A DNA stretch of 64,000 nucleotides, from positions 32,001-96,000 of the IMG/VR virus record IMGVR_UViG_3300042564_002372. One strand, written 5' to 3'. Position 1 is the first letter of the stretch. Each line of letters opens with the position of its first letter. Below are positions 1-64,000 of this stretch, in pieces. This stretch comes from a virus. The position numbers and the translations under genes are program-made. Below the pieces are notes generated by a model that searched no databases, had not been told where the DNA came from, and saw nothing but the letters and a program-made list of their open reading frames with translations.

Positions 1-3000
1 GAGAACTTCTCCACTATTAAAATATATACCAGACTGAGCAGCTAACTGAACGTTTGTACCAAACCAGTTCACAGCACCAGATACAAACTCAAAGCCAAGT
101 GCCTTCAGTTGGAAATATCTGTTCATTGTCTCCATTGACTTAACAAGAGAAACTGAACTTGGATTATCGTCTATTGTAAATATTTCTTTTCCCCCAAAAT
201 GCTTAGCTGTTTTATTTACAGCCTTTTTCATATAATCAACTACACCAGTGGATATTGTAACATCTGTATCATCTAATGGATACTTCTGATCATACAATAC
301 AGCTCTCATGAACTGGTCATAGATCTTGGCATTCTCCTCGTTTCCTTTCTCTTCTATAACTCTACCATTTTCCACAACAACATTTCCAGTTCTAGATGTC
401 TGAAGATGATGTTCCTTAAAGGTTTCTATGTCCTTTACAAGTTTTATTTGGTCTTCCACCTCAGACAAATACTTATAGTTGTTCATGTGTCCTATGTAAA
501 GGATCATGTTAGCAAATAAGTCTTCGCTCACTTCAGAAGTGTCCACTTCTCCACCAGGGAGTTGTGTAAAGTCTGTAGTGTAGTATTTTGGTATGCCATT
601 CTCAACTTCACCTGTAAGAGCATCAATGTTTCCATACCCTACATCATCAGCTCTTATGGATAGTTTGTTACCAAAGTTCATCACTGTGGACAAACTAAAA
701 TCCCAAGCCAAGCTTTCTGCCATACTTTTTCTCACCCATGGTAAGAATGTTGACACGCCTTGGTTGCTTAGATATCCTACATCTTTAGCCTTCTCGTTAA
801 TCTTGCTTATGAAGTTATATAACTCAAGTAGCTCTGGATCTTTCTCTAACTCTTTATACTCTTCAGATAACCATTTAGCTTTTGGATGACGTAGTATTAC
901 ATAGTTGTTCCAACCAGTAAAGTCTGCTCTTCTCAAATCCCACTTCTGTCTTTCCTGAAGAATTAGTCTATCCTTCATTTCTTCATTGTTGGCGTAGTCC
1001 CTTTCTATTTGAGCTACTCGCTTCTCAAGAAGAGCATCTGCTTCTTTCAAATAAGCTTCTACATCAATATTATCTTTTAGCCATTGCTTACTTCTATTTT
1101 CTTCAAGAGAGTTGTTTTTAACACCATCTCTAAACTCAGGACTGTATTTATAAATTAGTTTATTTACAAAATTGCCCTTATCATCCTTACGATAGATTTT
1201 CTTAACTAGCTGTCTAAGATCTCCTCCTCTACTAGCCAGTTTCTCTCTAATCTTCATTAGATCTTGCACCTCATCCTTTGCATCAGCAGATGCTCTAACC
1301 TTTGCGTTCTCAGTGAGCTTGTAAAGAATCTGTACAGATGCTAAAGGTATTTCACTAATAGATCTAAACAATGAACCTAGTCCTTTCACCACAGCTGCTG
1401 GATTAAGAAGACCAGTTACAAGATTTCTCAATCCCATATACTTATCTGCAAATTGTCCAGCAATCTCATACACTTGCTCTCTAGACTTTCTAATCTGTGT
1501 AGCATTCTTAGAAAGGTCTTCTAACATTTCTTTTCTATCAGCAAGCTCTTCTTCAGATATGCCCATTTTATCCATCTCTTTATTATAGATGAGATCACCA
1601 ATGGTATCACTAATCTTTCCAAATACTTTAGCAATCGCTAAGTAGTCTCTGAGATCTGAAGAGAAATCTGATAGTTGCTCGTTAGTAAATTCGTTGGATT
1701 GAGCATTAGCATCTTTATAAATCATGTTGTAATCACTGATGAGGTTTTCTCCTTCCTTCATCATTACTAACACTACATCAATTACAGGTTTGATATTCAT
1801 TGTTCCTTGAGCCATTCGTATAGCTTCTCTAACAATATTCAAACGTTCTCTTTTAAACTCACGCTCCTCATCAGATGTGGCTTTTGTTTTAGATATTCTA
1901 TCAAGAATTGCATTCAATTCTCCAATAAATTTATCAAGGCTCTTGAATCCTGTGCTTTCTGTCTTTTCAGAAACAGGGACAAGTGTTAAGTTCTCTATCT
2001 TAGTTGTATCAACAGAGCCAATATTTATTCCTGTAAGAGTTGGTTTTGAATCCTCCACCTTCTTATCAGCTGGCTTTATCTGGAAAAGAATAGGTACAGC
2101 TCTATTCATCCCCACCTTCTTAACACCATAGTTGGTTAGAAGTATGTCACGATATCTTCTTAGCTGTACACCGTATGCTTCTTGCTTATACCACTGAACA
2201 TCTCTCTGACCTTCACCAACACTCATGAACTTCCAGTCAACAATGTGACCAGTTCCATCTTCATCAACAATAAGTAAGTCAATTGTACCAGCTTCCTTTT
2301 CTCTAGCGTCATATACTCTTGCTTCAGAGAAGACAAGAATATTCTTACCCCCTTTGGAGCGAGCTTCAATCATCTCTGTGTAATAGTTCTCAATCTTAGC
2401 ATACACTTCAGCATCAACTCTATCTCTAATGTCTGGTCTAGCGTCAGGTGTTGTTTTTCTGGTGCCGTCAAGATTGAAATATCTATAGTGGATTTCTTCA
2501 AAAAATCCATGATACTTTATACCAAGATTACGCTTGAATTCATTAAATGCTTTCTCTTCTTTAGTGAAGGTAGGTTCTCCAAACTTGTCTTTGTAATATC
2601 TTTTTACACGATCAGTTACACGTTTTAAAACACGCTTGTATGTACCATCTGGTTGTTTGTATTCGTAGAAGTTACTTGCATCAGAATCACCAATGGTAAG
2701 AGGATCTATTGTAGGATCGACATCTTCTTTTCTTAATGTCTCCCTAGTTTCAATAATTCTTCTCTGTATTTCTTTTTGTGCTTTTGTAGGTTCTGCAAGT
2801 TGGAAGAATATTCCTTCTCCAGAAGATCTTGTTTTTACAAACTCTCTGAAGCCTTGAACATCATTCTCGTTTGCTAGAATATGGATTTGTTCAGGTTCTT
2901 TAACAGCGTATTGAGTGTCTCTATTTTTAATACGATCATCTTCATACTCTGTAACATCTTCCGCAATCAATGAATCGTATTCTTCTATTCTATCTGCTAC

Positions 3001-5055
3001 ATCTCTTGTGAATTTTCTACCACTTTCTCTTCCTAGATAATAATCATATTTTTCTATTAGTACTAGTGGGTTTTCAGAATTAATAAGAACTGGCACAACT
3101 CTATTATTAACAATAATCTTACTAGAGGGTGATGTGGCTATAGCCTTTCTAACAACATCTCTATATGCTTCTAGATCAGAGTTTAACAAATTGTATAGAT
3201 TATCTATATTCAAGTTTAGATATTCTAACAAAGGTGTTACTTTATCAAGAGCCTCTTTATTTTTTCTAGCAACCTCCTCTCTACTTCTCAAAGTGCCAAA
3301 TTGAGTTAGAGCATAAAATATATTATCTTCTAAATTTGCTTCTGGTTCAGAGGTTCTTAGATCTAAAACTGTTTTTACTAAGTCTTCTTTTTTAAGAAGA
3401 AGTTCTGATTTATCACTCCAATTCTTTGCATTAATTTTATTTTTAAAAAAGAATATTAAGTTTTCAAATGATTGATTTATAAAACGCTTATCAAATTTAT
3501 CAAACTTTTTATTAGTACCATGATAAACAACGTCCTTCACTTTGCTATTAGGAAAGACAGAGTCTAGATATTGAGAATATAGTTGTAGAGCTTGTTGTTT
3601 CTGTTGTGGGGTTATTTGTTGAATTTCATCAGAAGTTTTAATTCTAAAAGCTCTTTCTTCAGTTACAAAACTGTCAGGATATTTTTCACTAGCTTTACCA
3701 ATATCTCCTATTTTTTCAGCATATCCTTTTTTAACTAATGAATTTAATAGTTGTATTTCTTGACTACTATTTTGATAATCAGAATATAAACTACTTCTAT
3801 AATCTTTTTTAGCTAAATCAGCCATTAAAATATGAACTACTTGTCCATAACCTTTATTTTGATATTCATCGTTAATTTCAATAGATAAGCCTAATTGTTC
3901 TTTTTCTCCATTATTTACAAATTTAACCCTACCTATTTTTTTATTATTAAGTTGAATAAACATCCAACCACTATTTGTTTCTTTTGATAGTGTTATTCCT
4001 TTATTATCAAATGTAGATTTATTAAAACCTAAAGCTTCATATACTTGATTAGCTAATTCAGGATTAGAATTGAATAGTTCTTCTACACCTTCTTTGATAT
4101 ATGGAGCCTGACGTTGTGCATAGATTGTCTCATTAAGAATATCAGACACTTCTCCCTCAATCTCTCCTTCTATAATCTGTTTTGCAGTTTCTTCAAAGAT
4201 GCTGATGTTAGCAGACTTGTACATTCCTCTGAAGAAGTCAGTGATGGCATTCCACCAACGTCTGATGATTGATCTGTTTTCTTCTTCTAGAAGCTCTGGG
4301 AATTGTGCAGCATCTTGACCCTGATTGATGATCAATTCAGAAATCAATCTATCAACAGCTTCCTTCTTTATTTTTCTAATATCAGGCTTTCCATTAGGAA
4401 GCTGATAGAATTTATTGTTTTTGTATTCTTCTAATGTTTGTTTGTAAATCTTAAATCTGTCAATCTTTGATATCATCTCAGTGACAAGACTAGGATTCTT
4501 TTGTTCAATGATCGCTGTAGCAACGTGAACCATCTCTTCTGTAAGAGCTACATCTTCTTTACCTTCAGCTACAGCAATTACACCTCTTACAAGATCCGCA
4601 ACAGCATTAGCTCCAGATACATTTGTAGAGGACTTTCTTGCATACTCAGTAAGTGATTCAATGTTCACTCCCATCTTCTTAAGCACTTCTTTCACCTTGG
4701 AAATAGTTTCTGGAGAAGCTACGGAGAGTTGAGATTCTTCTTGCTGGAGAAATAAATAATCTTCTCCATATTCAACTCCTGCTCTAACAGCATCATCCAT
4801 TTGAGCTGCTCTTGCTTCTTCTATCTCAATTTCCAATTCATGATTGTAATACAAATCAACAAGAGCATTTGGAATATCAACTCTTCTAGAAACTGCGTCA
4901 GCCTCTGAAAAGAATTCTACCACTGGTGCATTGTAATCAGCATTGATTTCTGATGCTAATTTCTTGGCATTAGCTAACGACATGTTGAAACCAGGGTTTG
5001 ATCTGGTCTCAACATTTGTTGTTAGGTTGTTCTTTATTTGTATTTTACAAGGCAT
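1..5055 (-). CDS. Giant polyvalent virion/ejection protein, partial (C-terminus beyond the window): degenerate zincin, GNAT, ADP-ribosyltransferase-like and PD-(D/E)xK nuclease domains
   Basis: Not in the ORF track because no stop falls inside the window. ATG at 5055, a few nt after the RNAP stop, begins MPCKIQIKNNL; the same frame is still open at base 1. Motifs translated by hand: LTEEMVHVATA (~4520-4545), EINDEYQNKGYGQ (~3841-3879), VKDVVYHGTNKKFDKFD (~3490-3540), EAGTIDLLIVDEDGTGHIVDWK...QLRRY (~2150-2295). Confidence 0.85.
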   Translation of the reverse strand, partial: MPCKIQIKNNLTTNVETRSNPGFNMSLANAKKLASEINADYNAPVVEFFSEADAVSRRVDIPNALVDLYYNHELEIEIEEARAAQMDDAVRAGVEYGEDYLFLQQEESQLSVASPETISKVKEVLKKMGVNIESLTEYARKSSTNVSGANAVADLVRGVIAVAEGKEDVALTEEMVHVATAIIEQKNPSLVTEMISKIDRFKIYKQTLEEYKNNKFYQLPNGKPDIRKIKKEAVDRLISELIINQGQDAAQFPELLEEENRSIIRRWWNAITDFFRGMYKSANISIFEETAKQIIEGEIEGEVSDILNETIYAQRQAPYIKEGVEELFNSNPELANQVYEALGFNKSTFDNKGITLSKETNSGWMFIQLNNKKIGRVKFVNNGEKEQLGLSIEINDEYQNKGYGQVVHILMADLAKKDYRSSLYSDYQNSSQEIQLLNSLVKKGYAEKIGDIGKASEKYPDSFVTEERAFRIKTSDEIQQITPQQKQQALQLYSQYLDSVFPNSKVKDVVYHGTNKKFDKFDKRFINQSFENLIFFFKNKINAKNWSDKSELLLKKEDLVKTVLDLRTSEPEANLEDNIFYALTQFGTLRSREEVARKNKEALDKVTPLLEYLNLNIDNLYNLLNSDLEAYRDVVRKAIATSPSSKIIVNNRVVPVLINSENPLVLIEKYDYYLGRESGRKFTRDVADRIEEYDSLIAEDVTEYEDDRIKNRDTQYAVKEPEQIHILANENDVQGFREFVKTRSSGEGIFFQLAEPTKAQKEIQRRIIETRETLRKEDVDPTIDPLTIGDSDASNFYEYKQPDGTYKRVLKRVTDRVKRYYKDKFGEPTFTKEEKAFNEFKRNLGIKYHGFFEEIHYRYFNLDGTRKTTPDARPDIRDRVDAEVYAKIENYYTEMIEARSKGGKNILVFSEARVYDAREKEAGTIDLLIVDEDGTGHIVDWKFMSVGEGQRDVQWYKQEAYGVQLRRYRDILLTNYGVKKVGMNRAVPILFQIKPADKKVEDSKPTLTGINIGSVDTTKIENLTLVPVSEKTESTGFKSLDKFIGELNAILDRISKTKATSDEEREFKRERLNIVREAIRMAQGTMNIKPVIDVVLVMMKEGENLISDYNMIYKDANAQSNEFTNEQLSDFSSDLRDYLAIAKVFGKISDTIGDLIYNKEMDKMGISEEELADRKEMLEDLSKNATQIRKSREQVYEIAGQFADKYMGLRNLVTGLLNPAAVVKGLGSLFRSISEIPLASVQILYKLTENAKVRASADAKDEVQDLMKIREKLASRGGDLRQLVKKIYRKDDKGNFVNKLIYKYSPEFRDGVKNNSLEENRSKQWLKDNIDVEAYLKEADALLEKRVAQIERDYANNEEMKDRLILQERQKWDLRRADFTGWNNYVILRHPKAKWLSEEYKELEKDPELLELYNFISKINEKAKDVGYLSNQGVSTFLPWVRKSMAESLAWDFSLSTVMNFGNKLSIRADDVGYGNIDALTGEVENGIPKYYTTDFTQLPGGEVDTSEVSEDLFANMILYIGHMNNYKYLSEVEDQIKLVKDIETFKEHHLQTSRTGNVVVENGRVIEEKGNEENAKIYDQFMRAVLYDQKYPLDDTDVTISTGVVDYMKKAVNKTAKHFGGKEIFTIDDNPSSVSLVKSMETMNRYFQLKALGFEFVSGAVNWFGTNVQLAAQSGIYFNSGEVL

Positions 5056-5059
5056 TTTA

Positions 5060-8000
5060 TTATTGGCAAGATGGAGGAGTTCTGTCAATTGCTGGAAGAT
5101 CTCCAGGTTTATTTTTATTAGCCACTGGGCTTGGAGTTGCTACAGGGCTTCCACCAGTGAAGATGTTAATAATTCTTTCGTCAGCTGCTACATTACGAAC
5201 TTTGATAAACCCATTATCAATTTCTGAAGGCTTCTCAACATCATAGAATTCTTGAGCTCTTTCTCTAGCACCCCATGCATTTACAGCTTGATAGATGTAA
5301 TATTCTTTACCATCATAAGCTGTGTGGATAAATGGTAGTCCTCCAGTTTTCACTTTTCTAAACAATCCACGCTTGATGTAAGAGAAGTCTCCCTTCTTTC
5401 TCATCTCAGCTTTTTTCTCTTTTGTAAAACTTTCGTCTTCCCACGAATATACGAAGAAATCAGAATTAGATTTTCTTCCAAGCATACTAACTGAAATGAT
5501 TGGAGGAATTTGATTAGTTTCTACTGCTGATTTAACTTGGTTAGGAAGGTATCTCATTGCTGGATTATAAACCTTCTTCTTAGTCCATCTAGCTTTCTCA
5601 TAAGGAACTACATCATCATTTCCCCAATTGTTTCTTTCGAATACATTCAAATCTGCAAATGTTTCTAGATTAGGAAGACTCTCAAGTTTTTGAATTGTAT
5701 CGTTGTAGATACTTTCAAAATCTTCAAAAGGAAGTAATGATGTGAACGATAGTCTATTTACAGAAAGTCCAGACTGATACAAAGCCAACATCTTAAACTT
5801 GTTGTATTTGGCTAATTCTCCTTTGCTCTCAAGATATTCCTTAAGTTCTCTGAAGCTGTATATAATACTATTCTGATCGTATATTTTATTCGTTGCTCCT
5901 TTTATCTTAATGTTGTTAGCACTTTCTGGAGAAGCTTCTGGTGCAAGTTGTGGCACAATGATGTTAACGACATGATTGTCAAACAATGGATGATTAGGAT
6001 TTGCTTTAATCTCTTTAACCATTTGCATGATGTCATTAGCATATCCACCATTGGTAATCATTGTGTTAACCACTGCATCTTTAAACACTGTGTTTGTTTG
6101 TACAGCATAGTCAAACAAATCAGCTACAGCTCTTTGTGCTAGTTTAACAAAGTCACGATCATTTAGATCAACGTATGGTTTCAACACTCTCTGTATAACA
6201 TTTCTCACCTTACTTCTATCAGAAGCAAGAATCTCCGCTACACCATCTCTTGTTTTGTTCAAGGTTTCAGCCGTTGTTCCAATGAATGAATTATCCAATA
6301 TCTCATCTACAGAACTGATGATGGTTTGTTGAGCTCTAATAAACTGCTCATGCTTTTTAAATAATAGATATGGATCATTGAAGTTAGATGTGTCATAGTT
6401 AGTTCCCTGTGTAACTAGGAACATGTGCTCTGCCATCTTAGCATACTTCAAGAACTCACCAAGAATAAATTGTTGATCAGCTTTTTCATTTGGCGAAAGA
6501 TCTGCTACACTTTTACCCACCATGTTTCTTAGAGAAGCAGTGTTTGGAATTACATCTCTAGGAGCCATGTTTGCTTTTGGATCAAAGTTGCCCATGGTGA
6601 TGTCTGCGAAATCATCTATGAATAGCCAAGAGTAGCCAGCATTCTCAATGATTCCTAGGTATTCACGAATGATTGGTTGATTCATGAAATAAGATACAGT
6701 GTCAATAGGTACGCCTATCTTAACCAAGAACAACCAGGTGGATGCTACGTTTGGTGTAGCACCAAGTTCCATGATCCAAGGTCCATTTGAAATATCTACA
6801 TAACCATCAATGAATTGGCCAATGATGTCAGAGATAAACTGACCATCAGCGTTTTTAATCATAGACATTGTAGCCTTACCATCAAGTTGATTGAAGCTTT
6901 GGAACTTCACCTTTGCATCACCTAACCATTTTGCATCTACAGGAGATACGTTCTCCAATCTAGCAGGATCTACAAATGATGCAAATCTCTGCATGAGTGA
7001 ATGGTTTGTCTGGTTAACAGCTGCAATACCAATTGCATACTTACCAGTTACAAATGCATGACGTAGTGATGACATGAAGTTTCTATTCAACATGTTACCT
7101 ACGTTTCTATAATCATAAGAACCACCTACAGTTTTCTTAGCAATCTCTTCAGACAATGCTTTCATTTGATTAGCAGAGTTTGGAGTCATTAACTTATCGT
7201 AGTTCTCATCACTCTTAATTAAATTCTCAGATGATTCGATGTAAGCGTTTTCCAAAGATGCTTTGTAAAGTCTCTCAGCATGCTCTTCTACAAAAGCATC
7301 CTGCAAGTCTTGAACTGTAAGTTTTTCTAATTTCTTATTTAACTTTTCAAATCTTTTTGCAAAGACATCACCAACAAGATCTACAGAAAGTTTACCATCA
7401 ACTATTTCATTTGCAAACCATTGTCTGAATAATGGAATCCATATTTGAGCAAATTCATTAGAAGTGTTTTCTGTAACAATATCAACAAATGTTTGTCTAA
7501 GATCTTCTTGTTTCAGTATTCTATTTTCAACTTTCTCAATCTTTGCTTGAGTTAGTTCTTTAGATAGAGCCTTGAACTTATCAATGGCCTGCTGACCATA
7601 ACCTTCAAATGGAACAAGTTTGATGTTACCTTTTGTATCTTGATAAACGTTCTTCAAATACATTGAAAGTTTATCAATATCAAAGTCAGATCCTACCTTA
7701 GCTACAAGTGCAGAAGGAATAACTACAGAGTCACCAAATTCTTTTGGTAAGAATTTAGCAATCTTTATTGCATCAATTGAGTTTTGGTTTTGTGTAGGAA
7801 TACGGAATGCCACACCCATAAGAATCTTTTGACCCTCTTCTGTATTGTTGAAGTAGTTAAGAAGTTCTTTGTCAGATAAAGGGCTGTCAAACCATCTTCC
7901 AATCATCACTTCAGCTACACGCTCTCCATCTTTCTCATAGAACTTCAATGTATTAGAAACGAATCCTTTCTTACCATTGATTTCCTGTATTCCTATCTTG

Positions 8001-11000
8001 TTTGATTCTAGTAGTGTAGAAGGTATTTGTACTTTCATACCTCCAGATATTTTTGGAGAAACAACATTACTATCAACAATAGAATAAAGAATGTTTCTCA
8101 CTTGCTGATATGCAGGTGTTGCTTCAAGAATAGTTTTACCTTCAAGGAATGAATCAAGTGATTTAATCACATTATCATTCACTTCTCTTTTTAGCATTTC
8201 TTTTCTTAATGTATCAGCTGCGATAGAGAAGTCAGTTATTTCATACCCTTCTTTTGTTTCTGCAATACCAAGCTTCTTCAATAGAGATTGGTAACCAAAC
8301 TCAGTCATTGCTTGTAGCAATTCTCTGTTGTTCTTTATCTCTTTGTAAAGCTTAGACTTTTCTTTATCAGCTTCGTCAAGAGCATTCCATGCTTGGTATC
8401 TCTTATTGAAGTTTGTTTCATTAGGCATGAAATCAACAGGAACACCAGCAGCCATAAAGTCCATTGTCAAAAGCTTTGTCATCTGAGAACCTCTAGTAAC
8501 AAGAGCCTTTTCCTTAGAAGGAACTTCTGCCTGTATAGCCATAATCTTGAAAGGAACATTGATAACATTCTGACCCTTTCCAGAAGCTGTGTAAGGAGTG
8601 TCATTGAATGATCCATCAACATTGTATGTAGAATGTGGATTTCTTGCTCCAACCTTTCTACCACTGTTGAATACAATGTAATCAATATCCTCTCTCTGCA
8701 TCTTATCATAGAGCTTCATTGCATTAGATGTTGAATTAACCTTATGCATCACTCTAAATGATAGAGGGTAGAGAGCAAACTTGTCAAGGACCACTTCATT
8801 ATATCCTTGTTGATTATCAGTAGTTCCAGCAACAATTGGTTTTACAGGAGTGTAAGCACTCTGATCACCAGGATTGTTTTTCTCAAACTCGTCAAGTGTA
8901 GCTTGATCTGCTCCAGACTTAACAAGCTTCTCATAGGCAACATCGTGTCTGTATTGAAGTTCATTAGTCTCTGTCCACTGACCCGCTCTAAACTTCAAGT
9001 TTCTATGAGCCTTCATAGAAATTATACCTGAACCATCTGTTTCTTTATAAGCTTCATAATCTTGTCCAGGAACATCTACAATACCAATCACATCAGCATG
9101 TGTAGCTGTTCTGAAATAGTTTCTATTGAAGTCTGTATATCCAACATCGCCTTTTTCAAATCCTGCATTCAATGCATTTTGCATTGCTGCGTTTATACTA
9201 AACCCAACAGTTAAGCTATCTGGATCAGACATAATAGCTTGTCTTGGAGAACTAAAGCTTTTGATACGCTTAAGTTCATCCTTGTATTGATATGGATCAG
9301 AATACATGAGTTTGTGCAACTCAATGTTAGCAATCATGTAGTTGACAGTGAGTGCTGACAAGTTGTTGTTCAATGTCTGCTCATTCATTGATTCGCTCAA
9401 TGAATACATTCCATCTTCACTACTTTTAATATTTCTTAGAGAAAATCCTACACCATCGTATTGAAGAATACCATACTTATTTAATGTATTTCTAAATGCT
9501 TGTGTTCTAGACTCAACATACTTCTTTACAGCAACTTCAATCTTTTTCTCAAACTTGTTGTATACAGCTTCTGCATCAACCTCTTTAGAGGCTATGATTT
9601 CGTTATTAAGTTCTTCACCTAGTATATCATAGAAGAATCTAAGATTGTTTCTCTCAGACTCTCTAGATGCATCAACAACTCTATCTGGAGATTTCGCAAG
9701 TTCATATTCAGATTTGAAATACTCTTTGAATATTTCCATCACCTTTCCATAACCTATGCTCATATTTTTAGATGACACATGGTTACCCATCTTAATCATC
9801 CATTCAATAGAAGCATCTCCAGGAACAAGATTCAAATAGAATCCATTTAGGTTAAGGTTCATTTCTTGTGTTAGACGTTCTGGATAGTTTAGTCTAGCAG
9901 AAGGCTTTTGTTTACCATTGATGTCGTTCTTAGTACCTCCAACATACGCAACTGTCAACAAATCACTATTAGCATTAGATGCAGGAATCTTCTTTCCTCC
10001 TTTTGGAAATAGCTTATTCATTATCACAGATCCTTTTGCAAAAGGGTCCATGACAAGATATTTGTAATGACTTTCTTTTACAGAGTTGTCACTAAGATCT
10101 TTAGTTTTTGATACAAAGTCTTGAAGATCACTTAACGGGTTTACGCCAATGTAAGACTGTGTACGTTCATTTGAAATGTTGAAGTATGTACTCTCAATCT
10201 CTGGGTTAGATGATTTTATTTTTAAAATAGCAAGTTCTGTAAGTCTTCCTTGAACACTAATTGTCTTTTTGGAAAGAGTCATCAACTCTTTGTTCTTAAC
10301 AAGACTATCTCTAATACCCTTTACAATCTCTCTAAACTTAGTCTTATCGTCACTGGTAAGTTTTCTAAAATCTTCTTTACTAAACTCAATGCCAATATCA
10401 TTCAAGAATCTCAACATTGCATTGTCATTATCAGCAATGTTTGAAGAGTTGAATTTTAAGTCATTGATTTTATCTTTAGCAACATAAGCTTTTTTAGAAG
10501 CATCGTATTCAAAATATCCTTTACCCTCTCTTGCAGAAAGGATGATTCCATTCTCATAATCATTTGCAATCTGTGCAGAAGCCTGTGACAAGTTTGCATC
10601 ACCAACAACTACATCTCCATTCTCAAGAATAAATACGTTCTTAACTTCTGGATTTTGTTTTTTGAATGTGCTGAAGAAAGAAGATAGTAATTGAATACTA
10701 TGAGGAGTGGTAAGCTTTTTGAATTCAAACTTACCTTCTGATGGATCTTTCTTAGCAATCCTCTTGTACAATCTAGAATAGTTTCCATCTTCTAGAGCAA
10801 GTCTTCTGAGATTTTCCATCATCTCATCCACATCTCTAGATGCATGAAGTTTATTCATCACGGTGATGAATGTCTGGGCAAGGGGTAATAACTCGTTTCC
10901 ACCAACAGATGTAACAATTGCTTCATCAACACCATTAACTCTTTTTGTTCTAGGTAGTGTTGCAAGCAATAGTTTTATTGCTGAATTTGCTTTTCTAAAC

Positions 11001-14000
11001 GCATCAATCTTTGTTGCATCTGGACTTATTTCTTTAGTCTTTTCCTCATCACGAATTTCAATCTCCTCATTCTCATCAAATTCAATTTGATACTGTGACA
11101 TATACTCTTCATACTTAACGAAGAGCTCATTCCATTGCTCGTTTATTTTTGAAAAGTTCTCTCTTAAGAAATTATCAAGTGCTACAAATTCATTAGCTGA
11201 TATTTTACCAGCTAAATAGTTTTCATTATTTGCTACAATCTTATCTCCAAGAATACCATTCTCTACAATGTTTCCATTCTCATCAACTCTTCCTAGAGTT
11301 TCAGCAAACAATTCATCGTTCAAATACTTTTTAGAAATTTTATTTACATTGAACAGGCTTTGATCAGTGCTTCCAAGAAGAGACAAAGTTTTATAAGCCA
11401 TGTGTTGAATCAATTCATTCTGTTGCTTATAAGGAACTGTAATTCTCAACTCATCTTCTTCTGTAGCAAATCCATCTTCAATGTCAACTATCTGTGTAGG
11501 AACATTCTCAAGCACTCCCATAGAAGGTGTAGACTTAGCATAATAGCCAGTTCCTATTCTTTTGAATAATTCTTCAGTGTTGATGCTTGCATCTTTACCT
11601 GTAAAGAATTTCTTGATGACATTAACAATATCAGAGAATAGTCTAACTATAAAAGGTCTTCCATCCTTTGGTTTAGTAGGAACCTTCTTGAATAATACAT
11701 AGTCTCTAAACTCTTCAGCAAGTTGTTCTTTGATTTGTTGAGGAGTAGCTTCTGAATACTTTACTGTCTCACCTGTAGGTCTATCAACAAATGTTCCTGT
11801 TCTAGATTTGAATTCCTTAATGATAGATTGCTGCTCAGCTGGATCAGTAAACATCTTCCATACAGCCTCAAACACTTCGTGATAGAATGTTCCCACTTCT
11901 GCATTTTCATATACATAGATGGCACCATTTTTCAACATACCCCAAGCTTGAGCACCATTGGTAGCTTGAATTAGATTCTTAAGTCTATACAATGGAACAC
12001 CAGGAAGCACTCTTTTCCAGAATGCTTCTATCTCGTTCCAGTCTTCAATCTGCATAGACTTAGCTTCTCTCTCAACAACCTCTCTATATTCAGCTCTACC
12101 ACTTCTTGGTGTAGAAGCAGCATTGTTTTTTATTTCTTCAGATCTTCTTTTTGCCTCTTCTTCAACACTAGAAGCTGCTGGTGCTGGTGTAAATAAACTA
12201 GCTCTAGCTTCTTCAATACGACTTGGTGCAGGAGGTGCACCTGGAACAATAGGTTGTTGAGCCTGAGCTATAGGAGCAGATGGTGCTGCACCAAATAGAG
12301 ACGCTCTTGCTTCATCTATTCGATTAGAAACTGGTGCTGGAGTTGCACTTTTAGTTTCAACAGGTGATGCTTCAATTGGTGTAAGCTTAACTTCTTTCTT
12401 TACTTCTGGAATAATATAATCATCTACAGTGTCTGTAGTGTAGAAATAAATTCCAGATCTGTTTACATCACTTGGTCCTTCTAGAGGACGCATGTATGTA
12501 GAAAGAGGAAGTTGTTCTCCAGATCTTTTCTTACCATCAGGAGTAGTTGTGGAGAGTAGATAAGATTGATAGTTTGGCCACATAACAGACTCAATCCTTC
12601 CATCTTCAGAGATGTTTGTGATCTGTTCGTATTCCATTCCAATCTCTCTAGCGTATGCACCATTTACGTTGTGATACATTCCTTGTAACACAGCAATGAT
12701 ATCTTCCCTGTTTTGTATAAGACCTGATGGTGTAAATGGGAAGGCTGCTCCTTTTCCAGACATGTATAACTTACCATCCTTAAAGAAGACACTACTAAAT
12801 CCAGCTTCGTTAGCTGGTATTCCCCAATACACAACAGATTTCAAGAATGATAAAAGTCTCTTACTTTGATCATCATTAACACCCTTAGACTTATCAAGAG
12901 CATTCTTTGAAAACTGTAGAATAGCATTGAATATTGTCTCAGCTTCCTTCTTACTGTGTTGTCTATTGTTCAATGGAACAAGTCCATTACCCATATCAAG
13001 AAACACTCTACCTGGAGCAGACTTAGTTACACTTATGCCCCGTATGATAGATTCGTCACTTGTTGCAACAGTGATTATTGGAGAGTTGTCAATATCGTAG
13101 TCTGTAACTAGACCAGCATCTTGAACACTTGTTCTGGTGTCGTAAAGTTTGTTTCCTTCTGCATCTTGATTAACCTTTGGAAAACCAAATGACACATCAA
13201 TAGAATGAACTTCAGAAAGATCTTCCACCTTAAGAATTCTACTTCTCCATTCAGCGTATTGCTTTCTGACTTCACTTCTTACGTTCTCTGAAACATTCTC
13301 AGCAAACATTGACTTATCGCCATAGTCTCCAGACCACTTAAGATCTTCTAAAGGAAATACTTGGTAGATAGAGTTGTTGAGAGGGTCTTGTAGTTGTTCT
13401 TCTGTAAGAGGTAATCCATTCTCATTAACTAATACAGGCTGACCAGTTGACATATCAACCATGACCATAGCAATGATCTTGTTTGCATCAACTGTTTCAT
13501 TAATACCATTCTCGTCAGTTCTCAAGTGATCCATCAATCCAGGAATCAATTGATCCTGGTTCTTTGAAGTGATGTAGACACCTTTGATATCTCTCTTCTG
13601 ATCATCGTCAAATGACTGGAAGTTCATTCCAAATCTTTGAGCTCTCTTTTGGTGAGCCTTTCCTCTATCAACTGGTATTGTAGCTCTAGGTACGATAGCT
13701 AAAGGCTTCTTAGCATCCACCTCAAACTCTCTATCAAATACAGCAGGAACTGGATTATCATTATCAGCAGTACCTAAGATTTGTTTTCTTAGAGCTTCGT
13801 TCTTAGCAAGTTTTTCTTCCTCAATACCACTGGCTTGATATTCTTGATAAGCCTTCTTCATCTTTGCAAGAAGTGCTTCTTTGAACATCAATTCATTTGC
13901 ATCTGATTTTAAAAATTCTTTTAGTGATTTTATCTCATCTAAAAGTTTATTCAACTTCTCCTCATTAGGAGAAATGTCCATATCCTCCGCTTCAGCAATG

Positions 14001-17000
14001 AGTCGTTCTAACTCACGTAAGTCTGAAATGAAATTTGGTTTTAGTTTTAAGAAGTTTGGATTATTTTTTAGGAATTCATTGAACTCCACTCCCATGATTG
14101 TTGGAGCCTTTGGATAGTTTGATTCAAACTGATCAACAAGGTTTCTCAAGAAGCCTATTGCAGAATCAAGAGTGTCTTCAATCTGATTTGCAAGTTTTGT
14201 TAGTGCACCAATCTGCTTACCATTTTCTTCTATTGATTCTTTAAGAAGTTCTGTTTCAAACTCCAACTGATCAATAATAGATTTTGAATCCCCAGAAAGT
14301 TCTGAGACGTTTTGAACTGCATCTTGCAAGTATGCAAGAAGTAATTCACCATCTTCCTTCTGAGCTTCGAGGTCAGCAATCTCTTGCAATAAATCTTCTT
14401 TAGCTCTTGACAAACGCATTGCTGCATCAAGAGCCTTTCTTACAGAAGACTTTAATTTTGTACCCTTCTTAGCTCTAGCATCATCTCCACCCTTCTCAAT
14501 GGTCTTGTTGATTTTCTCAAGCTCTTCTTCAATAGTTAAAACATCAGCTCTTTTCTGCTTAATTGTTTTTTCTAACTCAGCTTGTTTCTCAATAACCTCA
14601 TTGTGGTAATCATTGATGAGTTCTGCTCTAGCATCTTGGACATTAAGATCATAAAGTTTAGGAGCAGCTTCTGTTGCCTTCTTTTCTTTTGATCTTTTAA
14701 TTTGCTCTTTCTCTGTAGCAGTTAGTTCTCTGCCAAGAGAGAATATTCCTTTTTCAAATCCAGGTTTTGCTTCAAATGATTTTAAATCAATTGGTATTGA
14801 TTTTACAACTCTTTTACCTTTCTTACTCTTGGTAACATAAGTAAACATGAGTTGATTTTTATCACTATCAAACTCAAGTCTTCCTTTTTTAATACCACCC
14901 TTATTTTTACCTGCATTCCATTCTACAATGGTGTTAACATTATTCATGAAGAATGCAGCTATTGGATTATTCGCAACTGCTGAAACTTTTCCTAGTTTGT
15001 AATCCTGTAGCAATTCAGGATTAATATCTCTTTCTCCTTTGTTATCTCTGATTCTAATTGTACCATCTGGATTTTGTCCAAGAATAGTAAGCTTTGGAAA
15101 ACGATAAACTTCGTTTCCATTTGAATCATATTCTACAACTTTACCAAGAAAGTATTCTTCGCCTATTTGAAAATTTTTCTCACCATCTTTAGTTACAATC
15201 TTTACTCTCTCGCCAATCTTCTCTTCAGGAATAACTGTATTTGGTTCTTTCTTCTTTGGTGTGAATTTCTCAGGAACAGATTTCATCTCAGAGTATTCAT
15301 CAAGAAACTTCTTTCTCTTCATACCCATTTCAACAAGCTCAAATAGATCTTGAGTTAACTCATCCTCATTGATTGAACCTTTTGCTTTAATCTCTGATAC
15401 AACTTTCTCAACAGCCTCAGTGTTAGGAACTCCATTCAACAATACATCATTGAATAGCTCAGCAGTGTTTACACCAGCAGTTATTAACTTATTGTTTAGG
15501 CTAGGTATTCTATTATCGTAATCAAATACTTTAGAAGCAGCATAGGTGAGTTTGTCAATTACAGCATCACTGTAAACACGATCACCCTTATCATCAACAA
15601 CACCTTTATACTTTAAGCTAATATCCTGATAAGCTTTATCAATATACTGTGCTTGACTTTCAATAACTCGAAGTCTATTCAAGAATGATTGTCTAGTATC
15701 AGTTTGATATGCATATCCTTCTTGTTGCAATTGCAAAAATCCTTCTTCTGTATTAGCAAGAGCTCTAAGTTCTTCAAGCTCAAGATTAACAAATTCTGTA
15801 GATGTGTACTTAGCACGATTTAATATTGTGCCAAAAAGAAAATCAAACTCAAGATCTTTTGATCCTGATACATCTCCTTGTGCAATCTTTTGTGCTCTTT
15901 CTTGTTGAATTGCTTCAGCAGCATTTATAACTTTTGAAGAATCTTTAAGCTTATCTTTAATTAAAGAGTTATTGAATATAGTGACTGCTTCATCTCTAAG
16001 CTTTTTTTGCTGACCACCATATCCATCAAACCCTCTTTCTCTAAGAGAACCAGTCATACCAAGTGTTGGTATTCCAGATGTCATGATTGCTCCAGACACA
16101 CCACCAATAAATAGGTTTAGTAAACCTTCATCATCAGTTAATGCTTCTCTAGCACCATTGAAAAATAAATCATTTAGAATAGAAGCATCTCCTGTCTCAT
16201 CAAGTTTTGAGAAGTAGTTCTCTGTACCAACTTGTGCAGCATATTGCGAAGCTTCTTCAAGTGCTTCAGTTGTATTAAATGCTAACCCAGCAATGTTTCT
16301 GGCTTTGTATAAAGTTTTAGCTAATCCTTTTTCAGGAAGTGCTGAGATATACTTCCCTTGTTTAAACATTACATTGTTAATAACATTCTTTTCTCCCTTA
16401 AATGTAGAAGAGAATATTTTAGGAAGTTGTATAAAGTTAGAGGCTGATAGTAATCCAATGTTTAGTCCATAAACTGTTTTACCAGCTCTTTCTGCAAGAT
16501 TATCAATTTCTTTTAAATCTTCTCCCTGTGGGACATATCCATTGTTAGCAATGTATTTGTCAATCAATGATTGTCTGAATTCCTGAGAAGCGTTAAGAGC
16601 TTCTATACCAGCTTCACCAGCAGCACCAAATGTTGCTACAATACCTCTTTCAGCTCCCATCAATGCTCTACCAGCAGCAACTCTAGCGGATGCTCCTAGC
16701 CCATTTAATGCAGAGTTTATAGCTGAAAGTCTTTGTACTTGTGGAAGAGCATTAGCAGAGCCAACAGCAGCGTCAGCAGCAGCAGCCATAGTTCTTCCTT
16801 GTGCAACAAGTCTAGATGTTAGACCAATTGCTCTAAAAGCACCAGACCATGCAAAACCACCTGCAAGAGCACCTGCTGCAAATCCAAGATTTTTAATAAT
16901 GTTATCAGCTAAAAAGTTAGCTGTAAATAAATTATCTGGTTCCCACCAGTTACCTTCTCTTTCTCTTTGAGTTTTGTAATTAGCAAAAGTGGTTTCTAGA

Positions 17001-17437
17001 TATTCATTATTGAAATCATTCAATTCCCTGCTTACTGGATTATCAAACATTGCTTTGAACTCTCCAGTCTTTGCCCACTCACCCACTCCATATACTAAAC
17101 CAGCTGTACCATTTACAAATGTTGAACCAGCAATACCAACAAACTTAGCAACACCGTTACCAAGTTTTTCTAAAGCTCCTTGCCCTCTTGCATACAATTC
17201 CTCATTATCCAATGTGGCATACACCTTTGGATATTTTCCAGATAGGTCTAAGTTTCTTGTATTAACGTATGAGAAAGTTTGTCCTTGTTGAGGAGTGCTT
17301 TCGTTCATAAGTTTATAGAAAGTATCTACTGCACTTTCAGACTTACCACCTGTGCCTGGGCTTTGAGGAGTTTTTACAAGATTCAGAGGCTCAACCCCCA
17401 AATTTACTGGTCCAAATATTCCTACTTCTTCTTCCAT
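5060..17437 (-). CDS. Giant virion-packaged DNA-dependent RNA polymerase (crAss-like, phi14:2 gp66 family) with a long N-terminal ejection/coiled-coil region and a degenerate zincin motif
   Basis: 4125 aa. GSDFDIDK catalytic loop (DFDID at 7673-7687), FRIPTQ and ETDGSG motifs, TFYHEVFEAVW; located after the tail/cargo genes as in crAss-like phages. Confidence 0.9.
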   Translation of the reverse strand: MEEEVGIFGPVNLGVEPLNLVKTPQSPGTGGKSESAVDTFYKLMNESTPQQGQTFSYVNTRNLDLSGKYPKVYATLDNEELYARGQGALEKLGNGVAKFVGIAGSTFVNGTAGLVYGVGEWAKTGEFKAMFDNPVSRELNDFNNEYLETTFANYKTQREREGNWWEPDNLFTANFLADNIIKNLGFAAGALAGGFAWSGAFRAIGLTSRLVAQGRTMAAAADAAVGSANALPQVQRLSAINSALNGLGASARVAAGRALMGAERGIVATFGAAGEAGIEALNASQEFRQSLIDKYIANNGYVPQGEDLKEIDNLAERAGKTVYGLNIGLLSASNFIQLPKIFSSTFKGEKNVINNVMFKQGKYISALPEKGLAKTLYKARNIAGLAFNTTEALEEASQYAAQVGTENYFSKLDETGDASILNDLFFNGAREALTDDEGLLNLFIGGVSGAIMTSGIPTLGMTGSLRERGFDGYGGQQKKLRDEAVTIFNNSLIKDKLKDSSKVINAAEAIQQERAQKIAQGDVSGSKDLEFDFLFGTILNRAKYTSTEFVNLELEELRALANTEEGFLQLQQEGYAYQTDTRQSFLNRLRVIESQAQYIDKAYQDISLKYKGVVDDKGDRVYSDAVIDKLTYAASKVFDYDNRIPSLNNKLITAGVNTAELFNDVLLNGVPNTEAVEKVVSEIKAKGSINEDELTQDLFELVEMGMKRKKFLDEYSEMKSVPEKFTPKKKEPNTVIPEEKIGERVKIVTKDGEKNFQIGEEYFLGKVVEYDSNGNEVYRFPKLTILGQNPDGTIRIRDNKGERDINPELLQDYKLGKVSAVANNPIAAFFMNNVNTIVEWNAGKNKGGIKKGRLEFDSDKNQLMFTYVTKSKKGKRVVKSIPIDLKSFEAKPGFEKGIFSLGRELTATEKEQIKRSKEKKATEAAPKLYDLNVQDARAELINDYHNEVIEKQAELEKTIKQKRADVLTIEEELEKINKTIEKGGDDARAKKGTKLKSSVRKALDAAMRLSRAKEDLLQEIADLEAQKEDGELLLAYLQDAVQNVSELSGDSKSIIDQLEFETELLKESIEENGKQIGALTKLANQIEDTLDSAIGFLRNLVDQFESNYPKAPTIMGVEFNEFLKNNPNFLKLKPNFISDLRELERLIAEAEDMDISPNEEKLNKLLDEIKSLKEFLKSDANELMFKEALLAKMKKAYQEYQASGIEEEKLAKNEALRKQILGTADNDNPVPAVFDREFEVDAKKPLAIVPRATIPVDRGKAHQKRAQRFGMNFQSFDDDQKRDIKGVYITSKNQDQLIPGLMDHLRTDENGINETVDANKIIAMVMVDMSTGQPVLVNENGLPLTEEQLQDPLNNSIYQVFPLEDLKWSGDYGDKSMFAENVSENVRSEVRKQYAEWRSRILKVEDLSEVHSIDVSFGFPKVNQDAEGNKLYDTRTSVQDAGLVTDYDIDNSPIITVATSDESIIRGISVTKSAPGRVFLDMGNGLVPLNNRQHSKKEAETIFNAILQFSKNALDKSKGVNDDQSKRLLSFLKSVVYWGIPANEAGFSSVFFKDGKLYMSGKGAAFPFTPSGLIQNREDIIAVLQGMYHNVNGAYAREIGMEYEQITNISEDGRIESVMWPNYQSYLLSTTTPDGKKRSGEQLPLSTYMRPLEGPSDVNRSGIYFYTTDTVDDYIIPEVKKEVKLTPIEASPVETKSATPAPVSNRIDEARASLFGAAPSAPIAQAQQPIVPGAPPAPSRIEEARASLFTPAPAASSVEEEAKRRSEEIKNNAASTPRSGRAEYREVVEREAKSMQIEDWNEIEAFWKRVLPGVPLYRLKNLIQATNGAQAWGMLKNGAIYVYENAEVGTFYHEVFEAVWKMFTDPAEQQSIIKEFKSRTGTFVDRPTGETVKYSEATPQQIKEQLAEEFRDYVLFKKVPTKPKDGRPFIVRLFSDIVNVIKKFFTGKDASINTEELFKRIGTGYYAKSTPSMGVLENVPTQIVDIEDGFATEEDELRITVPYKQQNELIQHMAYKTLSLLGSTDQSLFNVNKISKKYLNDELFAETLGRVDENGNIVENGILGDKIVANNENYLAGKISANEFVALDNFLRENFSKINEQWNELFVKYEEYMSQYQIEFDENEEIEIRDEEKTKEISPDATKIDAFRKANSAIKLLLATLPRTKRVNGVDEAIVTSVGGNELLPLAQTFITVMNKLHASRDVDEMMENLRRLALEDGNYSRLYKRIAKKDPSEGKFEFKKLTTPHSIQLLSSFFSTFKKQNPEVKNVFILENGDVVVGDANLSQASAQIANDYENGIILSAREGKGYFEYDASKKAYVAKDKINDLKFNSSNIADNDNAMLRFLNDIGIEFSKEDFRKLTSDDKTKFREIVKGIRDSLVKNKELMTLSKKTISVQGRLTELAILKIKSSNPEIESTYFNISNERTQSYIGVNPLSDLQDFVSKTKDLSDNSVKESHYKYLVMDPFAKGSVIMNKLFPKGGKKIPASNANSDLLTVAYVGGTKNDINGKQKPSARLNYPERLTQEMNLNLNGFYLNLVPGDASIEWMIKMGNHVSSKNMSIGYGKVMEIFKEYFKSEYELAKSPDRVVDASRESERNNLRFFYDILGEELNNEIIASKEVDAEAVYNKFEKKIEVAVKKYVESRTQAFRNTLNKYGILQYDGVGFSLRNIKSSEDGMYSLSESMNEQTLNNNLSALTVNYMIANIELHKLMYSDPYQYKDELKRIKSFSSPRQAIMSDPDSLTVGFSINAAMQNALNAGFEKGDVGYTDFNRNYFRTATHADVIGIVDVPGQDYEAYKETDGSGIISMKAHRNLKFRAGQWTETNELQYRHDVAYEKLVKSGADQATLDEFEKNNPGDQSAYTPVKPIVAGTTDNQQGYNEVVLDKFALYPLSFRVMHKVNSTSNAMKLYDKMQREDIDYIVFNSGRKVGARNPHSTYNVDGSFNDTPYTASGKGQNVINVPFKIMAIQAEVPSKEKALVTRGSQMTKLLTMDFMAAGVPVDFMPNETNFNKRYQAWNALDEADKEKSKLYKEIKNNRELLQAMTEFGYQSLLKKLGIAETKEGYEITDFSIAADTLRKEMLKREVNDNVIKSLDSFLEGKTILEATPAYQQVRNILYSIVDSNVVSPKISGGMKVQIPSTLLESNKIGIQEINGKKGFVSNTLKFYEKDGERVAEVMIGRWFDSPLSDKELLNYFNNTEEGQKILMGVAFRIPTQNQNSIDAIKIAKFLPKEFGDSVVIPSALVAKVGSDFDIDKLSMYLKNVYQDTKGNIKLVPFEGYGQQAIDKFKALSKELTQAKIEKVENRILKQEDLRQTFVDIVTENTSNEFAQIWIPLFRQWFANEIVDGKLSVDLVGDVFAKRFEKLNKKLEKLTVQDLQDAFVEEHAERLYKASLENAYIESSENLIKSDENYDKLMTPNSANQMKALSEEIAKKTVGGSYDYRNVGNMLNRNFMSSLRHAFVTGKYAIGIAAVNQTNHSLMQRFASFVDPARLENVSPVDAKWLGDAKVKFQSFNQLDGKATMSMIKNADGQFISDIIGQFIDGYVDISNGPWIMELGATPNVASTWLFLVKIGVPIDTVSYFMNQPIIREYLGIIENAGYSWLFIDDFADITMGNFDPKANMAPRDVIPNTASLRNMVGKSVADLSPNEKADQQFILGEFLKYAKMAEHMFLVTQGTNYDTSNFNDPYLLFKKHEQFIRAQQTIISSVDEILDNSFIGTTAETLNKTRDGVAEILASDRSKVRNVIQRVLKPYVDLNDRDFVKLAQRAVADLFDYAVQTNTVFKDAVVNTMITNGGYANDIMQMVKEIKANPNHPLFDNHVVNIIVPQLAPEASPESANNIKIKGATNKIYDQNSIIYSFRELKEYLESKGELAKYNKFKMLALYQSGLSVNRLSFTSLLPFEDFESIYNDTIQKLESLPNLETFADLNVFERNNWGNDDVVPYEKARWTKKKVYNPAMRYLPNQVKSAVETNQIPPIISVSMLGRKSNSDFFVYSWEDESFTKEKKAEMRKKGDFSYIKRGLFRKVKTGGLPFIHTAYDGKEYYIYQAVNAWGARERAQEFYDVEKPSEIDNGFIKVRNVAADERIINIFTGGSPVATPSPVANKNKPGDLPAIDRTPPSCQ

Positions 17438-20127
17438 TAATATATTGGGAAATTAGTGGTTTCTTTAATAAAGGCTGCGGTTACACCATTGCTGAAGCTT
17501 TCCAACTGTGGATTTATTTGCCCATTAATTTGTTTTGGTAAAGCAACATCTCCTATCAAAAATGATTTTCTCAAGGTGTTTGTATTTTTATCAAATATAT
17601 AAATTCTTGGGTAAACTACATTTGGATTTGCCACATCTTCTTCCAAATCTCCCATTAATGAATAGTTATCACTACTGAAATTAGAAAAGTCTTGAGTCTT
17701 GAAGTATGCAGTTGTAGGCTCACCTGGCTTACTTAAGTTTGTTGTGCCACGTGCATTTAATAAATCAAATGCATTTTTCAAGTTTGGATTTGCTGGAGGT
17801 TCATATCCAGTTAAGAATTTATAATCATTTCTTTCAATTGGAACATCATAAACTTCACCATCTTTACCAGTAATTTGTAATATATAAGTTGATGGAGATT
17901 GTAAGGTTGTTCCAGGTTGAGTTAATATACTTGCACCAAAATCTTCTCCTAAAACAACGGATGACAAATTCTGATACATTTCTGGGTCAGTTCCTCTAAA
18001 CTTCCCAAGTACAGTTATGAAATTATTTTTATAGTCTTCAGTCTTTAAATCACCTTTGGAAATAGTTGCAATCTTTCCCATTGGAACAGCTCCATTATTT
18101 TGATAAGCTTGTGCTACAAACTTATCAATATTTTTTTGGTCAGCATCTTTAAAAGATTTTGAAATTTGGAACATGAGTGTAGAAGGAAGTTCTGTCTGCA
18201 AACCAACTGTTGTTGATTTTCTAGGATACAAAACCTTCTCTATCTCTCTCATTTTTTGTTCTCCAAATTTAGAACTTAATCTAATTTGTGCCTGATTCCT
18301 AAGCATTTCCTGATTTTTATCAACCGTAAGGCTTCCAAAAAAATTATACATTTCTGGATGAAGATTAACATAATCAATGAGATCTTTTTGAGAAAGATTC
18401 ACTGACTCCCCACTTGCTAATTTTATAGATTCAGGTTTAACAGAAGCTACAGCTTTATTGTAGGCTTCAACATCGACTCCTTGTAGAACAGCCATTTGTT
18501 TGGCATCTTCTTGAGCCTTGTTCATTATTGATCTTTTAGCCTCTAAGCTTTTTGCAATAGCATCTTGAGCACCAATTAAACTGTGTAAAGTTACTGGGAC
18601 CTTTTCAGGATTTGTTCTGTAAAGAGTTATTAATGATGATGCCATTATTTGAGCAGTATCATTAATCTCTCCAGAATTTGGATTATTTGTTTTACCACGA
18701 TAGGCAGCTGCATCAGAAAGTTTTTTCAATAGCTCTTCCTCAGTGTCTCCTGGGTTTGCCATTCTCAATGTTTCTAATGCAAGTTTATTATTTACACTAT
18801 TAAATTGTGAAGCCAATTCTGAATACTCACCTTCAACCATAGCTCTAATTGCACTAGGATCAGCATCAATTGGTGCATCAACTCCTCCACCTTGAAAGTA
18901 TGCTTGCTGAGCTCTAATCTTCTCCATCTCAGCATTATGCTTTTCTTGCTCTCGTCTATCTGAAGCGAGTTTTAAAGCATAATCAGCTTGCCATTGTCTC
19001 TGTCCTTGTTCAAACTTATTGATCTCCATGCCTACAGTGAACCAAGGATTAACAGAATACTTTCTAGAAACTTCTTTACTAGAAAGAACTTCAGACATAG
19101 AGGAGAGATAATTATCTCTATATATCATTCCTTTAACAGCCTCAGGATTTCTAGCAACTGCTGCTAGACTTTCTGATTTTGATTCTTCAAGTTCACGATT
19201 CAATCCTTCAAAATAACTAATCTCATCACTTATTGATTTAATTAGATCTGCATCATATTCTTTAGTCTTGGCTTTGTTTTGTTGTTCAGCTAAACTAATT
19301 TTTAAGAACTCAATTTTGCCATTATTAAACTTTATATTTTTATCAGCTGAGCTTGTAGCAATCACTCCAAGTTGTTCAGGAGTAACATCTCTAAAATTAT
19401 ATCTACCTTCAATAGAAAGTTGTTCATAGTCAGCTGGTGTTAAAGCACTTTTGAAAGCATTTAATATTTTTGAAGCATCTTTACCTCTCAAGGTTTCCTC
19501 AACCATAACATTATTTATTATGGGGTTTCCTTTTTCATCTCTTAGATATCTTCCTTGCTCATCTGTTTTAAAAAGATTTGGAACAGTCTTCTCATCAATG
19601 CCCACTTCTTTTGCAATGTCTTTAATCTTTCCCCAAACATCAACAGGAGTTGTATAGTAGCCAGTATAACTAGCTCCTACAGTTGGATTATTAAACCACT
19701 CTTGATCTGTTAGATTAAATAAATAATTGTTTGCAGGATTGTATTTTCCAGCATCAATATCTTTTTGAATTTTTTCTTGTACAGCTTTTCTCTGAGCTGT
19801 TGATTGAACAGCTGAAATAATATCAGGATCTTTCGCAACACTACCAGCCATTCCTGCTACAGAATTAACCAACTGATAATTAGAGAAGTCAGCAGCTGCA
19901 ACAGTCTTTAACTTAGAGCCAAGATCATTAAGTTTAGATTGTAGGTATTGCTTATCCTGAGGTCTAGCAATACTAAGCCCTGCAACTTGATCTATCTGAG
20001 ATTGGATTCTTTGTAACCCTTGGTCGTAACGCTGTTGCTTCTCCATACCAACAGCAACCATAGCCTCAACAGGAAGCTGTTGAATGTATGGATTAAACTG
20101 AGGTATTACATCTGTGAATGAAGCCAT
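17437..20127 (-). CDS. Putative virion cargo/ejection protein
   Basis: 896 aa, helical and Gln/Lys-rich N-terminus (FNPYIQQLPVEAM); immediately upstream of the RNAP gene, with its stop overlapping the RNAP start. Confidence 0.6.
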   Translation of the reverse strand: MASFTDVIPQFNPYIQQLPVEAMVAVGMEKQQRYDQGLQRIQSQIDQVAGLSIARPQDKQYLQSKLNDLGSKLKTVAAADFSNYQLVNSVAGMAGSVAKDPDIISAVQSTAQRKAVQEKIQKDIDAGKYNPANNYLFNLTDQEWFNNPTVGASYTGYYTTPVDVWGKIKDIAKEVGIDEKTVPNLFKTDEQGRYLRDEKGNPIINNVMVEETLRGKDASKILNAFKSALTPADYEQLSIEGRYNFRDVTPEQLGVIATSSADKNIKFNNGKIEFLKISLAEQQNKAKTKEYDADLIKSISDEISYFEGLNRELEESKSESLAAVARNPEAVKGMIYRDNYLSSMSEVLSSKEVSRKYSVNPWFTVGMEINKFEQGQRQWQADYALKLASDRREQEKHNAEMEKIRAQQAYFQGGGVDAPIDADPSAIRAMVEGEYSELASQFNSVNNKLALETLRMANPGDTEEELLKKLSDAAAYRGKTNNPNSGEINDTAQIMASSLITLYRTNPEKVPVTLHSLIGAQDAIAKSLEAKRSIMNKAQEDAKQMAVLQGVDVEAYNKAVASVKPESIKLASGESVNLSQKDLIDYVNLHPEMYNFFGSLTVDKNQEMLRNQAQIRLSSKFGEQKMREIEKVLYPRKSTTVGLQTELPSTLMFQISKSFKDADQKNIDKFVAQAYQNNGAVPMGKIATISKGDLKTEDYKNNFITVLGKFRGTDPEMYQNLSSVVLGEDFGASILTQPGTTLQSPSTYILQITGKDGEVYDVPIERNDYKFLTGYEPPANPNLKNAFDLLNARGTTNLSKPGEPTTAYFKTQDFSNFSSDNYSLMGDLEEDVANPNVVYPRIYIFDKNTNTLRKSFLIGDVALPKQINGQINPQLESFSNGVTAAFIKETTNFPIY

Positions 20128-20143
20128 ATTATTATTGTTTTAT

Positions 20144-20151
20144 CAAATTTA
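20144..20151 (-). promoter_or_regulatory. Possible Bacteroidota-type -7 promoter element (TAnnTTTG)
   Basis: TAAATTTG on the minus strand, intergenic, 16 nt upstream of the ATG at 20127; no clear -33 element seen. Confidence 0.35.
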
Positions 20152-20167
20152 GTAGTAATAGTCCAGA

Positions 20168-23089
20168 TTACATGGATTTAATTGCCTTGACAAGAGCTCC
20201 GTTTTTACCTGTAGTCATCTTCTTCTGTTTTTCCTGAGCAACTTCCATTTGCTTTGCATACAATTCAATTTCCTTTGGAGTCATGTTTCCAAATGGTGTA
20301 CCAGAATATCCTGATCCTTCTAAGTTAAACTGGGCAAGAGGATTCATATTCATTGCTCTGAAGCGTGGATCAAATCTGTAATTGTAAAGGTTTTCGTATG
20401 TTTGAAGGGTTCTGTTCTCAGCCTGGTTCTGTAGATATTTAGCAGAGATAGAATTGAGAGCAGCTTGAGTAATGGCCTTTGTATTAGAAAGAGCTTGTTG
20501 TTGTCTTCCGTATTGTTGATCAAGAATTTGTAAATTTCCTAGACCAAAATCATTTAACATTTTTCTGTTATCAGCATACACTTGATTCTTCATAGCCTGA
20601 TTTAACTTAAACTGCTCACCAAGAACTTTTTGATTGGCTGCATATTTCTGTGCATTCAACGCAGCTAATGCAGCTGGATTAAATCCAATCAATCTTTGAG
20701 CAGCTCTATAATCAGCTTGGTTTTGATTAATATTCTCCTGTAGAGAAATATCAAACGGAACAGTTAGCTGTGGCTGTAAAGTTTGTGCTTGTACAGGCTC
20801 TAATTGATTTTGAGCAAGAGCTAGCATCTCTCCAGATAGCTGACGTGGATCAAGAGCTTCTGCATCAGTTGGTCTAACATAAGGAAGAACTTGATTAACT
20901 ATATTCATCCAATTAAATTTTTCTTCAGCAGCGGGCTTAGGTCTCTGTTTAATTCCTGCCTTATCAACACTTTCAGGAACTTTAATTTCTAAACTTCCTG
21001 GTCCTCTTTGCATTTCTCTTTTACCAAGTACATTAACTCCTGGTAAATTAATGTATTCTGGATAAGTCTGTAGTTGATTTTCTAACATGTATCTAACTCC
21101 AGGTTCCAATGCTAAAGCATTTCTGTATATTTTATCGCTAATGTCTTCACCGCCTTGAGCTTTCTTAACCGAAGCTCCTTTCTTAGCCTTTTTCACTTTA
21201 CCCTGTGCTAAATCATCAGCTACAAGATTGTATTCTTCAGCAGTGTCATTAATAGCAGATTGTAGATTAGCTAGTTTTATTTTCTCATCAGCAATAGTCT
21301 TGAGCGTTTGATTTCCTCCATACGCATTTGCTTTCAATGATTCGAAAGTGAGTAGGTCGTATGGACTAGTAACATTTAAGTTGTCAAGTTCTGTAACAGA
21401 CTTATCGATAAGTTTATTTTGTTTCTGCTCAGTTTTAGATAGGTCAGCAACATAGTTTTTAAACTTCTTACCTGCTGCTTTAGGAATACCAATCATCTCA
21501 GCACCAAACTTTGGAACTTTTAAGTTACCAAATACTGTAAGACTAGTATTTCCTGTACCATCTTTTAATTTAACAGCAGGTTCTTCTCCTTCCACTTCAA
21601 CACTTGCTTTTCCAGTAGCAGCATCTGTACCGTATTCTGCATAATCTGTATAACTATCGTTTCCTGTATCACCAAAAGAAGCACCTATTCCAGTTCTTCC
21701 CTTTCCATCAGACTCATCATGAGAATTACCTTTAAACATTACAGTTTCTCCTCCTTCAGGAAGATGATGATTATATGAAATAGGTTCTGCATATCCACCC
21801 CAATGAGTTTTAAGATCACCACCCATAGCAAATTTATCTCTTCCTGTATACATTGCACGTTCGCTAGGAGGGGTGTAACTTTTTAAATGTCCACCTGCAC
21901 GTAGTGTATCCATTGTTGGATCTGGAGCAAACAATCTAGTTAATGGTATACCTTCAAGTTCTGTTGCCACCTGTGGATTTGCAATACCACCATCTCTCAT
22001 ATAAGAGTAGTTTTGTTGTTGCAGTCCTTGAGTGCCTTGATCAAAAGCCATCTGCTCAATGTTACTTTGAGTTTTTCTATTAGCAGCTTCTGTTTTTCTA
22101 ACATTTCCGCTGCCTACAAGATTACCAAGAGTCTGACCAGCAAACTTTCCAATCATACCTCCAACTGGACCACCAAGCAATGTACCTGCTACACTTCCAA
22201 TTCCAGCACCTACTTTTCCAGCACCAGTAACGCCATATCCTTTTGGACTTCCGAGTCCAGCAGTGAGTTGAGAAAGAGCATCTCCTCCTCCCTGTTCTTG
22301 AAACTTAAAGATGTCAGTTTTTTGACCAGACGAATTCATTTTCAAAAAATCAGGATTGGTTTTGAAGTTTGAAAACATACCACCATCAGCAGCTTCTTCC
22401 AAGTCTGTGTAAATAGTGTTAGGAGCAAATGTGTTTGCTATCTCTGTACCATTCTTTGCAACAGTGGTTCCTACGCCATAGATGGGAAAGAACTCTCCTC
22501 CTGTATTAATATTATCTTCTGGACGTACATATTTTCTTTGAACTTGCTCAGGACGTGTCATAGAAGCTTTACGAGCAACACCACTAACTTCAGCCATTTG
22601 CTGTGCTTGTTGGCGCATGTCTTTTTCTTCGCCCATTTGTTGGATACCACTAACTACGTCACCAGCTGCTTGAGCAACAGCCATTGGTCCACCAGCTTTA
22701 CCAACACCCTTACCAATTTTTCCAAACATGTCAGCCATGCCTGATTTACCCATTGGCATTGTCTCATCACCAAAAAGAGCCTTCTTCAACTTCTTGCCAT
22801 TCTTAGCACCTTTCTGTTGTGAAGCAAGTTGTGCCATTTTTAAAGCTTCCTCATCACGCATATCTTGTGTTGAGCCAGTGATGAACATATCATTCTGGTC
22901 ATACAACTGTTGAAAGTTGATTGGTTGAGGATTAAACTGAAGAGATGTATTTCCTTGAATCATAGCTCCCATCTGAGCTTTCTTCAAAGCTTTCCCATGA
23001 ACCTTCATAAAAGATTCTTCTGTAGGGAATTTTTTGTAAAATTCTTTCTCAGACTTAACACCTGCTATCTTTAAAATTTCAGCCTTCAT
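20168..23089 (-). CDS. Putative cargo/ejection protein with Gly-rich hydrophobic segments and repeated A/F-x-x-G(G) motifs
   Basis: 973 aa; glycine-zipper-like GKVGAGIGSVAGTLLGGPVGGMIG; recurring KKAQMG/AKNG/FAMGG/AQGG; located in the cargo gene cluster. Confidence 0.6.
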   Translation of the reverse strand: MKAEILKIAGVKSEKEFYKKFPTEESFMKVHGKALKKAQMGAMIQGNTSLQFNPQPINFQQLYDQNDMFITGSTQDMRDEEALKMAQLASQQKGAKNGKKLKKALFGDETMPMGKSGMADMFGKIGKGVGKAGGPMAVAQAAGDVVSGIQQMGEEKDMRQQAQQMAEVSGVARKASMTRPEQVQRKYVRPEDNINTGGEFFPIYGVGTTVAKNGTEIANTFAPNTIYTDLEEAADGGMFSNFKTNPDFLKMNSSGQKTDIFKFQEQGGGDALSQLTAGLGSPKGYGVTGAGKVGAGIGSVAGTLLGGPVGGMIGKFAGQTLGNLVGSGNVRKTEAANRKTQSNIEQMAFDQGTQGLQQQNYSYMRDGGIANPQVATELEGIPLTRLFAPDPTMDTLRAGGHLKSYTPPSERAMYTGRDKFAMGGDLKTHWGGYAEPISYNHHLPEGGETVMFKGNSHDESDGKGRTGIGASFGDTGNDSYTDYAEYGTDAATGKASVEVEGEEPAVKLKDGTGNTSLTVFGNLKVPKFGAEMIGIPKAAGKKFKNYVADLSKTEQKQNKLIDKSVTELDNLNVTSPYDLLTFESLKANAYGGNQTLKTIADEKIKLANLQSAINDTAEEYNLVADDLAQGKVKKAKKGASVKKAQGGEDISDKIYRNALALEPGVRYMLENQLQTYPEYINLPGVNVLGKREMQRGPGSLEIKVPESVDKAGIKQRPKPAAEEKFNWMNIVNQVLPYVRPTDAEALDPRQLSGEMLALAQNQLEPVQAQTLQPQLTVPFDISLQENINQNQADYRAAQRLIGFNPAALAALNAQKYAANQKVLGEQFKLNQAMKNQVYADNRKMLNDFGLGNLQILDQQYGRQQQALSNTKAITQAALNSISAKYLQNQAENRTLQTYENLYNYRFDPRFRAMNMNPLAQFNLEGSGYSGTPFGNMTPKEIELYAKQMEVAQEKQKKMTTGKNGALVKAIKSM

Positions 23090-23090
23090 A

Positions 23091-26000
23091 TCAGTTGTAT
23101 TTATCCAGCCAGTTATCCTTGTCTGGGTTATTTGTAAAGTTAAGTAATTGATTTAATTTTTTCATTGGTTGGGCATCTAATTGATTGATTCCCAATTCAG
23201 CAACTGGATACTCTGTCACCTTCTTTCCTTTGAATTTATAATTCTTTCCTGGCTTCATAAGCTTTGTATCTCCTGCATCAGAAACACCAACAACATCGTA
23301 AGGAACTCCTTCCATAGTGATGTAGTTGCTATCAATCTCTGTCACTTTTCCAGGATGTGCCCATTGACCTCTGTTGTCTTTTATCACTCCTCCTTTTCTT
23401 TTCTTTGGAAGATAGAATCTATCATATATTTCAATAGGGTTCATCATTCTATTCAAAGCAGGATTATTAAAATCATACTTATCATAAATAGAAACATAAG
23501 AACCATCAGGACTCTTCTGTAATGTAAATCTTTGTAAAGGATCTATATCTCCAAATTTTACATTCTTATCTGTGTCTGCATTTTCAGAATACCACTTACT
23601 ATCTAAGATTGGTAACAAACCATTCATTTCCATTTTCTCACCAGGTTTTAAATCCTTAGTGAGGTTCATCAACTCATAATCATCAATAACATCTCTGATA
23701 GTGTAATACTTAGCATCAGGATCTTTTGCTACAGAAGGTTTGTACTTTGACTCTTTTAGATATTGTCTTTCGCCAGGGATGTTCATTGCTGTTGCCCAGA
23801 ACTCTTCAGCCAAGTGTGGTTTACCACTTTTAGTTTTCAATGGTTCAGATTCATTACCCATTAAATAATTATATGCATATACAGGAAGTTTTAATGCATT
23901 AGGATAATCTACTGGCCTAACAGTTTTATACACCTCTGTATTACTTAAAGGTTTTAACGCATTTAATAAACTAAGAGCCTTTGTTGTAACAGGATCAGAT
24001 ATTTCTTCAGATACAAACTTTGTTGCTTTTTTTGCAAAACTTTCTTCTCCACCATCCTGCATACTCTTTGGTTTCCAATCCAATCCATTCTGGTAGAATT
24101 TCATTTCTCCACCATTCTGTTTTTTAGGAACTTCATTCTTTGACTCTTCTGATTTTTCTTTAGCTTTTTTATGCATGTAGCTAGAACCACCTATTATTCC
24201 AGCTCCTGCAACGCCAGCTCCTTTAAAGTATTTGTTATTTTGAGCATTATTCCAATCTTTCAAAACATCCATTTGCTTTTCATCAGCAATCTTAGGTGTG
24301 CTAAGCATTACAGCATCAACTGCTTCATTTTCTTTTGCTACACCTTTTGGAAAGCTTTGGACTTTCTCAATCAACTTATTATTGTTGTGATCAAAAAAGT
24401 TTCCAGCATCATCATAGTATATTCTATTTTTTAAATCAAAAGGTGCTCCTCCAGTTAAAGAAGACACTTCAAATTCTTTTAATTTTTTTGGTAATCCTTT
24501 AATTGGTTGAAGAGGTTGTAAGTCCCAAGTGTCTGTGAAATCAACAAATTTTCTACCTTGTTCATCCACTCCTTTTGTAATCCATCCATTACCATGAACG
24601 GCACCAAAATTAAATTCTGGTCGAACTTCCATTGTCCCAAATGAAGACTTAGGATTATCAACTATAGATTGTAAATCTTCCTTTCCAATTCTAAAATCAT
24701 TTATTGCTAATGTATTATCTGCATTTTTAGAAAATGTATCATAGTTAGGTTCTAATCCATTATATAATCTCCAAGCATCAAATCTATTTTTAGTAGCATG
24801 TGTCTTAGGTTTAAATTTTAAAAAATTTGGAGTTAGTAATTCTGCTGGGGAAGCTAAAACTGTAAAAGGATCATAGCCTATAGGTGTGATACTTCTATTT
24901 ACAACTTCTCCTACTTGTTTTGTTAAATTTTTACCAAGTTGTTTACCAACTAATTTAGATCCTCCCCCAATCAATGTTGGATCAATTGCTGATAGTCCAA
25001 TGTTTGCAGCATTCTGTAAAAACCCTTCTGGATTTTCATAGCCTAGAACATCAGAAAGATCTCTTTGACTGCTTCCAAATTGTCCAAAGTTTGGATTTAC
25101 ATTACTGAAGTTATAAGGCTTACCTGTCAACATTGCAACAGTTTCTGCTAATGCTGCTGTAGGAACTTGCTCAAGCTTCATTAGGTTTTCAGGAATGCCA
25201 TATAATGCTGCTGTTGTAAAGTCACGCAATGAGTCCATTGTGTAACTTCTAGGAGCTGTGACAGTTACTTCAGGTAAGTCAGGTAGAGTGAATGCACCAT
25301 CATAGTATGTGCCCACTTGCCTGTTCCTATACATCTCTGGATAGCGGGGATCGTTTATAGATATTCTTTCTATGTCATCGCCCTTTTGCGCAGAAGGTAT
25401 TCCTCCACCATTTTGAAATCCATCAATTGGGTAGTATGATTTTCTACCATATACTTCACCAGTTTTTTCTCCAGACTTAGAGTTTATATAATTTGCAAGC
25501 TTCTTAGCAGTGGCAGCAGGACTCATGCTTTCAGTCTTTGTAGGTAGAGGTTGTGATTTAGGATATATTAATTCAACATCACCACTAGGATATACTCCTT
25601 CAATATCACTACTACTAATTACATTAGGTGAACTTGTTTGAGACATTACATCATAAGCTGTTTCTGCACCTAGTGCTCCAAGAAGACCTCTATTCCACAG
25701 CAATGAATTATTTGTCATTCCTTTCACATTACTAAAAAGCTCCAAATACCCTGTATCAGTTTTGTTTAAATTTATAGGGGAGTTGGCAGCACGTCTTGCT
25801 TGTTCTGTTAATGGATACAATGGATCGCCAGGTCTTAGCATCATTGCAGGTCTTCTAAAAGTGTTTGCTCCTAGGAATGTTGGTAAAGCAACACTAGCCA
25901 AATTAATTCCTGCATTTAAGTAATTACCTCTATAAGCCTCATCAGCACCTTGTAATCCATCTACAATCATTCCAGCAATATTGCCAACTCTACCAACAGC

Positions 26001-27392
26001 TTGTGCAGTTGGATGAGGAATAAAGTTTCCCATTTGCATTACATCAGTTGCTACATCAGCATACCCAAGCCCTTGTCGTATCAATTCTTCGCCACGTCCA
26101 GGAGCTTGTTTTAGCTGAGGTAGGCTTTGTAGATATTTGAAATATTGATATTCTGGATTTTCTTTAAGTTCTAGTCCTGCAATTTTATTAGCAATATTAG
26201 TATCTATATTTGTTTCATCTTTTTCAATCTTTTTTCCTTTCTGTGCTGAAGCCATTGTCTTCTTTGCATACTTTCCTTTGCTAGGAGCAGAACCAGCTGT
26301 ACGTGCGTATGTAAATCCTACAGAGCCAGGAATAGACATACCACCCATTGCAATTGGTGTAATTTCTTCATCACCTTTAGCAATGATGTTCATTAGCTTG
26401 ATAAAGTTTTCATCACCTGTCAACATGAGTGTTCTGTCAAGTGATTCATTATTCTTTAATTGTTTTTTTGCTTTATCCAGATCTTCTTTTGTAAACTCTT
26501 TACCTTTTCTAATATCATAAATATCTTTATCATACATTAGGAATCTAAGAGCATTTAAGTCAGATCTTAACTCACGAGGTTTTTCTAAATGTTGAGCATC
26601 TTGTACTTTTGACCAAAGTTCTGGAGTTAAAACTTTAGGAAGTTTCTTAGTCCAGTTTGGATCTATTGATGATCTTAGTAAATTAATTTCTTTACTACTA
26701 AGATCTGATTCGTATGTATCTATTGCATGTGCAATTTCATGGGCCTTTACTGTATTTACATCTCCATCAAAATCTCTTGGATTAATATTAGCTACTCCCT
26801 CACCCTCAAAAAATTCAGATCTTTTTGTTGGATCATAGGTTATAGCACCTGGTCGTTGAAGCTTTTCTAGTTCTAGAAAGTTACTTCTCATTTCCCTATC
26901 AATTAAACCACCGCTATATGGATCAAGTATTTCATCTCCTGTAACAGGGCTATATTCAGGAAATTCTTGATAACCTGTTTCTATTTTTCTTCTTCTATAT
27001 TCTGGACTAGTAATCCAAGATTTGAAAAACTCTACTGGATCTTTTGTTTTTTCTAAATAAGGAACTGTGGGTATAGGAGTATATTCAGGCATTCTAGCTG
27101 CTTGATCAAATGGAGAAGGATCTCTAAAGCCTTGTACAACCACTTCAGGAAGATTATATTGAGCTGCAATGCCCCTGTCCTTCTCCTCTTGCATTTTCTT
27201 ATTCATGTAGGCAGTTACACCACCTTGAGCAATTGGAATAAGTTCACCACCATCTTGAAACTGTCCTCCCCATGCGGGAGAATAGTTTCTTCCTTTAGTG
27301 TTATATCCTAGTCCAACAAAGCCTTCAGGAAGGCTAACGTTTGAATCATTAGCGTTGTCTGCTTTCCCAAAGTTATCTAACCATCCTTTCAT
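23091..27392 (-). CDS. Modular cargo protein with a zincin HExxH module and repeated xQxGG linkers
   Basis: 1433 aa; HEIAH at 26727-26741; FQDGG/AQGG/AMGG/FQNGG/KQNGG/MQDGG separate unrelated modules. Confidence 0.6.
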   Translation of the reverse strand: MKGWLDNFGKADNANDSNVSLPEGFVGLGYNTKGRNYSPAWGGQFQDGGELIPIAQGGVTAYMNKKMQEEKDRGIAAQYNLPEVVVQGFRDPSPFDQAARMPEYTPIPTVPYLEKTKDPVEFFKSWITSPEYRRRKIETGYQEFPEYSPVTGDEILDPYSGGLIDREMRSNFLELEKLQRPGAITYDPTKRSEFFEGEGVANINPRDFDGDVNTVKAHEIAHAIDTYESDLSSKEINLLRSSIDPNWTKKLPKVLTPELWSKVQDAQHLEKPRELRSDLNALRFLMYDKDIYDIRKGKEFTKEDLDKAKKQLKNNESLDRTLMLTGDENFIKLMNIIAKGDEEITPIAMGGMSIPGSVGFTYARTAGSAPSKGKYAKKTMASAQKGKKIEKDETNIDTNIANKIAGLELKENPEYQYFKYLQSLPQLKQAPGRGEELIRQGLGYADVATDVMQMGNFIPHPTAQAVGRVGNIAGMIVDGLQGADEAYRGNYLNAGINLASVALPTFLGANTFRRPAMMLRPGDPLYPLTEQARRAANSPINLNKTDTGYLELFSNVKGMTNNSLLWNRGLLGALGAETAYDVMSQTSSPNVISSSDIEGVYPSGDVELIYPKSQPLPTKTESMSPAATAKKLANYINSKSGEKTGEVYGRKSYYPIDGFQNGGGIPSAQKGDDIERISINDPRYPEMYRNRQVGTYYDGAFTLPDLPEVTVTAPRSYTMDSLRDFTTAALYGIPENLMKLEQVPTAALAETVAMLTGKPYNFSNVNPNFGQFGSSQRDLSDVLGYENPEGFLQNAANIGLSAIDPTLIGGGSKLVGKQLGKNLTKQVGEVVNRSITPIGYDPFTVLASPAELLTPNFLKFKPKTHATKNRFDAWRLYNGLEPNYDTFSKNADNTLAINDFRIGKEDLQSIVDNPKSSFGTMEVRPEFNFGAVHGNGWITKGVDEQGRKFVDFTDTWDLQPLQPIKGLPKKLKEFEVSSLTGGAPFDLKNRIYYDDAGNFFDHNNNKLIEKVQSFPKGVAKENEAVDAVMLSTPKIADEKQMDVLKDWNNAQNNKYFKGAGVAGAGIIGGSSYMHKKAKEKSEESKNEVPKKQNGGEMKFYQNGLDWKPKSMQDGGEESFAKKATKFVSEEISDPVTTKALSLLNALKPLSNTEVYKTVRPVDYPNALKLPVYAYNYLMGNESEPLKTKSGKPHLAEEFWATAMNIPGERQYLKESKYKPSVAKDPDAKYYTIRDVIDDYELMNLTKDLKPGEKMEMNGLLPILDSKWYSENADTDKNVKFGDIDPLQRFTLQKSPDGSYVSIYDKYDFNNPALNRMMNPIEIYDRFYLPKKRKGGVIKDNRGQWAHPGKVTEIDSNYITMEGVPYDVVGVSDAGDTKLMKPGKNYKFKGKKVTEYPVAELGINQLDAQPMKKLNQLLNFTNNPDKDNWLDKYN

Positions 27393-27393
27393 A

Positions 27394-28260
27394 TTACTTG
27401 TACGAGATTTGTGCTGGAGCTATAATGAATTGTGAAACTAAATGAGCGTCTGAACGATTGTCAAGAATGTGTCTGATTTTCAATTCTTTAGCTCTAAGGG
27501 GTTCTTTCTTAAATGATCTTGATCCATAGTCCATGTTGATTTGATTCACTTCTTTATCAAGAGAAAGTGATTGACATGTTCTGACAAAGAGTGGTATGCT
27601 CTTGTCTTTCACTACAGACCAGAATGTATTGTACTGATAGAAGTTATCACTCTTAGTAAATGTGATAGTCTTGCTTTCAGCATTTAATATAGGATATTGT
27701 AAGTAGGATTTCAAATTATTGATTGGTTTTGGCACCAGCTCCAATACACCTGTACTCTGCTGTCCATTGTAAAGAACAGCTTTATTAAACCATATATTGT
27801 CAAGTTCTATTCTTGATACATCATTTGACACACCATAAGGATCACTAAAGTATTTGTACACCTTAGTGTAGTCTTTTACATTCTGAAGAATCTCATCTTG
27901 ATATTGATATGCAAAAGGATATTCAATAATGTATGGCTCTATGTGTCCATAGAATGTATTGTAGATAGTGTGATCTAGAAGATGTCTCCAGACACAAGCT
28001 GTCTGAATAGTTTCTAAAGGAGTGTTTTGATATTGATCCTGCGTAATAGTTGTGACAGGGAATGATTTTTGGTACGCACACTTTCCTTCAGATGTAATTG
28101 TAATCAAGTCAACACTATCATCTACAATGAAACTAATGCCTGTAGTTACTTCAGAGAGTGTTACACCTGAGGCAATAACATTCCCATACGCATCTGTGAT
28201 GGTGAAAGGCCCTGAGTTAGGGCCTGTCTTTGTTAGTTTTATAGCGATAGTCTTTGACAT
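27394..28260 (-). CDS. Probable C-terminal part of the tail muzzle/stabilisation protein, with an N-terminal small beta-rich domain
   Basis: The ORF track starts at 28275; MSKTIAIKL at 28260 avoids overlap with the upstream gene. Contains VWRH...YNTFYG...PYIIEYPF; the N-terminus is paralogous to 28262 and 42008. Confidence 0.55.
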   Translation of the reverse strand: MSKTIAIKLTKTGPNSGPFTITDAYGNVIASGVTLSEVTTGISFIVDDSVDLITITSEGKCAYQKSFPVTTITQDQYQNTPLETIQTACVWRHLLDHTIYNTFYGHIEPYIIEYPFAYQYQDEILQNVKDYTKVYKYFSDPYGVSNDVSRIELDNIWFNKAVLYNGQQSTGVLELVPKPINNLKSYLQYPILNAESKTITFTKSDNFYQYNTFWSVVKDKSIPLFVRTCQSLSLDKEVNQINMDYGSRSFKKEPLRAKELKIRHILDNRSDAHLVSQFIIAPAQISYK

Positions 28261-28261
28261 G

Positions 28262-28717
28262 TTATGGGCATCCAATATTTAATGTTTGTTGAATCGAGGC
28301 GTTATAACCACCTGGAGCAATACAACTTGTTATACTAGCTCCTGTGTATGTATAATACCTAACTGGTGAACCAGGAAGAATATATTGTTGACCTGCGCCA
28401 AGAGTTGGTTGAATCAATGTAAATCCGCTGTCCGCTGGATCACATCCTGCAAGTTGATAATATGTACTACATGTAGTTGTTGTTGTAGTAGTTACAGGAA
28501 ATGTGAGAGTTATGTCTATAAAGTTAGTACACAAGCCAGTGGACTTCACACGAACAATTGTAGTTCCTACAGGAGCTAAAGTTGTTGTGTAGCCAGCTAA
28601 AAGAGCTGTTCTAGACACACCTGTTACAAATGCTGTAGTGTATCCATCTATATTAGAGAAGAGGCTAAATGGGCCTGTATCTACCCCAGCTGCGCTCAAT
28701 GTTATTGTTATAGTCAT
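28262..28717 (-). CDS. Small structural/decoration protein (ITL-x-AG-D-GPF domain, Thr linker, Cys-containing domain)
   Basis: 151 aa; the N-terminal ~70 aa align closely with 42008..42259. Confidence 0.6.
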   Translation of the reverse strand: MTITITLSAAGVDTGPFSLFSNIDGYTTAFVTGVSRTALLAGYTTTLAPVGTTIVRVKSTGLCTNFIDITLTFPVTTTTTTTCSTYYQLAGCDPADSGFTLIQPTLGAGQQYILPGSPVRYYTYTGASITSCIAPGGYNASIQQTLNIGCP

Positions 28718-28754
28718 GTTTCAAATTTTAACGCTATTGCTTATTTATTTTATT

Positions 28755-31700
28755 TTAAGATGGGCAATTACATTCAGGATCAAAACAGCCAACACCTTGT
28801 GACAAGAATCCACAATCATCACTTATGACTTCAGTAACACATGCTATGAAACACAATCCTTCATCTTGAGGAGGTATATTGTAGGTAATTGTTACACCAT
28901 TTTCATTCTTGAAGACAAATGTACATCCACCAAATGGAGCTGATGTTAATATATGACAATCAGCTGGTATCTGAGTAGTTGTTGTAGTTGTAGTTGTGCT
29001 TGTAGTAGTAGTTGTTGTTGGAGTAATTGGATTTTCAGTAGTTGTTGTAGTTGTTGTAGGTGCCTCAGTAGTGGTGGTTGTGGTTGTAGTTGGGATAGTT
29101 GTTGTTGTAGTTGTAGTCCCACACGTTCCAGCAAACACTTGAGTTATCTCATTTGTATAATTTGTATGTGCACCTGATTGCAAAGAATACAAAGTGCTCA
29201 AATTACCATTTATATAATAGAAGCCATTAGCATAATTTGTAAATGACCAGAATGGTTGAGGATTCGTAGTATCACAATTTACATCTATATCATATACAAA
29301 GAATGTATATCGAGGAGTGGCTGTAGTTGTAGTGGTAGTTGGAGGCGTAGCGGTAGTAGTTGTAGTGGTAGTAGTAGAACATGGAGTACCATTATCACTT
29401 GTGCTACCGCTTTGGAAGAACCAATAATTTGTTCCATCAGAGTAGTATCCATCAGGTATAGGAGTGGTTAAACTACTATCAGTATATAAGAATGTACCAC
29501 TTACAATATTAGGTCCATTAGTAGATGATGCGTAGAATGTTGCTCTATTAAATGCAGCATAATCAGCACAAGCCAATGGTCCAGTACTTAAATTAGGAGT
29601 ACTATTCAACAAGAAACTATAAAATGCTACTGTTGTCGTTGTTGTTGTAGTTGGGGTAGCAGTTGTTGTTGTCGTAGTAGTTGTTGGAGCAGCTGTAGTA
29701 GTTGTAGTTGTTGTAGAGCTTGTTGTACTAGTAGTAGTTGTACTAGTAGTACTAGTTGACGTTGTAGTTGTTGTAGATGTGGAGGTTGTAGTAGTTGTTG
29801 GTCCAACCAAAATACAATCTAAAGATACAATCACTCCAACACCTGCTAGAGAACAGTTTATCTCCCGAACTGTAGCTGTTATGTTACACTGCAAAGGAGC
29901 AACAGTAGTTGATGTTGTAGTTGTTGTTAATCTTGTAGTTGATGTTGTAGTGGTAGTAGTTGGATTAGCAACTAATGTTCCTACTAAGAAATCAAAGTCT
30001 TCACAGCAATTGTTTTGTCCAGAATAGAAGAAGTTATTCTCTGCAATATAGAAGTTTGGAAGATAGCTGTGAAAGCTTATCCAACTATTCGTGTTCATGT
30101 TAAAAGACAATGTCCACGATACATTGCAGAAGTATTCTTCATCACTAAGACTAATGTCTTGTCTGATGGTTAGACCATTGACAATATTGTTGATGTAGAA
30201 ACTTTGTTCAACTGGATCATACAGAATGTTTTTTGACTTTGGTGCATAATCAAGTTTTGTAATAATCACTCTATCGTATACAGCATCATAGACACCATGT
30301 AATCCTATTCCTTTGAAGTGATTATCAATATTCACTTCTGGGAAATTTTTGTAGATTATAAATGGTAGATGCTCAACAAAGAATCTATTCATTCCTGATC
30401 CAAATCCAGACAAGTCAGTCACTTGTGTTCCTTGAATTAAGAACACTTGTGCCCTCTTTGCATCCACTGTAATCTGACCTTGAGGAATCTTCAAAAGCAT
30501 TCTATGCTGACTTCCCACATACCCAAGATCAGTTTCTGCAAAGTCAATTGGAGGAGCACCTCTAAACAATAATGGATTACCTACATAAGCAGCTTGAGGG
30601 TTGCTTGTGTCAATAGTCAATAGATTATTGTACAACAATGTCTTATTCTCAAATCTGGCCAGAATAGCTTTATTCTGTATACCATCTAGGCTTATAAGAT
30701 TTCCATAGTTCTGTGGGAAATCAAAGTAAGAAATAGCTCTGTAGATGAGCCAGTTGTTCACTCTGTTGTCAGCATCGATATTCTGAGCATCAGAATAGAT
30801 TGTTCTGAATGGGTAGTTTGTGAAACAAAGTCTCGCTTCCCAGTCAGGAGGTAGGTGAGTGAATGTGTTCTCTCTATTTTGCTTTGAGAATGTTGTATTG
30901 TAGTAATAGGTATTGTCTTGAGCAATAGGAACAAAGCTCTGTTGCAACCAGTCATCTGGAATGTCTGTACTAACATGTGGCCAGAAGTCTCCCTCTCTAT
31001 TGTTAAACGCTTGTCTTAAATCAAGATTGTAAGAGCTCTCGCAATAGAAGTTTGGAATGCCATAGGCAAACAGATAGAAGTAACCATCGTAATATGTAAT
31101 AGTTGAGCTTGGTGTTACTCCTCCAGATCCACCTTGAGGGAAAGTTGTACTAGTGGTAGTGGTGGTAGATGTAGATATAATCACATCTGTTCCCACCTCA
31201 TTAGGACAGTCGAAGTTGTGTGCTTTGTAAGAAATGATGTTAGCCATCACTCCTTGTCCAGGAATGCTGTAGTTCTCGAGAATTGATCTCGCAGAGTGCC
31301 AGTATCTAGGATATGCAACGTTACCTATCTCATCATAGAAGATGTCGCTATCATCAGGAGCGTTCACTCTGTTATCAATAAAGAATGGAAGCTTTGTTTT
31401 GAATGCGAATCTGCTAATAAATGTGTCACCACCAAACACAGTGGTGGTTGGATTAGGTGAGTTAATTATGTATTGATAACCTGTATCAATTGTTTCGTAT
31501 GAATAGATTTGTCCCCACTGATTGATAATCATGTCTTTCAGTGATGCATAATATGAAACAACCTGTATCGGTTCTTCCTTAGCTGGTGTTCCACAGTTTC
31601 CTATTTCTGAAATAGTGAATCTTGATCTATCTGAAACAATACTTGTTGTTCCAGAAAGCATGTTTGGACTCTGGTTAGGAAATGGTAAAGCTGTAGTGTC

Positions 31701-34448
31701 TTCGTTTGTTTTTACAAAGACAGAGCTTTCTCTGTTCCAGTTATTGATTGGTAAATCATCACCAACAGCTTGTACACCTGGAATTAAATATCTAGATATG
31801 TCGAGTTCTCTTTGTTTGATTCCTTGATTATCAGGAACACCTACGCCATAATTATAGTCAGCTATAGAGTTAAAAGAGTAAGCATAATTCTTTCTAGTGA
31901 TGCCATTGATATAGATAGTTAAATAAGACTGATATGCAGTGAACATAGCTGTTGCACTGAATGGTGTAGTGATACCTCCAAGTCTAGCAGAACTATCAAG
32001 AGCAGCCTTTTGTGCAGCTTCAGAGAGCAATTTATATTTAGCATTGTCTTTCACTTCTACAAAGTGAGCTTTACCAGTACCAAACATTACACTTTCAAGC
32101 TTGAGAATGTCTGCTAGGAATGGTTGACCAAATGATGTCTCTGGGGAGTTGAAGATTTGTCTATATCTATTCTCATCTTTAAAACCATCAAGTAGTGTTG
32201 TGTTACCACAATTTGCGTCAGATCTCACTTTTGATATCAAACGTATTTGAGAAGTTGCACAATCTGCTGTACATATCACTGCTGTATCAGCAACTACCTC
32301 AACAGTAACTTCTGAAGCACCAACACTTCTAACTGTTGGTCCTAAAAATCTATCATCATAAGATGCTGTAAATGTAGCAAGTGCATAATCATCTAATTCA
32401 TAGACATCATAGTCAGCATATCCTACATCGCCTGCACCAATGATAATTGTTGGCTTTCCAACAGAGCAAATCTCGTCATTCTGTATAGAAGTGTAATCCT
32501 TGTAGACAAGTTTGTTATTCTCGCAAGAATAGTATTGAATTCTAGCCAATGGAGCACCAGTAATTAGGTCAATTCCTAGGCTAGTGATGATTACATCAAA
32601 TGGCTTACACTCACTCTGGTAAGCATTGTTTGTTGTTGTAAGGAATGGATCTTCGTTAAGATCGTTGTAAGGATAGTTAGGGAAATAGAACGATTGTTCT
32701 TCTCTTTGATACTCACCAACGTTTCTTAAAATACCTTTAGCAACAATAGACTTATTAACACTTCTATCACCACGAACAATCTTAAATCCTACAATGTCAG
32801 CTTTCTGATCATCTGTAAGATTTGATATTTGAATTAGATTTAATATTTGAGAAGGATCAAGTTTTACACCAATAGGAAATACAGCATCATTCCCCATCAC
32901 CATTGATTGTGGTGTGGAGAACACTTTACTTTCATAAATAGCTGAGATGTTTACATCTGGGAACTTGTGGTGTCTGATTTTTTGTCCTGCAAGGTTTCCC
33001 CACACGTCTGTGTTGCATGGATACTCTTCAACAGATTCCCAATAGGCAAATTCGCCAAATTGATATGGTCCTTTGTAAGCATCATTTGCTGAATATTCTG
33101 AAGAGAATCCTGTGACAGAAGCTGTGTTATAAATCTTCCAATACGGTGCATCATTAGTTAATGGGTCTGGTTCTCCTATAAAATCTGGGTTAGTATCAGG
33201 GATTCTTGGCAAGAGTTGCTCAAAAGATGTAATAGCTCTACCTGGAATGTGAAAACCATCTGTTTGTTTTCCATTCTTCAATAGAAATACAATCTCAAAA
33301 GCATACACTTCATCACGAAGATATCCTCTTAGATTCGTTGCGTTTATTTCGTTTGCGTAGTTCTCTGTTGGAGGAATTCTCCAAGATTCCCATTGCAATG
33401 TAATTTGACTAGCAATTTGTTGATAGTTGATTCTATCAATAGACGTTAACTGATCCCATACAAGAACATCTTGGACAGCAGTTAAGTCTTGAGCAATCTC
33501 ATAGAATGGAAACTTCTCAAAGATGTCAGCAATGTCAAGAACAATTGTTGATTGACCTGTGTATGTAATCTGTCTAATACTGTTGTCAATAAAGTATGTA
33601 CCAACAAGATCAACAGATGTTACACCATTGATTGTTTTGATTACAGCAAGATTGAAATATTCAAATTGTCCAGTTGTATCAAGGTTGTCAATAGTAACAA
33701 CAATAGACTTTCCTACAGGATAGTTGAAGTTAACTGATGTAATAAACTCATCAGCAATAGGTGTAGGATTGGTAACTGAGTAGTAGGATGTGAATGGATT
33801 ACCAGCTGGATCAGAATACTGAATAGCAAACTGATATGTACCAGCAATAAGGTTTCCACCACTAACAACGTCAGTGATTACTATCTCAGGAATGTTAAAG
33901 TTAGGCTGAAGCTTGAGTTGATTACAATCAAGATCATCTGTATAGATTGGGCTACAAAGAGGACTTCCTGATCTAAGAATCTTAGGAATGTCATCAATGT
34001 CCAAGTATCTTCTAGGGTTGTAACCATCTGTCCAATAAATCTCTGTATTACAGTTTGTGATTCTGTGGACAATCTTATGTATAGGATAGTTGATGTTGAA
34101 GTTTAAGCAAGGAGCATTTACCAACACTCTATACACACAATCATTATTATCCATGTAGCCAATCTGGCTATCTCCTGTGGAGGGATTAGTAATGAAGAAT
34201 ATGTGTTTGTTCTTTTCTATAATGAAGTGCTCACCTATAACAACAAATCCTTCAGGTACACGAAGACAAAATTCGTTACCAGATTCGTTCTGATAGTTTA
34301 CAGAATTAGAATCAAAGTTTTCAACAGCAGCGTTTAGAGCATAAGTTAGCCTCCCCTTTTGAATTTGATTCAGTGACTGATCAAGATTCAATCCTGTAGT
34401 GGCATTGTTATACTCCTGTCTGACGTTACCTTCTTCTTGCTCAGCCAT
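28755..34448 (-). CDS. Tail muzzle/stabilisation protein (beta-propeller type) with a Thr-rich C-terminal extension
   Basis: 1897 aa; N-terminal GLNLD...YALNA, IYWTDGYNPRRYLDID, YLRDEVYAFEIVF, IRHHKFPD and WISFHSYLP resemble the crAss-like stabilisation protein; follows the ring gene. Confidence 0.75.
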   Translation of the reverse strand: MAEQEEGNVRQEYNNATTGLNLDQSLNQIQKGRLTYALNAAVENFDSNSVNYQNESGNEFCLRVPEGFVVIGEHFIIEKNKHIFFITNPSTGDSQIGYMDNNDCVYRVLVNAPCLNFNINYPIHKIVHRITNCNTEIYWTDGYNPRRYLDIDDIPKILRSGSPLCSPIYTDDLDCNQLKLQPNFNIPEIVITDVVSGGNLIAGTYQFAIQYSDPAGNPFTSYYSVTNPTPIADEFITSVNFNYPVGKSIVVTIDNLDTTGQFEYFNLAVIKTINGVTSVDLVGTYFIDNSIRQITYTGQSTIVLDIADIFEKFPFYEIAQDLTAVQDVLVWDQLTSIDRINYQQIASQITLQWESWRIPPTENYANEINATNLRGYLRDEVYAFEIVFLLKNGKQTDGFHIPGRAITSFEQLLPRIPDTNPDFIGEPDPLTNDAPYWKIYNTASVTGFSSEYSANDAYKGPYQFGEFAYWESVEEYPCNTDVWGNLAGQKIRHHKFPDVNISAIYESKVFSTPQSMVMGNDAVFPIGVKLDPSQILNLIQISNLTDDQKADIVGFKIVRGDRSVNKSIVAKGILRNVGEYQREEQSFYFPNYPYNDLNEDPFLTTTNNAYQSECKPFDVIITSLGIDLITGAPLARIQYYSCENNKLVYKDYTSIQNDEICSVGKPTIIIGAGDVGYADYDVYELDDYALATFTASYDDRFLGPTVRSVGASEVTVEVVADTAVICTADCATSQIRLISKVRSDANCGNTTLLDGFKDENRYRQIFNSPETSFGQPFLADILKLESVMFGTGKAHFVEVKDNAKYKLLSEAAQKAALDSSARLGGITTPFSATAMFTAYQSYLTIYINGITRKNYAYSFNSIADYNYGVGVPDNQGIKQRELDISRYLIPGVQAVGDDLPINNWNRESSVFVKTNEDTTALPFPNQSPNMLSGTTSIVSDRSRFTISEIGNCGTPAKEEPIQVVSYYASLKDMIINQWGQIYSYETIDTGYQYIINSPNPTTTVFGGDTFISRFAFKTKLPFFIDNRVNAPDDSDIFYDEIGNVAYPRYWHSARSILENYSIPGQGVMANIISYKAHNFDCPNEVGTDVIISTSTTTTTSTTFPQGGSGGVTPSSTITYYDGYFYLFAYGIPNFYCESSYNLDLRQAFNNREGDFWPHVSTDIPDDWLQQSFVPIAQDNTYYYNTTFSKQNRENTFTHLPPDWEARLCFTNYPFRTIYSDAQNIDADNRVNNWLIYRAISYFDFPQNYGNLISLDGIQNKAILARFENKTLLYNNLLTIDTSNPQAAYVGNPLLFRGAPPIDFAETDLGYVGSQHRMLLKIPQGQITVDAKRAQVFLIQGTQVTDLSGFGSGMNRFFVEHLPFIIYKNFPEVNIDNHFKGIGLHGVYDAVYDRVIITKLDYAPKSKNILYDPVEQSFYINNIVNGLTIRQDISLSDEEYFCNVSWTLSFNMNTNSWISFHSYLPNFYIAENNFFYSGQNNCCEDFDFLVGTLVANPTTTTTTSTTRLTTTTTSTTVAPLQCNITATVREINCSLAGVGVIVSLDCILVGPTTTTTSTSTTTTTSTSTTSTTTTSTTSSTTTTTTTAAPTTTTTTTTATPTTTTTTTVAFYSFLLNSTPNLSTGPLACADYAAFNRATFYASSTNGPNIVSGTFLYTDSSLTTPIPDGYYSDGTNYWFFQSGSTSDNGTPCSTTTTTTTTATPPTTTTTTATPRYTFFVYDIDVNCDTTNPQPFWSFTNYANGFYYINGNLSTLYSLQSGAHTNYTNEITQVFAGTCGTTTTTTTIPTTTTTTTTEAPTTTTTTTENPITPTTTTTTSTTTTTTTTQIPADCHILTSAPFGGCTFVFKNENGVTITYNIPPQDEGLCFIACVTEVISDDCGFLSQGVGCFDPECNCPS
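28975..29960 (-). repeat. Poly-Thr (ACN)n mucin-like linkers in the muzzle C-terminus
   Basis: Several (gtt/gta/gtg)n runs encoding TTTTTTSTST... between small domains. Confidence 0.9.
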
Positions 34449-34453
34449 AGGTA

Positions 34454-35431
34454 TTAATTATATCTTCTTCTGTACCCCCAACGATTTGTTCTGTTAGGAA
34501 GCTCATACATAGCAAATTTATTCAATTGTTGTCTTATTCTACGCTGCTTAGCCCAGACATCTTGTTTCTTAATTTCAATGTCTGCCATGATGAATGCCTC
34601 GTCAGAAAGACTCTTGTAATATACAAGCTTTTGTTGAAGCTGATTAAATGTTTCATCATTGGTTTGATTAACCAACATTTCAAACACTTTGTATTTAATA
34701 AAGTGTTCTAGATATTCTCTAATACGATAATTATCAGGAATAAGCTGGTTTCCAAGACTGTCGTAATCTTGAGCATAGAAAACAAGGTGGACAACACCAT
34801 TTCTGAAATTTGTAACGAACTTGTTGTCTCTAATATCGAATGAATCATAAGTAGATGAACCTGGTGTAAAGTTATGAATTGGAACAGATCCTTGACCATA
34901 CATCTCCCAGTTTTCTGTATAGTTAACATCACAATGTCCTCTTGCAGAAATGTTTCCTGGCTTTAGAAGATATTGTCTCTGGTAGGTCATTGCTGTCTCA
35001 TTGTTTGTCTTGTAGACAGTTTGCATGAACTCAGGCATACAAGAACCATCACATCCTACATTTCCACAGCAAGGGCTTTCAGGAGAACAAGCTGTAGTGA
35101 TTGGACTCACCTGTATAGTGGTTTGTGTAGATGCTTGAGAATAGAATGAGTTAGCTGTTTGATATGGGAAACCATTAACAACTGTACACATCCATGCTTC
35201 ACGAACAGCATAAAAGTTATCTGGAAGTCTTGCTTCGAAGTTATCAACAACAAGAGCTGTCTCAGCTATCACGTATGTAGCTCTTCCCAGCTTTCTAAGA
35301 CATTTGTCTAGATAGGTGGGGAATAATAGATCATCTACAGCACCTGTATCAAAGTAGCTTTTCAATTCTTCTTTGACAGTGGAGTAGATTGGATCTGGGC
35401 TTACGAAGTTAAATTTATAGTAATAGCTCAT
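34454..35431 (-). CDS. Tail ring/tubular protein (crAss-like)
   Basis: 325 aa; directly upstream of the muzzle gene; LVFYAQDYDSLGNQLIPDN...LEHFIKYK is ring-like. Confidence 0.55.
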   Translation of the reverse strand: MSYYYKFNFVSPDPIYSTVKEELKSYFDTGAVDDLLFPTYLDKCLRKLGRATYVIAETALVVDNFEARLPDNFYAVREAWMCTVVNGFPYQTANSFYSQASTQTTIQVSPITTACSPESPCCGNVGCDGSCMPEFMQTVYKTNNETAMTYQRQYLLKPGNISARGHCDVNYTENWEMYGQGSVPIHNFTPGSSTYDSFDIRDNKFVTNFRNGVVHLVFYAQDYDSLGNQLIPDNYRIREYLEHFIKYKVFEMLVNQTNDETFNQLQQKLVYYKSLSDEAFIMADIEIKKQDVWAKQRRIRQQLNKFAMYELPNRTNRWGYRRRYN

Positions 35432-35433
35432 CT

Positions 35434-35913
35434 TTAATTACGATTCCATGTTGCATAAATATGTTGATACTTCTCGTCAACTTTCAGATAGTGGTTAATC
35501 AATCTAGAGTTTTGTCTTGTTGGTTTGAATAGCCACAAGTCAGAAAACTTAAATCTACAAGATCTTTTAAACCACTTCCATCCAAAGAAATATCCTTCTG
35601 TATGGTAGTTGAAGTTGTAAATATACTTTCCCTTCTCTCTAGTTTTTTTCCAGTCGATTGGAAGATTTATATACTCTTTACCATTGACCACTGTGGTCTT
35701 CACTCTTTTCTTTTTGTTGATTGCAAAGTCTCCTATTCCACATGGGAGTTTTACCTTCTCCCCTGTTTCAAGCATGTGTTCAACAAACATCTCATTGAAA
35801 CCATAAACAACTCTCTTCCAGTCATCGAAAGAGAGGTTTATTTCAGGTTTCTCACTCTTGAAATTATTGTAGTTTTCTTTTGAGGCACTTCGCCAATCTA
35901 TTGGTACTCTCAT
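35434..35913 (-). CDS. HU/IHF-like protein of the crAss-like tail region
   Basis: 159 aa, basic; GEKVKLPCGIGDFAINKKK and LPIDWKKT; lies between ring genes. Confidence 0.6.
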   Translation of the reverse strand: MRVPIDWRSASKENYNNFKSEKPEINLSFDDWKRVVYGFNEMFVEHMLETGEKVKLPCGIGDFAINKKKRVKTTVVNGKEYINLPIDWKKTREKGKYIYNFNYHTEGYFFGWKWFKRSCRFKFSDLWLFKPTRQNSRLINHYLKVDEKYQHIYATWNRN

Positions 35914-36638
35914 CTAAATTGTGGGGCATTAGGTGATTGACCATCTATTCCATCATCAGTCATGTCAGTCTTCAGATTGAAATAGCTCTGTAGAAGCTTC
36001 TGTGAGGTTAAGTCTAACACTTGCTTCTCCAAGTATCCTGGGAGAGCAAACTCTTTATCTAGAGGGTTCTGACAAAGCTGGTCAGTCGTATAACTTGGAG
36101 TTCCACATCCGCATTCTGGGTACATGATGCTATTAGGTATATCTTCTTCAAAAAGAGCTACAAACCTAACAGCCTGTAATGCTGGATTGCTGACATAAAG
36201 ATAACCATTTGAAATCCAGAAATACTGTTCTTTTTTAATAACAGGAAGTTTTAATAGGTTGAGATAACGATTGACAGTTATCTCTTTTATCTTAGTGCCT
36301 TGTCCAGACATTGCGTTTATTGAATAAACACCTTGAATGACATATTGATAATTTCCTTCAGATATTCTAGGAAGTTGATATTTTGATCTTGCAACAGAGC
36401 AAGGATCTGCATAATCGCAGCATTCTGAGATGGGCACCTCACACATTTCCAAACATGGAATTGTTGTAAAAAGTGTATCTGTTGCCCAAAGTTTTCTAAG
36501 ATTGGTTTCTCTTTTTATCAACAATAATGCATTATTTCTCACCTCAGAGGCAATTGCTCTGTCTGTGATGAGACTATCCGTTGACATGATCTTGTGTGTT
36601 GCTCGCACATCAGATACTAATTTTCTTAATGTTGACAT
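35910..36638 (-). CDS. Putative tail ring/structural protein
   Basis: 242 aa; synteny in the tail module; YFWISNGYLYV, EFALPGYLEKQV. Confidence 0.5.
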   Translation of the reverse strand: MSTLRKLVSDVRATHKIMSTDSLITDRAIASEVRNNALLLIKRETNLRKLWATDTLFTTIPCLEMCEVPISECCDYADPCSVARSKYQLPRISEGNYQYVIQGVYSINAMSGQGTKIKEITVNRYLNLLKLPVIKKEQYFWISNGYLYVSNPALQAVRFVALFEEDIPNSIMYPECGCGTPSYTTDQLCQNPLDKEFALPGYLEKQVLDLTSQKLLQSYFNLKTDMTDDGIDGQSPNAPQFR

Positions 36639-36671
36639 CTTGTGTTACTGATTTTCAGAGTTATATCTACT

Positions 36672-36679
36672 CAAATTTA
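36672..36679 (-). promoter_or_regulatory. Possible Bacteroidota-type -7 promoter element (TAnnTTTG)
   Basis: TAAATTTG on the minus strand, just downstream of a terminator and 33 nt before the ATG at 36638. Confidence 0.4.
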
Positions 36680-36690
36680 ATCATTTTTCC

Positions 36691-36754
36691 AAATAAAAAC
36701 TCCCAGACATTAAATGCCTGGGAGAAACTCTACAAAACCAATAAAGTAGAGTTT
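36691..36754 (-). terminator. Tandem hairpins / intrinsic terminator after the fibre genes
   Basis: AAACTCTAC/GTAGAGTTT (36725-36754) and CTCCCAG/CTGGGAG (36700-36724), followed on the minus strand by TTTTTATTT. Confidence 0.7.
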
Positions 36755-36780
36755 ATTTAATTTAGTTGAAATTGGTTTTA

Positions 36781-37107
36781 TTATTCACCTTCTACAATAG
36801 CTGTAGTTGTGCTAGTGGTAGTTGGTACAGGGGGAATATAATCACCTGTGATGGTTAGGTTCAGCTGTGCTGCAACCCAATCCCATGCGTAGGAGTCCAC
36901 TTCCCACTGAGTGTAAGCTTCGCCTGTCATATTCAAGTTTCCCTGAGCTACTTGTTGGCCTACATAACCCTCTGCTGTTTCAGATAGTAATTGATAATAA
37001 AATGTTGCACTTGTTCCTAGTGTTACATTAATAGCATAAGCATTTAGAATCTTGGCCTCAATCACTTGTCCATTGTCCCAAATTGATACGGGTTCGATTG
37101 TTTTCAT
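36781..37107 (-). CDS. Putative tail-fibre-associated/assembly protein
   Basis: 108 aa immediately downstream of the long fibre gene; short Thr tail. Confidence 0.5.
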   Translation of the reverse strand: MKTIEPVSIWDNGQVIEAKILNAYAINVTLGTSATFYYQLLSETAEGYVGQQVAQGNLNMTGEAYTQWEVDSYAWDWVAAQLNLTITGDYIPPVPTTTSTTTAIVEGE

Positions 37108-37131
37108 TTGTTTGTTTGTTTTAAAGTTATT

Positions 37132-40100
37132 TTATAATGCTGCTGCTCCTATTGTAAATAGTGCTCCATTAATTTCAACAATTATTTGATGTGTCTCACC
37201 TGGCTGAGTTCCTATTACTGCTCTTCCTAATTTCCAAAATCCAGAAACATACCCTGTATCAAGAACTCCTGTTCTAATGGCTCCATTTATCTCTAATTTA
37301 GCTCCTGTACTTGTTGTCGTTCCAATCAGCACGTTGCCACCAGTAGTAATTGATAAATAATTAGTTGGCCAACTTGAAAATGTACTTGGTGAATTATTTG
37401 CTCTATATCCTATTCCAAAAGAATCTGCAACTCCCCAAGCAGCGGTTACCTGACCTATAGCCCAACTATGATTGGACACATTGCTATAAAATAAAACAGA
37501 AGGTCTGTCACCACCTGTTGAACCTGTAGAAAAATCAGATACAATACCATAACTATGATTACCCTCTCCATTTCTAACTTTCAATGCAGGAAAATAAACT
37601 CCACCAGCAGATTTGCTGTTGTTTATATTTACTAAACCTTCATTGTTTGTGGAATCACCAATAACAGATAATCTTGATAATGGGCTAGTAGTTCCAATAC
37701 CAACATTTCCATTCTCAGCAATAGTTAATTTTGCATCTGCTAGTGTTGCACTACCAGCACTACCTTGAGGACCATTTAAAATATGTATCTTACCCTGTGC
37801 ATCATTAGCCGTTAAGTCTGTTCTTTGAAATACAATAGCAGACTTTCTATATGCAGTGTTGGATTCTCTATATCCAAAATGGATACCTGACCACTGACCA
37901 ATCCCCATTTGAGAAACCCCTACAGAAACAAAATCATTAATATTTGATATTGCTTCCAAAGGTTTTTGAGGACTAATTGTTCCTACACCTACATTTCCAT
38001 AAAATACAGAACTTTGATCTCCTCTAAAATCAGCAACATTTATAGGAACAGCATTACCTGTAGTACCTGGATATGCTCTAATTCTTAAAGTATTAGTTAC
38101 GGCAGATCCTGCTGTTACAGTTGCATCTATACCAATCCATCTATTTACAGCTCCTGTTCCACTTTGTAAATCTGCTGCAAATCCGTATTTAATTAAATTT
38201 TCAAAACTCCCATCAACCCCACTAACACTGCAATATTTTGCTATTTCTCCTGCTACTGAAAGTCTTTGAGCAGGATTAGTGGTATTAATTCCAACATTGC
38301 CATCTTGAAAAGCATACAACATTGAGGAGCCTGTAAACTTTATAGTGAATCCGTTTGAATATCCACTTTGTCCTGCTAAAAATATATCTCTTGCTCCTCC
38401 TGCTGAACCAACAGCAACAAGTCCATATCCTGAAGTTCCTGTTGAAGTTATTATAGCAGCATTAGCACTTGATGAAGCTAAAAATTGTGCAGCCGTCACA
38501 CTACTTGAAAAGCTAGCATTTCCTGTATTTGGTACAATACGTAAAACGGTATTATTATTAGCTACATCATAAATACTAAAGTCACTATTATTAGCAGCAT
38601 TTAGACCACCTACTAAATCCCAACTATTACCACTTGTGCTATTTTGTAGTCTTAATCTTACGTTTGATTGGTCGTTATCATTAACAATAAGTGAAGGTGT
38701 TGCAACTCCACTAACTCCAAATAAAGCTTTTTTTGCCTGAACACTATTGCTAAAGGTTGCTGCGCCTGATGTATTAATTGTTAATAAATCAGAATATGAT
38801 ATTGTATTTCCTGCTGTTCCTGCGGCATATCTTATCCTAAATAAATTTGCATTCCCAAAATCTGCCATCCAAGATGTATCAGTTACTTTAAACTGATAGG
38901 TATTGCCTGTTGAAGTATATTGAATGTTGTATCCTAATGCTGGATATCCACCTCCTGATAGACCTAAATCTACAGTACCAATCGTATTTGTAACTGCTGA
39001 AATATTCCCAGCAGATATGTTTCCGTTAACCTGCAACCTTTGCCCAGCGTCTGTAGTTGTGTTTACAAGTAGGTTTCCAGCTGAACTCATCACCATTCTA
39101 GCAGTAGATGCTGTTATATCATAAAGATAAAATGAGCCTGAAAAACTACCATTTGCAGACCCAGCTACAGATAATTCATAAGCTCTGCTACTTGTGTTAA
39201 CTATTGCTAAAACTGTTTGTGATGTATTACTACTTGATAATCTTAATCCTGGACTTGTCCCATTTTGAAAAGCACTTCCAAAAATTTCAACTAAGGCAGT
39301 TGTATTGCTTGCAGTACCAATACCAACATTTGTTCCATTATCAAATATGTTACTATTACCAATAGAACTTGTGCCTGTAAACTTAGATAAATAGTTAGTT
39401 GTACCAGTTCCTGTAACTGTTCCGCCTCCATCTATTACCTCGATAACATTACCTGAAGAATCAACAGCTAAATTACGAGTTGCAGTTCCTGTAAATGTGC
39501 CTGCTCCATAAGCGTTAAGCCTTAACCCTCCTGAACCATTTATTCTTAATCTTGTGCTACTATCAAGAGCTGACCATGAATTTGCTATTTTAAAACTATC
39601 TCCATCAGAATTATCGATGCCTGCACTCCACCCAATAACACCGTTAATATCCCAAGAAAGAATTGGATCACCCCCTCCTGCCCCTGATGTTCTTAATGCT
39701 AAAAATGTATTTGCAGTTGTAATTGAACTATTAGTATTATGAATATAAATACCAGGAACATCACTTGAAGCAGGAGATGTATAAGTTGAACCTGAACCTT
39801 CAATATGTAATTTAGCTAATGGAGTAATTGTACCAAGTCCTATGTTTGTTCCATTGTCAAATAGTAAACTATTCCCAATTGTTGTAGAGCTTGTAAATTT
39901 AGTTATTGTGTTAGTTGTTCCAGAAACTGCTACAGAGGTTCCAGAACTTCCTGATGTACCTCCACTGCCATTTGTTCCACTAGTACCACTAGTACCTCCA
40001 GTGCCTGATGTTCCGCTAGTACCTGTGGTACCAGATGAACCACTGGTGCCAGCTGTACCGCTAGTACCAGAAGTGCCACTCGTACCTGTTGTTCCAGATG

Positions 40101-41979
40101 TTGCACTTGTTCCTGACGTACCACTAGTTCCACCTGTTCCGTTAGTAGCTGATGTTCCACTGGTTCCACTTGAACCAGAAGTCCCTGTAGTACCTGATGT
40201 TCCTGAGGAGCCACTGGTGCCAGTAGTTCCACTCGTACCGCTTGATCCACTTGTTCCATCTATTCCACTACTGCCAGATGATCCACTACTACCAGATGTG
40301 CCAGTTGTACCACTGGTACCTGAGCTACCGCTAGTGCCTGTAGTACCTGAAGTTCCAGCTGTTGCGCTAGTACCTGAGGTGCCGCTTGTTCCAGATGAAC
40401 CATCTCCACCTGTAGCACCATCAAGATTGACTTGCCATGTGCTGTATGTACCAGAACCAGTTAGTCTAAATACTATAAAGCTTAATGCCCCTGTTGATGG
40501 GTTGTAAGAAACAACTTCAGCCTCGTTGTGATTATTTGCATCGTATGCAATAATTATAGATTGTGCTACAGTGTATGCTAGTCCAAGACCCACTGTAATG
40601 GTTCCTGAGTTCCCTGGTGCTTGTAGTGTGTATGTTGAGCTTGATGTAGTGGCAAATCTATCTCCAGATAAGCCAGAAGAACCTGATGTACCAGTCGTTC
40701 CACTAGTACCTGCTGTACCACTTGTTCCAGTAGTACCGCTCGTGCCACTAGTCCCACTAGAGCCTGTTGTACCACTAGAGCCACTTGTACCATTACTACC
40801 ATCAAGACCAGTAGTTCCGCTAGTTCCAGAGCTACCACTTGTTCCAGTGGTTCCACTTGTCCCTGAACTACCAGATGTACCTGTAGTGCCTGAAGAACCA
40901 GATGTTCCTGTTGTTCCACTTGATCCTGAGGTTCCAGTGCTTCCACTAGTTCCACTTGTACCACTAGACCCTGAAGTACCGCTAGTACCATCTGTTCCGC
41001 TAGTTCCACTAGTTCCTGTTGTACCTGAACTTCCTGATGAGCCTGAAGTACCAGTGGTACCACTACTTCCTGAAGTACCAGATGTACCAGATGTACCAGT
41101 GCTACCTGAAGTACCGCTACTACCTGATGTTCCTCTTGTACCTGAGGTACCAGAGGTTCCTGCTGATCCTGTGCTACCAGATGTACCTGAGGTTCCAGCT
41201 GTACCACTTGTACCTGCTGGGCCTGGGACATAGCCAAGAATTGTATATATATCAAGATCAGTTATAGGGCTCGCTGCTGTAACTAATCCTTTTGCATTTA
41301 CAGAAAACTTTAATGGCGTTACACTTGTGTATGGATTAGCATTTGCATTTTGTAATGTAAGTGTTATTGTGCTCTGTGTAAAGCCTGTACCTACCACATC
41401 TCCTGTGAATGTAATGGCTTGTGGAGAAACTACTAATGGTGTTGTTGTAAGACTTGTAACTAATCCTTTAGCATTAACTGTTACCACTGGAATCAATTGG
41501 CTAGCACCAAATGTTCCTGGGTTTATATTTACAGTGTTGAGTGTGAAAGCTACAGCACCAGGGCCTGTTGCTACACCATCACCAGAAAGAGCTGTGATGT
41601 AGTTTCCTGGAGGTTGGAAAGATGAGCTGTCTAGTGTACCATCACCTTTAACGAATTGAGAGGATGTACCACCTGTTGTTATATGTCTTGCAGCCTGAAC
41701 ATTACCCTGTAGTGTAAGTGTGAAATTTCCTGCGATGGTTGTGTTCTGAATTAAACTACCACCTAACTGCACTGGTTGACTTAATCCTGATTGAATTAAA
41801 CCATTGTTGAAGATGTAACCCATCTGAGCATTTGTAAATGCTTGGTTAATCTTCTGTAAAGCAGTTTGGAAACTGTCGTTTGTATTTACACCAATATATA
41901 ATAAATTCTCACCTTCATAGAAAACGCAAGAAGATGATAATAAAAGAGGGCATGGCTCAGATCCACATATAACGCTCAT
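37132..41979 (-). CDS. Long tail fibre protein
   Basis: 1615 aa; Cys-rich N-terminal domain, VTVNAKGLVT repeats, two (G-T/S-S/T)n blocks, and repeated GNVGIGT modules typical of trimeric fibres. Confidence 0.8.
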   Translation of the reverse strand: MSVICGSEPCPLLLSSSCVFYEGENLLYIGVNTNDSFQTALQKINQAFTNAQMGYIFNNGLIQSGLSQPVQLGGSLIQNTTIAGNFTLTLQGNVQAARHITTGGTSSQFVKGDGTLDSSSFQPPGNYITALSGDGVATGPGAVAFTLNTVNINPGTFGASQLIPVVTVNAKGLVTSLTTTPLVVSPQAITFTGDVVGTGFTQSTITLTLQNANANPYTSVTPLKFSVNAKGLVTAASPITDLDIYTILGYVPGPAGTSGTAGTSGTSGSTGSAGTSGTSGTRGTSGSSGTSGSTGTSGTSGTSGSSGTTGTSGSSGSSGTTGTSGTSGTDGTSGTSGSSGTSGTSGSTGTSGSSGTTGTSGSSGTTGTSGSSGTSGTTGTSGSSGTSGTTGLDGSNGTSGSSGTTGSSGTSGTSGTTGTSGTAGTSGTTGTSGSSGLSGDRFATTSSSTYTLQAPGNSGTITVGLGLAYTVAQSIIIAYDANNHNEAEVVSYNPSTGALSFIVFRLTGSGTYSTWQVNLDGATGGDGSSGTSGTSGTSATAGTSGTTGTSGSSGTSGTTGTSGSSGSSGSSGIDGTSGSSGTSGTTGTSGSSGTSGTTGTSGSSGTSGTSATNGTGGTSGTSGTSATSGTTGTSGTSGTSGTAGTSGSSGTTGTSGTSGTGGTSGTSGTNGSGGTSGSSGTSVAVSGTTNTITKFTSSTTIGNSLLFDNGTNIGLGTITPLAKLHIEGSGSTYTSPASSDVPGIYIHNTNSSITTANTFLALRTSGAGGGDPILSWDINGVIGWSAGIDNSDGDSFKIANSWSALDSSTRLRINGSGGLRLNAYGAGTFTGTATRNLAVDSSGNVIEVIDGGGTVTGTGTTNYLSKFTGTSSIGNSNIFDNGTNVGIGTASNTTALVEIFGSAFQNGTSPGLRLSSSNTSQTVLAIVNTSSRAYELSVAGSANGSFSGSFYLYDITASTARMVMSSAGNLLVNTTTDAGQRLQVNGNISAGNISAVTNTIGTVDLGLSGGGYPALGYNIQYTSTGNTYQFKVTDTSWMADFGNANLFRIRYAAGTAGNTISYSDLLTINTSGAATFSNSVQAKKALFGVSGVATPSLIVNDNDQSNVRLRLQNSTSGNSWDLVGGLNAANNSDFSIYDVANNNTVLRIVPNTGNASFSSSVTAAQFLASSSANAAIITSTGTSGYGLVAVGSAGGARDIFLAGQSGYSNGFTIKFTGSSMLYAFQDGNVGINTTNPAQRLSVAGEIAKYCSVSGVDGSFENLIKYGFAADLQSGTGAVNRWIGIDATVTAGSAVTNTLRIRAYPGTTGNAVPINVADFRGDQSSVFYGNVGVGTISPQKPLEAISNINDFVSVGVSQMGIGQWSGIHFGYRESNTAYRKSAIVFQRTDLTANDAQGKIHILNGPQGSAGSATLADAKLTIAENGNVGIGTTSPLSRLSVIGDSTNNEGLVNINNSKSAGGVYFPALKVRNGEGNHSYGIVSDFSTGSTGGDRPSVLFYSNVSNHSWAIGQVTAAWGVADSFGIGYRANNSPSTFSSWPTNYLSITTGGNVLIGTTTSTGAKLEINGAIRTGVLDTGYVSGFWKLGRAVIGTQPGETHQIIVEINGALFTIGAAAL
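39935..41215 (-). repeat. Two Gly-X-Y (GTSGSSGTT) triplet repeat blocks (~40665-41215 and ~39935-40420)
   Basis: Gly at every third residue with Ser/Thr at X/Y; 9-nt periodicity in the DNA with synonymous variation. Confidence 0.95.
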
Positions 41980-42007
41980 AGCTTGACTTTTTAAAATTTT
42001 CTATCAA

Positions 42008-42259
42008 TTACAGTGGTCCTGTAGTGGTAGTAGTTGTGGTTGTGACGCTTACAGTTACGTTAATAAAGTTTGTACACACTCCTGTGCTCATTATTCTTAC
42101 AGTGGTTGTACCAGCTGGAGCAGTTACAGTATACCCTGCTAATAAAGTTGCTTTAGGAACATTTGTAGCAAATGCTGATATATATCCATCAACATTTGAA
42201 TAAAGATTAAATGGTCCTGAATCTGCTCCAGCTGATGTAAGAGTTATGTATATGAACAT
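42008..42259 (-). CDS. Small structural protein, paralog of 28262
   Basis: 83 aa; MFIYITLTSAGADSGPFNLYSNVDGY versus MTITITLSAAGVDTGPFSLFSNIDGY; ends in T8. Confidence 0.65.
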   Translation of the reverse strand: MFIYITLTSAGADSGPFNLYSNVDGYISAFATNVPKATLLAGYTVTAPAGTTTVRIMSTGVCTNFINVTVSVTTTTTTTTGPL

Positions 42260-42278
42260 GCACTTTTTAATTTAATAG

Positions 42279-42788
42279 TTAGCAAGAAGTTGCTGCACTC
42301 AACACTCCTCCACTTGATACTGTCCACTTAGTACTTAAATTGGTTATGTAAATATAACCACTATAAGGAATGGTTCGTGCACTATTAGTGTACAATACTA
42401 CACCATTAGCTAACACAGGTACAGATGTGTACAATGGAGGCAACAATACAGCTGATGTGCAAGGACTAGAAAGATTTACCAAACCTCCTAAATACCAAGT
42501 GTAAAATGCAGGTCCTGTAGTAGTTGTTGTACTAGTTGTTGGACGAGCTGATGTACTAGTTGTGGTAGTTGAAGATGGTGTTGGAGAAATTTGTGCTTCT
42601 ATGATAGCAATTGCATTGTCAATTTTCTGCAATACGACTGTAAGGTCATCACAGCTTTGTATTCCTGTTCCTGCTAGGTTTGGACCTATGTATTTTACAT
42701 TCTCAGAAGAAACAAATTTGCATTGATCACCGCTGCAACCACATGGACCTAGAGATCCACATCCTGGGCAATTAACATTAAATGGCAT
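42279..42788 (-). CDS. Short fibre/decoration protein
   Basis: 169 aa; Cys-rich N-terminal domain shared with 37132 and 42793, a Thr linker and a small C-terminal domain. Confidence 0.55.
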   Translation of the reverse strand: MPFNVNCPGCGSLGPCGCSGDQCKFVSSENVKYIGPNLAGTGIQSCDDLTVVLQKIDNAIAIIEAQISPTPSSTTTTSTSARPTTSTTTTTGPAFYTWYLGGLVNLSSPCTSAVLLPPLYTSVPVLANGVVLYTNSARTIPYSGYIYITNLSTKWTVSSGGVLSAATSC

Positions 42789-42792
42789 AATC

Positions 42793-43878
42793 TTATGGGA
42801 TAAACATTATATAGTAAGCACCAATTGTAGGTTGGATATTGGTATGGCTTAATCCACCTCCTGAATTACCTATTACTGTATTTACAGTAATATTTGTTGT
42901 AGCACTAGCTGTTTGTAGTGTAGATAATTGATACACTGTAACTTCTCTTTCAGTGTTAGAAAATTGAGCTCTGTTATTAGTTATTCTAGTTTCATAATTG
43001 TGCTGATGTCCTGGATCAATAACATTACTCGTAGCACTGTGTGTGTGAGAAGGAATTTGAGAAGCTGTAAGAGTCACGTTGTTCAATCCCTGCACACTAT
43101 TCAGTGCGTAACTTGGGTTACCTGGTGTAGATGGATTAACTACTGAACTCATTGGAATTGAGCCAGCCATACTACCATCTGTAGTTCCTACAGCAACACG
43201 TCCTCTCTTGTCTGGTGTACCATTGCTACCATTACACAAATACACATCTACAAACTGTCCTGAGCCTTTTCCTGTAACATCAAAGCCTGTAATAGGACCA
43301 TAGTATTCATACGCAATGTATGGTACCATTCTGTTCTTGTACAGATTGGATGGAGCAATGCTATTCAAATAAGCTTGAATAAGACTATTCAAATCAGCCA
43401 GTTGAACATAGTTTGTTTCAACATCAAGCTCTAGTGCTGCTAGATCAGCAGCTGTTAAACACAACTTGTTGATAGCTGCTTGAAGAATAGCATGTGTATC
43501 AGACGATGCTGTTACACCTGTCAAACATCCAATTGTGTAATCAGCATTAAGGGTGGTGAGTGTTGATTCAATTGCTGTAACACTGGTTTTTAAAGAGCAA
43601 ATTGATTTTATCAGGGCTGAAATAACATTATTAAGTGTAATGGTACCAGACCCTGGAAGAAACCCACTCACCAATGGGCAGAGATCAGCTGGATTAATGA
43701 CAGGAATAACGCCATTACCAGTAGACAAGTTTATGATGAAATTTGCAATTTGTAATTCAACATGGGCAAGAGTATCGCCATTTGAAATACCAAGAGCAGG
43801 AATACCATATCCTGTATATTTTACGCACTGATCAGATATAATTTCAGTGCATCCATTAAAGCAATTAGAGCAGCTCAT
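42793..43878 (-). CDS. Tail-collar-domain fibre protein
   Basis: 361 aa; YLCNGSNGTPDKRGRVAVG...VTLTASQIPSHTH...HTNIQP is a phage tail-collar / His-containing needle signature. Confidence 0.75.
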   Translation of the reverse strand: MSCSNCFNGCTEIISDQCVKYTGYGIPALGISNGDTLAHVELQIANFIINLSTGNGVIPVINPADLCPLVSGFLPGSGTITLNNVISALIKSICSLKTSVTAIESTLTTLNADYTIGCLTGVTASSDTHAILQAAINKLCLTAADLAALELDVETNYVQLADLNSLIQAYLNSIAPSNLYKNRMVPYIAYEYYGPITGFDVTGKGSGQFVDVYLCNGSNGTPDKRGRVAVGTTDGSMAGSIPMSSVVNPSTPGNPSYALNSVQGLNNVTLTASQIPSHTHSATSNVIDPGHQHNYETRITNNRAQFSNTEREVTVYQLSTLQTASATTNITVNTVIGNSGGGLSHTNIQPTIGAYYIMFIP

Positions 43879-44145
43879 TTATTTATATTTTAGAAGTTTT
43901 ACTTTACTAGCTATTTGACATACACTAAAGTTTTTAGCGTAATCTGGGTTACAATACTTATATGTCAAGATTCTTCTATAGTTGAGAAGATCTATCATTG
44001 TTGTATATGGAATAGGCATATTCAATGCAAACACAGTGTTGTTGTAAAGATTCTTTGCAACTTCTGTAATCTTACATTCAATATCTTGTAGCAAATCAGG
44101 AATTTCACCACATTCAGAACAGGAAGTTAATCTAGGTTGTAACAT
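43879..44145 (-). CDS. Small Cys-containing structural protein (possible tail hub)
   Basis: 88 aa, tightly packed in the operon. Confidence 0.5.
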   Translation of the reverse strand: MLQPRLTSCSECGEIPDLLQDIECKITEVAKNLYNNTVFALNMPIPYTTMIDLLNYRRILTYKYCNPDYAKNFSVCQIASKVKLLKYK

Positions 44146-44147
44146 GT

Positions 44148-44279
44148 CTATTGATTTTGAGATATTGGTGGTTGCACTGTGATTTCATCCTTTTTCTTCT
44201 GTGCACAATACGCACACATTCCATTTTTCAGATTGCATCCACATCCTACACTTGCTCCACAGCTTGAACACTTTGCCAT
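44148..44279 (-). CDS. 43-aa Cys-rich microprotein (missed by the ORF track)
   Basis: MAKCSSCGASVGCGCNLKNGMCAYCAQKKKDEITVQPPISQNQ*; fills the gap between two genes exactly. Confidence 0.75.
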   Translation of the reverse strand: MAKCSSCGASVGCGCNLKNGMCAYCAQKKKDEITVQPPISQNQ

Positions 44280-44280
44280 A

Positions 44281-44847
44281 TTAGTAATACGTTGTTACAG
44301 TTGCATAATTATTTCCTGAGCACCCACAGTTGTTTCTCATGAAGTTGCTCAGCATTTTATCAGCTTGAAGATACAATTTATTTGCTTCAACTGTAGCACA
44401 ATTATTTGCAGCTGCAATAGCTCCATTGATAAAGAATGATATAGTTGTAAGCTCCACCTTAGCTTGTGTCTTAATTGCTCTGTCACACTCCATCATGTCA
44501 AGCTTCATAAATGCTTCGTCAAACTTCTCTTGAAGTCTTTCCACACGCATGATAGTTTTCTTAACAAAGTTTACGTTTGCTGGAGCCACTGAATACTTTA
44601 GATAGTAGATACCATCAGGAAGTGGATCGTTACCAAGTGTTGAAATTCCTAAGTTGGAGGTTGTAAAAACATTCAACTCATTAACAACAAATGGAAGATT
44701 TACTATCCCAAAGTTAGGAACATTTATCTCAATAGATGGAGATGTAACGTTTGGTGGTGTAGTTGGGTAGGTAGATGCATCAGCAACAGCAAGCGTTAGC
44801 GTGTTGTATGTTGGAACTACGAGAATGTCTAGTTTCAGAGTTGACAT
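44281..44847 (-). CDS. Structural protein (possible tail hub)
   Basis: Likely start is MSTLKLDILV at 44847, because the ORF-track start at 44907 lies inside a terminator hairpin; LPDGIYYLKYSV. Confidence 0.55.
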   Translation of the reverse strand: MSTLKLDILVVPTYNTLTLAVADASTYPTTPPNVTSPSIEINVPNFGIVNLPFVVNELNVFTTSNLGISTLGNDPLPDGIYYLKYSVAPANVNFVKKTIMRVERLQEKFDEAFMKLDMMECDRAIKTQAKVELTTISFFINGAIAAANNCATVEANKLYLQADKMLSNFMRNNCGCSGNNYATVTTYY

Positions 44848-44855
44848 AGGAGTTA

Positions 44856-44907
44856 TAAAGAAAAATGCCAGAGGACTTTGAGAACTAATCCTCTCACCCT
44901 CTGGCAT
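44856..44907 (-). terminator. Intrinsic terminator after the capsid-associated genes
   Basis: ATGCCAGAGG/CCTCTGGCAT 10-bp stem followed by TTTTCTTT on the minus strand. Confidence 0.7.
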
Positions 44908-44936
44908 AGGTTATAGAAATTTTAACTTACCTACTA

Positions 44937-46124
44937 TTAAGGAATCAAAGTGCTAGTAGTGGTAGTAGTTGATGGAGGTGTAGAAGTGGTAGTGGTAGTT
45001 GTAGTGATACAAGCGTTGTTATCAAGTACAGTACCAAGAGCAGCTTCAAGAACAGCTTCAACAGCAGTAGAGATACCAGCGTTACCTGGAGTAGCAGCGT
45101 TAGGAACAGCAATAATTACCATGCTATCTTCATAGATGTAATCACCCCACTGGTAAACAGATTTGTCAAACTGGTTGAATCTGATGTAGTAGGTGTTGTA
45201 AATAACGTTGTTGCTTACATAGGTCTCGAAGTTCTCATTGTAACCATTCATTCTGTACAAGTGCTTCAAGTAACCAGCCTGATAGCTGTAGAAGTTCTTC
45301 TCAAGCTGAGCAATTTCGTCAGCAGTACCAGTTGGGTAAGAAGATCTCTGAACAACAACAGGGTTAGCTACGATGTCACAGTTGTCAGCAACGATGAAGT
45401 CAGCAGTGGTAGCAGGACCTTGGTATACAAAGGTACGGAACCACATTCTGTCATATTCCCAAGGGAATGCAGCAATATCGCAAGGCTGGCCATATTTGGT
45501 AAGAGGCTTACCAGAAATACGAAGAACAGCACTAGCATTGTTACCAATTCTTTGGAATGTGTAGAAATCAGACAATGTGATGTTGTCAGGGTTGTTGCCA
45601 GGAGCTGCAAGATTCAATTGGAAAATAAATTGATCAATCAATGCAGGTACGTTGACATCAGCGCAAGGATCAGCACCACAATCACAGCAAGGAGCTTGTA
45701 CAGTTACAGAACGGGTGAAACCGTTGAAGTACAAGGTGTCAAGATAACTAGAGTGGCCTCTTAGAGTAAGAGTTACAACTTCTCCACACTGTACATTCCA
45801 ATTACCTACATCGGTAATTTGGACAGCAGGAGTAGAGCAACCTGATACTTTGTACCATTCAGTTACGTTGGAAGAGCAACCTGAACCAGAAGGACAACCC
45901 TTGATTTTATCAGAACGCTTAGAGCCTTGTAGGTAGGTGTTTTGTCTACCTTGAGCTACATAGAAGTATGGAGCAGCAGCAATGTTGCCAGCTGTAGCCA
46001 CACTGTAGTCGTTTCTGAAGAAACCAACTTGACCAGCAGTTAGATCCTGAGTAGAACCAGCACTAGGGAGCGAAGTTTGCCCTACTGGAACTACAAAAAG
46101 GGTGGTTAACGAGAAATCAGCCAT
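44937..46124 (-). CDS. Putative auxiliary capsid/structural protein
   Basis: 395 aa; third gene after the MCP, followed by a terminator; Thr-rich tail. Confidence 0.55.
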   Translation of the reverse strand: MADFSLTTLFVVPVGQTSLPSAGSTQDLTAGQVGFFRNDYSVATAGNIAAAPYFYVAQGRQNTYLQGSKRSDKIKGCPSGSGCSSNVTEWYKVSGCSTPAVQITDVGNWNVQCGEVVTLTLRGHSSYLDTLYFNGFTRSVTVQAPCCDCGADPCADVNVPALIDQFIFQLNLAAPGNNPDNITLSDFYTFQRIGNNASAVLRISGKPLTKYGQPCDIAAFPWEYDRMWFRTFVYQGPATTADFIVADNCDIVANPVVVQRSSYPTGTADEIAQLEKNFYSYQAGYLKHLYRMNGYNENFETYVSNNVIYNTYYIRFNQFDKSVYQWGDYIYEDSMVIIAVPNAATPGNAGISTAVEAVLEAALGTVLDNNACITTTTTTTSTPPSTTTTTSTLIP

Positions 46125-46149
46125 TTTTTTGTTTGTTTGTTAAGTTTAT

Positions 46150-46881
46150 TTATTCATTTGTTTGTATTCTGAACTGGGCACTTTGTACCGCAGCTGCATT
46201 CTCTGTATACATTGCAAGGTTTTGGACAGTTAAATCGACTAACTCGTCTTCTAGGTATTCTTCAAGTTCGCAATTAACATCCGTAGATGGTTGGCCGTCA
46301 AACCTGATGTAACCTGCCTTATCAATGTAGATTGGATATCTCATATAAGAGATGTATATCGCACTAGGAGTGAACGTTCCGTCTGTGAATATACTAATTT
46401 CATCTGAGGAGATAAAATTAAATGTCTCTTGATATTCGAAAGATGGTTTATAGTGAACGTTGTTCAATAAGAACTGCAAATCACCATGTTTTGCCAAATC
46501 TTTGTTTATCCAAATTTGTCGATCCTTACATGGGCCTTTGTCAGCTAAAACATAGCTGTCAATGTAGAACATGTATTTTGGATCAAGCTTATCAATATCA
46601 GCTGCCCACTGATTCAATGTTTCATTCTTAATGTATAGGTCCAACTTACCACGATTGTAATTAATTACAAGTCTTTGTAGGTCTTCGTAACGCTTTTTAA
46701 AAGAGTCTAGTCCTAAACCACTAACAACACTAAATCCATCAACCTTCTGTTTGATGAGCTTTATTTGCGCTTCGTTAAGCGCAAGTATTTTATCTTCTAG
46801 TTGAATCTGTTGATGCTCATTAGTTGATAGTTTATTTAGTTTTTGATCAATCTTATATAATAAACTATCTACAGGTATCAT
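46150..46881 (-). CDS. Head-tail ring/adaptor protein (crAss-like)
   Basis: 243 aa; LNEAQIKLIKQ, YISYMRYP and CELEEYLEDELVDLTV resemble crAss-like ring proteins. Confidence 0.6.
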   Translation of the reverse strand: MIPVDSLLYKIDQKLNKLSTNEHQQIQLEDKILALNEAQIKLIKQKVDGFSVVSGLGLDSFKKRYEDLQRLVINYNRGKLDLYIKNETLNQWAADIDKLDPKYMFYIDSYVLADKGPCKDRQIWINKDLAKHGDLQFLLNNVHYKPSFEYQETFNFISSDEISIFTDGTFTPSAIYISYMRYPIYIDKAGYIRFDGQPSTDVNCELEEYLEDELVDLTVQNLAMYTENAAAVQSAQFRIQTNE

Positions 46882-47846
46882 ACAGAAGCGAGTTTCTTAG
46901 ATTTCAACTTTTGTTCTAGAGTGATTAGTTCGTCTTGATTATCATCGTTAGCCAAGAACTTCACCAATTCCTCTTCGTCTTTTGCCACTTCATATTCACC
47001 TTCAAAGATACGTCCGCTGGACTTAACTCTGTAAACTGAATGTGCAATAGCTTGCTTAACCAAATCTTTGATATGGAGTAAATTTTCCTTCATGTCTGCA
47101 AATCTGTTAAACACTTCGATTGTTGACAATCCTTGGTATTTACCAGACTTGAATTCAGTCTGCTTGAGAATATTATCCACTTGATTATATACAAAATCTT
47201 CTTTGGAATCTTCTGTAATTGGAAGTCCTAGAAGTCTTGCTACTTTTCTTTTCTTCTCAGGAGACATTGTATCAAACTTGGAGATTGCCTTGTTGATCAA
47301 TTGTTTCTTCTTGAAGATTACAGCATTTTCGATATCATCATCTACAACGTAGAATTGTGTATCTGCTGGATAGTCACCTCTTTCCCATGCTTGGTAAGAA
47401 CTAGCAACAGTTGGATGAACTCTCAACCAAGAGAACGCAAGTTCTTGAAAAGGTATTGTCAAATCGAAGTAGTTATCACCATCAAGAAGTTTCACAGGTT
47501 GGACATGTGTATTATCATCTGTAGACTTAGATAAGCTGTAGTTCCAGAAAGGAGCTCTTGGTCCAAGATCAATTCCTCCTAGAGCATTTTCAAGTTTCTG
47601 TCTTAGCTCTGTTACACGCTCAACTTCTAGTTCACGTTCTGTAGGATCAGCAATTCTTCTGATGTAAGCAGCATCAGGATCTAAACCTGTTCTGTATCTT
47701 CCATCAAGTTCCTTGTAAGGATATTTAAAAACTCCAGTTCCTGGAATTCTTGATAACCCTCGTTGTGATAATCCTCCTTGCATGGTTTGCATGCCAGCAC
47801 TGTTGTACTCCTTCTTAATCGTGGAGATTTTCCCTAATTTACCCAT
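46878..47846 (-). CDS. Conserved crAss-like protein downstream of the MCP
   Basis: 322 aa; directly downstream of the major capsid gene. Confidence 0.55.
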   Translation of the reverse strand: MGKLGKISTIKKEYNSAGMQTMQGGLSQRGLSRIPGTGVFKYPYKELDGRYRTGLDPDAAYIRRIADPTERELEVERVTELRQKLENALGGIDLGPRAPFWNYSLSKSTDDNTHVQPVKLLDGDNYFDLTIPFQELAFSWLRVHPTVASSYQAWERGDYPADTQFYVVDDDIENAVIFKKKQLINKAISKFDTMSPEKKRKVARLLGLPITEDSKEDFVYNQVDNILKQTEFKSGKYQGLSTIEVFNRFADMKENLLHIKDLVKQAIAHSVYRVKSSGRIFEGEYEVAKDEEELVKFLANDDNQDELITLEQKLKSKKLASV

Positions 47847-47933
47847 TACGTAGTTATTTGATTATTATTGGTTTGTTTGCAGAGTGCGCCAATCAAATGG
47901 CTAGGCTCACTGACCCACACTCTGTTTTAAAGA

Positions 47934-47969
47934 GGGAAAAAGTGCCCCTCGCTTTGAGGGGCTCTTTCC
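47934..47969 (-). terminator. Terminator-like hairpin after the MCP
   Basis: GCCCCTC-AAAGC-GAGGGGC followed by ACTTTTT on the minus strand. Confidence 0.7.
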
Positions 47970-47971
47970 TA

Positions 47972-49525
47972 TTAGAACTGTGGAATTTCTTCAATAAGAA
48001 CAGTTCTTGACAAGTCTTCGATGAATACATCGCAACGATCTTGCATCCAGATTTCATAGCCTGGGAATTTGTTGGCAGAAGACATACCCTGAGACTTAGC
48101 AAAGCCTAGGTGGTGTCTACGTCCATCAATGTAACCCCAAGTCATAGAAGGAGCACCCTTCATACGTACTTCACGAATGTTGTTAACCATAGAGCCATCA
48201 GACATTGGAGATACGTCAAATACCATGAACACAGGAGTTGATTTCTTGTTCTGTCCAAATTCCAAGTTGGATTGAGGAAGATCAAGTTCTTTCAAGTGGA
48301 TAAGTTCAACACGACCAGTCTCACGAGTTACCATTGCATCGAATGCAAAGTTGTAAGTGATGTGCTGTCCTTCTCCTTGCATATAACGGTTACCGCTATC
48401 TGCCATGAAAGTAAGACCAGAATTCAAAGCATCTGCTTTAAGAGCTTGCTGGAACACATCGAAGCCAGCTTCGTTAGTGTACATTTTAACTCTTCTATCC
48501 TTAACATCCACACGTCTGTAGAACAAGTCTCCAAATACGGAACGGATAAGGTTTGCGGAGAATTCTCCACGATTGTATTGTACCAAGTTACCATTGTTAC
48601 GCATTCTGTGGTAAACACCAGCAGACACACGCTTCAATTCTTGCTTAGATCCATTAGTTTTTACAGTGCCTGGCTTAGACCAGATCATTCGCTTCACCTT
48701 AAGTTCAAGCATTGCTTTTCTCAACATAAATTCTACGAATGGCTCCCACTTAACATCGTTACGAGTTAGAGGAAGTTGGTTTCTACGCTGAGGGGCGTAT
48801 ACCAAGATATCAAGAGGTTTGCCAGAAGCATCACGCATAGTCTTATCATCAGCCCATGCAGTAACTTGGTGCTCAAAACCATATCCAGAACCAAGAGATT
48901 CGAACATAGTGATTTTCTCACCAAGTCTTGGTAAACCAAGAAGGTCCTGATCAAATTCACCAATTGCAGCATCAACCAATTCTAGTTCGATACCAATTTG
49001 CAAGAAGGTAGGGCTTACGAAATCCAAGATTGGGTTATCAGACACCAATGTGAAAGTGTAAAGGAAACCTGCATTCCATGGAACTGGATCTTTTACAGCG
49101 TACCATCTTGGACCATACTGACGAGAACCTACAGAAACGATAGCGTTCTTAGAGAATTCGTTAGTGTCCAATACCACCTGAAACTCCTGACCATCGATAC
49201 CTGGCTTGCTCAACTCAGCAGTGGAGCTAGGGATGTCAATGATTTTAGGGAATTTGTAAGGAACTTGAACGTCCCACTTCCAAGAATCGCTGTTGTTGTC
49301 GATGTAATAAGGAGTGGACTTGTTGATCATATCAAGGAAGTCATTGCTGTACAATGAGCTCTGAGTGTACAAGGAGATGATCTTCTTGTCATAGTCAGCT
49401 GGCTCAGTAGAGTGGAATGACTCCAAGTGATTTGAATCAGTTAGCTTTCCTACTGCACGCTTGTCCATTGACGCAACACGGGCATAGGTAAAGCCAGTTA
49501 AACCTGGGATTGTTTGAATTGCCAT
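47972..49525 (-). CDS. Major capsid protein
   Basis: 517 aa; follows portal and scaffold; size, position, codon bias and downstream terminator fit a crAss-like MCP. Confidence 0.8.
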   Translation of the reverse strand: MAIQTIPGLTGFTYARVASMDKRAVGKLTDSNHLESFHSTEPADYDKKIISLYTQSSLYSNDFLDMINKSTPYYIDNNSDSWKWDVQVPYKFPKIIDIPSSTAELSKPGIDGQEFQVVLDTNEFSKNAIVSVGSRQYGPRWYAVKDPVPWNAGFLYTFTLVSDNPILDFVSPTFLQIGIELELVDAAIGEFDQDLLGLPRLGEKITMFESLGSGYGFEHQVTAWADDKTMRDASGKPLDILVYAPQRRNQLPLTRNDVKWEPFVEFMLRKAMLELKVKRMIWSKPGTVKTNGSKQELKRVSAGVYHRMRNNGNLVQYNRGEFSANLIRSVFGDLFYRRVDVKDRRVKMYTNEAGFDVFQQALKADALNSGLTFMADSGNRYMQGEGQHITYNFAFDAMVTRETGRVELIHLKELDLPQSNLEFGQNKKSTPVFMVFDVSPMSDGSMVNNIREVRMKGAPSMTWGYIDGRRHHLGFAKSQGMSSANKFPGYEIWMQDRCDVFIEDLSRTVLIEEIPQF

Positions 49526-49550
49526 TGTTTTTTACTTTGTTTTATTTAAT

Positions 49551-50786
49551 TTATAAGAACCATGAGTTCGCTTTTCCAGGATTGCCACCAGAACCAGGTT
49601 TTTTACTGGTCTGCCTTGCAACTTCCTCAAACAACTGGGTTGACTTCTTAGTCACTCCTGTTCTTTGTATGGTAGATAGCGTAGGATCTTTTTCCAAAAT
49701 CTTAAGGAGAAGTCCCAGCTTAACTTTCATAGCGTGGTTCTCAGGTCTCTTAAGTTCCAGGATAGTCTTGTCAAAATCTGTCAGGGTTTCGCCTGAAGGA
49801 GTTTTGTACTTGTCTACCAAAAGGAAGTCTTGTAGTTCTGATGCCAATTTGGGGTTTAATGGAATTCCATCAAACTCCTTTGTTTTCAATTTGTCTTGTA
49901 GGACAGACTGAACGTTTTGTATATACTGATTTCGAATCATTGCTTTCTGCTGAAGTTGTTGTTCAGCTTGTTGCTCCATTTGTTGCAACTTCACTGCTTC
50001 CTTCTTGACAAGCACTTTATGATGCTTGCTAGCAACTGTTTCTAAATCACCGTAGTTTCTAAGTCTTTCAACTTCTGTAGTGATGTCTTCATTATCAAAT
50101 CCCTGGTCTGCCAGAGCTTGTTTAATCACTCTCACCTGATTGTCTTCATTAGAAAGATCCAACTCAGCGAAACTCACCACATTGTTGTATACACCAAAAT
50201 AATCTTTAGGGTTTACACCCTTTACAAATATGGCATCAAACGCTTTCTGGTAATCTTCTCCAAATTGACCTATGAAGTTATCAACAATTTCAATTGCACC
50301 TTTTTTCTTTTCTGAATTGAACTTCTCCAAGAATTGTTCTGGGGTTTCAATTACAGCATCCTCTTCATCATCATCTTGTGTAAAAACACCAAGTTTGAAA
50401 AGGTCTTTCGATAAAGAAACGAATGGTGATTCTGCAACATCTTCATCTTCTTCCTCAGCTTCTGCTTTGGCTGGTGGTGTTACAACATCGTCTTCTGTTT
50501 CTTCTTCATCTTCATCATCTCCAAGAAAGTTTTTCAAAACATCTTGTTGAGTGGTTTCCTCACCATCTAGCTTCTGGACAACTTCTTTACCTTTTGATAC
50601 TTCTGGTTTCTTAGGAGCTTTTGGTTCTTCCGCTGTCTTTACAATTGTCTCTAGTTTGTCAGGATCTTCTGTAGAAGTTTCTGGAGAGAATAAATCGTCC
50701 AACAGCTGCGTGTTACCTACTCCCATCTCCATAGTATCTTCAATACCAAAGTTACCAAATGACGGAGTGTCTAGGTTGTCTGCCAT
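49551..50786 (-). CDS. Acidic scaffold-like protein
   Basis: 411 aa; very acidic N-terminus and coiled coil; between portal and MCP. Confidence 0.6.
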   Translation of the reverse strand: MADNLDTPSFGNFGIEDTMEMGVGNTQLLDDLFSPETSTEDPDKLETIVKTAEEPKAPKKPEVSKGKEVVQKLDGEETTQQDVLKNFLGDDEDEEETEDDVVTPPAKAEAEEEDEDVAESPFVSLSKDLFKLGVFTQDDDEEDAVIETPEQFLEKFNSEKKKGAIEIVDNFIGQFGEDYQKAFDAIFVKGVNPKDYFGVYNNVVSFAELDLSNEDNQVRVIKQALADQGFDNEDITTEVERLRNYGDLETVASKHHKVLVKKEAVKLQQMEQQAEQQLQQKAMIRNQYIQNVQSVLQDKLKTKEFDGIPLNPKLASELQDFLLVDKYKTPSGETLTDFDKTILELKRPENHAMKVKLGLLLKILEKDPTLSTIQRTGVTKKSTQLFEEVARQTSKKPGSGGNPGKANSWFL

Positions 50787-50919
50787 ATATGTAGTTAATT
50801 ATTTGATTGGTTTGTATGATATAAATGTACTTTCGTTTATAAAATAATCAAATAAGGAATAATCAAAATTGTTGTATTTTTGACACGTATAGCATTAATG
50901 TCAATTTTTCCATATTTTA

Positions 50920-53514
50920 TTATTTCTTATCGTTTTTAGATGCTCTATTTGAAGCATTTATTTTAGCCACTTCAACATCATTCTTCATATTCTCTCTAGC
51001 AACATTTAGTTTTTCTTTTTCAAGTTGCATCTTCTGCATAGCTTGAGTGTTTTTAGATTGAATATCCTGCATCTTTAATTGATAATCCTGAGCTGCTTTT
51101 GACTGTTGCATAGATAGATTTGAAATCTCTAATATATCAGGAGTTCCTGATTCATCAACATCAGCTGTTGCTGCTTCGCCTCTTGCCGCAGCATTAATAA
51201 GAGCTATTTCTTTCTTATTAATTCTATCAAGTTCTTTCTGATAGTTCTCATTGGCAAGTGCTTCTTGAGCTTGTTGTTGCTGAGCCTGTAGCTGAGCACC
51301 TGCAATTTGTTGTTGTTGCTCAAGCTGCTGCTGTTGCATTTGCATCTGCTGGTCTTGCATTTGCTGCTGACGATCTTTGAGATTTTTGAATGTCTTCTTC
51401 ATCTCTCTCATAGACTTAGTAGAATACAATTCTATTACATCATATAGTGTGCCACCATTCTGAATGACAGCCTGAGATAGCTGACGAAGCTCATTAAACA
51501 TTTGTGTATCTTCTGGTCTGTTAGTTACAAACACTTTAAGATCACGAAGCTTCAAATCATTACCATTTACTTGTATAAATGCAGATTCTCCTTCAGATGT
51601 AATGTATGATAATGTAGACATAGGTTTAGCACTTTCTACATATTGTGCAGCATCTACAATAGCTTGATATAACTGACCTAATACATACTCGTGTGCAATG
51701 AATAGGGGCTCTGTCTGAGCGTATGACTGACTGACAGCTGTGTTAACACCTGTGGCAGATTCGCTCGCTTGTACGGTGCCTAAACGCTGTCTAGAGATGC
51801 CTATCAGTTCCCAACATTCGCTCTTTAATTGGAGAGCAAGGTTATATCTAGACTGGATTTCACCAGTTCTTGTCAAGTCTATGTTTCTTGCAATAGTGGT
51901 GTTGGAGACAGCAGCCTTTGTATTCTCTGGACTGTCATCATCAAATATAATACCACGCTCTCTTGCTTCCATTTCCCATACATCTAGAGCATCTTGATCA
52001 TCTCCATCTTTTAGTCTAGGAACACGTCTAATATTTACAGAAGCTACATTACCAATTTCTTTTTCTAGTAGTTTGTAGAGCTGATTCATGCAAATGTTGT
52101 ACAACACCTGGAATGGCTTCATCAAATCCACTAATGATTTGGCTTCTGTGTTCTTCACCTCAAACGTAGTGCCTATAATAGGGCAATAGTTAAGGATTTT
52201 TAGAGGTTTGATGTGGTAGATGTCTGGACCAATCTTTGTTCCTTGATACCACTGGTTAATCCAGCCCCATTCAAGAGAGATTTGTGTAGGAATAGTGTTT
52301 GCCTTGTAGTTTTCATCAACAAGAACACTTTGCTCATTACCCATTTCATCTAAATAGGTGAGTTTACCAATTTTTCTCTTGCTAATCCAATATGCTCTAA
52401 CAACAACATATTTGTATCCAAATGTAGACACGTTTGTTGTTAGTCCTAAGAAGTCTTTTAGTCCATCATTGTTCTCCTTCATCTCACTTTCAATCATCAT
52501 TCTTGTCTGAAGGACAAGAGGATCAAATGTGTCGTATTGAATAGAGTCAATACCATCAGCAGCATTAGGATTACCAAGGTTGGATTCACGAACGTTGATA
52601 AGTCCGTAGTCTTGCAATGAGCTTCTTAGGTGATCAATCTCTTCTTTAGTGAGATCTGGGATAGATTCAATAATTTCAGAAAGTTCCATAACTTGCACAG
52701 TACCAGCAGCATACGCTCCTTGGTTTCTTCCTGTTGGATCAGAAATCCACTTTCTATCTGGCGTAGTGAGGAACCATGTATTCTTTGGGTTTGCCACCTC
52801 TATGTTGAATCCAAGCTTAGAGTTGTCTTCATAGATGTGATAGAACTCTCTAGCAGAAATAAGAAGATCTCTGAATGCATCCTCTGATTTTTCTTTCAGG
52901 TTGAATTCAGCTTTTTGACATGTAAGAATGTGATTAGCCCATTTCTCAGCTACAGAAGTGTAAGAATCTAGCTGATCCTTCACTTGCTCCATTGTCATTT
53001 GGTTAAGCTGTTCTTCGTCAATCTCTTGACCCTGCATAGCAAGCTTCTGCAATATGTTCTGTCTAGCTTGAGAAATAATAAACTCCTGAAGAACATCTGT
53101 TTTGAATTGTAGTTCTTCAGCTTGGCTATCATCATCAAATGCCTTTACACGAAATGTATCTGGACGCTTAGATATTTCACCTACAAGGTTATTGATGGGA
53201 GTAGTTACAATAGAATAATGCTTAACGTATGATGGCAAACCTAAATCTGCCTGAAGCATCTCTGTAAAAGATTTCACATCTGGCTCTTGATAAAAGTCTT
53301 CCATTCTCAGGATGCCTTTTACAAGGTCATAGTTTTTAACAAACGTGTCACGACTCTTCATATATTCCGCATACGACTTGTTTGCGAAATAATCCATCGT
53401 GTTTTTCACCCAACTCTCATCCCGCTTTTCTTTCTCTGTCTTGAACTGATCAGGGAAAATGTTAAGATAGGCATATCGTATGGTTGCGTCCTTTGTATAT
53501 CTAATGATTGCCAT
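50920..53514 (-). CDS. Portal protein
   Basis: 864 aa directly after the terminase; INNLVGEISKRP, GISRQRLG, Gln-rich C-terminal coil and DVDESGTPDILE. Confidence 0.85.
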   Translation of the reverse strand: MAIIRYTKDATIRYAYLNIFPDQFKTEKEKRDESWVKNTMDYFANKSYAEYMKSRDTFVKNYDLVKGILRMEDFYQEPDVKSFTEMLQADLGLPSYVKHYSIVTTPINNLVGEISKRPDTFRVKAFDDDSQAEELQFKTDVLQEFIISQARQNILQKLAMQGQEIDEEQLNQMTMEQVKDQLDSYTSVAEKWANHILTCQKAEFNLKEKSEDAFRDLLISAREFYHIYEDNSKLGFNIEVANPKNTWFLTTPDRKWISDPTGRNQGAYAAGTVQVMELSEIIESIPDLTKEEIDHLRSSLQDYGLINVRESNLGNPNAADGIDSIQYDTFDPLVLQTRMMIESEMKENNDGLKDFLGLTTNVSTFGYKYVVVRAYWISKRKIGKLTYLDEMGNEQSVLVDENYKANTIPTQISLEWGWINQWYQGTKIGPDIYHIKPLKILNYCPIIGTTFEVKNTEAKSLVDLMKPFQVLYNICMNQLYKLLEKEIGNVASVNIRRVPRLKDGDDQDALDVWEMEARERGIIFDDDSPENTKAAVSNTTIARNIDLTRTGEIQSRYNLALQLKSECWELIGISRQRLGTVQASESATGVNTAVSQSYAQTEPLFIAHEYVLGQLYQAIVDAAQYVESAKPMSTLSYITSEGESAFIQVNGNDLKLRDLKVFVTNRPEDTQMFNELRQLSQAVIQNGGTLYDVIELYSTKSMREMKKTFKNLKDRQQQMQDQQMQMQQQQLEQQQQIAGAQLQAQQQQAQEALANENYQKELDRINKKEIALINAAARGEAATADVDESGTPDILEISNLSMQQSKAAQDYQLKMQDIQSKNTQAMQKMQLEKEKLNVARENMKNDVEVAKINASNRASKNDKK

Positions 53515-55538
53515 TATGAAAATAATTTATTTTTCCTCGTATTGAACATATTTTTAGAGCTGCTGAACAGCTTCCCACTCTTTAACTTTTTTGAATATAA
53601 CGATTTAACTCGTTCATCACTAGTTCCTCCAATCTTTCCTAATATAGGGTCCATCTTAAGTGCCTGAGCTATAGCAAGTTCCGCTGCTACAATTCTATCG
53701 AAGTTTCCCTCATCGTTATATTGGATGATTTCTTCAAGAAGCATTGGGTCAAATATCTTACTCACCCCTGTAACTTCTTTAGTTATTTTACCATCATCAT
53801 CTTTCTCAGAATAAATAACATCGTCCATGTATCTTTTCAGACATGTATGTAGATAGTCAATTATTTTCTGAGCTGATCTGTGAATTCCATACTCTCGTTT
53901 CACAGTAGTGTTAGGAATCACTTCTAACAACCATTGTGGTTGTTTCTCTAGATAGTGTGCATCACCTTTGCTTTTCATGTATTCAATGAACGAAATGTCG
54001 TCATTCTCACAAAGAGCTCTAGCGTTGTAATATTTAATCAGTAATCTAGCCTGTTCTTCCCACGTTTCCTTCTTATCAGGTCTTGCACAATACGAAGCTA
54101 CGAACATATCCTGATATTTTTCACCAGTGAGATCGTGCATTCTCTTGTAAATATACACAGAACCTAGTGAAGTTGAATACTTTGCCTGTCCTTGTCTATA
54201 GGGGTCAACTCCTGCAACGTACAATCCATAGGGAGGATTCTCTATAGGAAACTCATATATCACTATAGGAGCATCCTTTCTATCTGTACTCTTGAGAGGA
54301 AAGTTTGTTATAGGCATGTTGTCTGTAAACTCATGTCCAATCTTTCCTTCGTCACTAAATAATATAACAGGTGTTCCTGTTCTTTCGTTCTGCAATAGTC
54401 TGATTTTCTGTCTTTTAGCAGCTTCTATATCAAAGATGTTGGTGTCTTCATTGAGGAATATGTCATCCACCTTCTGTGGATAGTACATCTTCTCTTTTAA
54501 ATAAGCCACTCTATCACCAGCCTTCTTTAATCTTTCTAAGTTATCGTTAGTGATTTTGTCAGCTTTCTCTTCATTAGACACTAACATCTTCACATTATGA
54601 AGCTCGCTAGTTTTTGGAGCATCTACATAAGCTCCTAACGTAGAATCTTCTTTGGCTTCCATTCTATATTTATTAGAAATGAATAGCCCATGCACACGCT
54701 TTGTATCCTCTTCGTTATTATATGTTAGGAAGTTGTAATTGTCAACATCAAACATCAATGACTTAGCATCCATAAAACGCTTCATATCACCGCCTGTACC
54801 TGTAAGAATTGGGGAACAGCCCCATCCAAATGGCGTTGTAAAACCAGGAACAGCAGCCTGTAAGCCTCTCAAGAAAGATCCTTTACCAATCTCATCAATA
54901 ATGAGCTTACGTGGCTTTGTACCAGCAATAGCTTCTTCGTTATTACCCTCATCTAAGTTACGAATAAGAATTTGAGAGAATGGTATTCTCTCTCCTCCCC
55001 TTGTCTTTATTCCTAACGTCACCTGATTCTTCCAATTATCCTCTACACGCTGCCATCTAAAGTATTCAGGAAGGAAGTTGAGGCCCTTATCAAGCTTATC
55101 TGTAATTAGTTTAATATCTGGAGCATTCAGGCCAGCAATAACGTTCTGTGAGTTCTCATCAAATGTGGCACCCCAAGCAATGTAACTTGCTTCAAGCACA
55201 GACTTAGCAAAACGTCTAATACCCAAAATGACCAACCCACGCTTCTCAGCATGGGCTCTGTCTATTTCATTTGTAACTAACCATTCATTGTCTCTCAGAG
55301 ATGGGTTTGCATATTTCTGATAGATTCGTCCTCTATCATCCATAACATCCACTTCTGTATGCCACAGATTCAAATGCCAATACAGAAAGGGGTTGATGAA
55401 CACACCATCCATCATAAATCCATCAAGACACAGCTTCTTATGAAAGTCAAAGAAGGGCTTGTATTCCTGTGATGTCTTATCAGGAAGGCGTGTTTGGTTA
55501 ATCAACCACTCACTGTATTTAACATTTTCTAGATTCAT
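53514..55538 (-). CDS. terL: Terminase large subunit
   Basis: 674 aa; Walker A-like ILGIRRFAKS, Walker B LIIDEIGK, TGTGG motif, RNase H-like VAGVDPY and GNFDRIV. Confidence 0.9.
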   Translation of the reverse strand: MNLENVKYSEWLINQTRLPDKTSQEYKPFFDFHKKLCLDGFMMDGVFINPFLYWHLNLWHTEVDVMDDRGRIYQKYANPSLRDNEWLVTNEIDRAHAEKRGLVILGIRRFAKSVLEASYIAWGATFDENSQNVIAGLNAPDIKLITDKLDKGLNFLPEYFRWQRVEDNWKNQVTLGIKTRGGERIPFSQILIRNLDEGNNEEAIAGTKPRKLIIDEIGKGSFLRGLQAAVPGFTTPFGWGCSPILTGTGGDMKRFMDAKSLMFDVDNYNFLTYNNEEDTKRVHGLFISNKYRMEAKEDSTLGAYVDAPKTSELHNVKMLVSNEEKADKITNDNLERLKKAGDRVAYLKEKMYYPQKVDDIFLNEDTNIFDIEAAKRQKIRLLQNERTGTPVILFSDEGKIGHEFTDNMPITNFPLKSTDRKDAPIVIYEFPIENPPYGLYVAGVDPYRQGQAKYSTSLGSVYIYKRMHDLTGEKYQDMFVASYCARPDKKETWEEQARLLIKYYNARALCENDDISFIEYMKSKGDAHYLEKQPQWLLEVIPNTTVKREYGIHRSAQKIIDYLHTCLKRYMDDVIYSEKDDDGKITKEVTGVSKIFDPMLLEEIIQYNDEGNFDRIVAAELAIAQALKMDPILGKIGGTSDERVKSLYSKKLKSGKLFSSSKNMFNTRKNKLFS

Positions 55539-55867
55539 CGTCTACCTTTAAGGAAATCTTCAGCCATAGAGCCAAGCTCACCATTACCACGTATTTCCAC
55601 CTTAGATTCTTCTTTCTCTCTAAGCTTATCTACCACTTCAAGAAGAGCTAGATAGTTCTTCATTGTCTCCTGAATAAACTTACCCTGAGATTCAATGCTA
55701 GCAATCACCATAGGCAACATTCCACCCTTAGCTGTAGGCTTCCATTCTATCCTGTCTGTCAGCTTATGCAGAGGATTGGCATCAACATATTCCTTCCATG
55801 AAGCAAGTTGTTGTTCAGCCCAATCGAGCTCTGTATTAACGTACGTAGTTTTCTTTGGAGCAGCCAT
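55535..55867 (-). CDS. Hypothetical helical protein (candidate small terminase)
   Basis: 110 aa overlapping the terL start by 4 nt; function inferred from position only. Confidence 0.45.
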   Translation of the reverse strand: MAAPKKTTYVNTELDWAEQQLASWKEYVDANPLHKLTDRIEWKPTAKGGMLPMVIASIESQGKFIQETMKNYLALLEVVDKLREKEESKVEIRGNGELGSMAEDFLKGRR

Positions 55868-56061
55868 TACGATAGGGTTACAATACCAGCAGCAGCAGTT
55901 TTTAGCTCTGTGACAGACGTTTGTATTGGACCGCTGAGCAGCTCCTGAATTTGCTTGTTAGCAATATCCTTTGTCTTCTCATCAATACCAGGTGTAGCAC
56001 ACAACGCTGCCAATCTTTCAATAACGGACATTGATTCTTGTCCAACCATAGCTCTATTCAT
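55867..56061 (-). CDS. Hypothetical protein
   Basis: 64 aa; overlaps both neighbours as in translational coupling. Confidence 0.6.
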   Translation of the reverse strand: MNRAMVGQESMSVIERLAALCATPGIDEKTKDIANKQIQELLSGPIQTSVTELKTAAAGIVTLS

Positions 56062-56294
56062 ATTAAATTGTTTATATCCTCATCAGATAGTGGTTTGTCT
56101 TCTTCCTCATCATACACATCATTTTCTTCCTCTGACATGTATTCTTCTTTCACAACAATATTAATGACATCTTGATCTTCTCCTTGAATACCAATGATAT
56201 CAACATAATCAGCCCCAGCGTCCCACAGATGCGTTAACGTATCAAGAAGAAGCTCTAAGCTAATTTTTCTAAAACGCATTTCTTTATTCGCCAT
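56058..56294 (-). CDS. Hypothetical acidic protein
   Basis: 78 aa; overlaps its neighbours in the operon. Confidence 0.6.
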   Translation of the reverse strand: MANKEMRFRKISLELLLDTLTHLWDAGADYVDIIGIQGEDQDVINIVVKEEYMSEEENDVYDEEEDKPLSDEDINNLI

Positions 56295-56562
56295 CGATTT
56301 CCTCCTCTTGTTCTCTTGTCATCACTGATTTCCATTTCTCTGTAGGACACGCACAAGACAAGCATTTTGTTTTAGCAGAAAGTGTACATCCACAATGTGT
56401 ACAATGTTCATCAAAACGTATCGTCTTATGATGTTTAGAATGAAACTTGCATTCATTGCAAATTGCCATTCTTTCAGCTGACACCTGATCAATCTGTTCC
56501 TTTAGTTTTTCTTCTGGAAGCAGATTGTTTTTCCAACCTTCGTAAATCTGTGTTAAGCTCAT
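56284..56562 (-). CDS. Cys-rich Zn-binding protein
   Basis: RMAICNEC...CTHCGC...KTKCLSCACPTEKW. Confidence 0.7.
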   Translation of the reverse strand: MSLTQIYEGWKNNLLPEEKLKEQIDQVSAERMAICNECKFHSKHHKTIRFDEHCTHCGCTLSAKTKCLSCACPTEKWKSVMTREQEEEIDGE

Positions 56563-56902
56563 TTATCTTATTCATTAATATTTTACGCTTCAACAACATC
56601 TGATCAATATCATCATTCCACTTCTCCGTTTTAACATCACTATCAGAATTGGAAATCCTATCCCTAAAACTCCTAATCTTCTCATCTAAAACATCAAGCT
56701 TTTTCTGGGCAGCTCTATCATTCCATTTCAATGTACCAAACCCAGAAATCTCCACTGTCTTATTTTTCTGTAAAGCTGCCAATGTGCTGTCAAACTGATG
56801 TCGTATTATTTGATCAACAATATTAACATCCATGTTTAAGGACTCGGAGAGCTTTCTAACAAACCAATCCCTATGGGACATTGAATTAGGCTTTTCCTTC
56901 AT
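56489..56902 (-). CDS. HU/IHF-like DNA-binding protein
   Basis: ALQKNKTVEISGFGTL HU signature; C-terminal coiled coil. Confidence 0.7.
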   Translation of the reverse strand: MKEKPNSMSHRDWFVRKLSESLNMDVNIVDQIIRHQFDSTLAALQKNKTVEISGFGTLKWNDRAAQKKLDVLDEKIRSFRDRISNSDSDVKTEKWNDDIDQMLLKRKILMNKINELNTDLRRLEKQSASRRKTKGTD

Positions 56903-57254
56903 GCAAAATCTTTATCTCTAATGTAATGTCACTGGAGAAATCTAATGATATGAGGGGATTGACAACAATCTTTCCATCCTTCTTAAGAAGCAAGTTTCTT
57001 TTTTTGAGCTTAGACACCATGTTGTTCACTGTAGCTCCTGTGGTTTCATAGGTTGAACAAAACTTCTCTCTATTACTTGGAACAGAAATACTTCCAGAAA
57101 CAGCAATGAAAGACATCAGCTGAACTTCCCGTGTTGTAAGCATCAAATCGTTCAATGCAGAAAGAACAGAATAATACCTGTACGACACATCCGTGTCATT
57201 CTGTAATCCCTTCTTTAATCGTTGTACAATCATTTCCTTATTGGTTTCTAACAA
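56886..57254 (-). CDS. Winged-helix DNA-binding protein (start may be the ATG at 57233)
   Basis: LTTREVQLMSFI...TVNNMVSKLKKRNLLLKKDGKIVVNP fits a wHTH pattern; first gene of the minus-strand operon. Confidence 0.6.
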   Translation of the reverse strand: MLETNKEMIVQRLKKGLQNDTDVSYRYYSVLSALNDLMLTTREVQLMSFIAVSGSISVPSNREKFCSTYETTGATVNNMVSKLKKRNLLLKKDGKIVVNPLISLDFSSDITLEIKILHEGKA

Positions 57255-57475
57255 ATATAAAACATCCTCCGTGAAAATAACAAATTTTATTATTTCTGTT
57301 TTTGAATCAAGGCCCCACCCAGGTGATGAGTTGTAAAGAAACCCCCCACCAAAATTTTCAAAATTTGGAAAAATGTTGTGTCAATGGGAGGGGAGGTTAC
57401 TTCCAGTTGCAACCCCACGCAGAGTTGGGGTAGTCGAGGGACTCCCCCTTAAACACACTTAACCAATCAAAAATC

Positions 57476-57853
57476 ATGTTACAACACTTAGCACCAACAA
57501 AATCAATTGAGGTAATTGGCACTCTTGCTGAAATCGTAGGAACTGGAGGTAAAGTATTCTACTCTCCAGGAAACTGGGATGGAGATAAGCGCATCTTCCT
57601 TGAACTAAGAACCGCTTCTGGACAGGAAGGTAGAATCTTCTGCTCACCTGCTGTGAGCAAGCACCTTCGTGAGAAGACCATGAAGCCATCTCAGTTGTTT
57701 GGAATGCCTGTCGCTCTTATCACTAGAGTTGATAAGACCAAAGGTTACACCGTTACTTTGCCTGGTTCTCAACTTGTGGAACTTGCAGTTCCAACTGAAG
57801 TTGAGACTTGGACTCAACCAGCAACATTAGAAGAAGTAGAGAGGGTTTCATAA
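57476..57853 (+). CDS. Hypothetical protein, first gene after the strand switch
   Basis: 125 aa; A-rich leader and its own terminator. Confidence 0.75.
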   Translation: MLQHLAPTKSIEVIGTLAEIVGTGGKVFYSPGNWDGDKRIFLELRTASGQEGRIFCSPAVSKHLREKTMKPSQLFGMPVALITRVDKTKGYTVTLPGSQLVELAVPTEVETWTQPATLEEVERVS

Positions 57854-57867
57854 CCCTCTTTTCTTCT
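57832..57867 (+). terminator. Intrinsic terminator
   Basis: AGAGGGTT-TCAT-AACCCTCT followed by TTTCTT, overlapping the stop codon. Confidence 0.65.
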
Positions 57868-57903
57868 CTATATACAGGGTGGGAGTAAAAACGTTTGGGT
57901 GGG

Positions 57904-58499
57904 CTAGTTACACAGAGATTGTATCTGTGCAAATCAGACATATATTATAAATACAATGAAGGGTTCTACGAGGCCAAGCATGTGGTAATGCGTTGTAATA
58001 TATATGGTGTGATCTGTGTAACTAGTTTATCCTTACTAAAGTACAACGAATGTAGGGTAATGTACAATTTAATAAAGTTTTACACGGGAAAACTAAAACT
58101 TCATGTTGTACTTTATCAAGAATTTGTTGAGTGAATAAGAGTAGGAGTGACACCACACACGTAATAATGACATGTTTTCGTAAGTGTCGTTTTTACTATT
58201 CACTATTTTATATAGCATTAACAAACAATTGTATGTGGCCACGTAGTGCCTTAATCCATCCGTGATGCATGTGTAAGCATGTAGGATGGACATACAATTT
58301 CAATGCACCATTCTCACTTCCCAAGGGTGAGCAGTTGTAATAGATGAAGCGTCAGCAAAATGGGTCAATGCAGAAATAATTTCACAGCGACATAACCAAT
58401 GGGTCATGCTGTAATTGTTTGCCTGTGACATAATCTATTACAATTGAGTGCAGAGGGATTTGGAGGGTCAGATGCTCCCGAGCAGGTGCAAGGCCTGCA
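57904..58499 (+). ncRNA. Cluster of structured RNA-like domains (one large ncRNA or several small ones)
   Basis: Five consecutive elements, each closed by a long stem, several with G-U pairs that work only on the plus strand; no credible ORF. See findings. Confidence 0.6.
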
Positions 58500-58531
58500 T
58501 TTATTATTTAATCATTTAAACGCACAACAAC

Positions 58532-58711
58532 ATGTTAAAATCAATTTTAATTTTCTTGTTTCCTAAGACTATTGCTTCTATTAAGAAGGATAGTATTAAT
58601 GAATATCTCTGTAATCATGAAGATCCAGAATTTGATCAAATGCAGGCTGATTATTATGAGATGATGAGTATTGAACATCAACAATGGCTAGAACAAGATG
58701 AAAACATTTAA
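58532..58711 (+). CDS. Hypothetical 59-aa protein (not in the ORF track)
   Basis: MLKSILIFLFPKTIASIKK...; AAACGCACAACAAC leader; overlaps the next gene. Confidence 0.55.
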   Translation: MLKSILIFLFPKTIASIKKDSINEYLCNHEDPEFDQMQADYYEMMSIEHQQWLEQDENI

Positions 58712-58988
58712 TGATTTAGTCTTTATAGATGAGATTATGTATGGCGACTTAAAATGGAGTCGCTCATACATGATATTTGATAATGGATATGGTATATCTG
58801 TTGTAAAAGGTCCTCATAGTTATGGAGGTAAATTAGGCTTATATGAAATTGCTGTCTTAGATAATGATGGCTACATCACTTATGAAACACCTATAACTGA
58901 TGATGTAATAGGCTTTCTTAAGCCTGAAGATGTTAGTAAACACATGATTGAAATTCAAGAATTACCAATTGCACACAAAAACACATAA
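58698..58988 (+). CDS. Hypothetical phage protein
   Basis: 96 aa; FDNGYGISVV...SYGGKLGLYEIAVL resembles a widespread small phage protein family. Confidence 0.7.
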   Translation: MKTFNDLVFIDEIMYGDLKWSRSYMIFDNGYGISVVKGPHSYGGKLGLYEIAVLDNDGYITYETPITDDVIGFLKPEDVSKHMIEIQELPIAHKNT

Positions 58989-58993
58989 AACGA

Positions 58994-59299
58994 ATGAACA
59001 CATTAAAAGTAGTTAGGGCTATAGCAGTGGGAACTGCTCTCCTTGCAGGAATTCTATCTGTTCTCATTATTATGTTTGCTGGAACAGCACTTGAGATGGG
59101 TGTAACAGATGAACAGTTCTTATTCACTGTCATCATCTTTTTCATTTCCACATTATATTGGTTGGCTGTTGATGCTCTTATTAGAAGAGATGAGGCTGAT
59201 ACAGAAGCAATGAAGAAGATTCATCAAACAACATTCAATCAGGCTGCTGTATTGATGATTCTTTCTATTATTGGAACACTTTCTCTGGTATTCTTATGA
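58994..59299 (+). CDS. Membrane protein (about 3 TM segments)
   Basis: 101 aa with three hydrophobic stretches. Confidence 0.7.
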   Translation: MNTLKVVRAIAVGTALLAGILSVLIIMFAGTALEMGVTDEQFLFTVIIFFISTLYWLAVDALIRRDEADTEAMKKIHQTTFNQAAVLMILSIIGTLSLVFL

Positions 59300-59502
59300 A
59301 GTATGCCAGAGAGTGTTCTATTACAGGTGAAGGAATGAATGAGGGATGGGTGGGAGATGATGGATGTGTCTATTTTAAATATGAAAAAGATGCAAAGCAA
59401 TGGTGCATAAGCAGAGGATATAGAGATATTGATGATGCTTATGTTGATGATGTAATTTATTACACAGAATGGGATGAGTTTGAACTAGACTTTGAAGAAT
59501 AG
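59296..59502 (+). CDS. Hypothetical phage protein
   Basis: 68 aa; ATGA overlap with the previous gene. Confidence 0.7.
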   Translation: MKYARECSITGEGMNEGWVGDDGCVYFKYEKDAKQWCISRGYRDIDDAYVDDVIYYTEWDEFELDFEE

Positions 59503-59504
59503 CC

Positions 59505-59714
59505 ATGATTGTAGCAAGACAAAGTATTATATCTGGTAAGGTTTATCAGATGGAATTGGATATCACTCAACAACAGTTGGATGATTTTGCTAATGATAAA
59601 CTTGGATTGATTCAAGAAGCATTTCCTCATTTGTCTATTGATGAACGTGAATTCATCATATCTGGTATCCATCCAATAGAATGGAGAGAGTTATTTGGAG
59701 AATTAGAAGAATAA
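59505..59714 (+). CDS. Hypothetical phage protein
   Basis: 69 aa; LIQEAFPHLSIDEREFIISGI. Confidence 0.7.
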   Translation: MIVARQSIISGKVYQMELDITQQQLDDFANDKLGLIQEAFPHLSIDEREFIISGIHPIEWRELFGELEE

Positions 59715-59728
59715 AAAACAAAACGCAC

Positions 59729-59845
59729 ATGAAAAAATTAACTAAAAAAGAATTCAGTGAAAGAGTAGTATTCTATAGTCTACTATCAGCACTAGTCATC
59801 ATGCTAATTGTATGGTGGATTGAGTTTATTAAATACTTCCCATAA
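59729..59845 (+). CDS. 38-aa single-TM microprotein (not in the ORF track)
   Basis: MKKLTKKEFSERVVFYSLLSALVIMLIVWWIEFIKYFP; AAAACGCACATG start context. Confidence 0.55.
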   Translation: MKKLTKKEFSERVVFYSLLSALVIMLIVWWIEFIKYFP

Positions 59846-59958
59846 ATCATATTCTAATATGATTTGTGCGTCTGCTGAGCATCAGAATAAACTGCTCAAT
59901 TATTATAGCATTAATTAAAATCAAAGCAAATAAACAAACAACTAAAGCAAAAACGCAC

Positions 59959-60234
59959 ATGAAAGCACACCAAACAATTGCAGATGTGTTGATGGACATC
60001 AATACGCCTGATGCAGCAAAGAAGTTCGTTGTGATTACAGATCACGAGAACACGTTTTACTTTTCCTATCCAGGAGAAGATGAGTTTAATCCTTTAAGAG
60101 GACAGGCTTTTCTTACACGCACATTTATTCCTTTCGCAATTAGCGTGCATCAAGAAGTGGGATCTCATTTCGTTTACAAATGGGATACAATGAATGAAGT
60201 GGTTGATCATTTTGACTTACTATTTAACTCTTGA
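59959..60234 (+). CDS. Hypothetical protein
   Basis: Likely start MKAHQT with the same AAAACGCACATG context; the ORF track extends it to 59866. Confidence 0.65.
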   Translation: MKAHQTIADVLMDINTPDAAKKFVVITDHENTFYFSYPGEDEFNPLRGQAFLTRTFIPFAISVHQEVGSHFVYKWDTMNEVVDHFDLLFNS

Positions 60235-60503
60235 TAGCCATGAAAGTGAAGAATAAAGAACAACTCGACAAGTTTATCATTACAATGGTAAAACTCTATC
60301 CTACCAATCTCACTTATGCATTCAAGCGTGTGAGTGATATCACTGGGGTTAAACCTTTAGTTATATCAAATAGATGGTACACCAACATTAGACATCGTTC
60401 TGATGTAATTTACAGGATAGTTACAGATGAGGTGGAAATTAAGAACACCAGAGTGATGAGGTCAGATCTGATTGAGAAACTTATGAAAATCTTTAGGATA
60501 TGA
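60231..60503 (+). CDS. Hypothetical basic protein (possible HTH)
   Basis: 90 aa; NLTYAFKRVSDITGVKPLVISNRWY. Confidence 0.6.
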   Translation: MIAMKVKNKEQLDKFIITMVKLYPTNLTYAFKRVSDITGVKPLVISNRWYTNIRHRSDVIYRIVTDEVEIKNTRVMRSDLIEKLMKIFRI

Positions 60504-60745
60504 AACCTCAACTAAAAGAACACATGAAAAATATGACAAGTTTTATTGCATTGATGCTCTCGTTTTACATATTTGTGTATTACATGATCACATTTGCAAT
60601 GATAATTACATGGAGAACATTTGATCTCCATCCATCTCTTGGCTTTTTGGCTCATGTAATAGCTTCACTAGTGATCCTATTAACAATATACATGTATGAG
60701 CCACGTAAAGATAAAGATGATAAAACTCACAGAAGAAGAGATTGA
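60500..60745 (+). CDS. Membrane protein (2 TM segments)
   Basis: 81 aa; two hydrophobic helices and a charged C-terminus. Confidence 0.6.
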   Translation: MKPQLKEHMKNMTSFIALMLSFYIFVYYMITFAMIITWRTFDLHPSLGFLAHVIASLVILLTIYMYEPRKDKDDKTHRRRD

Positions 60746-60863
60746 GAACTTTAGAGCAATTGCTGACAAGTTCAATGTCAAATTTGATGTAAAACAAGTA
60801 AAAAACAATTATTATGTTACAGCCCCTGAGGATAAACTAATCCAATGGGGCTATTACGAATAA
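60717..60863 (+). CDS. Hypothetical 48-aa protein (not in the ORF track)
   Basis: MIKLTEEEIENFRAIADKFNVKF...WGYYE*. Confidence 0.5.
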   Translation: MIKLTEEEIENFRAIADKFNVKFDVKQVKNNYYVTAPEDKLIQWGYYE

Positions 60864-60867
60864 AATT

Positions 60868-61011
60868 ATGAGCGCATTTACAGAGGAAGAAATAAACACT
60901 CTCATAGAATTGTGGCGTGATAAGCTTACAATCAAAGAGATGGCATGGACAATGAAAAAGAAGCCTACACAAGTGTATTATCAGCTTAAGAAGCGTTCAT
61001 TAGTAGGGTAA
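60868..61011 (+). CDS. 47-aa helix-turn-helix microprotein (not in the ORF track)
   Basis: MSAFTEEEINTLIELWRDKLTIKEMAWTMKKKPTQVYYQLKK matches a Myb/GcrA-like HTH pattern. Confidence 0.6.
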   Translation: MSAFTEEEINTLIELWRDKLTIKEMAWTMKKKPTQVYYQLKKRSLVG

Positions 61012-61066
61012 AATAGATAGGGTTTGATGTTAATCTAAGTCGCCAGTGCTTTCCAGTGGCAAATTT

Positions 61067-61203
61067 AGTCAGGTGGCGGAAAGTGTGCCCTGTTATTACG
61101 GGAAGTACATAGGAAGACGCTAATCACGGAAACCTAGTGAGGTAGTGAACGCAAGTGAAAGATGTCTGCGGATATCATGCATGTTCGAATCATGCCCTGA
61201 CTA
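61067..61203 (+). ncRNA. tRNA-like RNA 1 (137 nt, no canonical anticodon)
   Basis: Acceptor stem AGTCAGG/CCTGACT+A, TGGCGGAA D-arm start, T-arm GCATG-TTCGAAT-CATGC; expanded interior. Confidence 0.7.
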
Positions 61204-61219
61204 CTAAAAATTAAAAGTT

Positions 61220-61321
61220 ATGAATAAAGAAGAAATTAAAGAATGGATTGACAGATGGTCAAAACTAGAACCATCCCCTAAAAGGGATGCTATAATTAAG
61301 ATTTGGTCTAGGCTTCTGTAA
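61220..61321 (+). CDS. 33-aa microprotein between the two tRNA-like RNAs
   Basis: MNKEEIKEWIDRWSKLEPSPKRDAIIKIWSRLL; A-rich leader. Confidence 0.45.
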   Translation: MNKEEIKEWIDRWSKLEPSPKRDAIIKIWSRLL

Positions 61322-61327
61322 TTAAAT

Positions 61328-61436
61328 AGTCAGGTGGCGGAATTGGTAACGCACATACAACGAAGGGTGTGTACAGCCCAACCATAAAGAGAGTTGTATG
61401 GTGGTATAAATGTGGGTTCGAATCCTACTCTGACTA
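61328..61436 (+). ncRNA. tRNA-like RNA 2 (109 nt, no canonical anticodon)
   Basis: AGTCAGG/TCTGACT+A, GCG-GAATTGGTAA-CGC D-arm, T-arm GTGGG-TTCGAAT-CCTAC; 8-nt purine-rich loop in place of the anticodon loop; long variable arm. Confidence 0.7.
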
Positions 61437-61455
61437 CACACTAAAAACAAAACAC

Positions 61456-61617
61456 ATGGAACTACTAATTAGCATACTAATTGTCACCAGCATTTCTACA
61501 TTCATTGCTGTATTTTGGATAAAAGGCATAAACGACATGCATGAAAATTATCCTGATTACAAAGGAGAAGATTTGTTTGATGAAGATTTGAATAAAAATA
61601 AACAAACAAACACATGA
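61456..61617 (+). CDS. Small single-TM protein
   Basis: MELLISILIVTSISTFIAVFW...YPDYKGEDLF; the ORF-track start at 61369 lies inside the tRNA-like RNA. Confidence 0.65.
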   Translation: MELLISILIVTSISTFIAVFWIKGINDMHENYPDYKGEDLFDEDLNKNKQTNT

Positions 61618-61820
61618 AACAGACAGCAGTAGATTGGTTGTTCAACAGACTATGGGAAACACCAAAAGATAAGTTTGCATGGCAAAGTATTTTAAAAGAA
61701 GCCAAAGAAAGAGAAAAGATGCAAATTGAGAGAGCAAATTTAAACGGTGCCTCTGCTACTCTTTTGCACAAATTTGAATTAGGAAAGTATTATAACGAAA
61801 CATACGGAGAAGATGCCTGA
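61614..61820 (+). CDS. Hypothetical phage protein
   Basis: 68 aa; MKQTAVDWL...AKEREKMQI...YYNETY. Confidence 0.7.
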   Translation: MKQTAVDWLFNRLWETPKDKFAWQSILKEAKEREKMQIERANLNGASATLLHKFELGKYYNETYGEDA

Positions 61821-62010
61821 CATAACAATGTGCCCAGGGACAAATTGTCCCCAGAAAGAAAATTGCTACAGATTTACAGCAAAACCTAGTGACTACCAAT
61901 CTTATTTTATGGAGTCACCCATCAAAGATGGTAAGTGTGATTACTATTGGGGAGAGAACGCAGAGAGAATCTGGAATCAACTCAACAATATTGTAAAAGG
62001 AAAAGAATAA
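61813..62010 (+). CDS. Cys-containing hypothetical phage protein
   Basis: 65 aa; MPDITMCPGTNCPQKENCYRF. Confidence 0.7.
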   Translation: MPDITMCPGTNCPQKENCYRFTAKPSDYQSYFMESPIKDGKCDYYWGENAERIWNQLNNIVKGKE

Positions 62011-62044
62011 ATGTCCAGTTTTAATCGCTGGACATTTTTATTTT
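62009..62044 (+). terminator. Intrinsic terminator
   Basis: AAATGTCCAG/CTGGACATTT stem followed by TTATTTT. Confidence 0.7.
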
Positions 62045-62050
62045 AGCACT

Positions 62051-62275
62051 ATGGAAATCTATTTAGGAAAACAAGCGAAAAGTCTATTCTATGGTAGAGA
62101 TGTTCCTATTAATTCAATAGGAGTGTTTCAAACTATAGGAGGAGACTGGTTGTATTGGTTCAATGATAATTGGACGTATGATACAGGGGTGGCTGACACA
62201 GAAGTGGAGGCAATGGAAACAGCAAAAAAGAATTTTAGACCGTACAAAAAACCAAACAATGATGAAACTATTTAA
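62051..62275 (+). CDS. Hypothetical protein
   Basis: 74 aa with an ATG start after the terminator. Confidence 0.6.
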   Translation: MEIYLGKQAKSLFYGRDVPINSIGVFQTIGGDWLYWFNDNWTYDTGVADTEVEAMETAKKNFRPYKKPNNDETI

Positions 62276-62420
62276 AGCAAACAAAGGAATTAAAAGAACA
62301 GGAGATTTAGCACCAAGAGGTGTAAAAAGCACAATTAGAGGAAACTACGGTTTCAATGAAGTAATGGAACATATATTTAACGAAGCAAGAAAACCAGATC
62401 CATCATGGAAAAAGAAATGA
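62259..62420 (+). CDS. Hypothetical basic protein
   Basis: MMKLFKANKG...; the ORF-track start at 62163 overlaps the previous gene heavily. Confidence 0.5.
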   Translation: MMKLFKANKGIKRTGDLAPRGVKSTIRGNYGFNEVMEHIFNEARKPDPSWKKK

Positions 62421-62644
62421 ACACCTACAAGCATTGGGTAAATCTACATCTAGATAAGGACAATGCAGACAAATTCTTTGCTAATATGGCAAGTCAAAGA
62501 CCAGTGTTAGATCCTTCAGGAGAAGTGTTAGAAGATGAATTTATCTATTCAGCATTTCTTTGGGAAAAATCAAACGAGGGTCATGACTATTGGCAAAATA
62601 TTCAAGAAAAACTAGAGCAAGATAATGGGTGGGTCGTTATTTGA
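62405..62644 (+). CDS. Hypothetical phage protein
   Basis: 79 aa; AFLWEKSNEGHDYW. Confidence 0.65.
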   Translation: MEKEMNTYKHWVNLHLDKDNADKFFANMASQRPVLDPSGEVLEDEFIYSAFLWEKSNEGHDYWQNIQEKLEQDNGWVVI

Positions 62645-63143
62645 TATGAGACATCTCATGTGGTTAGAGGCTAACTTAAAGGTTAGCTTCTACCAACCTG
62701 AGAAGCTTGAGCAGGGTATGATCTTTATGAATAGTTTATACCCAGGAACAGACAGAGAGTTTGTTGAGCTATGGTTGCTTGAAGAAGACATCATTGAAGA
62801 AGAGTATGACAACTTTATAAACAAGAATGGTTTTCCTGTTGAGATGATGGTTACACTAGAGATGAAAAATCCTGATGAGCCTGATTTAATTGTGGCATAT
62901 CCGCCAGAAATAGGATGGATTCATCAAAATGACGATTCAATCAGAGAGTTTGATGTTGATGATGCCAATTGGATTATTCAGAATAATAATGGTGTGGTGC
63001 ATGTATTGATTGATGAAGAAGCTTATGATCAAGATGGTACAATCTACACTATCACAGAAGACCAAGAAGTGATTATGAAATACCAATTTGATGATGATAT
63101 ATATGACGATGATTATGATTGGGATGAATACTTGGAAGAATAA
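62625..63143 (+). CDS. Hypothetical acidic protein
   Basis: 172 aa; very Asp/Glu-rich. Confidence 0.65.
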   Translation: MGGSLFDMRHLMWLEANLKVSFYQPEKLEQGMIFMNSLYPGTDREFVELWLLEEDIIEEEYDNFINKNGFPVEMMVTLEMKNPDEPDLIVAYPPEIGWIHQNDDSIREFDVDDANWIIQNNNGVVHVLIDEEAYDQDGTIYTITEDQEVIMKYQFDDDIYDDDYDWDEYLEE

Positions 63144-63182
63144 CTAAAATTATGTATTTTACTAACGAAAAAAATTAAAACG

Positions 63183-63791
63183 ATGGCAGTAGAAATTTAT
63201 TTAGAACCTGAACTAGAAGAGATGGTTGGTTCTGTAGAAGTAACAGAAGAGTGGAAGCAGCTTGCTGAAGAACTTGGTATGGAAGGTCAGTTGAAACTGA
63301 TTACACCAAAGTCAGGAGAAGAAAGTGATAAGAATCCTTCTCCATACATCCACATGAACGCTAAAGCAGAGCGTGTATTTGCAATCCTTTGTCCAGAAGT
63401 GGTTGATTACAAGAAGTATGACAAGTCTACTATCCCAAGAGATGTGCTCAGAGAAATTGCTATGGCTGAAAGACTCAAGTTCTTTGATAAGATTTGTATT
63501 TGGTATGATGATGCTTCTCCAGATCCTCTTGTAGTTGGTTACATCAAAGTGGGAAACTATGAATATGTAAAGCACATGATTGCTAGATTTGGTGATGAAC
63601 TTCTTCCATTTGAAGAATTAGAACGTAAGTCAATCAACAGATTAAAGAAGAGAATGACAGATAAGCTGAAGTCTGCTCTATCTAGTATTGATTCTACAGT
63701 GGATGAGTTCTTCAATCCTACCAGATACAATTCAGAAGTTTTGAGAATTGAGTTCAATGGTGTCACTTACAACCATAGATGTGGTAGTTAA
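63183..63791 (+). CDS. Hypothetical protein
   Basis: 202 aa; IWYDDASPDPLVVG. Confidence 0.7.
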   Translation: MAVEIYLEPELEEMVGSVEVTEEWKQLAEELGMEGQLKLITPKSGEESDKNPSPYIHMNAKAERVFAILCPEVVDYKKYDKSTIPRDVLREIAMAERLKFFDKICIWYDDASPDPLVVGYIKVGNYEYVKHMIARFGDELLPFEELERKSINRLKKRMTDKLKSALSSIDSTVDEFFNPTRYNSEVLRIEFNGVTYNHRCGS

Positions 63792-64000
63792 TGAATGTCT
63801 TAATCTATGACATAGAAACTCTAAAAGAAATGTTTCTCGTGGGGATTTATATTCCTCACGAGAATACATATCATGAGTTTGAGGTGAGCAAAAGCAAATA
63901 TGATCTGGATAGGTTTGTAGAGTTCTCAGAGAAGTATAAAAACTTCTATTGGGTGGGCTATAACAATCTAAGATTTGACTGCCAAGTTGTTGAATGGATC
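63791..64000 (+). CDS. DNA polymerase N-terminal 3'-5' exonuclease (DEDD) domain, partial
   Basis: MNVLIYDIETL (Exo I)...WVGYNNLRFD (Exo II); open to the window end; starts on the TAATG overlap. Confidence 0.75.
   Translation, partial: MNVLIYDIETLKEMFLVGIYIPHENTYHEFEVSKSKYDLDRFVEFSEKYKNFYWVGYNNLRFDCQVVEWI

Follow-up and report, generated by a model that had tools for sequence, protein, structure and literature searches.

The window analysed here comprises 64,000 nucleotides (bases 32001-96000) of a 109,827-bp IMG/VR virus record with a CheckV completeness of 95%. It raises the question of what is encoded by a 678-nt stretch (57854-58531) that lies at the head of the plus-strand genes and contains no conserved ORF. 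An earlier note, made from the letters alone, had described five adjacent folded elements at this place and had proposed a large non-coding phage RNA or an array of small RNAs, possibly including ribozymes. We consider it probable that the stretch is a non-coding RNA island composed of three independent units, A (elements 1-3), B (element 4) and C (element 5), and that C is a twister variant that cuts the transcript.

Genes of the minus-strand arm include those for a crAss-type terminase (53514-55538) and a portal protein (50920-53514), as well as for giant virion proteins, the largest of which has 4125 aa. By terminase, the closest isolate is Leptolyngbya phage Lbo-JY46 (40% identity), followed by Cellulophaga and gut crAss-like phages. 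The DNA runs that bear the block are lake-water metagenomes. The coding strand switches at 57255-57475; the first plus-strand ORF (57476-57853) encodes 125 aa, and the island lies directly 3' of it. This ORF belongs to no known family and has no relatives that we could find in viral contigs. A blastn search of 57400-59000 against public phage records returned no match, and the small flanking ORFs, compared with PHROGs and Pfam, matched only phrog_4074, to which no function is assigned. ARAGORN identified zero tRNAs in the window. The sole Rfam match in the whole window at gathering thresholds is tRNA-like and lies at 61328-61436.

Two terminator-like hairpins on the plus strand (57838-57861 and 58482-58498) bracket the block. 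The features of the island, from its upstream to its downstream edge, are as follows.

57838-57861, plus strand: terminator-like hairpin that spans the stop codon (57851-57853) of the 125-aa ORF; 10 pairs, 4 of them GC, with a T-rich tail
57862-57903, plus strand: conserved leader with GGGTGGG repeats at 57877-57883 and 57897-57903
57904-58025, plus strand: element 1; outer stem of 13 bp, a junction that holds a small hairpin and fixed bases, an inner stem of 12-13 bp and a variable tip
58038-58114, plus strand: element 2; near-invariant core (58059-58114), inner hairpin kept, outer stem ambiguous
58130-58204, plus strand: element 3; hairpin in the window phage and its nearest kin only
58227-58299, plus strand: element 4; 73-nt three-way-junction module
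58302-58458, plus strand: element 5; twister-like ribozyme cassette (family model R1, 100.3 bits)
58462-58498, plus strand: two closing hairpins, the second at 58482-58498 and followed by a T-rich run

Relatives of the block were gathered from IMG/VR and JGI metagenomes via flanking proteins and exact conserved words. The hairpin at 57838-57861 is also present in relatives that have another ORF upstream, and it marks the upstream edge of the RNA island. Similarly, the leader is 91-98% identical to those of the contigs L019 and L020 despite the differing upstream ORF, and may act as a promoter or form the 5' end of the RNA unit. No sigma-70-like site was found on its plus strand, the leader motif does not recur in the genome, and neither does a shared phage promoter motif around TATATA(C/G). 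The closing hairpins are kept in L020, L045, L017, L014 and L090, with differences confined to the loop, and the second of them (58482-58498) is predicted to form an intrinsic-terminator-like end of the RNA unit.

The four stems that had been quoted, read directly from the sequence, are all in place. In element 1, CTAGTTACACAGA (57904-57916) pairs with TCTGTGTAACTAG (58013-58025); in element 2, AAAGTACAAC (58038-58047) with GTTGTACTTT (58105-58114); in element 3, AGTGAAT (58130-58136) with ATTCACT (58198-58204); and in element 4, AATTGTATG (58227-58235) with CATACAATT (58291-58299). The minimum free energy of 57860-58530 on the plus strand is -192.5 kcal/mol, as compared with -163.9 +/- 6.6 for dinucleotide shuffles (z -4.35; 0 of 20 as good), so the block does beat its shuffles, the comparison that had been recommended. 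On the minus strand the value is -165.5 kcal/mol (z -3.67). For elements 1 to 5 the plus-strand z values are -3.39, -1.89, -2.45, -3.34 and -2.61; those of the minus strand are similar, and the strand is thus not set by energy alone. What folding energy shows is that the inverted repeats are real. The claim of selection at the RNA level, acting on the plus strand, is borne out by compensatory and G-U changes in element 1 and in the element-5 family.

Elements 1-3 always co-occur, in the same order and with the same spacing, in ~35 lake-phage contigs. Judged by these sequences, unit A (~57900-58222) is a predicted RNA of ~320 nt that is found in one lake-phage clade only and has a near-invariant core of ~55 nt; elements 1-3 are an uncatalogued RNA family. 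For element 1, RNAalifold identified 28 pairs among six sequences, 6 of them with compensatory double changes. In distant variants both its outer and its inner stem are rebuilt with other sequences around the fixed junction bases. The window, L019 and L145 alone have a 34-nt insertion in its tip (~57955-57988).

The core of element 2 (~55 nt, 58059-58114) is almost invariant in 26 distinct relatives, in which the flanks differ by ~20%. Covariation is uninformative for a core this constant. The core is also free of synonymous-type or third-position variation, which places the constraint on the nucleotides rather than on a peptide. An exact 28-mer from this element matches 29 metagenome contigs, and 7 viral contigs contain an exact 32-mer. 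The inner hairpin (AAGTTTTA/TAAAACTT) is retained. The outer stem was rejected as a conserved structure, given an A-C mismatch in 22 of the 26 relatives and alternative partners that compete for its 3' strand. Also rejected as conserved structures were the stems of element 3, which are broken or replaced in L019, L017, L014 and others; this element is a variable arm, flanked by two invariant motifs, GAGTAGGAGTG (58139-58149) and TATATAGCATTAA (58209-58221). Its stem with four G-U pairs had been put forward as a sign of selection on RNA, a reading that falls with the lack of conservation.

Element 4 behaves differently in its distribution. Copies were identified in L020, L045, L077, L154, L144, L138, L155, L156 and L153, and partial copies in L130 and L068. 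These lie in other phage islands, including those of more distant contigs (L045, L077, L130), and often immediately 5' of a copy of the twister-like element. The small GGC/GCC hairpin covaries (GGT/ACC, GAC/GTC), and the remainder is nearly invariant among full copies. As far as these sequence comparisons go, element 4 is a separate, predicted folded module that moves between islands, and an uncatalogued RNA family.

The alignment of close relatives reveals that modules are present, absent or swapped independently of each other. Elements 3 and 4 are separated in L019, L020 and L014 by a small ORF that has its own terminator, and in some contigs element 4 is directly 3' of elements 1-3. In L020 a further ~520 nt is occupied by different folded modules, one of which is another copy of the element-5 frame. 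Such independent gain and loss of modules rules out one large co-folding RNA and fits an array. In the window phage each element is single-copy within the 109.8-kb genome, with only one element-5 frame; a miniature inverted-repeat transposable element, which requires multiple copies, was rejected on this ground. A search for antisense targets of the cargo or of the other elements within the phage's own genome gave only chance 11-12-mers.

Three other explanations of the whole block have to be set against this evidence. It could be one large ornate non-coding RNA in the manner of GOLLD or ROOL, with five cooperating domains. The contiguity of the domains between two terminator-like hairpins, the strong total fold and the fact that elements 1-3 are never unlinked would all be expected of such an RNA. 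However, elements 4 and 5 are missing, replaced or duplicated in close relatives, protein-coding ORFs intervene between elements 3 and 4 in three of them (L019, L020, L014), L045 is without exactly the element-5 cassette, and there are zero Rfam matches to GOLLD, ROOL or other large RNAs. We therefore regard a single large RNA as very unlikely. Of the two possibilities that had been offered originally, the array with ribozymes stands, and the single large RNA gives way to the independent modules and intervening ORFs. The screen for GOLLD, ROOL and self-cleaving ribozymes that went with that proposal yielded no Rfam match for elements 1-4; in Rfam searches of 57700-58700 at E <= 10, only chance-level snoRNA and miRNA matches appeared.

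Alternatively, the inverted repeats might serve at the DNA level, for instance as an origin of replication, a packaging signal or sites of recombination where the gene arms meet. The block is ~600 bp past the strand switch (57255-57475), where the cumulative GC skew turns; relative to shuffles it folds about as well on the minus strand as on the plus strand; and its parts are present or absent in cassette fashion. Against this, the retained pairs include G-U and U-G, which are A-C on the opposite strand, and the plus strand is the more stable by 27 kcal/mol. Moreover, the element-5 family is asymmetric and is co-oriented with adjacent genes in many unrelated contigs, mostly away from a strand switch. 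A function in DNA thus appears highly improbable. We give still less credence, indeed almost none, to small protein genes hidden in the block, such as a 79-aa ORF (57895-58134) or a 24-aa ORF from 58061. ORFs of 44-79 aa do occur in the window, and the frame through the core of element 2 is open in many relatives, but the start, end and length of the ORFs vary among relatives. The 79-aa ORF is retained in near-identical relatives only and is replaced elsewhere by other frames or by no ORF, and four relatives have zero ORFs of at least 25 aa over its region. Indel lengths, such as the 34 nt of the tip insert, are not divisible by three, third-position variation is absent from the element-2 core, and Pfam gave no matches. 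A conserved ORF was sought across relatives and none was found, in agreement with the original description of the block as non-coding.

The RNA island with three units is thus the reading that we pursue, and its most informative part is element 5. The cassette is organized as follows.

C58301 / A58302, plus strand: predicted self-cleavage site, placed by the twister architecture
58302-58303, plus strand: AA, invariant, 3' of the predicted cut
58304-58308 with 58448-58452, plus strand: P2, the closing stem (TGCAC/GTGCA)
58309-58312, plus strand: L2
58313-58317 with 58327-58331, plus strand: P4
58318-58326, plus strand: L4, TTCCCAAGG
58332-58341 with 58437-58446, plus strand: P5, 14 bp in the window copy
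58342-58436, plus strand: cargo, a hypervariable insert in P5
58453, plus strand: G, the putative catalytic G
58454-58457, plus strand: AGGG, predicted to form pseudoknot T1 with CCCA (58320-58323)

The covariance model R1, built from the alignment of the element-5 family, scores this copy at 100.3 bits (E 1.6e-23), and it is the sole copy in the window. For an exact 20-mer of the 3' frame, with three degenerate positions, IMG/VR has matches on more than 119 contigs, whereas a set of 185,579 species genomes has it on only 6, mostly short MAG contigs. By this distribution of the motif, the family appears to be essentially phage-restricted. Among the matches listed, the 5' frame is also present in 116 of 132 occurrences, and in 70 distinct full copies a near-fixed frame encloses an insert of 16-177 nt. 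When clustered, the inserts of the 70 copies form 60 unrelated groups. The inserts fold only mildly better than shuffles (mean z -1.1), and the cargo has no match in the rest of the island. About one quarter of the copies represent the 3' portion of a larger form, in which an insert of 90-190 nt with conserved ends separates the 5' strands of P2 and P4 from the L4 loop. Copies lie in ORF-free islands with a median length of 694 nt (678 nt in the window), and are co-oriented with the upstream ORF in 72 of 86 cases and with the downstream ORF in 80 of 86. No tight link of the family to true tRNAs was found in 60 loci.

Covariation in element 5 was evaluated using an alignment (A2) of 53 distinct copies. 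P4 has double changes in 5 of its 5 pairs, with 99.6% of cells paired; P2 is 100% paired, with 2 covarying pairs; and the base of P5 is 97.5% paired. Over all element-5 pairs the figure is 89.7%, compared with 31-51% when partners are slid, and 0 of 500 shuffles matched the observed covariation score. The AA is invariant in all 53 aligned copies, as is G-AGGG. The CCC/GGG pairs of T1 are CG in 52-53 of the 53 copies, an invariance that leaves covariation uninformative on the pairing itself. The two-base pseudoknot between L2 and L4 (T2) is compatible with 99.1% of cases (CG 45, UG 6, UA 1), and a UC/GA variant occurs. There is also covariation between this L2 base and the one 5' of the 3' strand of P2 (CG 46, UA 6, UG 1). 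Two pairings are thus available to column 17, a fifth pair in P2 (6 double changes) and T2, and T2 is not proven by these counts.

The helix P1 is the exception. In its canonical register only 54.7% of cells are paired (53 copies). This register is the commonest (13 of 70 copies), and the best-helix length of 4.1 barely exceeds that of the shuffled-partner control (3.87). On these values P1 is not supported as a conserved helix; in the window it amounts to ~4 bp with a mismatch. Of 70 copies, 65 have U immediately 5' of the invariant AA, 4 have C and 1 has A; the window has C.

The earlier note had suggested ribozymes among the possibilities and could match the block to no known class. For element 5 a match does exist at the level of architecture, which makes this element a candidate ribozyme of twister type. 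We compared it position by position with the published description of the twister class (PMC5408937) and with the printed sequence of the env22 twister, in which the L4 loop reads U-CCUA-A-GC (PMC6101554). The fixed unpaired bases of element 5 align one-to-one with those of twister: N|A-A before P2, the U-CCNA-A-GN loop, and G followed by A(G/A)GG after P2. Also present are all of the features used as manual twister criteria (PMC11662667), namely an 'NA' cut site, 'NC' in L2, the general-acid A and the general-base G. A short-insert copy, searched as 151 nt, matched neither RF03160 nor other twister models nor anything else in Rfam, even at E <= 10, and RF03160 found nothing over the whole genome. 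We call element 5 a new variant on the grounds that no Rfam twister model detects it. P1 is dispensable in env22 (PMC6101554), and natural twisters tolerate many imperfections and have highly variable auxiliary stems (PMC11662667); on this basis element 5 is filed as a new twister-like variant for which catalysis is a prediction only. It is probably a phage-specific variant of the type-P1 twister, without P3 and with a long P5 that carries hypervariable cargo.

A twister shape need not imply cleavage. Element 5 might instead present its P5 insert without cutting, either as a stable scaffold or as a frame for protein binding, which would sit well with the silence of the Rfam twister models, the weak P1 and the C before the cut position in the window copy. 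The base of P5 (CAGTTGTA/TACAACTG) and many unpaired bases are, in addition, conserved far beyond the needs of a twister, and one quarter of the copies have a large extra insert in L4. We nevertheless consider a non-cutting scaffold unlikely. All twister active-site bases (AA, G after P2, AGGG/CCCA and NC/GN) are invariant in more than 50 divergent copies, and the weakness of P1 and other departures have precedents in env22 (PMC6101554) and in the imperfections of natural twisters (PMC11662667).

Returning to element 5 as a cutting twister variant, the predicted cut is 2 nt after element 4 and coincides with a module boundary both in relatives and in contigs from RNA libraries, where the sequence switches at 58302. 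L045 provides an empty site, in which element 4 is joined straight to the closing hairpins and exactly 58302-58457 is missing. The 22 + 22 nt that flank this interval in the window are identical to L045 at 44 of 44 positions, in the one clean example found. What differs by presence or absence is, by this match, exactly the ribozyme core, which begins at the base 3' of the predicted cut and ends with the final G of T1. This boundary fits a P1 that is weak and dependent on context. It is conceivable, if quite unlikely, that the twister-plus-cargo unit is a mobile cassette and that processes at the RNA level define its edges in the DNA. In tandem arrays of such a cassette, the next ribozyme would cut 2 nt after the end of the core. 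The excised RNAs, with 5'-OH and cyclic-phosphate ends, might be ligated or circularized and copied back into phage DNA. Such a cassette, if real, would explain the spread of unrelated cargo RNAs between phages.

In our preferred explanation, transcription, catalysis and a role in processing are what we infer for the island, whereas its structures, with their conservation and covariation, and the distribution and exchange of its modules are observed. It is co-directional with the plus-strand genes and would be transcribed with them or from the leader (57862-57903), giving a single RNA that would end at the terminator at 58482-58498. The ribozyme would fold through P2, P4, the CCCA/AGGG loop pseudoknot and the two-base CC/GG pseudoknot, and would cut between C58301 and A58302. 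The upstream RNAs would thereby be freed with a 2',3'-cyclic phosphate end 2 nt past the closing stem of element 4, and a ribozyme-plus-cargo RNA of ~200 nt would be left with a 5'-OH. In this way the phage could define the termini of its small RNAs independently of host nucleases. Assembled metatranscriptome contigs from three studies carry relatives of elements 1-5; as DNA can contaminate RNA libraries and contigs show neither strand nor RNA ends, they are a weak hint of transcription, and stretches that they leave uncovered carry no weight.

To our knowledge, it has been asked since 2014 what twister ribozymes do in bacteria and phages. The placement of element 5, 2 nt after element 4 and before the terminator, leads us to propose a concrete job, namely to produce defined RNA ends without host enzymes. 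The near-fixed frame and the unrelated insert in almost every copy suggest that lake phages use self-processing scaffolds for diverse and fast-changing small RNAs. The family is not seen by standard Rfam models, and counts of natural twisters consequently omit more than 119 viral contigs.

Among known systems, the island resembles GOLLD and ROOL in being a long, gene-free and highly structured RNA region. It differs in having no Rfam match to them and in that its 'domains' are independent modules shuffled among relatives. The mobile cassette, were it to exist, would resemble plant retrozymes, but in DNA phages. With the HDV-like theta ribozymes of gut phages (PMC10879173), the present system would share a phage self-cleaving ribozyme linked to small RNAs, and a processing role is what we propose here. 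The theta ribozymes are of an HDV-like class and occur beside suppressor tRNAs in gut phages, whereas element 5 is in a lake phage and has no adjoining true tRNA.

The closest likeness is to the type-P1 twister (RF03160), in which P5 is optional. Element 5 follows its order of parts: an AU-rich candidate P1 strand, N|A-A, P2, a putative strand of the two-base pseudoknot, P4 and its loop, P5, the returning strand of P2, then G, A(G/A)GG and the candidate 3' strand of P1. P3 is absent from element 5, as it is from the rice twister, and a short junction occupies its place. The L4 loop of element 5 is U-U-CCCA-A-GG, with an extra U, in place of the U-CCUA-A-GC of env22. The putative two-base pseudoknot is CC/GG rather than GC/GC, and a covarying fifth pair that extends P2 is allowed. 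Other departures from twister are the often negligible P1, the long P5 (at least 10 fixed bp plus an unrelated insert of 16-177 nt, with a base that is conserved in sequence) and a sub-form with a second insert of 90-190 nt inside L4.

Self-cleaving ribozymes cluster near phage genes, a tendency that led to the discovery of pistol, hatchet and twister-sister (PMC10085705). Elements 1-4 match no known self-cleaving class in Rfam, and elements 1-3 and element 4 lie in the type of neighbourhood in which earlier ribozyme classes were discovered. As in the ribozyme-rich phage neighbourhoods described previously (PMC10085705), several unrelated structured RNAs lie beside the twister-type element here, and in L022 a bona fide Hatchet ribozyme (78 bits) was identified ~1 kb upstream of an element-5 copy. 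A phage setting near other ribozymes is common to element 5 and other twisters.

The contig L045, one of those carrying relatives of the window's RNA modules, contains a perfect 44-nt "empty site" (L045:452-495) when aligned with window positions 58280-58479. What is absent from L045 is exactly 58302-58457, i.e., the twister-like core without P1, together with the cargo, the hypervariable insert in P5. One edge of the cassette thus falls at the predicted cut site, the other where pseudoknot T1 ends.

The P5 cargo of some copies ends in a hairpin resembling a tRNA T-arm (GGTTCAAATCC or GGTTCAAGTCC), located just 5' of the P5 3' strand. The cargos of three such copies look partly tRNA-like:

L090:10116-10253, twister-like copy with cargo ending in a T-arm-like hairpin
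L117:4447-4585, the same
L113:12532-12687, the same

The leader upstream of element 1 is conserved, and within it (window 57877-57903) are two GGGTGGG motifs spaced 13 nt apart. A divergent element-1 variant (L146, L158, L159) has a second GGGTGGG...GGGTGGG pair at a different position. The paired motif could form a G-quadruplex or be bound by a protein.

Two more ORF-free gaps of ~525 nt each occur in this gene-dense genome, at C1:7648-8172 (genome coordinates, outside the window) and at window 60973-61501. The latter harbors tRNA-like RNAs. There and on other contigs, the Rfam tRNA model gives matches of ~40 bits whose anticodon or variable region carries an insert of 40-90 nt; ARAGORN called zero tRNAs in the window.

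Window 61328-61436 (+), tRNA-model match with insert
L112:940-1062, the same
L048:10332-10489, the same
L154:1279-1403, the same
L020:7963-8066, the same

Other RNA genes were identified near twister-like copies. About 1 kb upstream of the copy at L022:6724-6884 is a Hatchet ribozyme (RF02678, 78 bits), and phage-borne tmRNA genes (Rfam and/or ARAGORN) occur within a few kb of others:

L022:5635-5767 (+), Hatchet ribozyme
L130:303-732, tmRNA gene
L053:7798-8271, tmRNA gene
L058:887-1274, tmRNA gene

Among prokaryote genomes, the sole long contig with the 20-mer conserved in the 3' frame of the twister-like family is JBBAJS010000010.1 (L170), which is phage-sized (111,986 bp) and binned with a Sediminibacterium MAG. 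It could be a relative assigned to the wrong bin, or it may point to a Bacteroidota host.

At L003:3325-3720, on L036, L077, L043 and L060, and at ~20 further loci, the twister-like RNA takes a "split" form. Here, an insert of 90-190 nt (beginning GTGGATATAAAGACTTC and ending TTAATCAG(C)) separates the 5' strands of P2 and P4 from the L4 loop, which lies downstream of it together with the 3' half. The split form differs from described twisters in having this insert within L4, a feature that, to our knowledge, has been described for none of them.
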